Part shown: positions 1 to 64,000 of the stretch, one piece after another
Layout: each line of letters starts with the position of its first letter
Position numbering within the stretch: the first letter of the stretch is position 1
NCBI GenBank assembly: GCA_038227875.1
Contig: JBBRPR010000013.1
Span: forward strand, 122,365 to 186,364
Reading direction: 5' to 3'
Length of the DNA: 64,000 nt
Source: Planctomycetota bacterium
Lineage (GTDB): Bacteria > Planctomycetota > SZUA-567 > H5-PLA8
Made by a program: the position numbers and the translations under genes
The notes under the pieces: model-generated
What the model was told of the DNA's origin: nothing
What the model saw: only the letters and a program-made list of their open reading frames with translations
Database searches by the model: none

Positions 1-159
1 AACCCACGGCACGAACGCATTTATCAGCGCCTGCTGAACATGAAGACCATCGCGACCAGCGCGGGCACCAACGGTCTGCGCAATGCGCCCGCCGTGTTGA
101 TGCGCCTGGACCTGAAGGACTTGCCGGAACGCTGGCTGCAGCCCATGTCCGTCGGTTGA
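1..159 (+). CDS. C-terminal fragment of a FeeM/OxzA-like N-acyl amino acid synthase (GNAT-type), cut by the window edge
   Basis: Own translation of frame 1: NPRHERIYQRLLNMKTIATSAGTNGLRNAPAVLMRLDLKDLPERWLQPMSVG*. NPRH..xY and NAPAVLMRLDL match the C-terminal motifs of this family. Not in the ORF track. Confidence 0.7.
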   Translation, partial: NPRHERIYQRLLNMKTIATSAGTNGLRNAPAVLMRLDLKDLPERWLQPMSVG

Positions 160-290
160 TGAGAATTTAAAACATTTCTTTGGTCAAACCGGGCGCAGCT
201 GGTTTTGCATAGTGGAAGACAGTCGTAACTCACGTTTTAGATCGGGAGTCGCCAGGAAACGCACAATGTAGTTCAACGGAGCCGTTCATC

Positions 291-1244
291 ATGCCCAGCA
301 GCGCGGTTTTCGAATACGACAACGCCTTCGCCCGCAACCTCGGGTTGGTCAACGTTGATGAACAGTCCCGCCTGCGCCAGACCCGCGTCGGCTTGCCGGG
401 ACTAGGCGGCGTCGGCGGTGCGCATCTGCAGGCGCTGGCCCGCATGGGCATCGGGGCGTTTCATCTCGCCGATCCGGATACGTTCGACGTCGTCAACATG
501 AATCGCCAGCTCGGCGCGTCGATGAACACCGTCGGACGCTCCAAGGCGGAAGTCGTCGGCGAATCCTTGAAGACCATCAATCCCGACGCGCAGGTCGAAC
601 TCTTCCGCGACGGCATCAACGCACAGAACATCGATGCTTTCTTGGATGGCGTCGACGTCGTCGTCGATGGACTGGAGTTCTTCCGCATCGAAACGCGGCG
701 CATGCTCTACCGCGCCTGTCGCGAACGCGGCATTCCGGTCGTCAACGCCGGCCCGATCGGCTTTGGCGCGGCAGTGCTGGTCTTCATGCCCAACGCGATG
801 TCCTTCGACGAATACTTCCGCATCAACGACGCGATGACCCGCGCCGAACAGTTGCTCGCGATGGCGCTGGGACTGGCGCCCGGCCTGGTCAGCGATGTCG
901 ATCCCGCGCGCGTCGACGTGGAGAACGAGAAGGGCCCCGCCCTCGCATCGGCCTGCTTTCTCTGCGCCGCCGCCGCTGCGACGGAAGTGCTCAAGCTGGT
1001 CTGCGGTCGAGGACGGGTCACCGCCGCGCCGCGCGGCATCTACTACGATCCATATCGCGGCAAAACCGTCCGCCTCCGCCCGCGACCCGCGTTGACCTCC
1101 AGCCTGCGCGGCCGGGTCCTGCGCTGGATGAGCTTCCGCCGCTTTCCCGCTTTCCGCACCATGCACGAGCGTGAATTGCTCGAGCGCAAAAACATTCGCC
1201 AGCTGGATCTCGAGGCTGCCTCCCATGCCGCGCCAACGGTCTGA
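291..1244 (+). CDS. ThiF/E1-like adenylyltransferase
   Basis: YDNAFARNLG, GLGGVGG, DPDTFDVVNMNRQ, GRSKAE motifs. Confidence 0.9.
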   Translation: MPSSAVFEYDNAFARNLGLVNVDEQSRLRQTRVGLPGLGGVGGAHLQALARMGIGAFHLADPDTFDVVNMNRQLGASMNTVGRSKAEVVGESLKTINPDAQVELFRDGINAQNIDAFLDGVDVVVDGLEFFRIETRRMLYRACRERGIPVVNAGPIGFGAAVLVFMPNAMSFDEYFRINDAMTRAEQLLAMALGLAPGLVSDVDPARVDVENEKGPALASACFLCAAAAATEVLKLVCGRGRVTAAPRGIYYDPYRGKTVRLRPRPALTSSLRGRVLRWMSFRRFPAFRTMHERELLERKNIRQLDLEAASHAAPTV

Positions 1245-1479
1245 AAAAGAAGTCGATGAACTGATCGCGCTCGCGCGCACGTACTGCGAAATTCGCGCGC
1301 GATTGAACGATGCCCCTGCCGATTGGCCGGCCGACGAACGCACGCGCGCGCACCTCGCCCAGCTCGACGAGAAAATCGCGCTGCTGAACAGCTACAGCGA
1401 GCTGGACCGCAAGAAGGCCCGCGCCATCCGCAACACCAACATCGTCCAATTGCATCGCACCCGGAGGGCGGCCCGATGA
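1225..1479 (+). CDS. Small helical hypothetical protein (84 aa)
   Basis: ATG at 1225 after GAGG; stop overlaps the next start (ATGA); GC-typical codon usage. Confidence 0.6.
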   Translation: MPRQRSEKEVDELIALARTYCEIRARLNDAPADWPADERTRAHLAQLDEKIALLNSYSELDRKKARAIRNTNIVQLHRTRRAAR

Positions 1480-2546
1480 ACGTCATGGAATGCATTCCGC
1501 ACGTGGCCGCGCCGACACTGCAAAAATGCCTGGCCGCCGCCGTGCGCGCGCCGTCCGGCGACAACACACAGCCCTGGCGTTTTGAAACGGATGACTCCGC
1601 TGGACGCATTTCCGTATTCATCGACGAAACGCGCGATTCATCGCCGATGAACTGCGGGCAGACCATGTCGCGCATGGCCTGCGGCGCGGCGGTGGAAAAC
1701 ATCCTGATCCAGGCCGCCGCGGATGGCTGGGCCGCCTCCGTGGAAGAAGGCTTCGGCAACCACGTCGCCACGATTCAGCTCGATCAGGAATCGCCGCTGA
1801 GCCCCGTCACCCGCCAGACGCTGAACGCCATATACAATCGCGTCAGCAACCGCCGCCTTTACGACGCCAGGCCCGTGGATCCGCTTGTGCTCTCCACGCT
1901 GAATGAATCGACCCCGCTCCTCGACGACGTCCGCACGCATTGGTGCACCGAACGCAGCCGCATCAACACGCTTGCGCCGATCATTGGCGCGGCCGACGGC
2001 ATTCTGTTTGGCGAAAGTTCAATGCGCAATGCCTTCCTCGCCAACGTCCGCTTCGATCGTCCGGTGAATGAAGAAGTCGACTCCGGTCTTTCGCTGGCGT
2101 CGCTGGAGCTCTCCCTGCCTGACCGCGCCGCCATGCGCATGATGAGTCATATTCCCAGCGTGGTGCTGAAAGCCACCGGCGCTTCGCGTCTCTTCAACCT
2201 GCACGCGCGGAAGCTGATCAAGAGCGCCTCCGGCGTTTGCGCGATCTCTGTTCCAGAAGCACACACGTCGTATTTCCAGGCCGGCCGAGCCCTCCAGCGG
2301 GCATGGCTGGTGCTCACGGAACTGGGCTTCGCCGTGCAGCCGATGATGTCCCTAATGGTCTTGCTGAATGCACTGCATCACGGATCGTCGCAACTGAAGG
2401 TGGCACTAGGCACTAAGCGGATAATTGAATTAGCAGCACAATTTGACACAGCAATTCCGGAATTCACCTGCAGAAAACCCCTGTTCCTGCTACGCTTTGG
2501 ATACGCCAAATCACCGAGCGGACGGACAGGGCGATTGCAACCATGA
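1476..2546 (+). CDS. Nitroreductase-family (FMN-dependent) protein
   Basis: AAVRAPSGDNTQPWRF, RVSNRRLY, AGRALQRAWL..AVQPM; GGAGG upstream of ATG 1476. Confidence 0.88.
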   Translation: MNVMECIPHVAAPTLQKCLAAAVRAPSGDNTQPWRFETDDSAGRISVFIDETRDSSPMNCGQTMSRMACGAAVENILIQAAADGWAASVEEGFGNHVATIQLDQESPLSPVTRQTLNAIYNRVSNRRLYDARPVDPLVLSTLNESTPLLDDVRTHWCTERSRINTLAPIIGAADGILFGESSMRNAFLANVRFDRPVNEEVDSGLSLASLELSLPDRAAMRMMSHIPSVVLKATGASRLFNLHARKLIKSASGVCAISVPEAHTSYFQAGRALQRAWLVLTELGFAVQPMMSLMVLLNALHHGSSQLKVALGTKRIIELAAQFDTAIPEFTCRKPLFLLRFGYAKSPSGRTGRLQP

Positions 2547-3688
2547 TGAGTATTGGATGGCGGAATTTGAAGCGCGATCCCTGGCGCGCGGCCGTCGCCG
2601 TGCTCGGGGTTGTCTTCGCTGTCGTCCTGGTCACTGTCGAAGTCGGCATGCTCATGGGCCTCGTCCGCAACGCCTCGCTCCTGATCGATCAATCTCGCGC
2701 CGATCTCTGGGTCTCCACCGTCGATGTGAAAACCTTCGACTTCGCCACGCCCGTGGACAACCGCAAGCGCTACCGCATCGCGGCTGTTCCCGGCGTCGAT
2801 CATGTCGAAGAATTCAATGTCACCTACAGCGTCTGGAAATTGCCCAGCGGCGGAAACGCCAACTGCCAGGTCATTGCCCTCGACGAACACGGCACCCTCG
2901 CCCCGCCCTTGAACCTGATCGAAGGCAGTGTGGAAGCGCTGCACAACCAGGACGCCGTAATCATCGATAAAGGCGACTGCGCCAAGCTGGGCAACATCCA
3001 CGTCGGCGACACGGTTGAAATCCTCGAACGCCGCGCCAGAGTCGTCGGGCTGACGCAGGGCATGAGTTCCTTCACCACCACGCCGTATATTTTCACGTCT
3101 CTGCGCCGCGGCGAGCGCTACGGATACCTGACTTCCGATTCCGGTTCGCCCAGCGGCAAGCAGTCGATTTATTTTCTGGTCAAACTCAGTCCCGGCGCCG
3201 ATCTCGAAACCGTCCGCAATGCCATCACCTCGGGAATTCCCGGCGTCGAAGTTCACACGCGCGAGAGCTTCAGTTACCGCACGCGAAAGTATTGGCTGAT
3301 CGAGACGGGCGTGGGCCTGGGCTTCCTGGCCGCGGCCGTGCTGGGCTTGCTCGTCGGCGGCGTGATCGTCTCGCAGATTCTTTACGCCATGACCATGGAA
3401 AAACTCCCCGAGTTTGGCGTGATGAAAGCGCTCGGCGCGGGCATGGGTGAAATCTCCCGCGTCGTCCTCGACCAGGGCCTGATCTGCGGCGGCGTCGGGC
3501 TGGTCATCGGAATCGCCTGCAGTTATGGCATCGCCGCGGCGGCAGCGGCGGCGGGAACCACGGTTGAAATTCCCACTGGACTGCTCATCGGCGTTTCGGT
3601 GATCACCGCATTGCTGTGTACGTTTGCGTCCCTGTTTTCAATTCTCCGCTTACGGCGCGTCGAGCCGGGGATGGTGTTCCGCACATGA
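2543..3688 (+). CDS. ABC exporter permease, DevC/FtsX/MacB-like
   Basis: N-terminal TM, periplasmic ADLWV domain, C-terminal TMs with EFGVMKALGA. Confidence 0.88.
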   Translation: MMSIGWRNLKRDPWRAAVAVLGVVFAVVLVTVEVGMLMGLVRNASLLIDQSRADLWVSTVDVKTFDFATPVDNRKRYRIAAVPGVDHVEEFNVTYSVWKLPSGGNANCQVIALDEHGTLAPPLNLIEGSVEALHNQDAVIIDKGDCAKLGNIHVGDTVEILERRARVVGLTQGMSSFTTTPYIFTSLRRGERYGYLTSDSGSPSGKQSIYFLVKLSPGADLETVRNAITSGIPGVEVHTRESFSYRTRKYWLIETGVGLGFLAAAVLGLLVGGVIVSQILYAMTMEKLPEFGVMKALGAGMGEISRVVLDQGLICGGVGLVIGIACSYGIAAAAAAAGTTVEIPTGLLIGVSVITALLCTFASLFSILRLRRVEPGMVFRT

Positions 3689-4431
3689 CCCCCACAATCT
3701 CGGTGCGCTCCGTCTCCAAGCACTACGCAGGCGGCGAATCCTGGGCCGTCCGCGGCATCTCGCTCTCCGTGTTTCCCGCTGAAGTCACCGTGCTGATGGG
3801 ACCCTCGGGCAGCGGCAAGACAACGCTGCTCTCCATGATCGGCGGCGTCCTTACGCCCACCGAAGGCTCGCTCAGTGTCTGCGGCGTGGAACTCAGCGGC
3901 TGCGACGAATCGCAATTGCAGAGCTTCCGGCGCGGCCAGATCGGTTTCATTTTCCAGAGCTTCAATCTGCTCTCGTCGCTGACCGCGCTGGAAAACATTG
4001 AACTGGCGCTTTCCCTGCGCGGCAAAGGACCCTCGACTGCCGCGGAACTGCTCGACCATGTCGGCCTGGCCGCCAAAGCGCAGGCGTATCCGATGGAACT
4101 GTCCGGCGGACAGCGCCAGCGCATCGGCGTCGCACGCGCGCTGGCCGGCGATCCTCCGGTGCTCCTGGCCGACGAACCGACCGCCGCGCTCGATGCCTTT
4201 CAAGGCCGCCGCGTCATGGATCTGCTCCGCACCCGCGCCCGTGAATCCGGCACGACGGTGCTGGTCGTCACGCACGATCCGCGTGTCCGTGAATTCGCCG
4301 ACCGCGTGATCGAGATGGAAGATGGAAAACTCAAGCGCATCGTCCGCCGCGTGCGGCCGGAGCAGGCTGAGGATGGGCAGTGGTTGGTTTCCCGAACCGG
4401 CACGATTGTAGCCGAGACTGCGAGCACCTGA
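3685..4431 (+). CDS. ABC exporter ATP-binding subunit (DevA/LolD-like)
   Basis: GPSGSGKTT, LSGGQRQR, LLADEPT, VTHD; ATGA overlap at 3685. Confidence 0.95.
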   Translation: MTPTISVRSVSKHYAGGESWAVRGISLSVFPAEVTVLMGPSGSGKTTLLSMIGGVLTPTEGSLSVCGVELSGCDESQLQSFRRGQIGFIFQSFNLLSSLTALENIELALSLRGKGPSTAAELLDHVGLAAKAQAYPMELSGGQRQRIGVARALAGDPPVLLADEPTAALDAFQGRRVMDLLRTRARESGTTVLVVTHDPRVREFADRVIEMEDGKLKRIVRRVRPEQAEDGQWLVSRTGTIVAETAST

Positions 4432-6077
4432 TGGCCAAAGAGGCCAAAGAACCCTCCGAGTCCACCCCTGCCGCCGCCCCCCAGGCTGCCGCCCATGATC
4501 TCATGGACGCGGAAGCGGCTCGTCAGCTCTTGAAAATGCCGGCGGCCAAGTTCGAATTGCTCATCTCCACCGGACAGGTACGCGTCTTCCGTTCCGACGG
4601 ACAGCCGTGCTTCCGCCGCGAAGACATTGCCGCGCTGGCCTTGAAGCGACAGGCCGCGCCGGCCAAGAGCGCCGCACCGCGCAAAGTTGCTCCGCCTGCG
4701 GCTGCTCCCGCCGCACCGGGCGCATCTGCCGCGAAATCCTCTCCGCGCAGTGAAGCCGTGAAACCGCCGGCGTCCAAGGCCACTCCTTCCATTCCCAAGC
4801 CTTCTGAACCCGACGATATGGAAGAGGAGGAATTTGAAGAACCGCCGCCGCCCGCGCCGCGCCAGAAATCACGCGCCGTCTCGCGGTTCCTGTTGCCGGC
4901 CGCGATCGTGATCGCGATCATCGCATTCGCCTGGACCTTCAACACCGCCAGCAAACACAGCGAGCTGCCGATGGCAGTACCGCCGCCCGCGCCGGGAGCT
5001 TTCGCCAATTCGAAGGCGGCACCGGGGCTGATCGAATCCGTCTCTGGCGAACGCCCGCTCTCCTTTGAGGTAGGTGGAAAAATTCACGCCGTCCTGGTCG
5101 AAGAAGGCCAGTCCGTGAATGTCGGCGATACGATCGCTGAGCTGGAAAACGCGGACCTGAACGCGAAGCTGAAATCCAGCCAGGCCGATTTAAGCGCCGC
5201 CGAGGCGAAGCTGGGCATGCTCAATGGCAATCTCGAGAGCGATCTCAAGAAATCCGAAAGCGAAGTCGCACGGTTGAAGGCCGAAATACTCCTGCTCGAA
5301 CCCCGCAAGGAAGACATTGAGCGCGCGCGCGCCGAAACGGCCGCAACCGAGGCCGACTGCACGCGCCTGACTGAGGACGCCAAGCGCAACGCCGACATCC
5401 ATGCTCAGAATACGGGAGCGGTGCCGCAGCAACTCGTCGATCAGACGAAACGGCTCGCGGAAGCAGCCGCCGCAAAATGCAACGCCTCGAAAGCCCAGCT
5501 TCACGCTCTGGAAGCCGGTTCGCGTCCCGAGGAAAAGGATCGTCTCAGTGCCATGCTCGCGAGCGCCGAAGCCGAAGTCTCCCGCCAGAAAACCACCAGC
5601 GCGTATCAAATCCAGTCCGTTCAGGCGCAGGTTGATCAGTCCAAAGCGCAAGTCGAGCTGGTCAAGGCCGACCTGCAGAAGACGCGCATCGTATCGGCCA
5701 GTTCCGGCACGGTGGTGCGGAAGTACATGCATCCCGGCGAAGTGATTGATGCGCTCCACCCGCAACCGGTGGTCACCGTTGCCGACCTGACCCAACTGCG
5801 CGTCCGCGCCGATGTCGACGAAGCGGACTTTCCGGGCATCTCCGTCGGTCAGCGCGTGAAGATCACCGCGGACGCCTGGGAGGAAGGAAAATTCCTGACT
5901 GGAGTTGTCGAACGCATCAGCACCACCACCGGACAGAAGCGCTTCTCCACCGGCGAAGCCCGCGAGAAGATGGACATCAAGATCGTCGAAACGATCGTGA
6001 AGTTCGACGCACCGCCGCCACCCAAGCTCGTCAAGCTCAACCTGCGCGTCACCGCCTACTTCGAAATCTCGAAGTAA
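4431..6077 (+). CDS. HlyD/DevB-like efflux periplasmic adaptor with N-terminal HTH-like domain and Pro/Ala-rich linker
   Basis: TM, lipoyl-like halves (VGGKIHAVLVEEGQSV; IVSASSGTVVRKYMHPGE), coiled coil, VRADVDEAD. Confidence 0.88.
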   Translation: MAKEAKEPSESTPAAAPQAAAHDLMDAEAARQLLKMPAAKFELLISTGQVRVFRSDGQPCFRREDIAALALKRQAAPAKSAAPRKVAPPAAAPAAPGASAAKSSPRSEAVKPPASKATPSIPKPSEPDDMEEEEFEEPPPPAPRQKSRAVSRFLLPAAIVIAIIAFAWTFNTASKHSELPMAVPPPAPGAFANSKAAPGLIESVSGERPLSFEVGGKIHAVLVEEGQSVNVGDTIAELENADLNAKLKSSQADLSAAEAKLGMLNGNLESDLKKSESEVARLKAEILLLEPRKEDIERARAETAATEADCTRLTEDAKRNADIHAQNTGAVPQQLVDQTKRLAEAAAAKCNASKAQLHALEAGSRPEEKDRLSAMLASAEAEVSRQKTTSAYQIQSVQAQVDQSKAQVELVKADLQKTRIVSASSGTVVRKYMHPGEVIDALHPQPVVTVADLTQLRVRADVDEADFPGISVGQRVKITADAWEEGKFLTGVVERISTTTGQKRFSTGEAREKMDIKIVETIVKFDAPPPPKLVKLNLRVTAYFEISK

Positions 6078-6108
6078 CGCGAGTTGTGAGTACAGCTTCG
6101 GAAAACTC

Positions 6109-6143
6109 AAAAAAAGCGGCGGATTTTCTCTGCCGTTTTTTTT
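6109..6143. terminator. Rho-independent terminator, possibly bidirectional
   Basis: AAAAAAAGCGGCGGA-TTTTC-TCTGCCGTTTTTTTT hairpin flanked by A and T tracts. Confidence 0.8.
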
Positions 6144-6258
6144 GTATCACCGCCTCCGCACCTCAAATTACAATTAAAGGGGCACCTTCCGACTGCCGAT
6201 AATGTTCACGACGGTCAAACGTTGAACTTACGGCACGTTGCGAAAGGACGAGCGCCCC

Positions 6259-7164
6259 ATGAACCGACTCTGTTCGTTTTTGAAGCCCTGGACCATTAAC
6301 GCCGCCCGGGTTGGCCTGGTGGGACTGCTGCTGGCTGGCGTCACCGGCTGCGACAAGGACGATCAGGACGGGCCTGTTCCCGCCTCCTCGACCAAGGTCA
6401 TCCCGACGCGACCCGAAGCACTAAGCCTTGCGCGCCAGGACATCAGGGCCGGCAACGGTCCCAGCGCTCAACAGCGCGTCGAAGCATACCTGAAAGAAAA
6501 TCGGACCACGCCGTTCCGCGCGGAAGCCGAATACCTGCTCGGCCAGGCCTTCACCACGCAGGGCGATTTCGACACCGGCAAGAAGCATCTGGAAATCGCC
6601 ATCGACGAAGCGCAGGATCGCGATCTCAAGGCCTTCGCCATGCTCGGCCGCGCCAACTGCAATATGGAAATGAAGGCTTACCACCTCGCCAGCCGCCAGT
6701 ACCACTGGCTGGAAACGATGTACCGCGACGTGAAGGGTTTGCCGCAGGACGAAATCATGTTCAAGCTCGGCCTCTCCTCCAAGCGCGCCGGAGCTCCCGA
6801 AACCGCCGACTACTGGTTCAACCGCGTGATTGAACTTTACGCCACCGGCCCGTACGCCGAAGACGCCAAGCGCGAGAACTCCAAGTACACGCCCTCGAAC
6901 TCCAGCGATAAGCCGCTGGTCTACTCGCTGGAATTCAAGAATTACAATGATGAAAAGAAGGCCAACGAAGAAGCCGATATTCTCCGCGCCAAGGGCTACC
7001 GCGACGTGGAAGTCATCCCGACGTCACGCAATGGTTTCGCGACGTGGGAAGTCCACATCGGCAAGTTCTACAATAAGAACGACGCCCAGCTCGCCAAGAC
7101 CGACGCCGATCTCGCCGGCCTCGACACGCACATTCGCCCGGCCATCGTCGAACCGATGAAATAG
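6259..7164 (+). CDS. Lipoprotein with TPR repeats and a C-terminal SPOR-like domain
   Basis: Lipobox LAGVTGC; TPR helices (AEYLLGQA, IMFKLGLS); SPOR-like tail (ADILRAKGY..WEVHIGKFYNKNDA). Confidence 0.75.
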   Translation: MNRLCSFLKPWTINAARVGLVGLLLAGVTGCDKDDQDGPVPASSTKVIPTRPEALSLARQDIRAGNGPSAQQRVEAYLKENRTTPFRAEAEYLLGQAFTTQGDFDTGKKHLEIAIDEAQDRDLKAFAMLGRANCNMEMKAYHLASRQYHWLETMYRDVKGLPQDEIMFKLGLSSKRAGAPETADYWFNRVIELYATGPYAEDAKRENSKYTPSNSSDKPLVYSLEFKNYNDEKKANEEADILRAKGYRDVEVIPTSRNGFATWEVHIGKFYNKNDAQLAKTDADLAGLDTHIRPAIVEPMK

Positions 7165-7187
7165 TCGCCCGATCGGACTTCCGCTTT

Positions 7188-7223
7188 AAGACGCCCGGAG
7201 CTTGCTCCGGGCGTTTTCATTTT
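7188..7223 (+). terminator. Rho-independent terminator
   Basis: AAGACGCCCGGAG-CTTG-CTCCGGGCGTTTT followed by T-rich tail. Confidence 0.8.
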
Positions 7224-7240
7224 CCGGCGGTAGCTGTTAA

Positions 7241-7274
7241 TCTCACGCAAAGCCGCAAAGACGCTAAGAACAGC
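7241..7274 (+). repeat. Single arm of the TCTCACGCAAAGCCGCAAAG repeat family
   Basis: Near-identical to copies at 55875, 61902 and 63184. Confidence 0.8.
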
Positions 7275-7381
7275 TAACGGCGGGAAGCGGGATTGGGGAT
7301 TCGCCGATGCGGATTCGCGACGAATCCCGATTCCCGCCGTTGCATGAGCATAAACACGTTCTCCGACCAAGGCGGGACCGC

Positions 7382-8854
7382 ATGCCAAAGAACGTCCTCT
7401 TCATCATCGCCGACCAGTTCCGCGCCGACTGCCTTGGCGCCGCCGGAAATCCATTAATCAAGACGCCGAATCTCGACGCACTGGCCGCGGCGGGCGTGCT
7501 GTTTTCGCACGCATTCATCCAGACGACACCTTGCGGACCCAGCCGCATGTCGATCTTCAATAGCCGCTACCTCTGTTCCACGCGCGCCGTCGAGAATATG
7601 ACTCCGTTGCCCGACGCCGACGACAATCTGGCCGCGGCGTTGCGTCATGGCGGCTACGCGCCGGCGCTGATTGGCTACAACGACTACGCTATCGATCCGC
7701 GCATCCTTCCGGCCGGCGATCCGCGCACGGTCTCGCTCAGCTACGACAACGTACTTCCCGGCTTCGATTGGGTTCTTAATCACACTTACGATTCCAGCGA
7801 GTACTTCGATTGGCTGCGCAAAAAGGGCTATCCCGAAGAACTCCTGAGCCACAAAGCGATCCACGCGCCCGCAGTGCCGCCGCAAGGCCCCGGCGATCAC
7901 CTGCCGCTCCACTACCCCGCCCGCTACCGCGTCGAACACAGCGAATGCCGCTTCCTGACCGAAGTCGCCACAGATTGGATCCGCGCGCGCCCGGAGACGG
8001 GCAACTGGTTCCTCAGCCTCAACTACATCAAGCCCCACCCGCCGCGCATCTGCGCCGCGCCGTACCATCAAATGTACGACCCCGCGAAAATGCCCGCCGC
8101 CAATCGCCGCGCCGAAGAACTCACCGATCCGCAGGTCAGCAAACGCTTCATGCACCACCATCCGAAACTCGTCTCCGAGCGCGATCTCCGTGAAACGCAG
8201 GCGTGTTACTACGGAATGATCTCGGAACTCGACGAGAGCCTCGGCCTGCTCTTCGCCGAGCTCAAACGCACCGGGCGCTGGGACGACACACTGATCATCT
8301 TTTCATCCGATCATGGTGAATACCTGGGCGATCATTACCTGCTCGACAAAATGTACTTCTACGATGAGACCATGCGCGTCCCGATGATCGTGCGCGATCC
8401 GTCGAACTCCGCCGACGCCACGCGCGGAAAGCAGTTCAACGGCTTCGTCGAATCGATCGACGTGGCGCCGACCATCTTGCAGCACCTCGGCATCCCCGCG
8501 CCGGAACGTTTCCAGGGCCGCAGCCTGCTGCCGGCACTGCGCGGAGAAGCCAACGCGCTCAAGACGGAAATCTTCTACGAGGACGATTTCCGCTCCAACC
8601 GCGTCCCGGGGATCGATCCGGAACGCAGTCTGCTGTGGGTGATCCGCGATCACCGCTTCAAGTACGTGCAGTTCGCCGATGAATCGATGCCGTCGTTCCT
8701 CTTCGATCTGAAATCCGATGCCGGCGAGCAGGTCAATCTGGCGGCGCGCCCCGAACACGCGGCGACGGTAGCCGACTTCTGCCAGCGGCTGTTGCGCTGG
8801 CGCATGAAGCACGAAGACCACAGAATGGAACGTTGGGCCTCACAGTACCGATAG
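7382..8854 (+). CDS. Sulfatase/phosphonate monoester hydrolase-like enzyme (alkaline phosphatase superfamily)
   Basis: NVLFIIADQFR, CGPSR formylglycine motif, KPHPP, SDHGEYLGDH. Confidence 0.9.
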   Translation: MPKNVLFIIADQFRADCLGAAGNPLIKTPNLDALAAAGVLFSHAFIQTTPCGPSRMSIFNSRYLCSTRAVENMTPLPDADDNLAAALRHGGYAPALIGYNDYAIDPRILPAGDPRTVSLSYDNVLPGFDWVLNHTYDSSEYFDWLRKKGYPEELLSHKAIHAPAVPPQGPGDHLPLHYPARYRVEHSECRFLTEVATDWIRARPETGNWFLSLNYIKPHPPRICAAPYHQMYDPAKMPAANRRAEELTDPQVSKRFMHHHPKLVSERDLRETQACYYGMISELDESLGLLFAELKRTGRWDDTLIIFSSDHGEYLGDHYLLDKMYFYDETMRVPMIVRDPSNSADATRGKQFNGFVESIDVAPTILQHLGIPAPERFQGRSLLPALRGEANALKTEIFYEDDFRSNRVPGIDPERSLLWVIRDHRFKYVQFADESMPSFLFDLKSDAGEQVNLAARPEHAATVADFCQRLLRWRMKHEDHRMERWASQYR

Positions 8855-8874
8855 TGTTTCCGAACGGAGCACCC

Positions 8875-9897
8875 ATGAAATCATTCGCAAGCGACAACTA
8901 TGCCGGCGTTCACCCGGCCGTTCTGGATGCCATCGGCAAGGCCAACGTCGCGCACGCGCGAGCGTACGGTTACGATGAGGTCACGGCCGAAGCAGAAGCC
9001 CTTTTCAAGCGGGAGTTTGACGCCTCCATCGCCGTGCATTTTGTGCTGATCGGCACCGCGGCGAATGTGCTCTCGATCAAAACGCTCGCCACGTCATACG
9101 AAGCCGCGATCGTCTCCCAGGACTCGCACCTCAACAACGACGAGTGCGGCGCGCCCGAGCATCTCGCCTGCAAGTTGCGCCCCATCCCCCCGACCCATGG
9201 CAAGCTGCGCCCGCAGGACCTGGAACCGTGCTTCATCAATCTCGACGAACACCGCGTCCGGCCGAAAGTCATCTCCATTTCGCAGTCCACCGAATGGGGC
9301 ACGGTTTATTCCATCGCGGAGACCCGAGCGCTCGCGGACTTTGCCCACAAGCACGGCTGCTACCTCCACGTCGACGGCGCGCGCATCGCCAACGCGGCGG
9401 CGTCGCTCAACGTTTCGCTGCGGCAGCTCACCGTCGATGCAGGCGTCGATGTGCTCTCCTTCGGCGGCACGAAAAACGGAATGATGTGCGGCGAAGCCGT
9501 GGTCTTTTTCGATGGCGCGCTCGCGAAGGATTTCAAATACATCCGCAAGCAGAACATGCAGCTCGCCTCGAAGATGCGTTTCATCTCCGCGCAGTTTGTG
9601 GCGATGCTCACCAATGAACTCTGGCGCAAGAACGCGGCGCATGCCAACGCCATGGCCAAAATGCTGGCCGAAAGCATCCGCGGCGTGGCGCGCGTGAAAA
9701 TCATCGAAAGCGTCGACGCCAACGCGCTTTTCGTTCAGCTTCCGCCGGAATGCGTCGAGCCGCTGCGCGAACGCTTCCCCTTCTATCTCTGGAAGGAACG
9801 CGAATCGATCGCGCGCTGGATGACCGCGTTCGATACCACGCCGGAAGAGATTCGCGAATTTGCCGCGCTGGTTGCGAAGATCTGCGCCGCCAAGTAA
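8875..9897 (+). CDS. ltaE: Low-specificity L-threonine aldolase
   Basis: FASDNYAG, HVDGARIANA, LSFGGTKNG (PLP lysine), LASKMRF. Confidence 0.9.
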   Translation: MKSFASDNYAGVHPAVLDAIGKANVAHARAYGYDEVTAEAEALFKREFDASIAVHFVLIGTAANVLSIKTLATSYEAAIVSQDSHLNNDECGAPEHLACKLRPIPPTHGKLRPQDLEPCFINLDEHRVRPKVISISQSTEWGTVYSIAETRALADFAHKHGCYLHVDGARIANAAASLNVSLRQLTVDAGVDVLSFGGTKNGMMCGEAVVFFDGALAKDFKYIRKQNMQLASKMRFISAQFVAMLTNELWRKNAAHANAMAKMLAESIRGVARVKIIESVDANALFVQLPPECVEPLRERFPFYLWKERESIARWMTAFDTTPEEIREFAALVAKICAAK

Positions 9898-10048
9898 TGA
9901 GACGACTTTGTCTATCGATGTAACCTTGTTGCAAATTTGCAGCAGGGTATCTGCTGATCGATGGATAAAACCTCGCACATACTCCGAAGCTTGATTCGCC
10001 CACGGATTGCGCTAGGAATGACACCTCATTTTGGAGGACAGAGTAGAC

Positions 10049-11704
10049 GTGTCGACTGAACGCATTTCTGTACGCAAGACCGGGGTTGCCAACCCGAAGA
10101 TTCTCATCGCCGATGCCTTAAGCGAACGCGGCGGCGCGATCCTGAAAGAGGGCGGCCTGACCGTCGAGACGCGCACGGGCCTCAAGGAAGACGAGCTCTG
10201 CGCGATTATCGGCGATTACGAAGGACTGATCGTGCGTTCCGCCACGACCGTCACGCCCAAAGTGATTTCGCACGCCAAAAAGATGCAGGTGATCGGACGC
10301 GCCGGCGTCGGCGTCGACAACATCGACCTGAAGGCCGCGACGCAGGCCGGCATCATCGTGCAGAACACGCCGTTGGGGAACATCACCTCCGCCGCCGAAC
10401 ATGCCGTGGCGCTGCTCTTCCCATCGGTGAGAAATATTCCGCGCGCCGACAAAGAGATGAAGGCCGGCAAGTGGCCGAAGAAGGGCCTGACCGGCGTCGA
10501 GCTGACGTCCAAGACGATCGGCATCATGGGCATGGGCAAGGTCGGAGGCATCGTCGCGCGCGTCGCCAAGGCGCTGGACATGACCATCATTGTCTACGAT
10601 CCGTACCTGACCGACCGTAAGGCCGAAGACCTCGGCGTCACCAAATGCGATCTGGATAAGTTGCTGAAAGAGTCCGACTTCATCACCGTCCACACACCGC
10701 TGACGCCGGAAACGAAAGGCTTGATCAATCTCGACAAGCTCAAGCTGATGAAGAAATCGGCGCGCATCATCAACGCGGCGCGCGGCGGTATCGTCAACGA
10801 GGCGGATCTCGCGCAGGCGCTGAAGGACGGCGTGATCGCCGGCGCGGCGCTGGATGTCTTCGAGGCCGAACCCCTGGCCGCCGATTCGCCTCTGCGCGGA
10901 ATTGAGAACGTGGTGCTGACGCCGCATCTCGGCGCAAGCACGGAAGAAGCGCAGGAACGCGTGGCCGAAGACGTGGCGCGACAGTTCGTCGATTTCTTCC
11001 GCGACGGCGTGATCCGCAACGCGGTGAATCTCGCCGTCGTCCTCGACCCCAAGATCGCACCGTACGCGCGGCTGGCTGAACTGATGGCCAACATGGCCGC
11101 GCAGATGGCCAACGCGCCGATCACCAGCGTCAAAGTCGGCGTCTACGGCAAACTCGCGGCGGGCGACACACGCGAGCTGGGATTGAGCGCCCTGAAAGGA
11201 CTGCTGGCGAAGAGCACCGGCTACCCCGTCACGCTGGTCAATGCGCCGGGTCTGGCTGAAGCACGCGGCATCGAACTGATCGAGCACAAAAGCGAACAGG
11301 CGCGCAATTACCAGACGCTGCTGGTCGTCTCCGCCGTCACGGAAGGTCCCGGCGGCACGGTCGAACGCACACTGGCCGGCACCTGCTTCGATGGCCAGGA
11401 AGGGCGCATCGTCCGCATCAACGATTTCGAAATCGATCTGAAGCCCGCGCCGGTGATCCTGCTGATGCTCTATCCCGACCGCCCCGGCATGGTCGGCAAA
11501 ATCGGAACGATCCTCGGCGAAGCGGACATCAACATCGCCAGCATGGCCGTCGGCCGTCGCGAAAAGCGCGGACAAGCCGCCGTAGCGCTGACGCTCGACG
11601 ATGCCGTCACGCCGGAAATTCAGGCGCGCATCCGCCAGGCAATCACCGTGGAGGAATTGTTCGCGATCGAACTGCCGTCGCTGAACAAGAATCACGGCCA
11701 CTAG
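10049..11704 (+). CDS. serA: D-3-phosphoglycerate dehydrogenase (long form with ASB and ACT domains)
   Basis: IGRAGVGVDNID, GMGKVG, NAARGGIV, TPHLGASTEEAQ, DRPGMVGKIG; probable GTG start after GGAGG. Confidence 0.95.
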   Translation: MSTERISVRKTGVANPKILIADALSERGGAILKEGGLTVETRTGLKEDELCAIIGDYEGLIVRSATTVTPKVISHAKKMQVIGRAGVGVDNIDLKAATQAGIIVQNTPLGNITSAAEHAVALLFPSVRNIPRADKEMKAGKWPKKGLTGVELTSKTIGIMGMGKVGGIVARVAKALDMTIIVYDPYLTDRKAEDLGVTKCDLDKLLKESDFITVHTPLTPETKGLINLDKLKLMKKSARIINAARGGIVNEADLAQALKDGVIAGAALDVFEAEPLAADSPLRGIENVVLTPHLGASTEEAQERVAEDVARQFVDFFRDGVIRNAVNLAVVLDPKIAPYARLAELMANMAAQMANAPITSVKVGVYGKLAAGDTRELGLSALKGLLAKSTGYPVTLVNAPGLAEARGIELIEHKSEQARNYQTLLVVSAVTEGPGGTVERTLAGTCFDGQEGRIVRINDFEIDLKPAPVILLMLYPDRPGMVGKIGTILGEADINIASMAVGRREKRGQAAVALTLDDAVTPEIQARIRQAITVEELFAIELPSLNKNHGH

Positions 11705-11880
11705 TTTACCAAATCTGAAACGCGCTGTTGTACGCCGCATCCACACCGTGGAAATCGGCGTACAACAGCGCGTTTCTTTTGCTCCATCTGCTCAATTTCA
11801 CACTGAATTGGCCTGTCATGGTGTAGGTAGTCACGTCGTTACTGATGATGACTTCGACTGCTGCCGGAATACGAAAACGA

Positions 11881-14340
11881 ATGCACGACCGCTCGCGACT
11901 GACGTTGCTTGTTCTGATCGCCTCATCTCTTCTTACAATCCACGCCTTCGCGCAGGATGCGCAGCAACTTCCCGATGACCTGAAGAAACGCCTGATCGAC
12001 GAAATCGACGGCATGAAAAAGGCCGGCGAAAAGCCCAAGGCCTGGCTGGACGTTTTCGGTGAGAAAGCCGAGCGCCCGATTGACGGCGCGGACGCCAAGG
12101 CGCTGACCGTGCTCGTGCAGGGCAATCCGTTTCCCGTAAGCTGGGAGAAACTCTGCGCCAGCGACACGCTGGTGGTCGCGCGCTCGGTTGCGCAGGGAAA
12201 TGGCGAGCGGCTGCTTCTCGCCGCGGAAATCGCGCTCGCCTACGGCAATAACGATCAGGCCTCCGATCTGGCCCTCCAGGCCGGGCAAGCCGCGGGAACA
12301 GATGCGGCGCTCGCGGAAAAAGTGAAGGCACTGGCGGCGCGCATTCCTGCCCACGCGGCCACGCCTGCAGCCACATCAGACCAGCCGCACACGGGAACGC
12401 CAACTGCCACACAGAACACTGGCATGTCAACCAGCGTGGTGCCGAAGCGCTCCGGTTCCGCGCGCAAGGAACGGCCGCGTGTGCTCATGGATGCTCCTCG
12501 CCTGGCCGCGGTTCGAGCCAAGTCCGGGAATCCGGATGGCAAGCGCTTTCTCAATTACATCAGCAAGGGCGTTACCGATCAGGAATCGATCGCATACCCG
12601 CTGGCCTATCTGATGACCAACGACGAACAGTATTCGCGCCAGGCCATGGACATCATTCAAAAGTACGTCGACCGTGGCCCGCTCAAGGATCTCAACCAGA
12701 TCGGTGAGTTGGGATTCTCCGGCATCGTCTACGATTGGTGCCACGACAAGCTCTCCGAAGATAAACGCAAGACGTGGCAGACGTGGATGCTGAAGAGCTA
12801 TGACAATTACAAAGACCAGTACATGGTCGGCTACCACAACTACATGATGCGTTGCGCGTGGGCGTTTGCGCTCGTCGGTTACGCGCTGGAAGGGGACAAC
12901 CCGCGCGCGGCCGAGTTGCTCGAAAACGCGTACGTTCAGCGCTGGAGCAAACGGATTCTGCCCGCCTGCAAGGCCGGTCTCGTTGGCGGGGCATGGGCCG
13001 AAGGCGAAGGCTACGGCTCGACGACGGCCATTGCGCTGCTGGAACTTGCCGAAGCGGCGCGCTGCGCGGAAGGCAAGGATCTCTATTCGGAAGCGCCGGA
13101 ATTCTTCGCGGGACGGCTGGCCTTCGAAATGTTCCTCGAAGAGCCCGGCGTGCTCGACGGAGGACGGCGTCTGTGGATCAACGGCGACATGAAGCGCGTC
13201 CGCAATTGGGACGATGTCCTGGAACAGCGCCTGTTCCTCCAGGATGCGCTGCGCGGAACGGATCTCGCCGCGTACGCGCAGGCCTACGCGGAATCCGCCG
13301 CCGCACCCAAGTGCCAGTACAACTCGATGAACTTCGTCGATGTCCTCTGGCGCGACCGCACCGCACCGCAAAAGCCGTTGGAGACCTTCAAGCTTTCGCA
13401 TCTCGCCGCGGGTCGCGGCACGGTCCTGATGCGCAGCGACTGGACCGAGAACGCCACGCACGTTGGCTTCGTAGCCGGACCACTGATCACCGCCTCGCAC
13501 GCGCACGCTGACGCGGGGCATTTCACGATCTGGAAAGACGATGAGCTGGCGTCACAGGCCGGCGATTACCGCGGCACCACCGGCCCCTGGCCGCTCGATG
13601 CCTACAAGCGCACCGTTGCCCACAACACGCTGCTGATCTACGACCCGGCTGAGAAATTCGAGGTCCGCCACACGCCCTCGCTGAACGACGGCGGCCAGCT
13701 CTGGAACGATGAAGAGGAGTACCTCGGCGGCGCGAAGATCGTCGCCTACGACGCGCGACGCACGTACACCTATGTCTGCGCCGACCTGACGCCGGCGTAC
13801 TCCAAAAATAAGGCTGCGGTCGTGCGGCGGCAGTTCCTCTATTTACGTCCGTGTACGATCATCGTGCTCGATCGCGTCATCAGCACGCATCCGGAATTCC
13901 AGAAAGTCTGGCAGTGCTACCTGTCCGGGGTGGCGACGGTAACCGGCAACGCGTTCGCCACGACTCACAACAAGGGAAAGTTGAAGGCCGAAGCGCTGCT
14001 TCCCACCGATGCCAAGGTCACGCTGCTCGGCGGCCAGGACAAGGCGCTCAACGTCTTCGGCAAGAGCATCGCGCAGCCGGCTGAGCGAAATTCCGATTCC
14101 GGACCCCAGTGGCGCGTGGAGATCAAGCCCGGTGCCGCGCGCGCCTCGGACACGTTTCTTGTCGTTCTTCACGCCTACGATGGCGCCGAACCGGCCGCCG
14201 CGACTTGTAAAGATGGCGGCTCTCAAATAACAATCAGCATTCCCGGTTTCGGCGATGTGGTCTTGAACGCCGATGGCTCGCCCGGCGGTTCGGTCGCCGG
14301 CAAAGCGCTGGCGCAGACCGTCGTCGCGAAAGAAGAGTGA
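11881..14340 (+). CDS. Secreted heparinase II/III-like polysaccharide lyase-family protein
   Basis: Signal peptide; YDWCHD, WAEGEGYG, LMRSDW, HAHADAGHFTIW, TVAHNTLL; start could be 11845-11881. Confidence 0.75.
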   Translation: MHDRSRLTLLVLIASSLLTIHAFAQDAQQLPDDLKKRLIDEIDGMKKAGEKPKAWLDVFGEKAERPIDGADAKALTVLVQGNPFPVSWEKLCASDTLVVARSVAQGNGERLLLAAEIALAYGNNDQASDLALQAGQAAGTDAALAEKVKALAARIPAHAATPAATSDQPHTGTPTATQNTGMSTSVVPKRSGSARKERPRVLMDAPRLAAVRAKSGNPDGKRFLNYISKGVTDQESIAYPLAYLMTNDEQYSRQAMDIIQKYVDRGPLKDLNQIGELGFSGIVYDWCHDKLSEDKRKTWQTWMLKSYDNYKDQYMVGYHNYMMRCAWAFALVGYALEGDNPRAAELLENAYVQRWSKRILPACKAGLVGGAWAEGEGYGSTTAIALLELAEAARCAEGKDLYSEAPEFFAGRLAFEMFLEEPGVLDGGRRLWINGDMKRVRNWDDVLEQRLFLQDALRGTDLAAYAQAYAESAAAPKCQYNSMNFVDVLWRDRTAPQKPLETFKLSHLAAGRGTVLMRSDWTENATHVGFVAGPLITASHAHADAGHFTIWKDDELASQAGDYRGTTGPWPLDAYKRTVAHNTLLIYDPAEKFEVRHTPSLNDGGQLWNDEEEYLGGAKIVAYDARRTYTYVCADLTPAYSKNKAAVVRRQFLYLRPCTIIVLDRVISTHPEFQKVWQCYLSGVATVTGNAFATTHNKGKLKAEALLPTDAKVTLLGGQDKALNVFGKSIAQPAERNSDSGPQWRVEIKPGAARASDTFLVVLHAYDGAEPAAATCKDGGSQITISIPGFGDVVLNADGSPGGSVAGKALAQTVVAKEE

Positions 14341-16082
14341 ATGTACGTCTTCCAATGCGGAGTGCCTTGATGCTCACCTTGCAGGATAAGTCCGTCCGTT
14401 ACCTGGCTTCACACGCTGATGAAATCCTGGGCAAGCAGAACGAGGCGGGAGAATTCTGGCCCGATTCCGGATTTCGCGCGCACTTCAACACCGACTACCA
14501 GCAGTTTGCCTACTATCCCCTCGCCTACCTCTTTACACTAAAGCACGCGGAAAATCCGTGGTTTGAGCATCCGCGCCTGCTGGCCGCCGTCACGCGTTCA
14601 CTGAAAAATAATCTCGCGATCCAGCAGCCCGACGGCACGTTTCTCGGCAGTTCCCACGACGCGGCGCCCCAGCCGTACGCCAACAACTGGCGCAGCTTTA
14701 CGTTCCTGAGGACGTGGGAACTGATGCGCGGCCACATCGGCAAAGACCTGGAGTCGCAATGCGAACAAGGCCTGCGCAAGTCGCTGGTCGCGATTGAAAA
14801 ACACACGCGGCACGAAACCAGCGAAGCGCGCTTCTGCCGCAATCACAACGTCCGCAATCACCCGATCTGGTATCTGCTCGCCACGTATTCACTCGGCCGG
14901 GCCTTCAACGACGAGAAAGCCACAGCGTTCGCCACGGAACAGTTCGAGCGCGTCTGCGCGGCGCAGCATCCCGCGGGTCTCTGGTTTGAGCACAACGGCC
15001 CGGTCGCCGTCTACCAGCATGTTTCGATGAGCGGCCTGTCGCACTACCACACGCTGAGCGGCTCGCCGGCGGCGCGCGTGGCGCTTGAGAAATGTCTCGA
15101 ATACTTCCGCGTCTTTACCTATCCCAGCGGACATCCCGTCGAAGTGCTCGACGGCCGCGTGCGCTATACCGGCTACGTAATGTCGATTCATCCCGCGCAG
15201 TGGAGCCAGTCGGCCGCCGGCCGCAGCCATCTTCATTTTCTGCTCGACCAACTGCTCGCGGCGCCGCTCGGACCCGGCTACCAGACGCACGGCAGTTGGC
15301 TGGGCCTGCCGTTCTTCACACAGTTCACGCGCGATCTTCCCGCCACGGAACCCGCGGAAGCATTGCCGCCGCCGCTGGCCGGAGACGGCGTCCACGAACT
15401 TCCGCAACTGCCCGTCCGGTTGATCCGCAAAGGTCCGTGGACGGTGACGCTCTCCGGCTTCACGCGCCCCGAAGCGCCGCGCAACCGCTGGGAACTCGAT
15501 TTCCAGACGCACGTCTCCGTTCATCACGCGAAGGCGGGCCTGATCATCGGCGGCGGAGGCGGGAAGCGGCAGGCCGCGCTCTCGCAGTTCACCGCCGGCA
15601 GCCGGCCGCTCGGCCTGCCGTGCCTGGCGCTCGACGGTTCCGCGGAATCCTCCGGCGTGGCCTCGGCGCGGTTGAAACTCAATTACTCCGGCTTCACCGC
15701 CAGTGTCAACGCCGCGATCGACGGCGATGGCGTGAACCTCGCCTTTTCCGTTACTCAGAAGACGGGCGAGGCGGACCCGTCGCCCATTTTCCTGCAGCTA
15801 ACCTCCCCGATGAAAGGATCCGCCCCGATCGTCACCGAAAAAGGCGCACGCCCCGAAATGGATCTGCAGGACGAATTGCTTCCCGACGAGATCGGCACGT
15901 GGATCGGCCGTGAGGGACTCTACAAGATCTCCGGCGTGGACGGCGCGCGCGGTCTGCTTCACGTCCTGCCCTACAACACCCACTGGCGCGACGGCCGCGC
16001 GCCCGCGGAGAAAGCGATGAGCGTCGTGGCACTGCCGATCGGCCCAGACTCGCCGCGCCAGATCCGCATTACCGCTGAGTAG
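14337..16082 (+). CDS. Hypothetical protein, probable (alpha/alpha)-toroid plus beta-sandwich lyase-like fold
   Basis: Long ORF overlapping the previous stop; QHPAGLWFEHNGP..YQH and TYPSG..DGR pattern; start uncertain. Confidence 0.6.
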   Translation: MNVRLPMRSALMLTLQDKSVRYLASHADEILGKQNEAGEFWPDSGFRAHFNTDYQQFAYYPLAYLFTLKHAENPWFEHPRLLAAVTRSLKNNLAIQQPDGTFLGSSHDAAPQPYANNWRSFTFLRTWELMRGHIGKDLESQCEQGLRKSLVAIEKHTRHETSEARFCRNHNVRNHPIWYLLATYSLGRAFNDEKATAFATEQFERVCAAQHPAGLWFEHNGPVAVYQHVSMSGLSHYHTLSGSPAARVALEKCLEYFRVFTYPSGHPVEVLDGRVRYTGYVMSIHPAQWSQSAAGRSHLHFLLDQLLAAPLGPGYQTHGSWLGLPFFTQFTRDLPATEPAEALPPPLAGDGVHELPQLPVRLIRKGPWTVTLSGFTRPEAPRNRWELDFQTHVSVHHAKAGLIIGGGGGKRQAALSQFTAGSRPLGLPCLALDGSAESSGVASARLKLNYSGFTASVNAAIDGDGVNLAFSVTQKTGEADPSPIFLQLTSPMKGSAPIVTEKGARPEMDLQDELLPDEIGTWIGREGLYKISGVDGARGLLHVLPYNTHWRDGRAPAEKAMSVVALPIGPDSPRQIRITAE

Positions 16083-16083
16083 C

Positions 16084-16117
16084 AACGAAAACTCCCGCTT
16101 ACGCGGGAGTTCTCGTT
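16084..16117. terminator. Terminator hairpin between convergent genes
   Basis: AACGAAAACTCCCGC-TTAC-GCGGGAGTTCTCGTT. Confidence 0.75.
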
Positions 16118-16137
16118 ACTCGACTATTGCTTGAACC

Positions 16138-19100
16138 TTACCGTTTCGCGCCGGCCAGACGTCCCGTGCCATTCTTCGCCAGGAAGCCGGCGGAGATCAA
16201 GGAAGCATACGAGAGGCTCTGGTCGATCAGCAGCGCGACCTGAACATTGAGCGGCTGCAGCGCGCCGTTCTTGCCTGTGGCACCAAACGTGGCCACCACG
16301 CCGCTGGAATCGAATCCACCCTGCGACATGTTGGGGAACGTCACCATCGTGCTCAGCACCGCGCGCTGATTTTTGACGTCCAGAATAAAGCGGAAGAGCT
16401 TCGCGGCTTTCGGACCATGATCGACACCCAGCGCGTCGACCACGCTGGTGGCCGTGCCCTTGCCCTTCGCGTCAACTGTGCCGGAAATAATGATGTTGCC
16501 CAGCCCGACGTGGAAGCTGTGCGTGCCGGTGGGATAGTCGGACGGGTTGAGCGGGAAGCGTCCGCGGAAGACGACGCTGTCCTTTGACTTCGGCTTGTTG
16601 AACGCAAACCGGCCGATGATGAAGCTCTGATCCGATTTGAACGCGGCGATGTTCTTACGCTCGCCGCCCAGCGTTTCGTTGAGCGTGATCGGCACCATCT
16701 TGCGCACGGTGTTTCCCACCGAGTCGGTGGCCTTCACCACGAAGATGCCGGGCTTGGAGAACAGCGCGAAGAACGTCAGCCCCTTGATTGTGCCCTGCGG
16801 CGAGACGCCATCGCTGGGTTCGATCGTCGAGGTCACAGCGCCCACCGCACCGGTGATGCTGAAGCGCACCGCGCCTTTGGAGCCCTTCGACGCGATGGTC
16901 AGGTTGCTGATCGGATTGTCGGTGGTGATGTCGTCGACGACGCTGACGACGTTGCCGAACGGATTGAGCAGCTTGATCGAGACCTGCTGCACGACCTTGC
17001 CGGCCGACGGTCCGCGCACGGGATCGGTAATCGTGACAGTGGCGGTCACCTGCACGGTGCCGTCCGCCGCGAACGCCGACTTGGGGAAGCTGTCGAGCGG
17101 ATACGTGTGCGTGACGGTCTGGCCGCTGGCAGTGACGCCGTCGCCGAAATCCCAGGCGAAGTTCAGTGCGTCGCCGTCCTGGTCGAGACCGCCCATGCCC
17201 AGCGTCGTGATGGTGAACGATTCTTCCGTATCGAAGCCGATCGGGTTGAGTCCCAGCACGATGCCATTGCCATCGGTGCGCGGCGGAGTATTGATGCTGA
17301 CGCCCAGTGTACTGATCACCGGCGCGCCACCGCGGCCATCGTTGACCGTCACCTTCACGGTCAAGTTTCCGGCCGCGGCAAATTGATGCGTGATGAAATT
17401 CGTCGCGCCGGTGGTCGTCGCCGTCGTACCGTCTCCAAAATCCCAGGTGTACGTGAGCACATTCGCGGCCACCGGGAACGGCGGATTGAGATCCAGATCT
17501 GTGACGCTGACGGAGAACGTCTGCGTCTGACCCGGCAAACCGACACCAGGGATCTGATCGGTGGCGAACGCCGGATCGAAGGCAACCGATAGCGGCGAAG
17601 CCAGTAGTGGGGCGGCGTTGATCTTGATCTGCTTGCCTGGGAAGTTCGGCATCGGCGTGGTCAGGATCAGGCTGTTGCCGACGTTGTCTCCAGCCACCGC
17701 ACCGACGCCCAGCGAGACCGTAGCGGCCGCGACGTTGAGATTGTCGCTGGGATCGCTGGCCGACGTTTCCTGTGCGCCAACGGTGTAGGTGACGTTAACA
17801 TTGTTGGCCGGCCCGAACGGCGGAATGCTCAGCACCACGCCTGTATCCAGCGGAATCAACAGATTGCCGCCCGTCAGCGTAACGTTCTTGGTGAACTGAA
17901 CGTTGACCACGAGGCTGTCGCCGGCGTTGTAGACGCCATCCGGCGCAACGGAGGTAATGCCGATGATCGCCGGCTTCGTCTTGACGATGTCATAGGTCGA
18001 GGTACCGGGGAAGGTCATGGTGAAGCCGGTCACGAAGGCATTGCCCGCGGCGTCCACGATCGTGGTACCTGCCGCGGGAACGTTGAGGCCAAGCGTACCG
18101 TCGCCGGAACCGGTGTTAAGCGTGATCGTGTAGGTCGTACCGCTGCCGGAGACGTTGGAGACCGAGAATCCCGCAATCGGAAAGAGCGAACCGGCCAGCG
18201 GCGCCGACGGGATCGTGAAATCCGCCGCGACGACGTTGAGCACCGACTTGCTGAAGACCACGGTGTACTGCACCGCCGCCAGATTGGTCGGCGAGGAATT
18301 CACACGCGTGACGGTCAAGACCGTCGGCGGGACGGTATCAAAGAGAACTGTGCCCGTGTTCGAGGCCAGCGTGTTGGCCGTGCCCTGCGCGTCGGTAACG
18401 CCACTGCCGCCGGCGCCGGATTTCACCTGCAGCGTCACATTAGTGGCCGGATTGCTCGTCGCTCCGGTAACGGTCACCACGTAAACGCTCGGTCCACCCG
18501 TGATGGTCTGGACTGTTCCATTGGTCGTCGTCACCGACGACGAGGTGAATCCCGTGACTGCCTTGTTGAAGGTGACGGTGAAGACAATCGTGCCGTTGTT
18601 GGTCGGATTGGCCTGGCCCGGCGTGGTGATCGCGACCGTCGGTCCCAGACCATCGTCGTTCAAGGCGATGTTGCCCTGCCCCAGCGTCAGCGACGGCGAG
18701 GACGGCGAGACGTTGGTTCCCACGAAGGAAATTCCATTCGGCGGGCCGACAGGAGTCGTGTCAATGGTGTTGCTGACCGTCAGCGTGTTCGGCAGCGCGC
18801 TGACGCTGACGTTCTTGCCGCTGGTCTTGATGCCACTGGTCGCGCCGACCGTGCCGACCGTCAGCGCCGAACCGTTGAACACCGAAAGCGCGCCATTGAT
18901 ATTCGCCGCGAGCGTGCCGATGGCGTTCGACTTGGTCAGCGTCATCGTGCCCGCTCCGGTCAGGAGCAGATTCGTGGCGGTAACGATTCCGCCGGTCTGA
19001 TTCACACCGCCGACGGTGACATTGAGTGTCAATGTGGTTGTTACTGACACGTTGAACCCGAGCGTCAGGATCTTGCTGGCATTCACGGTCAGATTGGTGA

Positions 19101-22100
19101 GCGGCGTGGCTCCAACGATTCCGCCAAGCGTCACGCCCTTCGTGGCGGTGGTCGCGTTGAGTGTCAGGGACCGCGCGCCATCGATCGTGCTGGAGAAAAT
19201 CACATTTCCGGTCGACGACGTCAACGTGGGATTGGCGCCCAGCGTCACGGCGCCAGTGTAGGTCTGATCGCCCGTGGTCGAGATCGCGGTCGTGTTGATC
19301 GCCGTCGCCACCGAGACGCTCAAGCTGGAAAGCGGAGTCGTTCCACCCACCAGGCCGCCGAAGGACGCACCGCCGGTGATCGCGACAACCATTCCAGCCG
19401 CCGACCCGTCCAGTGTGCTGGCGAAGCTGACCGTCGAGCCGGTGAACGTCGTGGTCGCAGCAGCAACGGTCAGAGCGTTGTTGAAATTCTGCGCGCCGCT
19501 GGTCTTAACGGTCGCCGTCGTCACCGCCGTGGTCGCGCCACCGCCAGTGATGGTCAGACTCGTCAGTGGTGTGGTGTTACCGATCGTGGAATTGATGTTC
19601 ACCGCGCCGGTCGTCGTGACGATCAAGCTGTTGCTGCCATCCACCGCGCCGCCGAAGGTAATCGCCGTGCCGCCGCTGTCCGACAACGTGCTGGCGCTGC
19701 CCACAGTCACCGCAGCGTACGTCTGTCCGGCGGCCGTGCTCACGGTTGCGCCGTTGAGAATGGTAAGTCCCGTCGCCGACAGAGCGCCGTCGCAGGTGAG
19801 CGCGTCGGCCAGCGTCAGGCTGGTGGAGGCCTGGTTGCGCAGATCAAAGAAATGTTCGCCGCCGCTGGTCAGCGACTGGGTCGTGCCATTAAAGGTGACC
19901 TTGCCGCCGTTGGCCGTGAACGAGCCCCCCGTGCGCGACCAGTTACCGGAGACCGTGAAACTCACGCCGAAGCCGGGAGCTGTAAAATTGCCGCCGGCAA
20001 GCGTCAGGTTGTTGAACGAAACCGCCAGCCCGCCCGCCGTGAATGCACCGCTGGTTTGCTTGAATGTTCCGGCAAGCGCCAATGCGTTGGTAACCAACCC
20101 CAGTCCGGTGCTCTGGTTGTCGATGTCGAAGAACGATTGCCCGCCGCTGTTGAGCGACTGCGCCGCGCCGCCGTTGAAGGTCACCTTGCCGCCATTGGCC
20201 GTAAACGCGCCGCCCGACCGCGACCAGTTTCCAGAGACCGTGAAACTCCCGGTGGAGTTGGGCGCGGTCAAGGTTCCACCCGTGATCGTCACGTTATTCG
20301 CGGTGATCGACAGCGCGCCCCCCGAGAACGTTCCACTGGATTGCGAGAATGTTCCAGTGCTCGTCACGCCCGTGGTCAGCAGCGACAAGCCGCCGGTGCT
20401 CTGGTTGTCGAAATCGAAAAACGCCTGCCCGCCGCTGTTGAGCGTCTGCGCCGCTCCGCCGTTGAACGTTACCTTGCCGCCGTTGGCCGTGAATGTGCCG
20501 GCCGAGTAGGTCCAATTTCCTGAGACCGTGAAACTCGTCCCGGTGGGCGGCGCCGTAAATGTGCCGCCGGCAATCGCGACGTTCTTGGCGGTAATCGCCA
20601 GTGCTCCCGCAGTGAAGGAGCCGCTGGTCTGCGTAAACGTTCCGGTGCTCGTCAAGCCCGTGGTCAGCAGCGACAGTCCGCCGACGGTGTTCTGGTTATC
20701 GAGATCGAAGAACGTTTGCCCGCCACTATTGAGCGTCTGCGCCGCGCCGCCATTGAACGTCACCTTGCCGCTGTTGTGTGTGAATATTCCCGTCGGCGTG
20801 CGCGACCAGTTACCGGAGACCGTGAAACTCGTACCGGCCGGCGGCGCTGTAAATGTGCCGCCGGTAATTGAGACGTTCTTCGTCGTGATCGACTGCGCGC
20901 CGGGCGTAAACGCACCGCTGGTCTGCGAGAGTGTTCCCGCGATCGTGACGCCCGTGGTCAGCAGCGACAGTCCGCCGGTGCTCTGAACGTCGAGATCGAA
21001 AAACGACTGCCCGCCGCTATTTAGGGTTTGTGCGGTTCCGCCGTTGAAGGTCACCATGCCGCTATTGGCGGCGAACGCGCCGCCTGTGTACGTCCAGTTC
21101 CCGGAGACCAGGAAGCTTACACCCACATTCGGCGCCGTGAGCGTTCCGCCCGCGATCGTGACATTCTTGGCCGTCACCGTTCGGGCGCCCGCGGTAAACA
21201 ACCCGCTGGTCTGCGAAAACGTTCCGGCGCTCGTTACACCCGTGCTTTGAAGAGCGAGCCCGGCGCTCTGAACGTCGAGATCGAAGAACGCCTGCCCGCC
21301 GCTGTTAAGCGTCTGCGCCGCTCCGCCGTTGAACGTAACCTTGCCGTTGTTGTGCGAGAACGTGCCGGCCGTATAGACCCAGTTACCGGAAACAGTGAAA
21401 CTGGCTCCGGCGGACGGTGCGGTAAACGTACCAAGCACGATGGAAACATTTTTCGCGGTGATTGCATTGGCGCCCGCCGAGAACGAACCGCTGGTCTGCG
21501 AGAGCGTGCCGGCGCTGTTGACAGCCGCACTGAGCGTCAAGCCGCCGGCGCTTTGAACGTCAAGATCGAAGAACGTTTTCCCGCCGCTGTTCAGTGTCTG
21601 CGGCGAGCCGCCATTGAAAATCACCTTGCCGCTATTGTTGGTGAATGTGCCGCTGCCGGCGAAGCTCCAGTTTCCGCCCACCTTCATCGAGAACGCGGAC
21701 GTCGGCGCGATCAGGTTGCCGGAGGTGTTGATGTCGACGTTGCCCGTGACGGTGAGATTGTTACTCAGCGCCTTGAACGTGCCGCCCGTAACCGTCAGGC
21801 TTGAGCAGGTTGCGGCGTTGCTGTTGGTGTCGAACGTCCCGGTCTGCACGGTGATCGCGCCAGCGTTCAACGTGATGCCGCTGAGCGACGCACCCGCGGC
21901 GTTGTTGAGTGTAATTGCAGCAAACGAGCCGCCGCCCTGGAGTGTCTGCGCCGCAGCGCCTTGCAGCAGAAGCGATGTGCCCGCTGCCCAGCTGCCGCCG
22001 AGGTTGCTCACGATTGTGCCCGGAAAAACGACCGTAGTCGTACCCAGTACTTGTCCAGCATTTACCAGGGTGCTGGCGGTCCCAACGATGTTGAGATTGT

Positions 22101-24939
22101 AGCCTTGGTTTGCGTCATCAACGGATGCCCCTGAGTTTATCGTCAGCGATTTCACCGATCGGTCCTGGTCAAGAATTGGATAGGTGCCCAAAGCGCCCGG
22201 AATCGTCACGTCTGCAGTGAAGTCTGGCACCACGCCCGACGACCAGTTGGACGCTTTGCCCCAATTCGTATTCGAAGTGCCAGTCCACGAAACCGCGCCT
22301 TGGATGCCGAACACCCAATTGGCGCTATTTCCACCGGAGTTCGTAGAGGAAGTTGCAACAATCGTGCTTCCGCTGGCGTTGCTATCCTTGACGTCCACAA
22401 ATGAAGCGGTTTGAGCGGAACTGAGCACGAGATTCCACGACTGATTTTTCTGACTGGAGCGCAGCGTGATCGAATTGCTCAACGCGCCGGTCAGCGTGAG
22501 CGTGTTGGTAACCGTCTGCGTCGTTGCCTTGGTAAAGGTCAAGGCCGAACCGCCAACCGTATCGGAAAGATTGTAGAAGGAGGTGTCGCCGACGAACAGA
22601 TGATTCACGCCCAGCAGATTCACGGTGCCCGTGCCTGCGGCGAACGTACCGCCAGTGTTATCCCACGTGCTGTTCGTGTTACCGATGTTGATCGTGCCGG
22701 TACCCGCCGTAATCGTTCCCGCGTTGACTAGGTTGCGGGTGATGGTGGTCGTGGCCGGCAGCGTAAATGAGCCGCCAGTGTTGACGGTTAGATCGGTGGT
22801 CGCCTGCACCGCTGCAATCGATCCAGCGGTCGTCAATGTGCTCCCTGTGTTCACGGTCAGGTTGTTGAACACTTCCGACGCGGCGGTGCCCTTGATCTTC
22901 TGCGTCGTGCCGTTGAAGGTCACGCCGCCGCTGGACGTATGCGTGCCGCCATTGTTGGTCCAATCGCCGGAGACACTGACCGTCGCGACCAGATCGGCGA
23001 ACGAGGTACCACTGCCAATCGTAACATTCGCGACGCTCAGGGACGTACCGCCCGCTCGGAACTGACCCGTTCCACTCACGACGACATCGCTGTAGGAAGC
23101 GCCGTCTGTGCTGGTTGCGATCACCGAGCCGCCCACCGTCAGTGTGCCGGCGATCGTCGCCGACGGAATGGAAGTCGAGCCGGAACCCGAGAGCGTCAGA
23201 TTAACGTAGCCGCCGGCCGCGCTGGCAATGGTTGGGGCGGCTCCCGTGTAGTTGACGGTATTGCCCGCAGCCGTCGCCACAAGGTTTCCGGTCGCGCTGC
23301 CAAGATTAAATGTTTGACTTGCGCCTTGGGTAAACGTACCTGCGCCCGAGAGCGTTCCGGCGATGGTCACCGTCGTGTTGTTGGTCACAGTGCCTGCATT
23401 GATCACGAGGTTGGAAAGACTGAACGTCTGTCCCACTGGGTTGGTAAACGTTCCCGTACCGCAGCTCAGCGTCAGGGCCTGGCTGTTGTTGGCGACGCCG
23501 TTGACGGTGCTCGAGAACAGGATCACTCCCGAACCGGCATTCAAAGTCGCGCTTCCGGAAAGCGTAACCGCACCCGAGTAAGTCTGATTGCCCGTGCCGG
23601 GCGAACTGGTACTGATCGTAACGCCAGCAATGGTGCTGGTACCGCTGACGGACAGAAACTCCAGCGGCTTGGTCGCGCCGACGGCGCCATTAAAGGTGGC
23701 GTTGGCGTTGATGGTCAAGGATTCGGTGCCGGTGCCCGTGCCATTCACGGCGTTGAGGCTGACACTGGTGTTTGTTGCCAGCGTGACATCCTGTTGCAGC
23801 GTCACGGCGCCGTTGAATGTTTGTATGCCCGTGTCGAAGCCGGGGAAGTTGGTGGTGATTGAGGAAGTATTAATTACGGCAGGGCCCGAGACCGTCAACC
23901 TGCTGGGAACCAACGTTCCGCCAACCACTCCATTAAAGGTGGTGGAGCCGCCGGTGCAGTTTGTGACCAGAGGATATAATGAACCGTCAACGGTCGAATT
24001 GAAGTTGATGCCGCCCCCAGAGGTCAACGTCGTTAAACCCGTAAACGTCAGGGCCGTGTAATTCTGTGCGCCTGTCGTTGTGATAGTGACACCATTCAAG
24101 GTGACCGGGCCATTATTAACGGTCAAGCTGCCCAGAGACCCCCCATTAAAGATGGTAGTCGTGCCGGCGGTGTTGATGGTTAAACCAAAAGTCAGGCCCG
24201 TAAAGCCGTTATTGACAATCGAGATGGCCCCACTCGTGGTGGATTGCAATTGTGTGGTGGCGCCCAGAATAATTCCTTGTCCATAATTCTGACCATGAAC
24301 AGTTTTAATGGATGCACAATTGATCGTCGCGGTCTGGTTGGAGGCAATCGAATCCAGCGGTTGCGTCCCACCGACGTTTCCGCCGAAAGTGACATTAGCT
24401 CCACTGAATGAGAGTACTTCAGAGCCCGCTGTTCCGTCGACCGTGGAACTGAACAGCACTTTATTTGACGTTGAATTGACTCCAAGCGTCGTGCTGGCGG
24501 TCAGTGTTACCGCGCCTGTATAGGTCTGGTCGCCGTTATTGGTATTGATCGTGTCTGTTCCAATCGACGTCGTCGAAGTAATCGTCAGGAAACCCAGCGA
24601 CGTCAATGAGCCGACGCGTCCATTTATGACTGCAGTTTGACTTACGGTCAGTCCAAAGACGCCGTCCAACTTTCCTGTTCCGTTAATCGTCAGGGTTTTG
24701 CAGTTCTCATTATTGTTATTGATCGTCACCGCATGATTGATAATCACATCGTCGCCGCCGCCAGGCGTAGTTGCTACGCCCCAAGTTGCGGGCGTATCCC
24801 AACTTCCCGCAACCGCGCTCGTATACGTCGCGGCTCGTACATTTCCGCACATCACCGCACTGCACACTGCGACGACCAACGCAAACGTTCCCGCGACGGT
24901 TCGCAACCAATTCTGCGACGCTGGCTTATGAAACATCAT
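16138..24939 (-). CDS. Giant secreted surface protein/adhesin: beta-helix-like T/G/S-rich repeats, Ig-like and two PKD domains
   Basis: 2933 aa; signal peptide; QTYTGAVTL-type repeats; VTFNKAVTGF; YTWDFGDG and FAWDFGDG. Confidence 0.85.
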   Translation of the reverse strand: MMFHKPASQNWLRTVAGTFALVVAVCSAVMCGNVRAATYTSAVAGSWDTPATWGVATTPGGGDDVIINHAVTINNNNENCKTLTINGTGKLDGVFGLTVSQTAVINGRVGSLTSLGFLTITSTTSIGTDTINTNNGDQTYTGAVTLTASTTLGVNSTSNKVLFSSTVDGTAGSEVLSFSGANVTFGGNVGGTQPLDSIASNQTATINCASIKTVHGQNYGQGIILGATTQLQSTTSGAISIVNNGFTGLTFGLTINTAGTTTIFNGGSLGSLTVNNGPVTLNGVTITTTGAQNYTALTFTGLTTLTSGGGINFNSTVDGSLYPLVTNCTGGSTTFNGVVGGTLVPSRLTVSGPAVINTSSITTNFPGFDTGIQTFNGAVTLQQDVTLATNTSVSLNAVNGTGTGTESLTINANATFNGAVGATKPLEFLSVSGTSTIAGVTISTSSPGTGNQTYSGAVTLSGSATLNAGSGVILFSSTVNGVANNSQALTLSCGTGTFTNPVGQTFSLSNLVINAGTVTNNTTVTIAGTLSGAGTFTQGASQTFNLGSATGNLVATAAGNTVNYTGAAPTIASAAGGYVNLTLSGSGSTSIPSATIAGTLTVGGSVIATSTDGASYSDVVVSGTGQFRAGGTSLSVANVTIGSGTSFADLVATVSVSGDWTNNGGTHTSSGGVTFNGTTQKIKGTAASEVFNNLTVNTGSTLTTAGSIAAVQATTDLTVNTGGSFTLPATTTITRNLVNAGTITAGTGTINIGNTNSTWDNTGGTFAAGTGTVNLLGVNHLFVGDTSFYNLSDTVGGSALTFTKATTQTVTNTLTLTGALSNSITLRSSQKNQSWNLVLSSAQTASFVDVKDSNASGSTIVATSSTNSGGNSANWVFGIQGAVSWTGTSNTNWGKASNWSSGVVPDFTADVTIPGALGTYPILDQDRSVKSLTINSGASVDDANQGYNLNIVGTASTLVNAGQVLGTTTVVFPGTIVSNLGGSWAAGTSLLLQGAAAQTLQGGGSFAAITLNNAAGASLSGITLNAGAITVQTGTFDTNSNAATCSSLTVTGGTFKALSNNLTVTGNVDINTSGNLIAPTSAFSMKVGGNWSFAGSGTFTNNSGKVIFNGGSPQTLNSGGKTFFDLDVQSAGGLTLSAAVNSAGTLSQTSGSFSAGANAITAKNVSIVLGTFTAPSAGASFTVSGNWVYTAGTFSHNNGKVTFNGGAAQTLNSGGQAFFDLDVQSAGLALQSTGVTSAGTFSQTSGLFTAGARTVTAKNVTIAGGTLTAPNVGVSFLVSGNWTYTGGAFAANSGMVTFNGGTAQTLNSGGQSFFDLDVQSTGGLSLLTTGVTIAGTLSQTSGAFTPGAQSITTKNVSITGGTFTAPPAGTSFTVSGNWSRTPTGIFTHNSGKVTFNGGAAQTLNSGGQTFFDLDNQNTVGGLSLLTTGLTSTGTFTQTSGSFTAGALAITAKNVAIAGGTFTAPPTGTSFTVSGNWTYSAGTFTANGGKVTFNGGAAQTLNSGGQAFFDFDNQSTGGLSLLTTGVTSTGTFSQSSGTFSGGALSITANNVTITGGTLTAPNSTGSFTVSGNWSRSGGAFTANGGKVTFNGGAAQSLNSGGQSFFDIDNQSTGLGLVTNALALAGTFKQTSGAFTAGGLAVSFNNLTLAGGNFTAPGFGVSFTVSGNWSRTGGSFTANGGKVTFNGTTQSLTSGGEHFFDLRNQASTSLTLADALTCDGALSATGLTILNGATVSTAAGQTYAAVTVGSASTLSDSGGTAITFGGAVDGSNSLIVTTTGAVNINSTIGNTTPLTSLTITGGGATTAVTTATVKTSGAQNFNNALTVAAATTTFTGSTVSFASTLDGSAAGMVVAITGGASFGGLVGGTTPLSSLSVSVATAINTTAISTTGDQTYTGAVTLGANPTLTSSTGNVIFSSTIDGARSLTLNATTATKGVTLGGIVGATPLTNLTVNASKILTLGFNVSVTTTLTLNVTVGGVNQTGGIVTATNLLLTGAGTMTLTKSNAIGTLAANINGALSVFNGSALTVGTVGATSGIKTSGKNVSVSALPNTLTVSNTIDTTPVGPPNGISFVGTNVSPSSPSLTLGQGNIALNDDGLGPTVAITTPGQANPTNNGTIVFTVTFNKAVTGFTSSSVTTTNGTVQTITGGPSVYVVTVTGATSNPATNVTLQVKSGAGGSGVTDAQGTANTLASNTGTVLFDTVPPTVLTVTRVNSSPTNLAAVQYTVVFSKSVLNVVAADFTIPSAPLAGSLFPIAGFSVSNVSGSGTTYTITLNTGSGDGTLGLNVPAAGTTIVDAAGNAFVTGFTMTFPGTSTYDIVKTKPAIIGITSVAPDGVYNAGDSLVVNVQFTKNVTLTGGNLLIPLDTGVVLSIPPFGPANNVNVTYTVGAQETSASDPSDNLNVAAATVSLGVGAVAGDNVGNSLILTTPMPNFPGKQIKINAAPLLASPLSVAFDPAFATDQIPGVGLPGQTQTFSVSVTDLDLNPPFPVAANVLTYTWDFGDGTTATTTGATNFITHQFAAAGNLTVKVTVNDGRGGAPVISTLGVSINTPPRTDGNGIVLGLNPIGFDTEESFTITTLGMGGLDQDGDALNFAWDFGDGVTASGQTVTHTYPLDSFPKSAFAADGTVQVTATVTITDPVRGPSAGKVVQQVSIKLLNPFGNVVSVVDDITTDNPISNLTIASKGSKGAVRFSITGAVGAVTSTIEPSDGVSPQGTIKGLTFFALFSKPGIFVVKATDSVGNTVRKMVPITLNETLGGERKNIAAFKSDQSFIIGRFAFNKPKSKDSVVFRGRFPLNPSDYPTGTHSFHVGLGNIIISGTVDAKGKGTATSVVDALGVDHGPKAAKLFRFILDVKNQRAVLSTMVTFPNMSQGGFDSSGVVATFGATGKNGALQPLNVQVALLIDQSLSYASLISAGFLAKNGTGRLAGAKR
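19790..21800 (-). repeat. Seven tandem intragenic repeats of about 95-98 aa
   Basis: GNW..GKVTFNG..QTLNSGGQ.FFD unit recurring every 285-294 bp; boundaries approximate. Confidence 0.85.
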
Positions 24940-25027
24940 TACAGTATCTCCCTGCTGCTGATCGCAACGGCGGTGAATCTAAAATTAAATTGCTATGAGT
25001 CGGACGCGGGATGCTTCAAAGTACGTG

Positions 25028-26611
25028 TCAGAAACCGACCTGAAAGTTTACGACGAACACGTTGTTGTTTACTTCGCGCAAGCCCAACTGCGGGTTACTG
25101 GAGGTCGGATCCCTTACGATCATGTAGTTAAACTGCACTTTTGTTCCACGTCCCGAAACATAATAATTCAGGCCGCTGGTGTAGACAGAAGTCTTGAACT
25201 GGAGCGTGTTTCTGTCCGGGTTCGCCGGGTTTTCCATAGCCAGATTCTGATAGACTTCATAGCGGAAAGCGAATTCCATGTTCGCCAGCGCCTTGTCCAG
25301 CACGCCACCCTTCTTCAAGCTCGGCTCGAAAATCGATTCCGGCATATAATAACCGGTCGAAAAATACCAGCCTTCCGCCGTGACTGGCGCAGGATTACGC
25401 TGGGTGAATCCATTGCCGCCGCGCGGACCGTTCTGACCCAGGTCAACGCTGCCGATGCCCAGGAAACTCGTGATCGCGCCCGAGCCGTAACGGTCGTGAC
25501 CGTCGCCCCATTCGCCGCGCAGCCACCAGCCCTTGACCGGACCTTCCGGGCGGTACCACGCCCACGCCGCATTGCGGCGCACGGCCGTGCGCTGACGGTC
25601 GAGCGAATTGGTCGAGAAATCCGGATCGTATTCCTGGCCGTTTCCACCATGGACGCCATTGGTCTGCGCGTAACCGAGTTCCAAGCGGCCGTACCACTTC
25701 TTGGTATCCCAGACCGGACGTCCGGCGATGCGCCAGGCGAAATCCTTCTTGCTGTTGTCGTCGGTGCGGTTGCCGGCTTCAGTGATTTCAGGGTCGCTTA
25801 GGATCGTGCCCGACGGACCGTTGAACGCTCCGAAGGAGTACTTCAAGCGATCATCGAACCACGTTCCGGAAACCATCGCGCCCAGGTCGCGGACGTTGTT
25901 GATCCCCGTGACCATCGCGCGTTCGACGAAATCCAGCTGGCCGCTATTGCGGAACGCTTCTTCGCCCGCCGGCGGCTTGAACTGCCCGATCGTGAACGAA
26001 TGGTGCGGCACATAGCCGGAGAAATTGATGTACGCGTCCTGGAGCACACGGGGCTGAACGTTCTTGGACTGAATCTCGCCCGTCTGCAGCACTTGGAGAT
26101 TGCCATTGGGCGTATTGTGCTTCGGGAATGTCGGCAACGGGTAAAATCCCGGGTTGGCTTCGCGCGCCGGATCCAGCAGCACGAATCCGGAAATGTGCTC
26201 ATCGACCTGATACGTGAAATGCAATTCCGAACGGCGGATGCGGAACGTGCTGTTCTGGTTGCCTTCGTTGGTTTCCTTCCGGAGCTGCGGCGTGCCGTTG
26301 CCCGGCGGGAAGAACAGCTGCTGCGTCGAATTTCCAATGTTGTCTTTTTCAGGGCACTGAAACCAGCACTGCAACAGTCCGCCCATCGTCAACTTACCTT
26401 GCCGATTGGTGACGATGGCGTTGGGGCCGTAGCGGTTTTCCAACGCCAATTCCGCTTGTGCGATAGGTGCTTTGGGCGTGTTCTTTTCTTTGTCGTTGAG
26501 GTCTTTGCGAAGCTGATCGACTTGGGCACGAAGGTCCTCGGTGACGTCAGAGGCCACAAGTGCATTTTGCATGAGGACAAGTAACAGAACCAGCAACAAC
26601 GGTTGGCGCAT
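25028..26611 (-). CDS. Outer-membrane porin, OprO/OprP-like
   Basis: Signal peptide, coiled N-terminus, FRIRRSEL, LQDAYIN, IGQFKPP, LDFVER, terminal FQVGF. Confidence 0.8.
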   Translation of the reverse strand: MRQPLLLVLLLVLMQNALVASDVTEDLRAQVDQLRKDLNDKEKNTPKAPIAQAELALENRYGPNAIVTNRQGKLTMGGLLQCWFQCPEKDNIGNSTQQLFFPPGNGTPQLRKETNEGNQNSTFRIRRSELHFTYQVDEHISGFVLLDPAREANPGFYPLPTFPKHNTPNGNLQVLQTGEIQSKNVQPRVLQDAYINFSGYVPHHSFTIGQFKPPAGEEAFRNSGQLDFVERAMVTGINNVRDLGAMVSGTWFDDRLKYSFGAFNGPSGTILSDPEITEAGNRTDDNSKKDFAWRIAGRPVWDTKKWYGRLELGYAQTNGVHGGNGQEYDPDFSTNSLDRQRTAVRRNAAWAWYRPEGPVKGWWLRGEWGDGHDRYGSGAITSFLGIGSVDLGQNGPRGGNGFTQRNPAPVTAEGWYFSTGYYMPESIFEPSLKKGGVLDKALANMEFAFRYEVYQNLAMENPANPDRNTLQFKTSVYTSGLNYYVSGRGTKVQFNYMIVRDPTSSNPQLGLREVNNNVFVVNFQVGF

Positions 26612-26754
26612 TTCCGCCCCATGAGGGAAAAACTGCTCGGCTGAATATATCTAAGCTATCAGAATCGTGGGGCGTGTCAACTGGCGATAGTCATTTGTTA
26701 GCCCGGCTTAAGTATACATAAACACAATGGCGGATTAATCATAGGTATTTACGA

Positions 26755-27579
26755 CTACTTCAGTGCACGCAGCACTTCGTTCATATTCTTGAAGCGGTCC
26801 GCTGGCTCCTTTTCGATCATCTTGAGGATCAGGGTGGCCAAAGTTGCCGGAACCGTGGGGTTGAAATGCTGCAGCGGCTCAGCCCGAGGGGCCTTGGAGA
26901 AGTTCGAAATCAACTCCAACGCCGTGCGCCCATCAAAGGGAGTGCGGCCAGTCAGCACGTGGTAAAAGGTCGCACCGAGACTGTAAACATCACTGCGCTC
27001 GTCGACGTTCCGGGCTTCCCACTGCTCAGGCGCCATATAATGGGGCGTACCCACGATCGTGCCTTCGGTCGTCAACCGTGAGCCGTCGATGGTGCCGAGC
27101 ACCGCCAGCCCGAAGTCTACAACTTTGATCTTGCCGTCCTTCGTCAACATCAGGTTGTCGGGCTTCAAGTCGCGATGAATCACACCCTTCTCGTGAGCCA
27201 CGAGCAGACCGCGCGCGGCGCCGCGCATGAATTCAATGACGCGCGGAAAATCGGAACTCGCGCCATTGCGGAGCAGCTCCGCCAGCGAACCGCCGGAGAT
27301 GTATTCCATTTCGATGAACTGGTATTGGCCTTCGCGCCCGACGTTGCGGATCTGGACGATGTTCTCGTGGTTCAGCTGCGCGGCCGTGCGGGCTTCGCGC
27401 AGGAAGCGCTGTTCGACGCGCTTGTCGCGGCGGCCGGACTGATGGAGCACCTTGATTGCGACGTCCATGTCCAGCGCCAGGTGGCGGGCGTGGTAGACCT
27501 CCCCCATCCCGCCCCGGCCAATGCGCTGCATGATCCCGCAGCCGCCGATGATCGTGCCGCGAGACAACAGCGGCGGCAT
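26755..27579 (-). CDS. Hanks-type Ser/Thr protein kinase domain (possibly the frameshifted C-terminus of the upstream ATPase)
   Basis: GRGGMGEVY, VAIK, HRDLKPDN, DFGLA, GTPHYMAPE, SDVYSLG. Confidence 0.9.
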   Translation of the reverse strand: MPPLLSRGTIIGGCGIMQRIGRGGMGEVYHARHLALDMDVAIKVLHQSGRRDKRVEQRFLREARTAAQLNHENIVQIRNVGREGQYQFIEMEYISGGSLAELLRNGASSDFPRVIEFMRGAARGLLVAHEKGVIHRDLKPDNLMLTKDGKIKVVDFGLAVLGTIDGSRLTTEGTIVGTPHYMAPEQWEARNVDERSDVYSLGATFYHVLTGRTPFDGRTALELISNFSKAPRAEPLQHFNPTVPATLATLILKMIEKEPADRFKNMNEVLRALK

Positions 27580-28910
27580 CGTGCGCGAGCCTTCTGCGAC
27601 GAGCCCGTCAGATCGCGACTGAGCGCCTCCTCCAGCGGCAGATCTTCGGTGCTGGCGTGATGGGCCGGCGAGGGCGACGTACCGCGGAACGCGCTGGTCA
27701 CGATGCGCTGGTTGGCCGCCAAGGGCTGGCGACCCGAGGCGGGTTTCGGGGCGTCTTTCTGCGAAACGGCCTTGTGGCGCGCGCCGGATTTCATTCCCGG
27801 CCGCAGCTTGCCCACCGACGACGCCGATTCCTTCCACAGCGCCACCGACGGATGCGCCGCGCCGGCGATGTTCAAGGCCGAGGCCAGCACTTGGGAATAG
27901 AGCAGATTGCGCGGCCGGCCAATGCCGTCTTCGTCGGCGCGGATCAGGCCGAGGTGAAGCAGTTCGCGGATCGGGCGGTGAATCTTGTCGCACGGCACGC
28001 TGCTGTCCGGTGAGTAGATTTCCGAGGCCGTGCGCCGCAGATCGGCGCGGCCGGCCAGCAGGCCCAGCGTGGAGCCGAGCAGATCGGTGACCATCTCGTT
28101 GACGGCCGGATAGACTTCCTTCCACGCATCGGCCGGAGAATTTCCAGCGGAGCGCTGCTCGTAGGCGAAGTGGCCGATCATCTGCGTGATCGCGGGGTGA
28201 CCCGTCGCCAGTTCCCACGTCTGGCGCGACCAGTCGGCGACTTCCATCTCGCTGATCGCCGGGACGAGACCTTTGAGCAGCAGTTCGTTGACCTCTTCGA
28301 ACGTAAAGTCCTGCAGGAAAATCTGCTGCGCGATGTTCAGCGGCGACGTACGGCCGGACGCCGTGAGGTCGCGCAAGTCCATCGAACTTCCCGTGATCAG
28401 CGAGAAGCCGCGCGCATCCTGAGAGAGCGTGCGCTGTTCGGTGTAGGCCGCGCGCAGAGCGAGAACCAGTTTCCGCGCGGGCTCGTCGGACCACGCGTCG
28501 AAGCCGTCGACAAAAACGGTCAGCATCTCCGGCTGCGGCTTTTTGGCTTCGGCGCGCGCGACGGCGTTCAGCACGTCGGTGACGTTGGCCGGATGCGCGG
28601 GGAGGTCCAGATCGGGATTGACTTCCGCGATCTCTCTCGCGAGCACGCGCGCCGCTTCCTTGGGTGGATCGTCCATGAACGACAGGTTGGCCAGGTCGAG
28701 AAACGCCGAACGCGGCAGGATCTTGCGCAAGCCGAGCAAAAACGTCGTCGTCCCGGATCGCGGCGGAGCGGAGACCGTCAGGAACCCGCCACGGCGCAGC
28801 AGCGCCAGGGCCTGCTTCTGAGCCGCCGCGCGTTCGCAGGCGACGGCACGGCCGGACTTCTCATCGCGCGGTGTCAACGGTTCCTGATATTCGAATGGAT
28901 TGCTTTGCAT
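27372..28910 (-). CDS. AAA_35/STAND-like ATPase with degenerate Walker A
   Basis: NPFEY, VSAPPRSGTTT, VFVDGFD, SPLNIAQQIFLQDFTFEEV, TGHPAITQ; the last ~70 codons look out of frame. Confidence 0.7.
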   Translation of the reverse strand: MQSNPFEYQEPLTPRDEKSGRAVACERAAAQKQALALLRRGGFLTVSAPPRSGTTTFLLGLRKILPRSAFLDLANLSFMDDPPKEAARVLAREIAEVNPDLDLPAHPANVTDVLNAVARAEAKKPQPEMLTVFVDGFDAWSDEPARKLVLALRAAYTEQRTLSQDARGFSLITGSSMDLRDLTASGRTSPLNIAQQIFLQDFTFEEVNELLLKGLVPAISEMEVADWSRQTWELATGHPAITQMIGHFAYEQRSAGNSPADAWKEVYPAVNEMVTDLLGSTLGLLAGRADLRRTASEIYSPDSSVPCDKIHRPIRELLHLGLIRADEDGIGRPRNLLYSQVLASALNIAGAAHPSVALWKESASSVGKLRPGMKSGARHKAVSQKDAPKPASGRQPLAANQRIVTSAFRGTSPSPAHHASTEDLPLEEALSRDLTGSSQKARARCRRCCLAARSSAAAGSCSALAGAGWGRSTTPATWRWTWTSQSRCSISPAAATSASNSASCAKPARPRS

Positions 28911-28912
28911 CT

Positions 28913-29013
28913 AGCAGCCCGTTGAAAAAATTTGTTCCGCCAAGTTTCTCCGTGAAACGCCTGGCAGTAAAGGCGTTTCGCGGCGCAGTACAGGAGTTTA
29001 TCTACGGGCTGCT
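28913..29013. mobile_element. 101-bp MITE-like element, copy 1
   Basis: Terminal inverted repeats AGCAGCCCGTTGAAAAA / TTTATCTACGGGCTGCT; homologous to 49742-49842. Confidence 0.7.
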
Positions 29014-29019
29014 GTGCGC

Positions 29020-31356
29020 TCAGCTTCCCTTCGTTTTTCGCTTGGACTCGCGCGGCGCTCCGCGCTCCTTCGAAACTTCGTCGGTGTAGTGCATGATCAT
29101 CGATTCCATGTCGCGGTGCTGCAGAATCGTGGCGAAGTAAGGATGCGCGAAATCGTACTGCCCTTCACGCTCTTCGAACACCGCATAAAGCACCAGCCGG
29201 TCGAGAATCCGCGTGACTTCCTCCAGCGAGATGTTGACTTCCCAATCGCCCAGCAGATCGGCCACCTGCTGCGCGGAGAGCGGCCGGATGTTCTGCCACG
29301 CGACCAGCAGCAACAGCAGCTTCTCGGTCGGGCGGATGAGATTGGAATTCATCACACGCACGATCGCTTCTTCGAAATCCGGATGCCGCGCCGTCTCCTC
29401 GACGTCGCTGGCCAGGATCGTGCGCCGTTTGCGCTGCGCCAGCCGCTTGACCAGCAGGTCCGAGAAAATCTGAATGATGTTCGGATGCGTGCTGGTCTTT
29501 TCCAGGATCGCCGCGACCAGCGTATCCTGGTCCTCAAACGTCAATCCCAGCTCCAGCATCGGCGTGGTCACCAGCGACACGGCGCTCTGCCGGTCCAGGT
29601 ACGAGAGCTTGCGGAAGATCAGGAAGTTAAAGAAGAGCGATTCGTAGTCGCGGAATCGCGCAAACAGTTCACTGAAGCCGGCGACGTAAATCGTCATCCG
29701 ACCCTCAAAGCTCAGCGACTTGAAAATCTGCATCAGCGGCTCAGCGCCCTTGCCGATCGCGACGAAGTCGTCGATCTCGTCGAAGAAGCAATAGAGTTCC
29801 TTCCCCGACGAATCCAGCCAGCGGCGCAACGCGCGTTCGAAATCGGCGAGCACGAAATTCAACGGCAGCTGGAGTTTCAGCGCAAAGGCCACGCGTTCGG
29901 CCAGAGCCAGCGCATCGGTGACGCCGCCGCACTCCAGGAAAATCGTTTCCGCGCGCGGGCGCTTCTTGATTTCGTCCTGGAGACGGAAGAGCAGCGAGGT
30001 TTTGCCGAGGCGGCGCGTGCCGACCAGCGCGTAGCCCTTCGGCGAGCGCAGGATTTCCTTGAGCAGACCTTCGCGGCCGTAGAACATCTCGCGCACCGGC
30101 GCCTGCGATTCGTACGGGGAGAGACTTTCCAGGTCGCAACCGTCGAGCACCGGCTTCATGAACGCGGTGTCGGGCTCCTTCGACAGCGCCACCTGGAACA
30201 TGTCGCTTTCTTCCAGCACCACGATGTCGTGCCCGGATTGCGCCGCCTCTTCGCGCAACCGCGAACGGTTGGAGCGCATCGTCAGGATCACGAAGATCTT
30301 CTGCGTGAAGCTCTCGCGCAGGATCCACTCGTCCAGCCGCGCGATGGCGTTGGCGTCCAGATCGTGGCGGCGCGGCAGCAGCAACGTCAGCTGCGAGAGC
30401 TTCATGTTGCGCAGGCCCAATTTTCGTCCGGCGAAATAAAGGAAGTCGTCGGTCTGGCCGCTCTGCTGCAGTTCGAAGCGGATGCGGCCGGTGAGATCGT
30501 GGATGATCGGTTCTGCCGCGCGGGCCAGGTCCTTGGTGGTCGGGTGCGTCTGCATCACGCGCCGCCATTCCTGGAGCAACCCGATGAACGCTTCGCGATT
30601 CTTCCAGACGTTCGCGTCGAGACCGAAGCAATCCAGCCAGTGAGCCATGGAGATCTGCTTGCTGCGCTTGATGGCGCTGCCCAGCGCCAAAAAATTATCG
30701 AACGAGAGCAGCCCGATGAATTCGTGCGCGTGTTCGCGGATCAGCTGCGGAATGTCGCCGAAATGGACCACGTGTTTGCGGTCCTGCTCGTCTGAGAACT
30801 GATAACGCCCGTCCGCATCGCGGCGCAGAAGCTGCGTTTCGACGAAGCCGTCGAGCTTCAGGCGCACTTCGATTTCCGGCAGCAGCGGTTCGAAGATGCC
30901 CAGCGCGCCATTGATTTCCCGCAGCGAACGCGGCCCCGGTTCGCCCGCTCCGGCACTGGAACCCAGCGCGCGCAGAATGACTTTTTCGGCGAGGCTCAGC
31001 TTCTTCCACAGCCCCGAGACCCGCGTGGTGATCGACGCCGTGAGCTTCTCCGCGTCGCGGTCCCAGCCCCGCGAATACTCCAGCAGCCGTTCGAGAATCT
31101 GCGTGCGCGCCGCCGGTTCGCGGTTGGCGAGTTTGGTCAGCGACGAGACCAGCGAGTTGCGAATGTCCGGGCTGCTCAGCGCGCCCATGCGGTCGTAAAC
31201 GGAAAATGTATGGGCCAGATCCAGCGGCTGATGCCCCTGGATGAACCGCAGCGCATCGAGGCACAGATCAATGCGCCCCGACTCCGCGATCCCCTGCAGC
31301 ATCCACCACATCTGCTCCAGGCGCCCTTCCCGCTGCGCCTGTCGCACGAGATTCAT
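29020..31356 (-). CDS. STAND-like/AAA P-loop ATPase with large N-terminal region and C-terminal winged helix
   Basis: SPYE..FYGRE, GTRRLGKTS, FFDEID, THPNIIQ; start set at MNLVRQ because the longer ORF begins inside a repeat. Confidence 0.8.
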   Translation of the reverse strand: MNLVRQAQREGRLEQMWWMLQGIAESGRIDLCLDALRFIQGHQPLDLAHTFSVYDRMGALSSPDIRNSLVSSLTKLANREPAARTQILERLLEYSRGWDRDAEKLTASITTRVSGLWKKLSLAEKVILRALGSSAGAGEPGPRSLREINGALGIFEPLLPEIEVRLKLDGFVETQLLRRDADGRYQFSDEQDRKHVVHFGDIPQLIREHAHEFIGLLSFDNFLALGSAIKRSKQISMAHWLDCFGLDANVWKNREAFIGLLQEWRRVMQTHPTTKDLARAAEPIIHDLTGRIRFELQQSGQTDDFLYFAGRKLGLRNMKLSQLTLLLPRRHDLDANAIARLDEWILRESFTQKIFVILTMRSNRSRLREEAAQSGHDIVVLEESDMFQVALSKEPDTAFMKPVLDGCDLESLSPYESQAPVREMFYGREGLLKEILRSPKGYALVGTRRLGKTSLLFRLQDEIKKRPRAETIFLECGGVTDALALAERVAFALKLQLPLNFVLADFERALRRWLDSSGKELYCFFDEIDDFVAIGKGAEPLMQIFKSLSFEGRMTIYVAGFSELFARFRDYESLFFNFLIFRKLSYLDRQSAVSLVTTPMLELGLTFEDQDTLVAAILEKTSTHPNIIQIFSDLLVKRLAQRKRRTILASDVEETARHPDFEEAIVRVMNSNLIRPTEKLLLLLVAWQNIRPLSAQQVADLLGDWEVNISLEEVTRILDRLVLYAVFEEREGQYDFAHPYFATILQHRDMESMIMHYTDEVSKERGAPRESKRKTKGS

Positions 31357-31431
31357 ATCGAAGTCTGTGGGCGAGGTGGTCACGGGTGTTGAGTGTAGCA
31401 AGTCTTTTGGGGATTGGAAGGCGGGACGGAC

Positions 31432-31728
31432 GAACGGATGGGATCGGGGATCGGGCATCAGGCATCCGTAAATGGGTGAGTACTGTTATGAAATCAACGC
31501 GCAGTTTGGAAGTCGTGACCGCCACAATTGCGGGTAGAGGGTCAGATTCAAAGTAATCGGGATGATTTGGAATTCGGACTCCAATACGACGGTGCTTGGG
31601 TGCCTGCTGACAATCACAGGTCAATATATTTTGGATTCAAACTGACCCGCCCCCACCTGCGCACTATCTTAACGCAGCGCACACCAACTGACCGATGCCA
31701 GATGCCCGATCCCCGATCCCATCCGTTC
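31432..31728. repeat. Inverted-repeat element with GATCGGG/CATCGGG heptamer arms, copy 1
   Basis: 35-bp arms 31432-31466 and 31694-31728 with one mismatch. Confidence 0.85.
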
Positions 31729-32845
31729 ACTCCTTCGACTCCGGCACTCCGACCAGCTTCAACACGCTCGGCGGCGGGTCCTTTTCGAGGACTTCGATGT
31801 ACGCGTCGCGTTTCAGTTTTTCGAAGAGTTCCTTCTTGCGGGCTTTGAGTTGCTCCTGGAGGCAGAGGCCTTCGGCTTTCTCAGACGCTTGTTCAAAAGT
31901 CTGCGTCGCGGCGGCGCGGTAGCCGACGCGCTGGACGATCACGAACCAGTCGCCGACGTCGATGGGCTGCGACAACTCGCCGTCTTTCAAACCCTGGGCG
32001 ATCTTCTCCTCGCCGGGAAAGCAACCAGACGGCAGTTCGGTTTTGCTGCCGCGGGAGAGCAAGCCGCCCTGCTTGGCAAATTGCGGATCGTCGCTGACCT
32101 TCACGGCGATGTCGGCGAAGCTGGCGCCGGAGTTGATCTTGTCACGCACGAGCTTGGCTTTCTCGAGCGCGATCTCCGGCGTCGAAGATTCGGCCTTGGG
32201 AATGCGGATACGGCGGAGTTGCCACGCGTCCTCCTCGTGGAACTGCTCGGGGTGTTTTTCGAAATAGGCCTTCGCGGCGGCGGGCGAATTCACCAGCGCG
32301 CCCAGGCGCATCGACAGCACGTAACGGCGGAAGAGTTCGCGGGAGAGACCCTTTTCCCATTCGTCAAGCGTTTGGCCGCGGCGCTTCAGGGCGGCTTTCA
32401 GTTCTTCCTCGCCACCGGCGGCAGAGATCAGTTCGCGGCGCAGGCGGCGGATTTCATCGGCTTCCTGGCGCGTGAAATAGTCGATCGCCTGTTGCGCACT
32501 GAGTTCCTGACCGGAGCGCGAGACGAAGTACTTGATGATGTCCTTGCGCGTCTTGTCGGCGAGCATGTCGATGATCTTGTCCTGCGTGGCGGTGTCGAGC
32601 GCCTCGGTCCACGCGCGCTGAACTTCCTTCTGCAACGCCGCCGGTGTGAGCATGCCGGCTTTAAGTTTGTCCTGGATCAGTTTGTAGCTGTCGGAAAAGA
32701 CGAGCTGCACTTCGCGGATGCTGACGATGTCCGTGTCGATTTTGACGGCCGGTGCGTTGAACGTGCCGCCACTGCCCGGCGACGCCGCGTGCGTGAGTGT
32801 CGTGGCGCAGCACAGAATTACAGCAGCAAGCCAACCGCTTTTCAT
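31727..32845 (-). CDS. SurA/PpiC-type peptidyl-prolyl isomerase chaperone
   Basis: Signal peptide; AVKIDTDIVS N-domain; SFADIAVKVSDD..GGLL, GELSQPI. Confidence 0.85.
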   Translation of the reverse strand: MKSGWLAAVILCCATTLTHAASPGSGGTFNAPAVKIDTDIVSIREVQLVFSDSYKLIQDKLKAGMLTPAALQKEVQRAWTEALDTATQDKIIDMLADKTRKDIIKYFVSRSGQELSAQQAIDYFTRQEADEIRRLRRELISAAGGEEELKAALKRRGQTLDEWEKGLSRELFRRYVLSMRLGALVNSPAAAKAYFEKHPEQFHEEDAWQLRRIRIPKAESSTPEIALEKAKLVRDKINSGASFADIAVKVSDDPQFAKQGGLLSRGSKTELPSGCFPGEEKIAQGLKDGELSQPIDVGDWFVIVQRVGYRAAATQTFEQASEKAEGLCLQEQLKARKKELFEKLKRDAYIEVLEKDPPPSVLKLVGVPESKE

Positions 32846-32882
32846 CACATCCGCTCCAATAGAATAGACTGGATTGCGATCT

Positions 32883-35800
32883 TCATTTCTTGGGACCCGT
32901 TCCGTTGGGACCATTCGGCGCGACAGGAATCAAGGGCGCGTCGGGTGGCGGATTGAGCATCAATTCCAGCGACTCCTTGGGCGAGATGCCCTTGTCGATA
33001 TAATTGAGCGTCTTCTTCAAGCTCGTCGGCAATCCTGGAATGCGTTCGATGATCATCTCGCCTTGAATGTGGCTGCCAGTGGTGCCGGGCAGACCGGCGC
33101 CCATGCGGTCGGCCAGCTTCGCGGCGTTTTCGTGGTCTTCCGGCAACGGCCAGTTGCGCAGGAAATTCTGGCGGCCCGTGTCGAGCGCGGTGAGGTCCTC
33201 CATCGACTTCAACCCAAACAACGCCTGCCGCGCTTCGTCGCGGACATCGGCCCACGGGAATTTCAGCGTCGGCGTTGCCGCGGTACCGGCGATCTTCAAC
33301 GGAATATCGCCTTTGGCCATGCGCGCAAAGTACGCATTGGACTGCACCGCCCAATTGGCAATGGACAGCCGCGCCCGGGCGCTCTGCGGCAGGGTGGTCG
33401 GATAGACAGACGTCTCGGCCAGCGTTTCATCGGTCAAAATCACGCCTAAATTTGCGACGCGCAGATCCAGGCCGCTGGTGTCGCCCTTGCCGGTCATCTG
33501 GAAGGGTTGCGCCGACGCCACGCCCTGGCGGATCACCACGGTGACCGTGACGGGGTCGAACTCCCAGTGTTCCTGCTCGAAGCCAAACGCCTTGGAAAGA
33601 TACGCATCGAGCCCCACCAGCAGACCGTTGACGTTGCGAATCGGGCCGGACGCGACGAGATCGGCGTTGGCGGCGTCGCTGCTGACGGCATCGTGGCCGG
33701 CGGCCAGCGCATACGCGTTGGCAAATTTGTCGCCGCCGTTGAGGTAGGAACTCTGCCATGCCGGCAGCGCGTCGGCCTTCGCGAGCTGGGCGGCGGGGAT
33801 GCGTTTGACGGCGAGGTTCGAGAATCTGAATTTCATGCCGCCATTCCAGGTCAGGCGGTTTTCCAGATCGAAATCGGAGCCCTGCAGAGTCCCCTGCATT
33901 TCGGCGCGGCCGCTGACGGCGTAGCCGCCCTTCGGTTCGCCCAGTCCGAGCACCGCATTGAGATCGGCGTCGAGCAACTTGAGCTGTTCGTGGTGTTCGA
34001 CGCCGCGCACGGCCAGTTCGCCATTCGTGTTGAGCAGCCGCGCTTTGGTCAGATCGCAGTCGGCATCGCTGAAGGTCAGCTTGCCGCCAAAGAGCGAAAC
34101 GGTGAGCACCGGGTACGAAATTTTGAGATTCTTCCACGTGAATTCCGGCAGTTCGACAAACGAATGGGTGGTGTGTCCGGCGATCAGCGCCGGTGCCTTG
34201 AGGCTGCCGCTCACGGCCAGTTGGTTCAGCGCCGCGAATTTCCGTTCCGCATTCTCCGCGATCGGCGGCGTCAGGCCGACCATGCTGAAGAGATGATCGT
34301 GCGCGCGGAAGAGCGCGTTGACGTTCAGCGGCGTGCTGAAGCTGACCGGCAGACTGATGTCCAGCGGCATCCCCGGCGCGCGGAAGGCGCGGGCAAGGCT
34401 GAGCTTGGCGTCGAGCGAATTGACGTGGAGATTGGGCATCGTAAACGACTGCTTCACCGCGCCGCCGGGCTGCAGGCAGTCGACGTCGGCGGTGAGTTCC
34501 TTCCAGATCAGATCGCGTCCGGTCAGGTGGAGCGTGCCGCCGAGCGCGGCCTTCACGCCGTTCTCGTCGGTGCCCAGCGCGAGGCTGACATCCTTCAATT
34601 GCGCGTCGAGTTCCAGCGAGTCGGCTTCGGGGTTGAGCCCCTTCAGCCGCGGGTCGTCGGGCTTAAGTTCAGGGAATTTGGCGGCGAGTTCCGTCGGCGA
34701 CAGGAATGAATTCTGGAACGCGATCAAGCTGCCGCGGTAGAAGAGATCGGCGTCCTTGAGCGCGCCCTTGACGTGCAGGTCGGGCGTGAAGTTGAGGATC
34801 GACGCGAGGTAATTCAAGTCGGCGTCGACGGAATGGATGTGCATGTCGAGCCGGTCGGCGACGGGGTCGTACTGCAGGTTGCTGGCGCTGCACGGCAGCG
34901 GGCCGCCGGCGACGAGCAGCTCGTTGATCTTGAAGTTGCCGGGCTGCTGCTGGGTGATGTCGACGTCAAAGCCGGTCAACGCGAGGGTCAGTGGCTGGCC
35001 CTTCAATTCCAGGCTGCCGACGTGGGCCAGCGCATGGCGGCCGTGCGAGTAGAGGCAGTCCTTCAATTGCAGCTCACACTTTTCTTTCGCGGGCTTTTTG
35101 TATTCGTACTTCAAGGCCGGGATCTGCGCATTGATGAAGGCGTTGTCGAAGAGCAGGTTGCCGTTCATCGCCACGGTGTTGTCGGCGGCCAGCGCCAGGC
35201 CCATCTTCAATTCCCAATCGTGGCTGAAGTTGAAGACCGCCGGCCGTTGCGCGCCGGGTTTGGGTTCTGCGCCGTAGACGGTGAAGTCGTTGCGCAGGCG
35301 TCCGCCGAGCAACTTCCACGTGCGGATTTTCGGATCGCCGATGCGCGAGAGCTGCAATCCGACCGCTGACCACGTGCCTTCCGGCTGCCAGTCGCGGCGG
35401 ATCAGGCTGGCGATCAGCGCCGGCGGCGGATGGTTGGGCTGCGGCTTGCGGTAGTCCTTGCAGAGCCATTCGACCAGCGGGCGCGATTCGACCTGCAACG
35501 ATTTCACGGTCAGATTGTCGCCCAGATGATCGAGCAGCGCCGCCGGGCCGCCGTCGTCGATCAGCGCGGAAAGGTTCTCGGTGAACGGCGGCGCGCCGTC
35601 GGCGACGGGAAGCAGCCGTGCGGAGAGCTCGCGCACTTTCAAGACCGCGCCGGTGACGTCGAGGCCGCTGAGGAAGAAATCGGGCTTCTCCTTGAGCTGC
35701 TTGAAATCAAAATTCTGCAGGTCGAGCGTGTCCTTCTCGCGGTCGTAGGCGATCTGGAGGACGAGGTTGCCGGAGACTGGATATTCCGGCGGAATGATGT

Positions 35801-38651
35801 TGAGCGTGCGCAGAAAATCGTACGCCGGCGGATTGACCTGCCCGGCCATGGTCAGTCCGGCGAGCGTGTCGGTCCAGGTCTGATCTTTAAAGACGCTCAA
35901 GTTGGCGAGCTTGAAGATGTCGAAGTCTCTCATTGAAACATTGAACTTGCCCAGGCTGCCTTCCACGTTCAGCGCATCGATGTTCAAGCGCTGAACGTCG
36001 GGCTCTTCCTTGGTGCCGCTCTGGCGCTGCAGGAACGTGCCCTTCACGCTGACCGAGGCGTGATCCTCGGCCCAGCTCCAGCGGCCTTCGGTAAAGGTGC
36101 CGGGCGCGCCGTGATCGTCGGCCGGGCGCGCACCCTTGTAGGGCATCTCGATTTTGAAATCCTTGCCGGCGATGTTCATTTCGAAATCGATGCGGTTGTT
36201 GTCCTTGCTCTTGGGATCGAGCACGCGCTGCAGGCTGACGCGGCCGGATGGCTTGAGTGAACCGTTGAGCACGGTGTCGCGGTAGAAGCGGATGATGCGG
36301 CCGTCGTGGTCCTTCTGCAGCGCGTCGTAGTTGGCGAGGTACGATTCGATATACGGATTGAAGCGCTCGCGCAGCGCGGCGACGTCGAAGGAATCGGGAT
36401 GCTCGGGATCCTTGTCGTAGGTGCCCAGTCCAATTGTCTCGGTTTTGTCGTCGCGGGTACAGTCGGCCTTGAGATGGACGTTGAGCGGCTTGCCGACTTT
36501 CGATGCGACTTCCAGATAGAGCGATAGGTAGGGTTGCTGCTTGCCGTTCACCAATTTCGGGTGCGGATAGATGTCGAGCACGCTGATCAGTTCGACCGGC
36601 GAAGGGTCGTCGGGTTTCCACTGCCGCGCGGCGGTGCCGTTGGCGGCGATGGAGATCTGATCGCCCTTGCCGGAGAGCAGCACGACCAGGTTCAGCTGCT
36701 CCTGCGGCACGCTGTAGCCGAAGAGCTTGAGCATCGGCGCGAAGTTCTGCGAGAACTGCTGGCCGTTGAGATCAAGCTTGAATTTCGCGCCGGCATTCAA
36801 TGCGCCGGCGGCATCCCAGAAAATGTCGACCGGCACCAGGCTGTCGGCGCGGATCGACGGGGCGCTGAAGCCGAAGTTGTCGACCAGCGCGTGGGTATAA
36901 TGGCCGTTCTCACCCGGCTGCGCATTGGCGCGGCAGTTGAAGTTTATCGGCAGTTCCTGGCGGATGCGTTTGCGCTTCTCCGTCGGCAGCTTCTCCGCGG
37001 CCGGGTCGTCGATCATCACGTAGCTGTCTTCGCTGTTGAGTTTGACGTCGATGTTCAGGCTGCCGTTTTCGGAGAAGAGCGTGGCCTTGCCTTTGAGCAG
37101 CCCGCCGAAGCGGCCTTCCAGACCGAGGCGCTGGCCGACGTCCGTATCGAGCAGTTGCTCAGCCTGGCAGACCAGGTCGCCGGTGTAGTTGATGCCGCCG
37201 GCCACGTTGGTGCGGCCAAAGACGCGCAGTTTCAGAAAGCTGTCGCCGGTGGTGTTGGGCTTGGGTCCGCAGCGGAGGGTCACGTCGACGTCCTGCGGCA
37301 AAAATCCCTGTCCCGCGTTGAGCGACTTGACCGTGAAGTCGAGGCTCATGGGAATGTTGCCCAGCGGCGGCTGGTTGTTGGCGATGTCGACGATCGAGAC
37401 CAGGCTTTCGCTTTTGACGTTACCGTTGAGGGTCAAGTGCTGCGGGTCGGCCAGCGCGAGCGTGATCTGCCCGCTGTACGGTTTGCCCGGGACGACTTTG
37501 ATGTCCTTGTTGTACGGCTCCCACGCGTAGCCAAAATGTTCGGAAAGACGGGCGACATCGAAGTCCACCAGGTCGAGCTGCAGCTTCTCGGTGGAGAGCT
37601 TGGAGAAGTCGATGGCGCAGGACGCGTCGAGCAGATTCAAGCGGCCGGAGAGGGAGAGTTTGCCTTCACGGCTGAGCGCCGGGGTGGCGCCTTCGCGGGC
37701 GTCGAATTTCACGATTTCCAGCGGCTGGCCGGGACCCGGCTGCTTGAGGACGACGTTGACGTTCTGCAGCCATTCACCGGTGCCGTGGACGTTGTCGCTG
37801 AGGCGGATGGTGCCGTCGTTGATGGTCAGCATGAAGCTGAGCTTCTCGAGGCCCAGATCCCCGCCGCCTCCGCCGTTGGCGGTGGACCGCGCGATGCGTT
37901 CGCTGATGCTCTTCAGGATGTCATCGATGTTGAGCGTGCCGCCGTGGAGGCGCTCGAGGTTGATCTCGGGACGGTTGACGACGATGTTGAGGTCGGTGTA
38001 CTCCTTGAACCCGCTGCGCAGGAGCGGCCAGACGGCCATCTTCGCGGTGAGACTGGGGATCAGAATGAACGCCGAATCGGCGGAGCCGACGTAGCGGTCC
38101 TTGATGCGGATCTGGCGGATTTCCAGCTCGCCCTGAAACGGCCGGACGACGATGGTCTCTTCGCCGGGTTCGTCTTCGCGCAGCAGGACCTTGGCGATCT
38201 GCTTGGAGATTTTGAGCTTGAGACGGCTTTCGTCGAGGATCACCCACGTCAGCACGGCATAGGCAACCGCCAGCAGCACGGCGACGATGCCAACGCCCCA
38301 GAGCGTGCGCTGAAACCAGCGCCGCCTGATTAGAGAGGGTTTGCGTTCCAGGCCGGCGAGAAGACGCATCTGGACGTGGCCGAGAGAAAGTTCCTGGCCG
38401 CCGATCAGGTTGGTCGGGCCATTGAGTGGTTTGCCGTTGATGGCGATGGTGGCGGCGTCGGCACTGGAGGAGCTGCTGATGTCGGCCGGCCGGATCAGGA
38501 CTTTCTCGCCGTCGCTGCTCAAGTAAGCGTGAACGGGTAACACGCCATCACCGCGAATGCAGATCTGGCATGCCGCGTCGCTCCCGATGCGGCTTTCGCC
38601 GGCGGGTACCGCGAACGAACCTTGAGATCCGACCAGTACGAATTGCTGCAT
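32883..38651 (-). CDS. 1922-aa protein: N-terminal FHA-like domain, single TM, AsmA-like periplasmic body
   Basis: RIGSDAACQICIRGDGVLPVHA..INGKPL..GQELSLG; TM; VNRPEINLERLHGGTLNIDDIL; IPLKIAGTAATP. Confidence 0.7.
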   Translation of the reverse strand: MQQFVLVGSQGSFAVPAGESRIGSDAACQICIRGDGVLPVHAYLSSDGEKVLIRPADISSSSSADAATIAINGKPLNGPTNLIGGQELSLGHVQMRLLAGLERKPSLIRRRWFQRTLWGVGIVAVLLAVAYAVLTWVILDESRLKLKISKQIAKVLLREDEPGEETIVVRPFQGELEIRQIRIKDRYVGSADSAFILIPSLTAKMAVWPLLRSGFKEYTDLNIVVNRPEINLERLHGGTLNIDDILKSISERIARSTANGGGGGDLGLEKLSFMLTINDGTIRLSDNVHGTGEWLQNVNVVLKQPGPGQPLEIVKFDAREGATPALSREGKLSLSGRLNLLDASCAIDFSKLSTEKLQLDLVDFDVARLSEHFGYAWEPYNKDIKVVPGKPYSGQITLALADPQHLTLNGNVKSESLVSIVDIANNQPPLGNIPMSLDFTVKSLNAGQGFLPQDVDVTLRCGPKPNTTGDSFLKLRVFGRTNVAGGINYTGDLVCQAEQLLDTDVGQRLGLEGRFGGLLKGKATLFSENGSLNIDVKLNSEDSYVMIDDPAAEKLPTEKRKRIRQELPINFNCRANAQPGENGHYTHALVDNFGFSAPSIRADSLVPVDIFWDAAGALNAGAKFKLDLNGQQFSQNFAPMLKLFGYSVPQEQLNLVVLLSGKGDQISIAANGTAARQWKPDDPSPVELISVLDIYPHPKLVNGKQQPYLSLYLEVASKVGKPLNVHLKADCTRDDKTETIGLGTYDKDPEHPDSFDVAALRERFNPYIESYLANYDALQKDHDGRIIRFYRDTVLNGSLKPSGRVSLQRVLDPKSKDNNRIDFEMNIAGKDFKIEMPYKGARPADDHGAPGTFTEGRWSWAEDHASVSVKGTFLQRQSGTKEEPDVQRLNIDALNVEGSLGKFNVSMRDFDIFKLANLSVFKDQTWTDTLAGLTMAGQVNPPAYDFLRTLNIIPPEYPVSGNLVLQIAYDREKDTLDLQNFDFKQLKEKPDFFLSGLDVTGAVLKVRELSARLLPVADGAPPFTENLSALIDDGGPAALLDHLGDNLTVKSLQVESRPLVEWLCKDYRKPQPNHPPPALIASLIRRDWQPEGTWSAVGLQLSRIGDPKIRTWKLLGGRLRNDFTVYGAEPKPGAQRPAVFNFSHDWELKMGLALAADNTVAMNGNLLFDNAFINAQIPALKYEYKKPAKEKCELQLKDCLYSHGRHALAHVGSLELKGQPLTLALTGFDVDITQQQPGNFKINELLVAGGPLPCSASNLQYDPVADRLDMHIHSVDADLNYLASILNFTPDLHVKGALKDADLFYRGSLIAFQNSFLSPTELAAKFPELKPDDPRLKGLNPEADSLELDAQLKDVSLALGTDENGVKAALGGTLHLTGRDLIWKELTADVDCLQPGGAVKQSFTMPNLHVNSLDAKLSLARAFRAPGMPLDISLPVSFSTPLNVNALFRAHDHLFSMVGLTPPIAENAERKFAALNQLAVSGSLKAPALIAGHTTHSFVELPEFTWKNLKISYPVLTVSLFGGKLTFSDADCDLTKARLLNTNGELAVRGVEHHEQLKLLDADLNAVLGLGEPKGGYAVSGRAEMQGTLQGSDFDLENRLTWNGGMKFRFSNLAVKRIPAAQLAKADALPAWQSSYLNGGDKFANAYALAAGHDAVSSDAANADLVASGPIRNVNGLLVGLDAYLSKAFGFEQEHWEFDPVTVTVVIRQGVASAQPFQMTGKGDTSGLDLRVANLGVILTDETLAETSVYPTTLPQSARARLSIANWAVQSNAYFARMAKGDIPLKIAGTAATPTLKFPWADVRDEARQALFGLKSMEDLTALDTGRQNFLRNWPLPEDHENAAKLADRMGAGLPGTTGSHIQGEMIIERIPGLPTSLKKTLNYIDKGISPKESLELMLNPPPDAPLIPVAPNGPNGTGPKK

Positions 38652-38913
38652 GCTTTACGGCCAGACAGCGTCGGTCGAGCACGCCGTATCCAAGTTGCAA
38701 TCGAGCTTCAAAATGCCAGCTTCAAAACTAATGGAGCACGGTAAAAATCAGTAACCTTTTAAGGACATTGAATTCCCCAAATCTAGCTCTCCGCCGTCGC
38801 GCTTCAACGTGCGAGTGCGAAAACCGAAATATTTCTGGTTTCGTGTCGCGAATAGAGCTAGTCAATGTGACGCCTGGAAACGATCTGCCTTCATTCTACT
38901 TCTGCGAATTTCG

Positions 38914-40764
38914 TCATTTCTTCTCGGCTTTGCTCAACAAATACGTGATGCGCTCCTTTTGAAGTTTGGCGAACTCGGGGTTGCTCTGCTGCAGCGCTTT
39001 AAGTTTGACCACTGCTTCGGGCGCCGGCGCGTCCTTGATCGTCGCGGCGATCTCGTTGAGGTCGGTCTCGAACTTCAACATCGCGGTCAGTTGTGAATAC
39101 TGGTTGAACATCGCGACCAACTCGGCGGACGGTGCGTGCGTGCCGGCTTTTTTCATCAGCTGCGCAGCGGCGGGAATGTTGCCGAGCGCGATGTTAAGAA
39201 GTGCCTTGTCGAGTCGCCCGTCGGGGGTCGTGTCGTTGGCGGCCAGCGCTTTGACGAATAACTCGGGCGGAAGTGCGGAAAGTTCGACGGAGACTTCCAG
39301 ACCGCGATCCTTGACCCACGCCTTACCGCCTTCGATGCGCGTCACCTGGCCGGACATGTTCAGCCGCCCGGCGCTGGCTTGAACGGTCAGCGGCGTGGTG
39401 CTTTTGTTCACGGCGGCACTCGCCTTGTTGAAGACCGTCTGCGCGCCGGCGAGCACCCCCGTGAGCTGTTTGCCACTGGCGGTGGTGTCGGTCGCGGCGA
39501 GGCGCTGCGCGGTTTCCAGATCGTACTTGGAGAGCGGGACGAAGACGTTGTTGATGAACTGGAGCGTGGAGCGTTGCTGCGCGTCCATCAGGGGCGGAAA
39601 CGCGGGCTCGGCAGGCGCGGCGGGAGTAACCTTGGGCGGCGTCTTCGGTTCAACGCGTGCAAGCACCGGCGCAGCGAGTGGATTGCCGCGGATTTCCGCT
39701 CCGCCAACGATGATCTGTGGCGCACCGTAGTTGCCGGACGGATCGAGGTTGACGACGCGCAGTTCATTGCGGCCGGCCTGGAGAATTCCGGCCGGGACCG
39801 CGACAGTTTGGACGGTCCATTCCTTCTCTTTGCCAGTCTCCGCGCCCTGAAAAATCTCGTGTCCGTTGAGGCCCACGGAGTACGTACATGGCTCGGCATT
39901 TAAACGGATCGTGTTGAGCAACACGGTGGCGTTGCCGCTGGTCGGCAGCTTCAAATCGAAGCGCGCAGTGCTGGTGGCTTCGGGCGTTTTCTGGCCGTAG
40001 AGCGTCTTGCCATCGGTACCCTTCTTAAGGAGGTCCTTGAGCACGCGCCCGCCGTTGAAACCGTCGAGAGCGATTTTGGCGAGCACGACTTCGTTGGGAT
40101 TGGCCGGCGGCGCGACGACCGGGGAGACCGACGCAACTTCCTCGGGCGCCGGGGCATCGGGCCAGAGAATCAGCGGCCCGTAGAGCGCCTGCGCACGGCG
40201 GAGCAGCCAGCTGCGCTGCGCTTCCGGCGTCTCGTCGAGGTACTCGAGCGGAATCACGCAGACCGGTGCCCAGGGCTGGATGGGCGACTTGGAGTCGGCG
40301 AATTTTGGCGCGTCGATTTTCTTCGATGTATCGACCACGACTTCGGTGGAGGTGTCCGTGTCGGTCTTCGCTTTCCCAGTCGTACCCTTATGGGACGAGA
40401 AGAAAAAGATCGCGCCGGCGAGCACGGCCATGCCGCCCGCCGCGGCGAGGGCCATCAGTGGCGCCTTCGACGGTTTCGGCGCCGGGCGCTCGGCGTTGGG
40501 GGTGCGTTGCGCGGGAATCAGCGAGCGCGACGAGCGGCGATCGTTCTTGCGAACGGGAATGGTTTCGAGCAGGTCGCGAGAGGGGTCGAGCGGACGGAGG
40601 TCGGTTTCGGTCGGGGCGTCATGGACGCTGGCTGCGGGCGGCGTACAGGCTTTGCAGTAGACCTTGTTCTCTTCGGGCAGGACCAGCGCGGCGCCAGACA
40701 AGACGTCCGCCGGCGGCACGCGCGCTCCACAGGTCTGACAATAGAGGATATCTGTGAAGCTCAC
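38914..40764 (-). CDS. Membrane-anchored hypothetical protein: N-terminal Zn ribbon, TM, galactose-binding-like domain
   Basis: YCQTCG..YCKAC; TM; VPAGILQAGRNELRV; probable GTG start after AGAGG. Confidence 0.65.
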   Translation of the reverse strand: MSFTDILYCQTCGARVPPADVLSGAALVLPEENKVYCKACTPPAASVHDAPTETDLRPLDPSRDLLETIPVRKNDRRSSRSLIPAQRTPNAERPAPKPSKAPLMALAAAGGMAVLAGAIFFFSSHKGTTGKAKTDTDTSTEVVVDTSKKIDAPKFADSKSPIQPWAPVCVIPLEYLDETPEAQRSWLLRRAQALYGPLILWPDAPAPEEVASVSPVVAPPANPNEVVLAKIALDGFNGGRVLKDLLKKGTDGKTLYGQKTPEATSTARFDLKLPTSGNATVLLNTIRLNAEPCTYSVGLNGHEIFQGAETGKEKEWTVQTVAVPAGILQAGRNELRVVNLDPSGNYGAPQIIVGGAEIRGNPLAAPVLARVEPKTPPKVTPAAPAEPAFPPLMDAQQRSTLQFINNVFVPLSKYDLETAQRLAATDTTASGKQLTGVLAGAQTVFNKASAAVNKSTTPLTVQASAGRLNMSGQVTRIEGGKAWVKDRGLEVSVELSALPPELFVKALAANDTTPDGRLDKALLNIALGNIPAAAQLMKKAGTHAPSAELVAMFNQYSQLTAMLKFETDLNEIAATIKDAPAPEAVVKLKALQQSNPEFAKLQKERITYLLSKAEKK

Positions 40765-40806
40765 GCTGCGACCTCTGGGGTAGGGCAAGTAAGCTGTATC
40801 GTGAAA

Positions 40807-41160
40807 CTACTCGTGGCCTTCGCCGGTTGCTTCCGCTTTCTCGCCGTGGGACGGGGCCGGGTGATGTTCGCGCGCTTGCGCCAGCATGAAGCTCGAAGCG
40901 ATCACCATACATAACAGAAACGTCAAGGCCGTACCAAAGGCGACCAGCAGCAGCGGACTGACGGTCGGAAGGTTGCTCGGCGGCAGCGGCTGGCTGTTGT
41001 AATCGCCCCAGTGCTCCTCATGGTGGTCGCCGTGACCCCCGTGGCCGCCATGATCGTCGTGACCGCCGTGGCCGTGCTCGTCGTGTCCGTGAGCGGCGTG
41101 GCCGTGGTCATCGTGAGCGTGGCCGTGGTCGGCATGATCGTGGCTGCTATGGTCAGACAT
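40807..41160 (-). CDS. His-rich single-pass membrane protein
   Basis: DHGHAHDDHGHAAHGH.. tract followed by a hydrophobic helix; AGAGG-like RBS. Confidence 0.7.
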   Translation of the reverse strand: MSDHSSHDHADHGHAHDDHGHAAHGHDEHGHGGHDDHGGHGGHGDHHEEHWGDYNSQPLPPSNLPTVSPLLLVAFGTALTFLLCMVIASSFMLAQAREHHPAPSHGEKAEATGEGHE

Positions 41161-41210
41161 GTTCAAAGCTCCTCTACGGAAATCCTACCTCTTCAGGGCG
41201 TTTTGCAAGT

Positions 41211-41417
41211 CTACTTGAACTGCTTTCCCCGGTAACTGATGAACCAGAGGATCAGAGTGGCCACGGGCATGCCACCCACGGCAACGTAGAGTGAAGTCTG
41301 TTCGTCGATGTTCATGCCGAAGCGCATCAGCAGGTATCCGCCTGCAAAGAGCACCAGTAGCGTGAAAACTTTGTAGGCGAACGCGGCCATCTTCATCAAT
41401 TCATCATACGACCACAA
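41211..41417 (-). CDS. Small two-TM membrane protein
   Basis: Two hydrophobic segments; fills the gap in a co-oriented run. Confidence 0.6.
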   Translation of the reverse strand: MWSYDELMKMAAFAYKVFTLLVLFAGGYLLMRFGMNIDEQTSLYVAVGGMPVATLILWFISYRGKQFK

Positions 41418-41423
41418 CGAACC

Positions 41424-42161
41424 CTAAACCTTCTGTTCGTAGATTGCCACCCAGTGGACCGGGAACAGGAACGGCACACGCTTGAGCGAGCGCTCGACGA
41501 CGCCTTCTCCCAGCACGTCGCGCATACGTTTGCGTGAGAACTTGTGGAAGTGGTACTCGTGGTTGAAGACGCGCACTTCACCCGCCGGGCCGGATGGGCG
41601 GAGGAAGAGCTTGTCGAAGAAGAGCCAGTGGGCCATGCGCAGGCCCTTCTCAATCTGGTCCTCGTCGGAAACCGAGACGACGATCCGGCCGCCGGGTTTG
41701 ACGACGCGCTTGAGTTCCGCGGCGACGCGCTCGGGATGCTGGACGTGCGAGAACAGCGACGAGGCGATGACGCGGTCGAAGGAGGCGTTGGGAAACGGCA
41801 TTTTCTCCGCGTCGCCGAGCAGGACCTTGACGCCGGGGCCGAGCTTCTCCTGGGCGCGGGTGACCATGAAGCGGGAGAGGTCGATCCCGCAGCGCTGGTT
41901 GCCGGGGAGCTGGCTGAGAATGTTGCCGGTGCCGCAGCCGACATCAAGAATGGAGTGTTCAGGCCGGGCATCGATGGAGCGGATCACCGCGGAGGCGCGG
42001 CGGGCTTCGACCCAGCGGACAATGCCTTTGGGATGGTGGTGAAAGACGTCCGGATCGTACTTCCGGACCATCTGTTCGTTCCATTCGGAGAAGTGTTCCG
42101 GGGCGTGTTGCTCCGGGGGCTCGGTGGTGTTGGGGGTGCTCGGCGCTTGAATTTCAGGCAT
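41424..42161 (-). CDS. Class I SAM-dependent methyltransferase
   Basis: ILDVGCGTG, GDAEKMPFPNASFD, RVVKPGG. Confidence 0.9.
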   Translation of the reverse strand: MPEIQAPSTPNTTEPPEQHAPEHFSEWNEQMVRKYDPDVFHHHPKGIVRWVEARRASAVIRSIDARPEHSILDVGCGTGNILSQLPGNQRCGIDLSRFMVTRAQEKLGPGVKVLLGDAEKMPFPNASFDRVIASSLFSHVQHPERVAAELKRVVKPGGRIVVSVSDEDQIEKGLRMAHWLFFDKLFLRPSGPAGEVRVFNHEYHFHKFSRKRMRDVLGEGVVERSLKRVPFLFPVHWVAIYEQKV

Positions 42162-42318
42162 GGCGAACCTTCATCTGCTCATTTCGCTGCTGGAAAGGGT
42201 TGAAGAAGTTAGCGCGGAACCCCGATGTAGAAAAGTGAATCGGCATTATTTTGCACATAACTTACGTTGGATTGTCCGATTTTCAGGGCATAATAGCCGT
42301 AAGGCATGAGAGGGTGGA

Positions 42319-42963
42319 ATGATAATGGGGCCCAATCCGTTACTCGAAGCGCGCATGGAGTCGCTGCGGGAATCACTGGACGCGCTGTCGGCGGTGGTCG
42401 ACGAAAACCTGCGCGCGGTGTTGCGCCGGCTGACCTGTGACGAAGCCGTACCGGTCAAGGGCACGCTGCAGCCGATCGATGAACTCGCCCGCGTCACCCG
42501 CGAACGCTGTTTGCTCCTTGTGGCCCGCCAGCAGCCTCTGGCTCATGATTTGAAGTACGCCATGGGCGCACTGCGCGTCGGGCACGATTACGAACGCATT
42601 CAAGAGCTCGCCGAGTCGCTCAACAAACGCGTCGAACGCCTGCGCGGTACGCCGATTCAGAACGTGATTCAGGACATGACCGGCGTGATGGCCGATATTC
42701 TGGAATTGCACGAAGTCGTGCGCCGAACGTGGCAGCGCGAACGCGGGGACATCAGCCTGCCCAACTTGAAGCAGCAGGTGCAGCGCATGGTCGCCGAGAT
42801 CCAGACGGGCGTGTCGACCATCCAGACAGAGACCATCGACGCGATCTCGAAAGGCAACGGCTCGCCGGAATCGCTGGTGGAACTGGTGCTGGCCTGCCGG
42901 CACCTGAAGCGCATCGCGAATCTGATGGAAGCGGTGCCGGATGAGTTGCATTCGTTCGACTAG
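42319..42963 (+). CDS. PhoU-domain protein
   Basis: LVARQQPLAHDL, DYERI, RHLKRIA. Confidence 0.75.
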   Translation: MIMGPNPLLEARMESLRESLDALSAVVDENLRAVLRRLTCDEAVPVKGTLQPIDELARVTRERCLLLVARQQPLAHDLKYAMGALRVGHDYERIQELAESLNKRVERLRGTPIQNVIQDMTGVMADILELHEVVRRTWQRERGDISLPNLKQQVQRMVAEIQTGVSTIQTETIDAISKGNGSPESLVELVLACRHLKRIANLMEAVPDELHSFD

Positions 42964-43000
42964 TGGAATGTCGAATGTCGATTTTCGAATGTCGAATGAG

Positions 43001-43031
43001 AAACTAGCCGCTTTCAGCGGCTAGTTTTTTT
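43001..43031 (+). terminator. Rho-independent terminator
   Basis: AAACTAGCCGCT-TTC-AGCGGCTAGTTTTTTT. Confidence 0.85.
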
Positions 43032-43135
43032 ATTGGCTGGTTGTCATTCACATTCTTGACACGTAAGCGCGGACGCGACACACTTTGAGGCCGTCCCACC
43101 CCCACCCTTTTCAAACTCCTGGAGGAAGAGAACAG

Positions 43136-44239
43136 ATGGCAGACCCGATTCGGATCGGCGTGATTGGTGTTGGCATGATTGGCAAGCATCACTTGCATGA
43201 GTACGCCAAGATTCCCGATGCAAAAGTTGTCGCGGTGGCTGACGTGAACGAGGCGGAGGCGCAGCGCGTGGCCGGGGAATTCAAGATTCCCACGGCGTAC
43301 GGCGATTTCCGCAAGTTGCTGGCGTCGAAGGAAATCGACGCGGTCGATGTCTGTCTCCACAACAATCTGCACGCGCCAGTGACGATCGAAGCGCTGAACG
43401 CCGGCAAGAACGTGTACTGCGAAAAGCCGATGTCCGGCGCATACACGGATTCCAAGGCGATGTACGACGCGGCGAAGAAGACCGGCAAGCTCCTGCACAT
43501 TCAGCTTTCAACGCTCTATACGATTGAACACAAAACCGCCAAGCGGCTGATCACCGAAGGACACCTGGGCAACATTTACTACGGCCGCGCGTTTGGCTTC
43601 CGGCGGCGCGGACGGCCGTTTGTCGACGGGTACGGCACGCCGTCGTTTGTGCAGAAGCAGAATTCCGGCGGCGGGGCGCTCTTTGACATGGGCGTCTACC
43701 ACATCGCCGCGGCGCTGGATCTGCTCGGCAATCCGGCCGTGGAAACGATCTCCGGTTCGACGCACCAGGAACTGGCGATGTACGACGACCGGGCGAAGAG
43801 CTCCAACTACAACGTCGAGGAGATCGGATTGGGCTTCTGCCGCCTGGGCAAGGGCGTCACATTCGCGATCGAAGAGAGCTGGGCGGTGCACTACGACGGG
43901 TCGGAGTCGACGAAGATCCTGGGCTCGAAGGGCGGCATCAAGATGGATCCGTTTACGTATTTCTCGTCGGTGGGCGACGTTGAAAGCACCGCGACGATCG
44001 ATACCAAGTCGGCGCACAACCGCTGGAACAGCACGCAGCCGGAATTCAAATACTACGACGGTTCCCAGCAGCACTGGATCGCGGCGCAGCAGGGCAAGGT
44101 GCCGCTGATCGATACGGCGGGGATCGCGCTGAACGTGTCGTTGATCAGCGAAGGCATTTACCTCTCGCAACAGTTGAAGCGCGAACTGCGCGCGTCGGAA
44201 GTGGCGGAACTGTCGAAGTCGACGGCGTTGAAGATCTGA
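43136..44239 (+). CDS. Gfo/Idh/MocA family oxidoreductase
   Basis: GVIGVGMIG, YCEKPM, GGGALFDMGVY; GGAGG RBS. Confidence 0.92.
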   Translation: MADPIRIGVIGVGMIGKHHLHEYAKIPDAKVVAVADVNEAEAQRVAGEFKIPTAYGDFRKLLASKEIDAVDVCLHNNLHAPVTIEALNAGKNVYCEKPMSGAYTDSKAMYDAAKKTGKLLHIQLSTLYTIEHKTAKRLITEGHLGNIYYGRAFGFRRRGRPFVDGYGTPSFVQKQNSGGGALFDMGVYHIAAALDLLGNPAVETISGSTHQELAMYDDRAKSSNYNVEEIGLGFCRLGKGVTFAIEESWAVHYDGSESTKILGSKGGIKMDPFTYFSSVGDVESTATIDTKSAHNRWNSTQPEFKYYDGSQQHWIAAQQGKVPLIDTAGIALNVSLISEGIYLSQQLKRELRASEVAELSKSTALKI

Positions 44240-44241
44240 AC

Positions 44242-44448
44242 GTGACGGATGATCGCCTAGCTCGTGTGGCGCCGTTGAAATCCGAAGACGTGGAAGAACT
44301 TTTCGGAACGGACAAACCCAATCATGCTCAGGTTGAAAAAGGCCACGACCTCTTTGAATGGATCAACCGGGGCGAAGGGGTCTATCTCATCGTTTATAAG
44401 GACGCGAAACCGCACGAAATCTATTTCGCGGGATTCTCTTTCGATTGA
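44242..44448 (+). pseudogene. Probable C-terminal remnant of a hypothetical protein
   Basis: Protein-like 68-aa stretch (LFGTDKP..RGEGVYLIVY..PHEIYFAGFSFD) starting 2 nt after the upstream stop with no clear RBS. Confidence 0.45.
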
Positions 44449-44457
44449 TCTCATGCC

Positions 44458-44495
44458 GGCGGGACGACCGGACAACTGTCCGGTCGTCCCCCGCC
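44458..44495. repeat. GC-rich palindrome between convergent genes (REP- or terminator-like)
   Basis: GGCGGGACGACCGGACA-AC-TGTCCGGTCGTCCCCCGCC. Confidence 0.7.
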
Positions 44496-44504
44496 AGTCC
44501 TGCC

Positions 44505-45266
44505 TTATCCGTTAAGCGCTGAACTTACAATGGGTTTACCGATGATGGACGCCAGGTCCGGCACGGCGGGCTGTCCGCTTTTGTCCGCTTTTTTCTCAGG
44601 GCGCGGATAGCGGAAGGGCTGCACGGGCTGGACACTGGGAACTGTCTGGCCGTGTCCGGTTTTGTCCGCTTTTGGCGGTGTTGGGACGGGCGGTGTCCGG
44701 CCATGTCCGCTCTTGTCCGCTTTCGCGGCCTTTTCGGCGGCGATGTCCGCTCGAATTTTGGCGACAGCGGCTTCTTCCTGCGCTTTCATCATGTTGAGGA
44801 TGACTTCGGCCGGCGACGTCTGTTTCATGGCGTTGATGCGTTTCTCATACTCTTCGCGGTCGCGGTTGGCCTGCTCTTGTCGCTCGGCTTTCTTGTCCTG
44901 GAAGACGAATTCACGCCAGGCTTGGGCTTCCTCGGCGCGGCGTTCCAGGCGTTCTTCGTGCTGCAGGAGTTTGAGCGTCTGGATCACGAGGTAATCGGAG
45001 GCCTTGGGATCTTCCAGGATCGCACGGATACGGTTGCGGCCGAGCTTGCGCAGTTCGCGGTTTTCGCGGGCGATTTCGGCGGCTTCGTCCTGCTGGAGCT
45101 TGCGGGAGAGCGCGTGCTGTTTTTCGAGTTCGGTGATGAAATCATTGTTCTCAGCCCAGCGCCGGACGGTGCGCGGGCTGACGTTGAGTTCCTTCGCGAC
45201 CTGGACTTGCTTCATTCCAGAGACGAAGAGTTCGATGGCTTGTTCGTGGAGGGTTTCGAGCGGCAT
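44505..45266 (-). CDS. HTH protein (terminase small subunit-like N-terminus) with coiled coil and three KADK(S/T)G repeats
   Basis: AIELFVSGMKQVQVAKELNVSPRTVRRW. Confidence 0.7.
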   Translation of the reverse strand: MPLETLHEQAIELFVSGMKQVQVAKELNVSPRTVRRWAENNDFITELEKQHALSRKLQQDEAAEIARENRELRKLGRNRIRAILEDPKASDYLVIQTLKLLQHEERLERRAEEAQAWREFVFQDKKAERQEQANRDREEYEKRINAMKQTSPAEVILNMMKAQEEAAVAKIRADIAAEKAAKADKSGHGRTPPVPTPPKADKTGHGQTVPSVQPVQPFRYPRPEKKADKSGQPAVPDLASIIGKPIVSSALNG

Positions 45267-45467
45267 AACGGTTCACTTTCTACCCACGGAGGCACGTGGC
45301 CGTTCGACAAGCTCACGGCAAGCGCTTTGGCTTTTGAGTGACTCTGGTTGTGTGGGTGATGAAAGTTGGCGAGCGCCGGACCGCGTTTCAGCGATAAGGA
45401 CGGACGTTCGCAGGTGGGATAAGATTACCCTAAAGAAGGGCGCGCTGTCAAGAGGAAAGTTTTACGG

Positions 45468-45570
45468 AGTCATTGGTCATCGGGCATTGGTCATCGGTCA
45501 TTTTTCATTTACGGGAGCGCGCTGGTAACTGAAGCGCCAGTCTATCGCGCTCCGTAAATGACCAATGACC
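45468..45570. repeat. Inverted-repeat element with GGTCATT heptamer arms
   Basis: GTCATTGGTCAT..TCATTTACGGGAGCGCG / CGCGCTCCGTAAATGACCAATGACC. Confidence 0.7.
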
Positions 45571-45580
45571 CTTTTCCCGG

Positions 45581-46057
45581 TCAGTTACTTTTGGAGCGCT
45601 GTACTGGCTTTGAATCGGGCGTGGGTTCGAGCAGCTTGATTTTGAAATCTTGCGAACCGGGAGTTTTGGCGAGCTCGAGGCGCAGGCGCTTGAGCGGGAA
45701 ATCCGGGTTGCAGAGGGTGTAGTCGATTTCGTCGCCGCCGTCGCACAACTCCACGAAGCGGGCGCGCAGCGCGGTATAGCAACTGGCCGGCAAGTCCATT
45801 TGGATGGAGTCCACCGATCCGATGCGATAGGTAACTTGGACGATTGAGCGGTTGGGCGCCAAATAAATCGCTGACGCCCCTTGGAGAGACGCGTCTTCCA
45901 TGATTCGGTTGGCGAGTTTTTCGATGGGGAGCGAGTTGATGGTCTCGCGGAAGCGATGGCGTTTGTAGTACCAGATGCCGGCACCCACGGCACCGCCTGC
46001 AAGGAACATCAGGAGAATGGCAGTGCTGAGGTGAAACGTAAGCCATCGTCCCCTCAT
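45581..46057 (-). CDS. Membrane-anchored protein with a GspE/PilB N-domain-like segment
   Basis: TM FHLSTAILLMFLAGG; IEKLANRIMEDASLQGASAIYLAP..VTYRIGSV. Confidence 0.55.
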   Translation of the reverse strand: MRGRWLTFHLSTAILLMFLAGGAVGAGIWYYKRHRFRETINSLPIEKLANRIMEDASLQGASAIYLAPNRSIVQVTYRIGSVDSIQMDLPASCYTALRARFVELCDGGDEIDYTLCNPDFPLKRLRLELAKTPGSQDFKIKLLEPTPDSKPVQRSKSN

Positions 46058-46216
46058 TTGTGCGAGTCTTTTCGAGTAGCAGCGGCTCTGACATGGCTCC
46101 ATGGTAGCACGTTTCCAGGATTCCTGAGTCATGAACGTGTGCCACATTTGCTTTTGCTGGAATCACGTGATTGAGTGGGAAATCAGTCGCGTCTGGGCAT
46201 TGCGGAGCATTTGCAC

Positions 46217-46993
46217 ATGAATGAGATCGAGCGGTATTGTTTCGATACGCAGGGATTCCTGGTCATCGAAGATGTCTTGTCGCGCGACGAGGTGTCGGGG
46301 CTGATCTCTGGGTTGCCGCGCAACGCGGACAACTCCTACAGGCTCAGCAACGTTGATCTTATTGGCAATCCGATCAGCTATCCTGAACCGGGGTTTCGCG
46401 CGCTGATCAATCATCCCCGGATCGTTCCGTATCTGAAGGCGATCTACTGCCACGGGCGCGAGCCGTGGGATCAGCTGTTTTATCTCGACCACGATTACGG
46501 GATGGTTTTCAAGAAGGGGGACAAAGGGCCGCCGTTTCACAACGGAGGCACGCCGTACTCTCCCTGGTTAAGTTACACAGTCCGCGATGGGAAAATATTC
46601 TGCGCGCTGACCTGCATCGTCTGGGCCTTGACGGACGTAAATGTCGGAGACGGCGGCTTCTGGTGCATTCCCGGCAGCCACAAAGCCAATTTCGAATTGC
46701 CCGAAGCAGTCCGCACGTACCAGCAGATTCCTTCCTGCGTGTTGCAACCGCGACTGCGCGCGGGATCGGCCTTGTTGTTCACCGAGGCGCTCACGCATGG
46801 CACGCGGGATTGGGTGGCGGATCACGAACGCATCGCGCTGTTCTACAAATACAGCCCCGGTTATATGGGCCGGATGAAAGTGCGGCCGGCGAGCACGGTG
46901 GAGTTGCTCACGGTCGAACAGCGGAAGTACGTGTTGCTGGATGAGCAGCGCGTCGAGACGAGTTCGAATCTGGCTCCGGAAGCGAAGGCTTGA
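46217..46993 (+). CDS. Phytanoyl-CoA dioxygenase-family Fe(II)/2-oxoglutarate enzyme
   Basis: FDTQGFLVIEDVL, WALTD, GGFWCIPGSHK, LFTEALTHG. Confidence 0.88.
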   Translation: MNEIERYCFDTQGFLVIEDVLSRDEVSGLISGLPRNADNSYRLSNVDLIGNPISYPEPGFRALINHPRIVPYLKAIYCHGREPWDQLFYLDHDYGMVFKKGDKGPPFHNGGTPYSPWLSYTVRDGKIFCALTCIVWALTDVNVGDGGFWCIPGSHKANFELPEAVRTYQQIPSCVLQPRLRAGSALLFTEALTHGTRDWVADHERIALFYKYSPGYMGRMKVRPASTVELLTVEQRKYVLLDEQRVETSSNLAPEAKA

Positions 46994-47564
46994 TTCAGCG
47001 CTTTTGGGTTGAGGTTAAATAGAAAGCGCTTGTGGACGGGAGTCCACAAGCGCTGAGGCAGGAGTACGTCGGGGAGTAGGCTTCCACGCAGCGAAGGAAT
47101 CGCCTTGTCTTAGCCCGGGAGTACTGCGACTTTCGGTACAGCTACAACGTTTGAACTTCCAACTCTTTAAAACAAATGCGTGATCACATAGATCAACAGC
47201 AGAACGGTAACGGGAACTCCGAGCAGCCAAGCAATCATGTATCTCATGGTAGGTCTCCAGTTCAGTCAATGGGTATGTCTTAAACTTCGAAGCGATCTAC
47301 AACGAATTGAGTAGTGGCAAACGTCGTGCCGTTCGTAAAGGGCTGCACAGCAAGCGTTGCTTGATAGGTGCGTACTGATTTTCGACCCAAGGCTGATCAA
47401 TTATCGGTTACTCGATTTTTCCCAAAACCACTCACTTTCATCCACACCATAGGCATAAGCACCGAAATGGACTTCCATTTATGCACGGCACAAGGCTTGC
47501 CATGCATACCAGTGGAATATGTGTTCGCATGGGTCTTAACGAATTCAAATAAGGAGATTCAAAA

Positions 47565-47720
47565 ATGATTAGCACCGTCTTGATGGTCGTTCTCGTTCTT
47601 TTGCTTTTGGGCGCTCTTCCGACGTGGGGACACAGCCGCGATTGGGGCTATGGACCGAGCGGTGGATTGGGCCTGGTTCTGCTGGTGGTTCTGATTCTGT
47701 TCCTGACGGGCCGGCTGTAA
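47565..47720 (+). CDS. DUF3309-family small membrane protein (51 aa, below the ORF track cutoff)
   Basis: MISTVLMVVLVLLLLGALPTWGHSRDWGYGPSGGLGLVLLVVLILFLTGRL; AAGGAG RBS. Confidence 0.9.
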   Translation: MISTVLMVVLVLLLLGALPTWGHSRDWGYGPSGGLGLVLLVVLILFLTGRL

Positions 47721-47783
47721 ACGCCACGCCCCCTTCTCTCTTACAACGCATCAACATCTCTTTACTACGAAAGGAGTGCTAAC

Positions 47784-48782
47784 TTGTTTACCAAACGAAA
47801 TATGTGGGCTGCGGCCCTGACGTCTGGAGTGCTGGCGATGCCGGCATCGCAGCTGTTTGCCGCGGATAACACAGAGACACCGGTCGTCAACGTGGCGACG
47901 CAGCCGCGCTTCGATGGAAAGATCAACACTTGGGTAGAAGGCACCATCATTTCGATCGATGCCGCTGCCGGCAAGTTCGTGGCCCGCGGCGCCAAGCGTC
48001 CCTACGCCACGGCCTACGCAAAAATGATGAACGACGTGCTGGAAAAGACGCGCAACCTGACCGGCGCCGACAAGCAGGCCAAGGAAGCGGAAGTGCGCAC
48101 CGCCTGGCGTGACAAACTGGCCGCGGCGAATAAGGAGCCGTTCGACAAGAACAGCGACTTCACGTTCCGCATTCCGCCAGAGAATTCCATTGTCACGTCC
48201 TTTGATGAAAGCCGCTATTACGGCAAGGAATACGAGTACGCGCCGGTTCCCAACGCGCCGAAGGGTATGAGCGACAAAGAAGCGATCAATATGATCACGC
48301 TCAAGAATCTGCGCATCGGCGAGCATGTGGTTATCGGCTATGCGTCGGGCATGGTCCACAACGATGCGTATGTCGTATTCAAGGCCAACTACACTGAACT
48401 GCCGAACGGCGATGCGGAAAGCATCACCGGCCGCAGCGACCGCACAGATGTTGCGACCCCAGCCGCTCCCGCCACTGAGGTGCCGGCGAAGGCCGACAAC
48501 ACCAAGGTGAACGTCCGCGACCGCGACAAGGATGCCGTCACGGCCGATCAGCAGAAGCAGAATTCGCCCGACTTGCAAATCACACGCAACATCCGCCGCG
48601 CCGTGGTAAAGGACGATTCGCTTTCCACTTATGCGCACAACGTCAAGATCATCACGCAGGACGGAAACGTGACGTTGAAGGGCCCGGTGCGTTCCGTCAG
48701 CGAGAAGAACGAAATTGAACGAAAGGCCGTGGATGTGGCTGGCAAGGAACACGTCACCAACCAGATCGAAATTGCGCCCTAA
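47784..48782 (+). CDS. Secreted BON-domain (OsmY-like) protein with an extra N-terminal domain
   Basis: ADNTKVNVRDR, TADQQ, SLSTYAHNVKIIT..VTLKGPV; TTG start after AAGGAG. Confidence 0.85.
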   Translation: MFTKRNMWAAALTSGVLAMPASQLFAADNTETPVVNVATQPRFDGKINTWVEGTIISIDAAAGKFVARGAKRPYATAYAKMMNDVLEKTRNLTGADKQAKEAEVRTAWRDKLAAANKEPFDKNSDFTFRIPPENSIVTSFDESRYYGKEYEYAPVPNAPKGMSDKEAINMITLKNLRIGEHVVIGYASGMVHNDAYVVFKANYTELPNGDAESITGRSDRTDVATPAAPATEVPAKADNTKVNVRDRDKDAVTADQQKQNSPDLQITRNIRRAVVKDDSLSTYAHNVKIITQDGNVTLKGPVRSVSEKNEIERKAVDVAGKEHVTNQIEIAP

Positions 48783-48871
48783 TTACAAACCTGAAATTCC
48801 CGTGGTGGCGATTGGCGCCACCGCGGGAAAAAAATCGACTACAGACACCATCTGACTTAAGGAGTTTTAAC

Positions 48872-49429
48872 ATGTCTAAGAACACTGCCGCATTCGGCAT
48901 TTATTCGACGCGCTATGGCGTTGAAAATGCCGTCGACGCGCTGAAGACGGCCGGCTATCGCAACACGGATATCTCGGTCCTGTTCCCGCACAACGAAGGC
49001 TCGAAGGATTTCGCAACGGAAAAGAACACCAAGGCGCCGGAAGGCGCGGCCACGGGCGCCGGCACGGGCGCGGTGGTTGGCGGAGCGCTGGGCTGGCTGG
49101 CGGGCATTGGCGCGCTGGCGATCCCGGGCGTCGGTCCGTTCATCGCTGCCGGTCCGATCATGGCGGCGCTGGCTGGAGTGGGCGTCGGTGGCGCGCTGGG
49201 CGGCATCACGGGAGCCTTGATTGGCCTCGGCATGCCGGAATACGAAGCGAAGCGCTACGCGGGCCGCATTGACAAGGGTTGCATTCTTCTTTCGGTGCAC
49301 TGTGACGATGCCGATTGGACCAAGAAGGCGACCGAAATTCTCAAGCGCACCGGCGCGGAAGACATCTCCTCCACGGGCGAAGCGAAGGCCGACTTCGAAG
49401 TGAGCGAGAAGCCGCATCAGCGCGCGTAA
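48872..49429 (+). CDS. General stress/DUF3341-like membrane protein
   Basis: TKAPEGAATGAGTG, LAIPGVGPFIAAGP, GMPEYEAKRY; AAGGAG RBS. Confidence 0.85.
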   Translation: MSKNTAAFGIYSTRYGVENAVDALKTAGYRNTDISVLFPHNEGSKDFATEKNTKAPEGAATGAGTGAVVGGALGWLAGIGALAIPGVGPFIAAGPIMAALAGVGVGGALGGITGALIGLGMPEYEAKRYAGRIDKGCILLSVHCDDADWTKKATEILKRTGAEDISSTGEAKADFEVSEKPHQRA

Positions 49430-49512
49430 TCGAACGTGAACGGCACTACCCATTCGATTGCGGCGGGCACCAATAGATTCGGGCCCGCCGCAATCCTTAA
49501 GGAGAGAAAATC

Positions 49513-49734
49513 ATGAAAGGCACCATGCTCGCGGCGATTGTGTTGATTGCGATCGGCATCATTTCCCTGGCCTACCAGGGGATCAGCTACACGACGAACA
49601 AAAACGTGATCGACCTGGGGCCGATCAAAGCGACGACGCGCGAAGAGAAGACGATTCCTCTGCCGCCGATTATCGGAGCTCTGGCGCTGGCGGGCGGAAT
49701 CGCCTTGCTGGTTATGAACAAGCGTAATGCGTAA
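49513..49734 (+). CDS. DUF3185-like small membrane protein
   Basis: LAYQGISYTT..DLGP..KTIPLPPIIG; AAGGAG RBS. Confidence 0.8.
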   Translation: MKGTMLAAIVLIAIGIISLAYQGISYTTNKNVIDLGPIKATTREEKTIPLPPIIGALALAGGIALLVMNKRNA

Positions 49735-49741
49735 GCGCGCG

Positions 49742-49842
49742 AGTAGCCCGTGGATTAGTCACTGGGCCACGCCGCGAAACGCCTCAACAGCCAGTCGTTT
49801 CACGGAAAAATATGGCTGAATAGACGTTTTCGTCGGGCTGTC
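49742..49842. mobile_element. 101-bp MITE-like element, copy 2 (diverged, opposite orientation)
   Basis: GCCGCGAAACGCCT..CGTTTCACGGA..CGGGCTG aligns to the reverse complement of 28913-29013. Confidence 0.65.
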
Positions 49843-50359
49843 AGGGGCCAGGAGTCAAGGGCCAGAGATTGGGACGCGCTCTGGCCGAGGACTCGCGGGT
49901 TGCGCGATCGGGGTTGAGTTGACAGGAAGATGGGGCTGCCCTGCCCCACGCGACGCGCCCAACCAATCCAAATTGCAAGACAACCATTATTGACCCTACT
50001 GCAAACGCGACGTCCATCTGGCACCCGTCTCAACGGCGAGACGGGTGGCACCCTTGCATTGCGAATGCACTCGAATTATTTTCGGATGTCTAAAGAATTT
50101 GCTCGTGAAGTTCGTAGTGATAGCGGCAGCTCATCGATTCAACTTCTCAACGCTGTTCTCTTCGATCGGGCAGATCAAATTTTTCTGCTTCGACTCCGCC
50201 AGTCCAATTCGAAATTCGCAATCCGAAATCCGCAATTCGAAATCCTCAATCCGCAAAGTGGTTCCCGGCTATAATCGCGGCTTCGCTTTGTAATCTCGTT
50301 TCGCAGGCCATACGCGCTATATTGTCACACGCAATTACGAGAGCCCCTAGGAATCGTCC

Positions 50360-51475
50360 ATGCCTGCGTTTTTGAAACCGTCGTTAAACTGGCTGCTGAT
50401 CTTTGTCCCGGCGGCGGCGTTCCTCCATTATAGGATGCCGGAGCACGCGCTCCTGGTCTTCGGCGCGTCGTGTCTGGCCATCATTCCGCTGGCGGGATGG
50501 ATGGGGCATGCGACGGAGGAACTGGCGGAACATACCGGCGAAGCGATCGGCGGGCTGCTCAACGCCACGTTCGGCAACGCGGCGGAGTTGATCATCGCGC
50601 TCGTCGCGCTGCAGGCTGGACATTACGACATCGTCAAAGCGTCGCTGACCGGATCGATCATCGGGAATCTGCTGCTGGTCCTCGGCGCCTCGTTTCTCGC
50701 GGGCGGATTGAAGTTCAAGCATCAACGCTACAGCGCGGCACTGGCCCGTAACCAGACAACCATTTTGACGCTCGCGGCCATCGCACTCGTGGCGCCGATG
50801 GGGTTTCACTATTTTGCTTCGAAGGCCAACGCTGCTCATGCCGGCGAGGCGGGAGTGGTGGCTCCGCACGAACACGACTTGAGCCTCGCGATTTCCATCG
50901 TGCTGCTGGTCACCTATGGGCTGAGCCTCCTGTTCTCGCTGCACACACATAAGAAATTGTTTATCGGTTCCGGCTCCTTGCACGAAGCGGTACGCCCGGA
51001 TGCGTGGAGCGTCAAGCGTTCCGTGGGCGTGTTGCTGCTGGCCACGGCACTGATCGCGTGGATCAGCGAATTCCTGGTCGGCTCGGTCGAACACGCGGCG
51101 CATGAGTTGGGAATGAGCAGCGTGTTTGTCGGCGTGATCGTCGTCGCCATCGTCGGCAACGCCGCCGAACACAGCACGGCGATTCTGATGGCGCTGAAGG
51201 ACCGTATGCAACTGTCGCTGAGCATCGCCATCGGTTCGAGTTTGCAGATCGCGCTGTTCGTCGCGCCGGTGCTGGTGCTGGCCAGTTATGCTATTGGCAA
51301 AGCGGGTCCGATGGATCTTAATTTCACGCCGCCGGAAGTGATCGCGGTGCTCGTGTCCGTGCTGATCATCGAGCAGATCTGCACGGACGGGGAATCCAAC
51401 TGGCTGGAAGGCGCGCAGTTGCTGTCGTTGTATTTGATCATTGGATTGGTGTTTTATTATTTACCGGCGCACTGA
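50360..51475 (+). CDS. cax: Calcium/proton exchanger (CAX family)
   Basis: [28 protein letters not shown]. Confidence 0.93.
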
Positions 51476-51500
51476 GAAATCGCTGAGCGACGGATGGTCT

Positions 51501-51656
51501 GGTGCCACGGATGCGCGGACGTTAGGGCGTAGCGAAAGCGTCTGTTCATCCGTGCGTGACGCGCGGCCTTCCCTGCGCTCCACCATTGCAATGCTACCAG
51601 GGCACGGATGAACGGATGCTTTCGCGATGCTCAAGCATCCGCGCATCCATGGCACC
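51501..51656. repeat. Long imperfect nested palindrome built on CACGGATG motifs
   Basis: 51501-51521 pairs with 51636-51656; 51531-51555 pairs with 51602-51626. Confidence 0.75.
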
Positions 51657-51752
51657 ACGGCGGATTCATCGTTCATCGCACATCGTTCCAAACCTCATTT
51701 CCATCACAACAACGCAGAGCTATACTGAAGTCACAGCACTGCGAGGACACTG

Positions 51753-52826
51753 ATGGCCGCGTACAATTACTCTCCCAAAGTCGTCGATCATTTTCTCCAC
51801 CCGCGCCATCTGGGCACGATTGCGGACAAGGAAGTGGATACGGCGGCTGAACGACTGGTCAGCGCCGATGCGGGCGTGGTCACGCGCGGGGATGCGCTGC
51901 GGATCTCACTGCGGGTGCGCATCAGCGACGAGACGGTCGTCGACGCGCGCTTCCTGAATTTCGGCACGGGGCTGCCGATCGCCAGCGCGTCGTACGTGTG
52001 CGACACGATCATCGGCAAGAAGCTGAGCGAGGCGACGAAACTCAGCGTGCAGGATCTCGACACGGCGCTCGATGGACTGCCGGAACTGAAATCCAATCAA
52101 CCCGTGCTGATTCTCGATGCGCTCAATAGCGCGGTGAATCTGTTCCGCGGACATGCGCCGGTGAAAGTCGCGAAAGTTGAGAAGGCCGAGCCGCTGATCT
52201 GCTACTGCTTCCGCGTCCCGGAATCGGTGATCGAACGGGCGATCCGGCTGCGCGGGCTGACCACGTCGGAGGCCATCACGGCCGCGACGCACGCCGGCGG
52301 CGGCTGCCATACCTGTTACATGGACCTTGAGGACATCCTCGCCCGCTGCAAACGCGGTGAATACAAGGTTCACATCCCCGAGGACGAATACTACGCGGCG
52401 CATAAGCTGTACGGCATTCCGATGCCGTCGGCCGAAGAGCTGGCGCGCAATCCCAAGCCGGAAGTGGTGCAGACGTCGAAAGTCGCGCCGGATGGGTTTG
52501 TCTATCCGGATAAGTCGCCGGTCGCGGAACTGGTCTCGACGGTCGCGCGCAAGCCGCGCCCGCACAAGGCCTGGAACGAACTGACGCGCGAGGAACGGCT
52601 GGCGTGGATCGAGGATGTGCTCGAGCACGATTTGCGGCCGGCGATCCGCAGCGACGGCGGCGACGTCAAGCTGATGGACTTGAAAGAGAACCGCGTGCTG
52701 GTATCGCTACACGGCCATTGCAAGAACTGTCACAGTTCGTTGAGCACCCTGAAGCTGGGGATTGAGAAGCGACTGCAGGAGACGGTGTGGCCGGAGCTGG
52801 AGATTGAAGAAGTCATTACGCCGTAG
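51753..52826 (+). CDS. NifU-like three-domain Fe-S protein (degenerate IscU domain, BFD-like [2Fe-2S] domain, Nfu domain)
   Basis: YSPKVVDHFLHPR; ICYCF..GGGCHTC; RPAIRSDGGDV..GHCKNC. Confidence 0.85.
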   Translation: MAAYNYSPKVVDHFLHPRHLGTIADKEVDTAAERLVSADAGVVTRGDALRISLRVRISDETVVDARFLNFGTGLPIASASYVCDTIIGKKLSEATKLSVQDLDTALDGLPELKSNQPVLILDALNSAVNLFRGHAPVKVAKVEKAEPLICYCFRVPESVIERAIRLRGLTTSEAITAATHAGGGCHTCYMDLEDILARCKRGEYKVHIPEDEYYAAHKLYGIPMPSAEELARNPKPEVVQTSKVAPDGFVYPDKSPVAELVSTVARKPRPHKAWNELTREERLAWIEDVLEHDLRPAIRSDGGDVKLMDLKENRVLVSLHGHCKNCHSSLSTLKLGIEKRLQETVWPELEIEEVITP

Positions 52827-52851
52827 GATTGGCAACGTTTCACCGTGATTC

Positions 52852-53022
52852 GAACAGATGGGATCGGGGATCGGGGATCGGGCATCGGGCATCGGGCATC
52901 GGTCAGTGGGTGTGCGCGGATTCGGAAGCAGTAAATCCGCCCCGATGGGCGAATCATTTGTTCGGCAAGGGCCGATACCCAACGACCGAGGCCTGATGCC
53001 CGATCCCCGATGCCATCTGTTC
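52852..53022. repeat. Inverted-repeat element with GATCGGG/CATCGGG heptamer arms, copy 2
   Basis: GAACAGATGGGATCGGGG.. / ..CCCCGATGCCATCTGTTC; shares GGCATCGGTCAGT.GGTGTGCGC with copy 1. Confidence 0.85.
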
Positions 53023-53064
53023 TCGTGCGAAAATTTTACCATTAAGAACCAGGAGCTGCCCACC

Positions 53065-53631
53065 TTGAGTATTCGTCCCGACACATGGATCGCCAAGATG
53101 GCGACGGAGCAAGGCATGATTCGGCCGTTCGAACCGGAGCAGGTGCGGGCGGTCGACAACAAGCCGGTCGTCTCGTACGGCTTGTCGTCGTTCGGCTACG
53201 ATGTGCGCGTCGCCGACGAATTTCGCATCTTCACGAACGTGTACAGCAACATCGTCGATCCCAAGGCGTTCGATTCGCGCGGGCTGTTTGAGTTCAAGGG
53301 TCCGGTCTGCGATATTCCGCCTAACAGCTTCGCGCTGGCGATCACGATGGAAACCTTCCGCATTCCGCGTAATGTGCTGACGTTGTGCGTGGGCAAGTCG
53401 ACCTACGCGCGCTGCGGAATCATCGTGAATGTGACGCCGTTCGAGCCGGGTTGGGAAGGCCGGGCGGTGCTGGAGATTTCCAACAGCACGCCCCTCCCCG
53501 CGCGCATCTACGCGGGAGAAGGCATCGCACAGGTCTTATTTTTTGAAAGTCCGGAGCCCTGTGCCACGTCATATTCTGAACGGCAGGGGAAGTACCAGGG
53601 TCAGCGGCAGATCACCTTTCCGAAAGTTTGA
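53065..53631 (+). CDS. dcd: dCTP deaminase
   Basis: [45 protein letters not shown] start after AGGAG. Confidence 0.95.
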
Positions 53632-53643
53632 GGTCAACCATCA

Positions 53644-54105
53644 GTGGCACGCATAAAACTCTATACCGTGGATGAAGCCGAGAAGACGCTGCCGTTTGTG
53701 AAGCGGATCGTCAGCGACATCGTCAAGACCTTCGAAGAACGCGAAAAGCGTGTGATCGACCGCCAGAAGCTCGGCCCCAGCCCCGCGCCCGGTACGAAGG
53801 CCGAGGAGCGCGCGCTGGAACTGGAACGCGAGATCGAAACGTTCGACACGGAGATCCAACGCTTCCACGAGGAGCTCCAGAAAGTCGGCGTGGAGATCAA
53901 GGACCTGCGCATTGGCCTGATCGATTTTTACTCCCGCTACGACGGCCGCATCGTTTATCTGTGCTGGAAACTCGATGAAGGCGAGACGCTGGGCTGGTGG
54001 CACGACCTTCAAGGCGGATTCCGCGGCCGCCAACCGATCACGCCGGTTAACCGCGGCCGTTTCAAAGGTCTCGGCTCGGGCGAGAAGTTCGTGGAGCTGG
54101 CATGA
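53644..54105 (+). CDS. DUF2203-family protein
   Basis: YTVDEAEKTLP, KDLRIGLIDF, YLCWKLDE, WHDLQGGFRGRQP. Confidence 0.85.
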   Translation: MARIKLYTVDEAEKTLPFVKRIVSDIVKTFEEREKRVIDRQKLGPSPAPGTKAEERALELEREIETFDTEIQRFHEELQKVGVEIKDLRIGLIDFYSRYDGRIVYLCWKLDEGETLGWWHDLQGGFRGRQPITPVNRGRFKGLGSGEKFVELA

Positions 54106-54569
54106 AGCACGCGACGCTCGTTTCCGCTTTCCTGGTGTTGCTGCTAATCTGCGGAGTGACTCACGCCGCGGACACCGGTGAGAACGATAAGCAGAAGGCC
54201 GACCTGGCCGCGCTCAACGGCACGTGGCTGATGGTCGCCGCGGAAGAAGACGGCCAGAAAACGCCGGCCGCCGAGCAGAAAAAGCTCGACATCCATCTCA
54301 CGCTCAAAGACGGCAAGTATTCGATCACCACGGCGGGCGACCCGACCGAGGCGGGTGCGTTCACGGTCGACGCCACTCAGAAGGTGAAAACCGTCGACGT
54401 CACGTCCAGCGACGGGCCGATGAAGGACAAGAAGATCCAAGGCATCTACAAACTCGACGGCGACACGTTGACACTGTGTTACGATTTAAGCGGCGAGAGC
54501 CGCCCAGCCACGTTTGGATCAAAAGCGGGGACGAGTCTGCTGCTGGCAGTTTACTCCCGGATGAAATAG
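54102..54569 (+). CDS. TIGR03067-like Planctomycete domain protein, secreted
   Basis: DLAALNGTW, GIYKLDGDTLTLCY..RPATF. Confidence 0.85.
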   Translation: MKHATLVSAFLVLLLICGVTHAADTGENDKQKADLAALNGTWLMVAAEEDGQKTPAAEQKKLDIHLTLKDGKYSITTAGDPTEAGAFTVDATQKVKTVDVTSSDGPMKDKKIQGIYKLDGDTLTLCYDLSGESRPATFGSKAGTSLLLAVYSRMK

Positions 54570-54577
54570 GGCCCCAC

Positions 54578-55174
54578 ATGCGCGTACTTGCCGGAACCGC
54601 TCGAAGCGTACCTCTGAAGACCGTGCCGGATATGAATACCCGGCCGATTTTGGATCGCGTTAAAAAAAGTCTTTTCTCAATTTTGGAGTCCTCCACGCTT
54701 ATTTTGGACGCACGGGTGGCGGACCTTTACGCGGGACCGGGCACGCAAGGAATTGAGGCGCTATCACGAGGTGCAGAGTCCTGCCTTTTTGTAGAAAAGC
54801 GTGCTGATGCCGTAAAGTTGATCGAGGAAAACTTGGCCAAGACGCGCCTGAAAGAGAAAGCGACTGTCCGCTGCGGATTCGTGACACCTATATTGCAAAC
54901 CCTGTTGCGGCAAGCGACTCCGCCGTTGTTCGATCTGATCCTTTACGATCCTCCCTTTATTAACGTGCGGGACGAGAACCTGAAGTCGGCAACGGATGCC
55001 GAGATGAGTCTGGCGGGGCAGTTGCTTTATCCAGGTCATGCGCGGCTGGTGCTGCGCTGCGAAAAGAAGGCGACACCCCCCCAGCCCAACGGTTTGAAAT
55101 TAGAGCGACACTGGGTCGATGGACCTCACGCGTTTTACTTTTTTTCGTCCGATAAGAGTAGACAACTAACCTAA
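54578..55174 (+). CDS. rsmD: 16S rRNA m2G966 methyltransferase, RsmD family
   Basis: MRVLAG, TRPILDRVKKSLF, DLYAGPG, EALSRGA, DPPF. Confidence 0.85.
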   Translation: MRVLAGTARSVPLKTVPDMNTRPILDRVKKSLFSILESSTLILDARVADLYAGPGTQGIEALSRGAESCLFVEKRADAVKLIEENLAKTRLKEKATVRCGFVTPILQTLLRQATPPLFDLILYDPPFINVRDENLKSATDAEMSLAGQLLYPGHARLVLRCEKKATPPQPNGLKLERHWVDGPHAFYFFSSDKSRQLT

Positions 55175-55302
55175 ACCCGCTATAGTTCCCGTCTTAATCC
55201 AGACGATGTGTGAAACAGCGGGAATTCAGTACAGGTCTGTTGACTTGCAGACCGATAGTTAAAAATGCATCGGGCTTGGACAGGACTCATTTAGGGGGCT
55301 AC

Positions 55303-55794
55303 ATGAAAAACACTTTGTCGGTGATCGCGTGCGCACTGTTGGTGATCGCCTCGAGCGGATGCAACCGTTCCGCTGCGCGTTCACGCCAGACGTCGCAGTC
55401 CGAAGTCGTCTATACGCAGGCGGCTCCGACCTATGAGTCCAGTTCCTCATCCTCCAGCGGCGCACCTGTGGTGAACGATTCGACGTTTGAGTCGGAAGTT
55501 TCCACCGCGAAGGTTGCACTCGTTGATTTCAATGCGCGCTGGTGCGGTCCTTGCCGCCGCATGGGTCCGGTCATTGACGCGTTGGCCAGCGAAGTGGGCG
55601 GCGACGCCAAGGTCGTGAAGCTCGACATCGACGAAAGCACCCGGACGGCGGACAAGTACGATGTCCACTCGATTCCCTGCCTGATCGTCTTCAAGGACGG
55701 CGCGGAAGTTGAACGTCACTACGGCATTCACACCCGCGAAGAGCTGAAGGCGTGGATGGGCCTGGGCGACAAGTCGGTGAGCCTCGCGCAGTAA
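55303..55794 (+). CDS. Thioredoxin with lipoprotein signal and Ser-rich linker
   Basis: ASSGC lipobox; WCGPC; SIP. Confidence 0.88.
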   Translation: MKNTLSVIACALLVIASSGCNRSAARSRQTSQSEVVYTQAAPTYESSSSSSSGAPVVNDSTFESEVSTAKVALVDFNARWCGPCRRMGPVIDALASEVGGDAKVVKLDIDESTRTADKYDVHSIPCLIVFKDGAEVERHYGIHTREELKAWMGLGDKSVSLAQ

Positions 55795-55817
55795 GAATTT
55801 AAGTTCCAGACGTACTC

Positions 55818-55856
55818 AACTGGCCCTTGGTGATGAACCAAGGGCCAGTTTCATTT
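55818..55856 (+). terminator. Rho-independent terminator
   Basis: AACTGGCCCTTGG-TGATGAA-CCAAGGGCCAGTTTCATTT. Confidence 0.8.
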
Positions 55857-55874
55857 CCAGACCCTGATTATTGA

Positions 55875-56023
55875 TCTCACGCAAAGCCGCAAAGGCGCTA
55901 AGAACAGCAACGGATTTTTGTTGATGCTCGATACCTAACGCGATGATCGCAGTGAAGTTAGCTCGCGCTCTACCTTTTAGAAGTCAGTGGCTGTTCTTTG
56001 CGGCTTCGCGGCTTTGCGTGCGA
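55875..56023. repeat. CACGCAAAGCCGC-family inverted-repeat element
   Basis: Arms 55875-55910 and 55990-56023 are imperfect reverse complements. Confidence 0.8.
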
Positions 56024-56039
56024 ATAAGAAACTCCGCGA

Positions 56040-57518
56040 TCAATGCATGCGGTGGTAAACTTGCAGCGTCAGGACGCTCATGGCGGTGGAATAGATCATG
56101 CCGGCGTGATTGGACCAGATGTCGTTGGTGCGCCAGCAGCCGTCGTTGCTCTGCATCTCCAGCACCGACTTCTTCATCGCTTCGTGCCAGACGTCCCAGT
56201 CCTTGCCGCCGAGCAGAAATAGACCGTAGGTGCCGAAGTACATCGCGTAGGGATCGTAGCTCTTGCGCGCGATGTCGTTGTCGTTCTGTTTGTTCGGGGC
56301 CCAGCCTTCGCCCCAGTTGCTCTGCGACTTGGGGGTCGCGGTCGAGAGTTTCTGGCCCATCGTTTTGAAGATCGGCGTGTGCGCGTCCTCGCCCAGCAGC
56401 AGCCGCGCCATCAGGCCGGCGCCGCAGAGGCTGGGACGGAAGGCCTTGTCGGTGTCGAACTTGAGGCCGTAAACGACGCGACCGTCGGGCTGCGTGGCCT
56501 TCTGGTACATCTCCAGCGCCCGCTTCATCGTGTCTTCCGGGACGTCCAAACCGGCTTCGCGGCCGGCGTAGAGCGCCTGAACCTGCCACGCGCTGACGGA
56601 GGTGTCGGCTTCGCCTTCGGCGTTGCCGTAGTAGTTCCAGCCGTTGAGCGAGTTCTGCGTCTTGACGATGTAGTTGAGGCCCCGCTGCGCGCTGTCGCGA
56701 ATGTACTCGTCGCCGGTCAGTCCCGCGGCTTCGCACATGGCCAGCGTGGCCATGCCGTGGCTGTACATGAAATTCACGCCGTCGCCGGAGGTTGGACCGT
56801 AGACGCCCGTGACGGGATCCTGCTTGGAGGTGATCCACTTCACGGCATCGTGAACGCGTTTCTCGTAGATGCTTTTCTTGCCGCCGTCGCTGACCCAGGT
56901 TTCACCGTCGCCGAGGAACGCCAGCACGGCCAGGCTGGTCACGCCCATCTGGCCCCATTGGTAGGTCTTGGTGTCAAAGCCCGCCCAGTGCGTCGGGAAG
57001 GTTTCCACCGGGAAGCTGCCGTCCTGGTTCTGGCGGCCGGCGATGAACCTCAAGCCCAGGTCGATCGCTTCGCGCACGCCGCGCGGGCTCTTGTCGGGAT
57101 TGACGTCGCCCTTGTTGGCGCGCAGCAGCAGGCCGCGGATCGGTTCGGTGCGGTAGCCAAAGACGCGCGCGGCATGGCCCGTGACCGTCGGATTGGGGCG
57201 AGGATCGACGTAGCCCTTGTCGAGCGTCGGAATGTCGGGGGCGGGAACGGATCCGGCTGGAACTGCGGCCACGGCGGAACCATCGTAGTGCAAAGGCTTG
57301 TCGTAGAGATCATTGAACGCATAGAAAGCCGCGGCCACCAGGATCATCGCCGCAAACGCCCAGCGCAGCGCGCCTTCGATCTGCAGCCCACGGCGCTCGG
57401 CCATGTCGTCGAGCACCGACTCGGCCATCATGTCGAAATTGGCGTGGGATCGTTGCCCGCAACGCGGACAGTGCTCCGAGCGGATGGGCATATCGAAGTT
57501 ACAGTGCATGCACTTCAA
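56040..57518 (-). CDS. Prenyltransferase/squalene-oxidase-repeat protein with N-terminal Zn ribbon and TM
   Basis: CMHC..CPRC; QNQDGSF, YSHGMATLAMCEA, DTSVSAWQVQAL, QSNDGCW. Confidence 0.82.
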   Translation of the reverse strand: MKCMHCNFDMPIRSEHCPRCGQRSHANFDMMAESVLDDMAERRGLQIEGALRWAFAAMILVAAAFYAFNDLYDKPLHYDGSAVAAVPAGSVPAPDIPTLDKGYVDPRPNPTVTGHAARVFGYRTEPIRGLLLRANKGDVNPDKSPRGVREAIDLGLRFIAGRQNQDGSFPVETFPTHWAGFDTKTYQWGQMGVTSLAVLAFLGDGETWVSDGGKKSIYEKRVHDAVKWITSKQDPVTGVYGPTSGDGVNFMYSHGMATLAMCEAAGLTGDEYIRDSAQRGLNYIVKTQNSLNGWNYYGNAEGEADTSVSAWQVQALYAGREAGLDVPEDTMKRALEMYQKATQPDGRVVYGLKFDTDKAFRPSLCGAGLMARLLLGEDAHTPIFKTMGQKLSTATPKSQSNWGEGWAPNKQNDNDIARKSYDPYAMYFGTYGLFLLGGKDWDVWHEAMKKSVLEMQSNDGCWRTNDIWSNHAGMIYSTAMSVLTLQVYHRMH

Positions 57519-57532
57519 AGTAGGAACTCCCT

Positions 57533-59644
57533 TTAGCGCACTTTAAACGCCGCGGACGTGGCGTTGAGCTGATTGCCGGCCGTATCCTGAACTTCAATCG
57601 TGAGCATGTATTCCCCGGGCGCCACGTCGGAGCCCGTGGAGATCTTGAACGTTTCTGCCGTCACAGCGTCGTTGGTCTTGAAGTTCAGTTTCGGCACGGT
57701 GACGCGGTAGCGGCCCTCGCGGACCAGTTCGCGCGTGAAGCCGCCGCCGGCTTTTTTCATCACCAGCTTCAGGGTGCTCAGATCGATGCCGGCTGAATCC
57801 TTCAATGCGATCGTGAAGACCGGCTGCACCTCCAAGGGTTCGGCGCCGACGGGCGTGACGGTCCATTCCGGCGGCTTCTTGTTCATGTAGAAGGAAATTT
57901 CCGGGACTTCAATGTCCGTGGTCCCGTCGCTGACGTGAACGTTGACGACGTGCTTGCCGTCGGTCAGTTCCTCTTCTTTGGGCAGGAACATGATCTGCGA
58001 ACCTGCACGCGCCGGCTGTACGTCCTTATTGTCGAGCTTCATGGTGACAGACTGGATCGTGTTAATGTTCACGCCGCGCAGCGTGGCCCGGATCAGCGGT
58101 CGCGCGCCGAAGCGCAATCCACCCCACGGCCGGATGTCGGTGACTTCGGCCTTGCCGCCCAGTTCGCGCAGCAGCCGCGTGAGCACCTGGGAACTCATGC
58201 CCTTGCTCTTGGCCAAATTCAGGGCGTCGTACGCTTTGCGCTCATCGCCGCGTTCCAGGAAGTTGACGCCTTGAGCGTAGTAGGTGCGCGGATCGTCGGG
58301 GCTGAGCTTGACCATGTCGTCGCACAGTGTGGTGCATCGGGCTGCGAGCGCCGTGCGATTGCTGTTGGTCGGATCCAGCAGCCAGAACTTACGACGGACG
58401 CAGGCGAGTTGCCGCAGCTTGCCGGTGATCTTGTCTTCCAGCTTGATATCGGCTTTGCTGAAGTAGTTCTCCCAGAGCTGATCCTCTTCCTGCAGCAGCG
58501 TGTTGATCTCACTGACGGCTGCCTGGTCGACCTGAGGCGGAAAGGTCTTGCCGGCCAATTCGACCCAGGGATTGGAGACCGGGGTTTCGCCATTGAATCC
58601 TGTGACGGGCACGGAGAGCGACTTGCCCAGCTCGTTGATTCGGTCTTCCATCAGCGCGGCCTGGTTCACATACGCACGCCCATCCTTGGCGTCCTTGTTG
58701 ATGGCATCGTTAAAATTAGTGCGCGCCTGCTTGAAGTAGGTCTTGGAGTATTCCGGATCGTTCTTGAGCAACCCCTTGGCGATGCCCAGGGCGTTGATCA
58801 CCGAGACCTCCGCCTTGCCATAGGCGGGCAGTTCACGCTGCACGCGCTGCATTAAGTCCTGACGCTGCGGGACGGAGATGTCGCGCTGAACCATGCCGCC
58901 GAGCATGGCCAGCCGGCGATTGTCCTGAGGGCTGGGTAGTCCAGGCAATCCCGACGGCTGCATCGCCTGCGAGCGTTCGAATTCGGCGAGCGCTTCGTTG
59001 CACTTGCCCTGCTGAAAGAGAATCAGGCCATGGAGCGTGTACAGTTGCTGCAGCGAACTGAGCGACGGTGGCGGTGTACCGTTGAGGGCGTCGTCGTAGG
59101 TCTTCTGCAAATCGGAGACGCTCTTCGGCTGCGCCAGCGCTTTGACGAAGGCCAGATTCGCCAGCGCATCGCCGTTGGTTTTCTGGGCATCGACGGCCTT
59201 CTGAAAGAGCGATTCCGTTTCCACGGCAGCCGTGGTGTACTTGGCGGAATCATCATTGGAGGTGGCGCGGAAGTGCGCCACGCCGGCTCCGACCCAGGCG
59301 TAAGCCTTGTCGTCGGGCGTCGCCGTGGAACTTCCAGCGGCTTCTTTGAACGCAGCCTCGGCCTCGGTGAATTTTTTGAGGCGGAGGAGGATGGAACCCA
59401 GATACAACCGCACATTGGTTTTGCCGGGCATTACTTTCAAGAGTGAACGGCAGGCTTCCGCGCCCTCTTCCTGAATAGGCGGGCTTTCACTGTTCATGCC
59501 CGCGATTACCGTGTCGTGGTAGTAACCTTCCAGGCGGACGTCGCTGTTGCTGCTCCACAATTTCAAAATGAAAATCAGAATGGCGACGCAGCCAACGGCC
59601 CAGACGATCGCATGGATACGAATATCAACAGGTCCGATCTTCAT
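57533..59644 (-). CDS. Membrane-anchored TPR protein with C-terminal Ig-like domains
   Basis: N-terminal TM, multiple TPR helices, IEVQDTAGN. Confidence 0.75.
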   Translation of the reverse strand: MKIGPVDIRIHAIVWAVGCVAILIFILKLWSSNSDVRLEGYYHDTVIAGMNSESPPIQEEGAEACRSLLKVMPGKTNVRLYLGSILLRLKKFTEAEAAFKEAAGSSTATPDDKAYAWVGAGVAHFRATSNDDSAKYTTAAVETESLFQKAVDAQKTNGDALANLAFVKALAQPKSVSDLQKTYDDALNGTPPPSLSSLQQLYTLHGLILFQQGKCNEALAEFERSQAMQPSGLPGLPSPQDNRRLAMLGGMVQRDISVPQRQDLMQRVQRELPAYGKAEVSVINALGIAKGLLKNDPEYSKTYFKQARTNFNDAINKDAKDGRAYVNQAALMEDRINELGKSLSVPVTGFNGETPVSNPWVELAGKTFPPQVDQAAVSEINTLLQEEDQLWENYFSKADIKLEDKITGKLRQLACVRRKFWLLDPTNSNRTALAARCTTLCDDMVKLSPDDPRTYYAQGVNFLERGDERKAYDALNLAKSKGMSSQVLTRLLRELGGKAEVTDIRPWGGLRFGARPLIRATLRGVNINTIQSVTMKLDNKDVQPARAGSQIMFLPKEEELTDGKHVVNVHVSDGTTDIEVPEISFYMNKKPPEWTVTPVGAEPLEVQPVFTIALKDSAGIDLSTLKLVMKKAGGGFTRELVREGRYRVTVPKLNFKTNDAVTAETFKISTGSDVAPGEYMLTIEVQDTAGNQLNATSAAFKVR

Positions 59645-59660
59645 CGCGTCTGGTTTCCTG

Positions 59661-60131
59661 CTATTTCAGCTTGCCGTAAATGGCGTACGACGGAATCGGA
59701 CCCACGGTGGTGGAATCGCGGCCAAACATGGGCTTGTCGCAAATGAGGTATACGCATCCGTGCGGAACTTTGATCGGCGCCCATTTCTGCGCCGGAACGC
59801 CAGGCGTGAATTTAGTCGGCGCCCCGTTCACCAGCACCGCCGTGCCGTTGAGCTCAATGGTCTGTCCTTCGACCGCGGCGACGCGCGCCACGCGTGGTTC
59901 GGGCTGTCCGCCGGGCACCCAGTACGCGACGATGTCATCCTGGTGAATTTTGGACGGCTCGGTCGCGGAGGTGTTCACAAAATAACTGCCCGACGGATAT
60001 TGAATCTGATCGATACTTTGATCGTTGGCATCGATCGTGATCTTTTCGCGGAACTTGAAAAGTTTCCCCGCGCCGACGATCACCGCCACGGCCAGCACCA
60101 ATCGCACAAAGTAATGGAAGAGGACGCGCAC
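59661..60131 (-). CDS. Signal peptidase I (S26)-like protein, probably catalytically inactive
   Basis: DDIVAY, RVARVAAVEGQTI, VLVNG, KVPHGCVYLICD..RDST.VGPIP..IYGK. Confidence 0.72.
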   Translation of the reverse strand: MRVLFHYFVRLVLAVAVIVGAGKLFKFREKITIDANDQSIDQIQYPSGSYFVNTSATEPSKIHQDDIVAYWVPGGQPEPRVARVAAVEGQTIELNGTAVLVNGAPTKFTPGVPAQKWAPIKVPHGCVYLICDKPMFGRDSTTVGPIPSYAIYGKLK

Positions 60132-60340
60132 GGAATCAAACTCCAGGTGTTCAACCGATTGCGGTTACAGCGTGTGGAAACAGCATTCAAGATTGCTTGG
60201 ACGGTGTTACCTTCTTGCAGACATTCGGTCAAGGCGTGAAACCGATCCCGTTTCCCTTACTGAATTTAGGAACATTGAGCATTGCTCCATAAGTAAGACG
60301 TGAACACGTGCATTAATACTGCGTTTACTCCTTTCAAATT

Positions 60341-60356
60341 ATTGACTTACGTCAAT
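60341..60356. promoter_or_regulatory. CRP/FNR-like palindromic operator
   Basis: ATTGAC-TTAC-GTCAAT in the divergent intergenic region, about 50 bp before the HU gene. Confidence 0.45.
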
Positions 60357-60404
60357 TTCGGTGTACCCTATTCATCAGAAGTTAACAGCTTATGGGGGTG
60401 AACC

Positions 60405-60758
60405 GTGGCCACGACTAAGCGCGAACTGGTCAGACGGGTAGCTCAAACCACCGGGCACAAGCAGAACGTCGCCAAAGAGATCATTCAGAAGTTTCTGGAT
60501 GAGATCGTCGATGAGCTGGCTCAGGGGCACCGGCTGGAATTCCGGGAATTCGGAATCTTCGACACCATTCATAAACGCGAACGCGTCGCACGCAACCCGC
60601 GCACGGGCGCGACGGTGACCGTGCCTCCGAAGACCGTGGTCTATTTCAAAGTCGGGCGGCTGATGAAAGCGCGCGTCCGCGATCTGCAAGCCCAGGCCAA
60701 AGCTCAAGCCCAGGCCGCGGCTGAGAAATCGAACGGCAGCGGCGCTGTAAATGCATAA
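60405..60758 (+). CDS. HU/IHF family DNA-binding protein
   Basis: TKRELV, EFREFGIF, ARNPRTG, FKVGRLMK. Confidence 0.93.
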   Translation: MATTKRELVRRVAQTTGHKQNVAKEIIQKFLDEIVDELAQGHRLEFREFGIFDTIHKRERVARNPRTGATVTVPPKTVVYFKVGRLMKARVRDLQAQAKAQAQAAAEKSNGSGAVNA

Positions 60759-60892
60759 GTCTGATTCCAGCTGCGGCTGGAACGCTGTTTTGTTTTGCAA
60801 GGCACAGCATTCCGTGGTAAGAGATCGACCATCTTTTTGAGCTCAGTTGGCGCCGCTTGCACAGTGAGCGCTGGTGTGGAGAAGGAAAAGCC

Positions 60893-61321
60893 ATGGCGTC
60901 GCCGCCCATTGCGATCACGTTGAGCAAGTTTGAACAGCTTGAGATTCTGCGCGCCGAAATTGAACTCCGCGAAGGTGAACTCAAGCAGGTTGAAAAGCAG
61001 ATTCGCGACTGCATGTTCGAGCTCGAACGCCAGCGCTTCCTGCAGACGATTCACCCTGTCTTTGCGCAGCTGGCTCCGCCTGAACAGGCCGCCAATCTGC
61101 CGCAGCTTCATGCCAATCGCGAAACGCTGGCCGACGCGGTGCGCACAATGCAGGCGATGATGACGCAGTTGGAAAGCGAAACGGCCGGACAGTCCGCGCC
61201 GGCGTCGCGCAATCCCGGCTTGCAGCGCCCGGGCGCGCCTGCTCCGGCGGCTGGAGCGCCGCGGCGCGCGAAGTTCGATTCGTTCGAAGATTTCCGCGCC
61301 ACCAAGCCGGGCGGAACTTGA
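60893..61321 (+). CDS. Hypothetical coiled-coil protein
   Basis: GGAGAAGG RBS, heptad pattern, typical codon usage. Confidence 0.7.
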   Translation: MASPPIAITLSKFEQLEILRAEIELREGELKQVEKQIRDCMFELERQRFLQTIHPVFAQLAPPEQAANLPQLHANRETLADAVRTMQAMMTQLESETAGQSAPASRNPGLQRPGAPAPAAGAPRRAKFDSFEDFRATKPGGT

Positions 61322-61410
61322 TTCAGGCGATTCAGGCTCGAATGGGAAGTGGTTTACAACAGGGATTTCACCGCATAGAGTAAAACTCCGGTCTTTAGCG
61401 AGAATGTCTC

Positions 61411-61893
61411 GTGGCCGCAATGAACTCACTCCGATGCAAGGCTCCCGGGTGTAAAAAGCCCGCTCATGCACTCGGCTATTGCCAGACCTGTTACGATAAA
61501 ATCAGAAAGAAGAAGAGTTCCCAAAAAATGAAAAGCCATGCCTCCGACAAGAAGCACGCCAAGTCTGACAACCACAAGTCCAATCATAAGTCAGATCACA
61601 AGGCCGACTCCAAAGAACACAAAGACCACAAAGACCATAAGGAAAAGGATCACAAGGCCGATCCCAAGGCGGTGAAACACGCCGACAAACAAGCCAAGGC
61701 CCAACCCGAAGCAGAAAAGCAGGTCAAAGGTTTGAAAAAAGACAAGAATCGTGCCTCCGCCGCCGTTGCCGTGCCCGCGGTACACGCCGAAGAAAAACCC
61801 ACCCGTCTGGCGCTGATCAAGGCCCGCCACGAATCCATGAAGCGCGAGATCGACCAGATCCGCGAAGACCTGGAATCGGACGAGGACGAGTAA
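61411..61893 (+). CDS. Lys/His-rich protein with N-terminal Cys4 Zn-finger-like motif and acidic C-terminal helix
   Basis: CKAPGCKKPAHALGYCQTCY; DHK repeats; start could be 61411 or 61420. Confidence 0.7.
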   Translation: MAAMNSLRCKAPGCKKPAHALGYCQTCYDKIRKKKSSQKMKSHASDKKHAKSDNHKSNHKSDHKADSKEHKDHKDHKEKDHKADPKAVKHADKQAKAQPEAEKQVKGLKKDKNRASAAVAVPAVHAEEKPTRLALIKARHESMKREIDQIREDLESDEDE

Positions 61894-61901
61894 CTCTTTT
61901 C

Positions 61902-61984
61902 CTCACGCAAAGCCGCTAAGAACAGCAAAGAATGGATGGGACTTGGGGCGATTCCGGTCCCATCAGTTCTTTTAGCTTTGCGTG
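61902..61984. repeat. CACGCAAAGCCGC-family inverted-repeat element (short copy)
   Basis: CTCACGCAAAGCCGCTAAGAAC / GTTCTTTTAGCTTTGCGTG with inner GATGGGAC/GTCCCATC stem. Confidence 0.75.
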
Positions 61985-62119
61985 CTTTCACACGCTTAAA
62001 TTCGTCGCTTGGCGTCACGCCACCGGCACGGGTGGCATCACGCTTGCATTTCTCCCTCCAGACTGCGAATGGCATCAGTTTTTTGTGCCAATTCCACACG
62101 GTCTGAGGGAGAAGCCGAC

Positions 62120-63175
62120 ATGCTGCGTTTCGTTATCCTGCTCGCCTTAACTTGCGCGACTGCGTTTGGCGTGGAACAGGCAGCGATTCCGATTGGGCTG
62201 GACCACGTTCCGCATCCCAAGGACGCCGATGAGCAATTCGCGCGCGAGCTGAATTTATCGTACAAGACCGACCTGGCTCCATGGGCTGAAAGCGAGCCGG
62301 GAAAATTCGATTGGCCCGCGCAGGCCGGACAAGACAAGTACCTCGAACACCTCAAGGATTTGAAGCGGCGTGGGTTCCTGATCTCGGAGACCTTCACGGT
62401 CGTCCACATGGATCAGAAACACCTCCCGCTCGATATTTTCGACAAGCCGTTCAATGATCCGGCGGTGCTCGAGCGCTGGGAGAAATTCCTGACGGCGTGG
62501 GTCACGCGGTACGGCGAGGCCGTCGACTGTGTCATCATCGGCAACGAAGTGAACAGCTACTTCGGCGGGCACCCGAAGGAATGGAAGCCGTGGCTGGAAT
62601 TCATGAAGCGCAGTTACGCGGTGATCCATCGCGTGCGTCCGGCGCTGAAAGTCGGCACGGTGATCAAGGCCGAAGAATGCGAGAACTACTGGAAGGATTG
62701 CCAGTCGTATTGCGATTTCCTGGGGGTCACCTATTACGCACCGAACAGCACGTTCGTGAAAAGTCCGACCAGCCAGGCGCTGGACCCGAAGAACAAGCTC
62801 TACTTCGGCCGCGTACTCGATGGCGTGTTGCGCTACGCCGGCGCCAAGCCGGTGCTGTTTACGGAAGTCGGCTGCGCCACGGCGCCGGAGATCGATTCCT
62901 CGCCGGAGTTGCAGGCTCAGTTCATTCAGGAATTGTTCAAATGGATGCGCGGGAAGGAATCGCGCGTGCTGGGTATGTCGTGGCTTTCCGTTTCCGACTG
63001 GAATCTGGAAGGCACGCGCGAAAATTTGCAGGGCAATCTGGATCCCAAGCTGCTGCGCGACGACCGCTTCCTGCATTACCTCACGTCGCTGGGGCTGATC
63101 TACGAGACGGGCACGCCGAAGCTCGGGTATGGCGTCTTCAAGGCGGAGTCGGCCGCTTACCGTGGGAAGAAGTGA
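62120..63175 (+). CDS. Secreted clan GH-A glycoside hydrolase-like protein
   Basis: Signal peptide; PWAESEPGKFDW, IGNEVN (acid/base), LFTEVG (nucleophile). Confidence 0.78.
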   Translation: MLRFVILLALTCATAFGVEQAAIPIGLDHVPHPKDADEQFARELNLSYKTDLAPWAESEPGKFDWPAQAGQDKYLEHLKDLKRRGFLISETFTVVHMDQKHLPLDIFDKPFNDPAVLERWEKFLTAWVTRYGEAVDCVIIGNEVNSYFGGHPKEWKPWLEFMKRSYAVIHRVRPALKVGTVIKAEECENYWKDCQSYCDFLGVTYYAPNSTFVKSPTSQALDPKNKLYFGRVLDGVLRYAGAKPVLFTEVGCATAPEIDSSPELQAQFIQELFKWMRGKESRVLGMSWLSVSDWNLEGTRENLQGNLDPKLLRDDRFLHYLTSLGLIYETGTPKLGYGVFKAESAAYRGKK

Positions 63176-63183
63176 ACTGCTGG

Positions 63184-63332
63184 TCTCACGCAAAGCCGCA
63201 AAGACGCCAAGAACTGCAAAGAACTGAATGGAACTTTAGGTGAGAGGTCGCGGAACTCCGCTATTTCCTGACCACATCCCATTTTTGCAGTTGCTGTTGC
63301 TGTTCTTTGCGTCTTTGCGGCTTTGCGTGAGA
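63184..63332. repeat. CACGCAAAGCCGC-family inverted-repeat element
   Basis: TCTCACGCAAAGCCGCAAAGACGC / GCGTCTTTGCGGCTTTGCGTGAGA perfect 24-bp arms. Confidence 0.85.
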
Positions 63333-63407
63333 TTGGAGACGCTCAAGACTCTGGCAATAAATTGAAACACCGGCTAAAACGCTATCCCATATTATACGGC
63401 TCTAAAA

Positions 63408-63866
63408 ATGGGGAGCGTTCGCGTGCAGATCACCCTGCTGAATTGGAATATCAAATGCGGCTGCAATACGGGGCTGCTGCAGAACGGCTGGCCCAAGCGC
63501 AAACTGCCGCTGAAAGAAGCGCTGACGTCGGAGCGTTTCGACGTGCTCTGTGTTCAAGAAGCCCTGCTCGATCAGCTGCGGTTCATCGATGGATTTCTGC
63601 CGCGCTATCAGCGTTTCGGCGCGGGACGGACCGACGGTATTAGCGCGGGCGAACACTGTGCGATCTACATTTTGAAAGAACGCTTTGAAGCCACGCACGA
63701 CGGTACGTTCTGGCTGAGCGCCACGCCGAAAAAACCGAGCCGTTCGTTCGATCCCCCGCCCCTGCCTCCGCGGGTCTGTTCGTGGGTGGCGCTGCGGGAC
63801 AAGCAGACCGGCAAGCGCGCGCGAGTGTTCAACACGCACTTTCCGCTCATGGTTGGTGCGCTGTAA
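63408..63866 (+). pseudogene. Endonuclease/exonuclease/phosphatase family protein, truncated
   Basis: NWNI, DVLCVQEAL, GEHCAIY, GTFWLS, FNTHF, then a stop before the GDFN and SDH motifs. Confidence 0.7.
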
Positions 63867-64000
63867 ACGGCGGTCGAAAACTGGAGCGGAGGGCGGGCGA
63901 AAAACGTAGCACTCTGCCCAACGTACTGCTTCCTGCTGGAATGTCTATTCCGCCTGGTGAGACGACTATTTAGTTTCGGATTTAGAGGGCTCGTCGCCGC

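Follow-up and report, generated by a model that had tools for sequence, protein, structure and literature searches.

A planctomycete operon that probably makes an N-acyl amino acid-derived lipid and carries a predicted exporter of its own

Analysis of the beginning of the window, that is, of the whole 64,000-nucleotide stretch of Planctomycetota DNA under study, identified what is probably an operon with a built-in exporter, for making a lipid that derives from an N-acyl amino acid and falls in the acyl-oxazolone or N-acyl-dehydro-amino-acid class. This reading, in which we have fairly good confidence, combines gene content with analogy to characterised systems. Since the core chemistry, consisting of a synthase of N-acyl amino acids (NAS), a ThiF cyclase and a nitroreductase-type desaturase, is already established, the locus contributes one more example at the level of phylum without bringing in a new reaction. 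Less explored are a small additional protein, the pump that comes with the operon and a membrane-bound sigma factor in front. The value of the locus lies in this packaging: a single translationally coupled unit joins the chemistry to a MacB/Dev-type pump of its own, to a small subunit that is an orphan and to a tethered sigma factor. Published work is silent on the destination, the purpose and the switching-on of acyl-oxazolones and N-acyl-dehydro-amino acids.

The window opens within the NAS gene, the tail of which (1..159, + strand) aligned with the final 36 positions of the Pfam FeeM profile (E 1.8e-6, 28.2 bits, cut-off 27). The gene starts outside the window, and upstream sequence taken from the genome gave its full extent, from -533 to 159 in window coordinates (230 aa). 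The full-length protein matched positions 2-158 of the 158 of the FeeM profile (E 6.8e-34), and this end-to-end match confirmed the earlier note's supposition that the upstream gene encodes an acyltransferase. FeeM enzymes are related to LuxI-type synthases.

The NAS gene is followed, after a gap of 131 nt, by a gene for a ThiF-family adenylating enzyme of 317 aa (291..1244, +), presumed to be an ATP-dependent cyclase. In addition to Pfam ThiF (E 1.4e-47), the protein matched NCBIfam NF006077 with 356 bits (cut-off 266) and, with 293 bits, the ThiF portion (positions 22-275) of NF011424, a family of ThiF-nitroreductase fusions. Scores on the housekeeping families TcdA (78 bits), MoeB (95) and ThiF (95.5) were all far under the cut-offs. 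A tree agreed, grouping the protein with ThiFs linked to NAS and nitroreductase, fused ones among them, and placing the MoeB/ThiF-like genes of its own genome elsewhere. The enzyme thus belongs with the fusion-associated ThiFs rather than with TcdA or MoeB, and is probably OxzB-like, as had been proposed. The glycine-rich loop GLGGVGG, N71-R72-Q73, K85 and D126, which we take to be the ATP/Mg site after MoeB/ThiF structures, were invariant in a six-sequence alignment (A2). Judged by these residues, the adenylation site is intact.

The third enzyme (1476..2546, +; 356 aa) belongs to the flavin oxidases of the nitroreductase superfamily, probably to their Acg/TyzC type, and is a presumed desaturase. 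It aligned with positions 367-712 of the 722 of NF005901, the Rv1355c family (346 positions, E 3.8e-50), and with positions 322-668 of NF011424, in both cases the nitroreductase half. It scored 135.6 bits on the Acg family, under the curated cut-off of 199. The PDB structure of Acg, 2ymv, was matched by its first ~90 residues (E 4.7e-8), in an alignment that takes in the RAPSxxNTQPWR stretch. A longer open reading frame starting at TTG 1323 was rejected, as family matches began only at its residue 56-60; the stretch ahead of them is rich in Arg, Pro and His. ATG 1476 is the likely start.

ThiF and nitroreductase therefore match both halves of the fused family NF011424, to which OxzB itself presumably belongs. 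In the triple-fusion family NF011425 (989 aa), all three enzymes are united, with NAS at 37-201, ThiF at 312-578 and nitroreductase at 610-797, and a protein from a Desulfovibrio MAG spans this family from 4 to 985. These matches support the description of the locus as a split-domain OxzAB-like set. Three fused ThiF-nitroreductase proteins of the same ThiF clade (L072, L043 and L083) have ThiF halves scoring over the NF006077 cut-off. The novelty claimed for the split arrangement did not hold, since split genes outnumbered fused ones by 23 to 6 among the 80 related loci returned, and since TyzABC (PMC10404671) and the stieleriacine clusters (PMC7293339, PMC12479983) are already in print, as the available parts of these papers indicate.

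Between ThiF and the nitroreductase lies a small gene of 84 aa (1225..1479, +; best start ATG 1225, stop at 1479). Its GC content by codon position (0.67/0.46/0.79) is of the coding type, as in its neighbours (0.62-0.68/0.45-0.50/0.72-0.82). The gene occupies the same operon slot in four other genomes, and two more copies are present in its own bin, confirming that the extra gene noticed earlier is real and syntenic. Three helices are predicted (AF2 model, pLDDT 72), and comparison with structure and family profiles gave neither a fold match nor a family match. Searching 5.8 billion sequences found 16 protein clusters, all labelled hypothetical. The protein is conserved over its full length, with E9, R18, C21, S56 and E59 invariant in the alignment. 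It seems to be new and limited to this clade, and we suggest, with low confidence, that it is a clade-specific accessory subunit, possibly one that couples ThiF to the pump or acts as a chaperone between them.

The exporter is encoded by three genes: a DevC-like/MacB-type ABC permease of 381 aa (2543..3688, +; MacB_PCD E 9.5e-15, FtsX E 2e-13), a DevA-like ABC ATPase (3685..4431, +; ABC_tran E 1.1e-31) whose inferred start, ATG 3685, overlaps with the stop of devC, and a DevB-like HlyD-type membrane-fusion adaptor (4431..6077, +; inferred start ATG 4431; HlyD_3 E 2.4e-13, HlyD_D23, Biotin_lipoyl_2) with a long Ala/Pro-rich N-terminal extension of ~190 aa. Pfam MacB_PCD, FtsX, ABC_tran and HlyD_3/HlyD_D23 were all matched over their gathering scores. 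The Dev families were the best-scoring ones, although below their cut-offs (TIGR01185 devC, 117.4 bits against 290.35; TIGR02982 DevA, 232.1 against 295.8; TIGR02971 DevB, 95 against 129), so that "Dev-like" denotes the best match and not family membership. With that limit, and with its conserved synteny, the DevBCA-like exporter is real. Judged by its domains, the pump belongs to the MacB-type (type VII) ABC exporters, its ATPase being a separate protein and its adaptor a member of the HlyD family. The bin has four OEP-family genes, all outside the operon, in which no gene for a TolC-like outer-membrane duct was found.

Every gene call at the locus proved real. From ThiF to DevB, stop and start codons overlap at every junction: ThiF and the small gene share 20 nt, the small gene/nitroreductase, nitroreductase/DevC and DevC/DevA junctions each share ATGA, and DevA and DevB share TGATG. 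Behind the last gene, a hairpin at 6108..6143 is flanked by an A-run and a T-run and is terminator-like in both directions. Folding of 6095-6150 gave an A-run/GC-stem/T-run hairpin of -20.9 kcal/mol (z -4.43), and only 1 of 200 shuffles was as stable. A consensus terminator scan of the + strand flagged nothing, this hairpin included. The overlaps and the strong hairpin support the idea of a near-continuous operon closed by one terminator.

The nearest relatives of the locus are Planctomycetota, consistent with the genome's suspected origin. A synteny survey found the order NAS-ThiF-(small gene)-(nitroreductase)-DevCAB in 4/7 Planctomycetota loci identified by ThiF alignment (L015, L017, L018 and L019), and further ThiF-DevC pairs in G021, G381 and G004. 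NAS-ThiF-(small gene)-DevCAB operons without the nitroreductase occur in G006, G012, G021 and on another contig of the same bin (C9), implying that ThiF must have a role independent of desaturation. This recurring DevCAB linkage in Planctomycetota, sometimes without a nitroreductase, seems to be new. The compact operon and its nitroreductase-free sisters constitute a clean test set for export of the product, for a need of desaturation in export and for control by a sigma factor with an outward-facing domain.

Two characterised systems share this gene set. In M. tuberculosis, TyzA acylates, TyzC, of the nitroreductase family, desaturates and TyzB, a ThiF, cyclises, according to the available portion of PMC10404671. 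By that description, TyzABC resembles the present locus in having three separate proteins, with a FeeM/LuxI-like fold in TyzA, a ThiF of ~318 aa (317 here) and an oxidase of the nitroreductase superfamily that is monomeric and 372 aa long (356 here), and in having an adjoining transporter gene, mmpL9. It differs in phylum, in TyzA being 322 aa long and mostly confined to mycobacteria, in a divergent gene order as opposed to the single co-directional operon found here, and in an MmpL transporter in place of the MacB/DevCAB type; a small helical protein and a tethered sigma factor do not figure in the published description, through which the comparison was made (PMC10404671). The partially available report on OxzAB of Pseudoalteromonas rubra and other Proteobacteria (bioRxiv 10.1101/2020.06.11.147165) describes production of tyrazolones and phenazolones, with the NAS directly upstream of the ThiF and nitroreductase activities as here. 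OxzB is one fused protein, whereas here two genes carry these activities with a small third between them, and oxzAB as described in that part of the report is a two-gene operon from which a pump is absent (bioRxiv 10.1101/2020.06.11.147165).

Closer in phylogeny, a cluster of NAS, separate ThiF and separate nitroreductase has been proposed for the stieleriacines, N-acyl dehydrotyrosines of the planctomycete genus Stieleria, in the accessible sections of PMC7293339 and PMC12479983. The candidate clusters of S. maiorica and S. neptunia resemble the present locus in phylum, in several NAS copies and in their separate ThiF (annotated as TcdA-like) and nitroreductase/oxidoreductase, as far as these sections show (PMC7293339, PMC12479983), and putative transporters and a regulator are mentioned for the cluster in the 2020 paper (PMC7293339). 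They differ in holding a methyltransferase and a fatty-acid desaturase, both absent here, and in being more dispersed (PMC7293339, PMC12479983). By the accessible text of PMC12479983, stieleriacine levels did not fall upon knockout of the in-cluster nasY2, and oxazolones were not observed; the role of ThiF and nitroreductase is therefore unproven even in Stieleria. Stieleria was absent from the window's ThiF clade among the 80 loci returned. Planctomycete pathways have been described in print as mostly unclustered.

DevBCA is the heterocyst glycolipid exporter. Like DevBCA and MacAB systems, the pump has a permease in which one FtsX domain is combined with a MacB periplasmic core, an ATPase encoded on its own and an adaptor of HlyD type. 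It differs in its gene order, C-A-B, in the scores of all three proteins under the Dev cut-offs, in the ~190-aa extension of its adaptor and in an operon without a TolC-like gene.

The chemistry, export and regulation that we infer from these genes would run as follows. Transcription probably depends on a membrane-tethered ECF sigma factor, the gene of which lies just upstream. The FeeM-type synthase would use acyl-ACP or acyl-CoA to attach a fatty acyl group to an amino acid, by analogy probably an aromatic one (Tyr, Phe or Trp). The Acg/TyzC-type flavin oxidase would then carry out an O2-dependent desaturation of the alpha,beta bond in the amino-acid part. ThiF would use ATP to adenylate the carboxylate, allowing the amide oxygen to close the ring and give a 4-arylidene-oxazol-5-one. 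The MacB-type DevC/DevA pump and its DevB adaptor would expel the lipid through a TolC-like duct encoded elsewhere. Once outside, the oxazolone may undergo hydrolysis to a stieleriacine-like N-acyl dehydro-amino acid.

The nitroreductase-free sister operons (G006, G012, G021 and C9) also fit a pathway in which an oxazolone is not the end product. ThiF would adenylate the carboxylate for joining to another nucleophile, or form only a transient azlactone, the nitroreductase would be optional tailoring and another N-acyl amino acid conjugate would be exported. The accessible text of PMC12479983 points the same way, reporting that no oxazolones were detected in producers of stieleriacines, thalassotalic acids and kyonggic acids, and calling the role of ThiF enigmatic. 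Their non-detection would nevertheless be explained by hydrolysis, which the available part of the OxzAB report describes as a matter of hours at pH 8 (bioRxiv 10.1101/2020.06.11.147165). Both characterised systems with this gene set yield oxazolones, as described in the parts of these reports at hand (bioRxiv 10.1101/2020.06.11.147165; PMC10404671), and profile searches of the operon revealed no candidate second substrate or ligase partner. We therefore consider such a conjugate unlikely. A RiPP-like pathway is suggested by a small gene whose neighbours encode ThiF, an ABC/HlyD exporter and an enzyme of the nitroreductase fold. Here the 84-aa protein would be a precursor modified by ThiF (as by MccB/PaaA) and the nitroreductase (as by SagB), lipidated by the FeeM/GNAT-like enzyme and exported by the pump. 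PaaA and MccB are indeed among the PDB relatives of ThiF (E 1e-9 to 5e-7), and the small protein has an invariant Cys and Ser. However, the small gene is absent from 6/12 ThiF loci of the planctomycete clade, and L017 and contig C105 of the same bin lack it while keeping ThiF, nitroreductase and DevC. Moreover, the protein is conserved end to end without the hypervariable core of a precursor, the Pfam domain of ThiF begins at residue 14, leaving no N-terminal peptide-clamp extension, profile searches found no YcaO or peptidase domain in any operon gene, and natural NAS-ThiF-nitroreductase triple fusions occur without such a peptide. Together these observations make a RiPP highly improbable.

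The product might also be destined for the envelope. DevA, DevB and DevC families were the best matches of the exporter, and the pump could insert a structural lipid into the outer membrane, in analogy with heterocyst glycolipid export. Tyz oxazolones were recovered from cell pellets only, both of M. tuberculosis and of a Rhodococcus host, and N-acyl amino acids are viewed as possible membrane constituents, in the available portion of PMC10404671. Against a structural lipid, as opposed to a secreted signal or antibiotic, the 19 FeeM genes of the bin, 15/19 with their own sigma factors, resemble variable specialised metabolism and not a core envelope function; the family is patchy, with 28/40 relatives giving no FeeM match; and stieleriacines act on other bacteria in biofilms, as stated in the accessible part of PMC7293339. 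An envelope role thus appears quite unlikely.

The sigma gene just upstream of the NAS, outside the window, scored 84.5 bits on TIGR02937 (cut-off 42.9), supporting membership in the ECF superfamily, and contains sigma-70 regions 2 and 4 only (Pfam r2 and r4). One hydrophobic segment lies at residues ~252-270, and the C-terminal 215 aa were modelled as a ConA-like beta-sandwich (pLDDT 87), with weak PDB matches (TM 0.44-0.50). A rather improbable idea is that each sigma-NAS unit is a private signal-receptor circuit, in which the lectin-like outer domain of the sigma factor would sense the exported lipid, or a cue released by it, and switch on its own operon, the 84-aa protein coupling ThiF and pump. 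Up to ~19 orthogonal autoinduction channels would result, a quorum-sensing-like architecture in one planctomycete with sigma factors in place of LuxR. The sigma-like genes counted above lie upstream of their FeeM gene, on the same strand and within 3 kb; in 2000 draws of random positions, such linkages averaged 0.6 and never exceeded 5, compared with the 15 observed. Membrane-tethered ECF sigma factors upstream of 15/19 NAS genes seem to be a new finding. Finally, the 19 NAS genes of this bin, and at least 13 hits in 3 of the 40 relatives searched, suggest a large unexplored family of lipid metabolites.

The operon at the start of the window is real and well formed. Its plus-strand genes run from the tail of a NAS (N-acyl amino acid synthase) gene (1-159, the last 52 codons, with the tail matching Pfam FeeM) through ThiF (291-1244, 317 aa), a small ORF, a nitroreductase, a DevC-like permease with MacB_PCD and FtsX domains and a DevA-like ABC ATPase to a DevB-like HlyD-type adaptor ending at 6077. 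On the basis of family matches and junctions, the starts of the nitroreductase, ATPase and adaptor were refined to ATG codons at 1476, 3685 and 4431, respectively. With these starts, reading of the sequence revealed an overlap at every junction from ThiF through DevB, of 20 nt between ThiF and the small gene, with ATGA common to three junctions and TGATG at one; NAS/ThiF is the sole non-overlapping junction (131-nt gap). The gene set with overlapping stop and start codons described in the earlier note was thus confirmed by both gene calls and junctions. The terminator said to close the operon was likewise supported by folding of a hairpin at 6108-6143 (-20.9 kcal/mol, z -4.4) that lies between an A-run and a T-run, though a simple terminator consensus scan did not flag it. 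A sigma-70 promoter scan of window 1-7000 found none. Long minus-strand ORFs at 402-1343, 2378-3256 and 5190-6110 were taken as high-GC shadows, and the only one scanned (5190-6110) gave no Pfam hit.

Translation of the DevB N-terminus (window 4431-5000) gave an Ala/Pro/Glu-rich extension of ~150-190 aa ahead of the membrane segment. This extension has no Pfam match, and a DevB paralogue on contig C9 could be aligned to the window DevB from residue 208 onward only. Genes past the terminator appear unrelated; they encode a TPR/SPOR-like protein (6238-7164), then a sulfatase (7307-8854) and, at 8833-9897, an enzyme of the beta-eliminating lyase family.

The window ThiF scored 356 bits with NCBIfam model NF006077 (cut-off 266) and 293 bits with the ThiF half of NF011424, a fused ThiF-nitroreductase of 679 aa whose cut-off of 1170 applies to the whole protein. 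Scores against MoeB, ThiF proper and TcdA were 95, 95.5 and 78 bits (cut-offs 449, 275 and 304, respectively). Together with the tree described below, these scores exclude a housekeeping MoeB, ThiF or TcdA role and agree with the original assignment of this protein to the oxazolone type. The window nitroreductase hit the corresponding (nitroreductase) half of two families, Rv1355c (E 3.8e-50) and NF011424, scored 135.6 bits with the Acg family (under the cut-off of 199), and could be aligned at its N-terminus with the solved Acg structure. Finally, the 989-aa profile NF011425 was matched in order by NAS (37-201), ThiF (312-578) and nitroreductase (610-797), and a 1036-aa protein from a Desulfovibrio MAG spans this profile end to end. 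Such a natural fusion provides evidence that the three enzymes work together.

Searching the ThiF alignment against one genome per GTDB species yielded 80 loci, seven from Planctomycetota MAGs (60-68% identity) and the others mainly from Betaproteobacteria (42-51%). An ORF check identified fused ThiF-nitroreductase at 6 of the 80 loci and NAS within 4.5 kb at 25. At 23 loci the two enzymes are encoded separately and the nitroreductase gene comes immediately after ThiF, a tally in which divergent arrangements are under-represented since only same-strand downstream nitroreductases were taken in. A DevC homologue of >40% identity was nearby at only four loci, all planctomycete. In a quick maximum-likelihood tree, the window ThiF fell in a 12-row clade (SH-aLRT 100) made up of five copies from the source bin and the seven planctomycete loci, while fused forms were dispersed among several other clades. 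Among 400 sampled genomes of the phylum, 15 besides the source bin carried an NF006077 ThiF over cut-off, five of them belonging to the family-level group of the window, which had eight genomes in the sample. Short flanks of these ThiFs revealed more ThiF-DevC pairs in three genomes (G021, G381 and G004), several of them with no nitroreductase.

FeeM itself is patchy among 40 relatives, with 24 hits in G004, ~47 rows in G021, 13 hits in G028, 1-4 hits in nine genomes and none in 28. In two relatives a B12-binding radical SAM protein carries a FeeM domain fused at its C-terminal end (L137:1261-3837, plus strand, G021, 858 aa; L139:2464-6000, minus strand, G028, 1178 aa). A further locus, L138, encodes a 792-aa and a 743-aa FeeM protein, and Pfam matches nothing in the rest of either sequence.

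Four lines of sequence evidence indicate that the small ORF is, as the earlier note had it, a genuine gene. Its own-frame pattern of GC by codon position is the same as that of neighbouring genes. The corresponding operon position holds a homologue in each of four other genomes belonging to the family-level group of the window (G004, G006, G012 and G002), and contigs C49 and C89 of the source bin supply two more copies. When 5.8 billion proteins were searched with a profile, 16 clusters only were returned (82-95 aa), all labelled hypothetical and assigned to Planctomycetota wherever a label exists. Lastly, E9, R18, C21, S56 and E59 are invariant across 18 sequences. AlphaFold predicted three helices (pLDDT 72); no family was found in Pfam or NCBIfam, Foldseek returned nothing from the PDB at E <= 0.001, and the best ESM Atlas score (0.79) was under the useful range. 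At all seven loci carrying it, the small gene is placed between ThiF and DevC; the gene right after it is the nitroreductase at four and DevC at three (G006, G012 and C89). The G006 and G012 loci have no nitroreductase, and in C89 the order is ThiF-nitroreductase-small gene. Half of the ThiF loci in the planctomycete clade (6 of 12) lack the small gene, which is therefore an accessory rather than a core part.

A sigma factor gene lies directly upstream of the window NAS (G000:C13:120248-121714, G000 being the source bin, equivalent to window -2116..-650 and to L009:9884-11353 in the fetched locus; plus strand). Its 489-aa ECF-type product exceeds the TIGR02937 cut-off and has a single hydrophobic segment (~252-270) followed by a 215-aa C-terminal domain, a layout common to 13 paralogues of 466-533 aa whose C-terminal domains share only 16-30% identity with it. 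A confident model of this domain (pLDDT 87) is a beta-sandwich with weak fold matches to calreticulin, galectin-like and legume-lectin structures (TM 0.44-0.50, E ~1e-4), and the protein is thus predicted to be a membrane-tethered ECF factor with a lectin-like C-terminal beta-sandwich. Within the bin, a same-strand sigma-like gene is found <=3 kb upstream of 15 of 19 FeeM genes, whereas 2000 draws of random positions averaged 0.6 such cases and never exceeded 5. Five of the seven planctomycete loci likewise have sigma-like genes flanking NAS, and this sigma query detected none at the other 73 of the 80 ThiF loci. We found no mention of the sigma/NAS pairing in the main texts of the literature examined; both 'N-acyl' and 'acyltransferase' are absent from that of the ECF reclassification paper (PMC7826278).

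In roughly half of the regions upstream of 14 sigma paralogues, Gibbs sampling picked out a candidate promoter element, the T-rich 'TTTTCAGA-TC', with a marginal excess of information (11.9 bits versus 10.3-11.2 in eight shuffled controls). The 'TTTTCAGA..TC' element lies 50-140 nt upstream of sigma genes, for example at G000:C13 ~120149 and on contigs C67, C2, C6, C51 and C97. A stretch resembling it occurs in the NAS-ThiF spacer (window ~165-190).

This kind of pathway is already known and has been described in this phylum. OxzA and OxzB produce N-acyl oxazolones in Proteobacteria, the oxazolone being hydrolysed within hours at pH 8 (bioRxiv 10.1101/2020.06.11.147165); for arylidene oxazolones the preprint places the UV maxima at 330-360 nm. 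The M. tuberculosis system is split into TyzA (acylation), TyzB (318 aa, ThiF, ATP-using cyclisation) and TyzC (372 aa, nitroreductase superfamily, O2-using desaturation), with an adjoining transporter gene (PMC10404671); the window operon is likewise split, with a ThiF of 317 aa. For Stieleria maiorica, a cluster was proposed in 2020 with four NAS genes, an oxidoreductase, 'putative transporters', a regulator and a TcdA-like dehydratase whose product would be a cyclic intermediate (PMC7293339). A 2025 follow-up describes a conserved set of NAS, ThiF and nitroreductase in producers of stieleriacines (N-acyl dehydrotyrosines), thalassotalic acid and kyonggic acid, reports that oxazolones were not seen in them, and states that stieleriacine production was not lowered by knockout of the in-cluster nasY2 but was lowered by that of nasY1, elsewhere in the genome (PMC12479983). 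Family scores and fusion evidence therefore place the proposed split Oxz-like pathway correctly in kind, but the split arrangement taken as novel is not, since such a form is characterised in M. tuberculosis and a cluster is proposed in Stieleria. Our literature search joining N-acyl amino acid, ThiF, nitroreductase and ABC transporter found no paper. What makes the operon worth follow-up is its variant features: a small subunit that is an orphan, a Dev-like pump joined to the rest by translational coupling, sister operons that have no nitroreductase, and a layout with one sigma per synthase.

The gene identities, operon coupling, conserved synteny, natural fusion and sigma adjacency observed here are most likely explained, with fair confidence, by an acyl-oxazolone or N-acyl-dehydro-amino-acid operon with a pump and sigma control. 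By analogy with Oxz and Tyz, NAS would N-acylate an amino acid, the nitroreductase would carry out flavin- and O2-dependent alpha,beta-desaturation, and ThiF would drive ATP-dependent ring closure to an oxazolone, which may itself be the final compound or may be short-lived and give way to an N-acyl dehydro-amino acid. Family and linkage suggest that the MacB/Dev-type pump would extrude the product via a TolC-like duct from outside the operon (the bin has four OEP genes at other places) and that the tethered sigma factor would control the operon. In the main rival reading, suggested by the sister operons lacking a nitroreductase, activation by ThiF would feed a different coupling or yield a transient azlactone only; we consider this rather improbable. 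A RiPP pathway with the small protein as substrate is unlikely.

The source bin (9.3 Mb, 176 contigs, 88% complete; window at C13:122365-186364) contains 19 FeeM hits, five NF006077 ThiFs above cut-off, a sixth just below it with two in-frame stops, and five Acg-like nitroreductases, numbers that describe the bin and not one proven chromosome because of its 4% contamination. Of the clusters in this bin, that of the window alone has its full set of seven genes undamaged on a single contig. The end of C17 (ThiF to 153090 of 153190) and the start of C49 (a ThiF C-terminal remnant, small gene 232-486, nitroreductase and DevC) look like halves of a second NAS-ThiF-small-nitroreductase-DevC cluster, broken by assembly within the repeated ThiF; no match to DevA or DevB followed DevC on C49. 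The cluster on C9 reads sigma-ThiF(with stops)-NAS-DevCAB, the nitroreductase being absent.

A second, divergent module lies on the minus strand ~10-12 kb upstream of the window (G000:C13:109501-112634, partly L009:1-2291). It is made up of genes for a sigma-like protein (48% identity across the sigma domain), for a ThiF-like protein (31% identity; NF006077 107 bits, under cut-off) and for a FeeM NAS, with neither nitroreductase nor pump. Decay was apparent in paralogous clusters, where pump genes are truncated or fragmented: DevC is truncated at C89:16913-17662 and split into three frame-shifted fragments at C105:14128-14426, DevC, DevA and DevB are left as fragments only at C64:12049-13323, and the ThiF at C9:140978-141832 carries two in-frame TAG stops.
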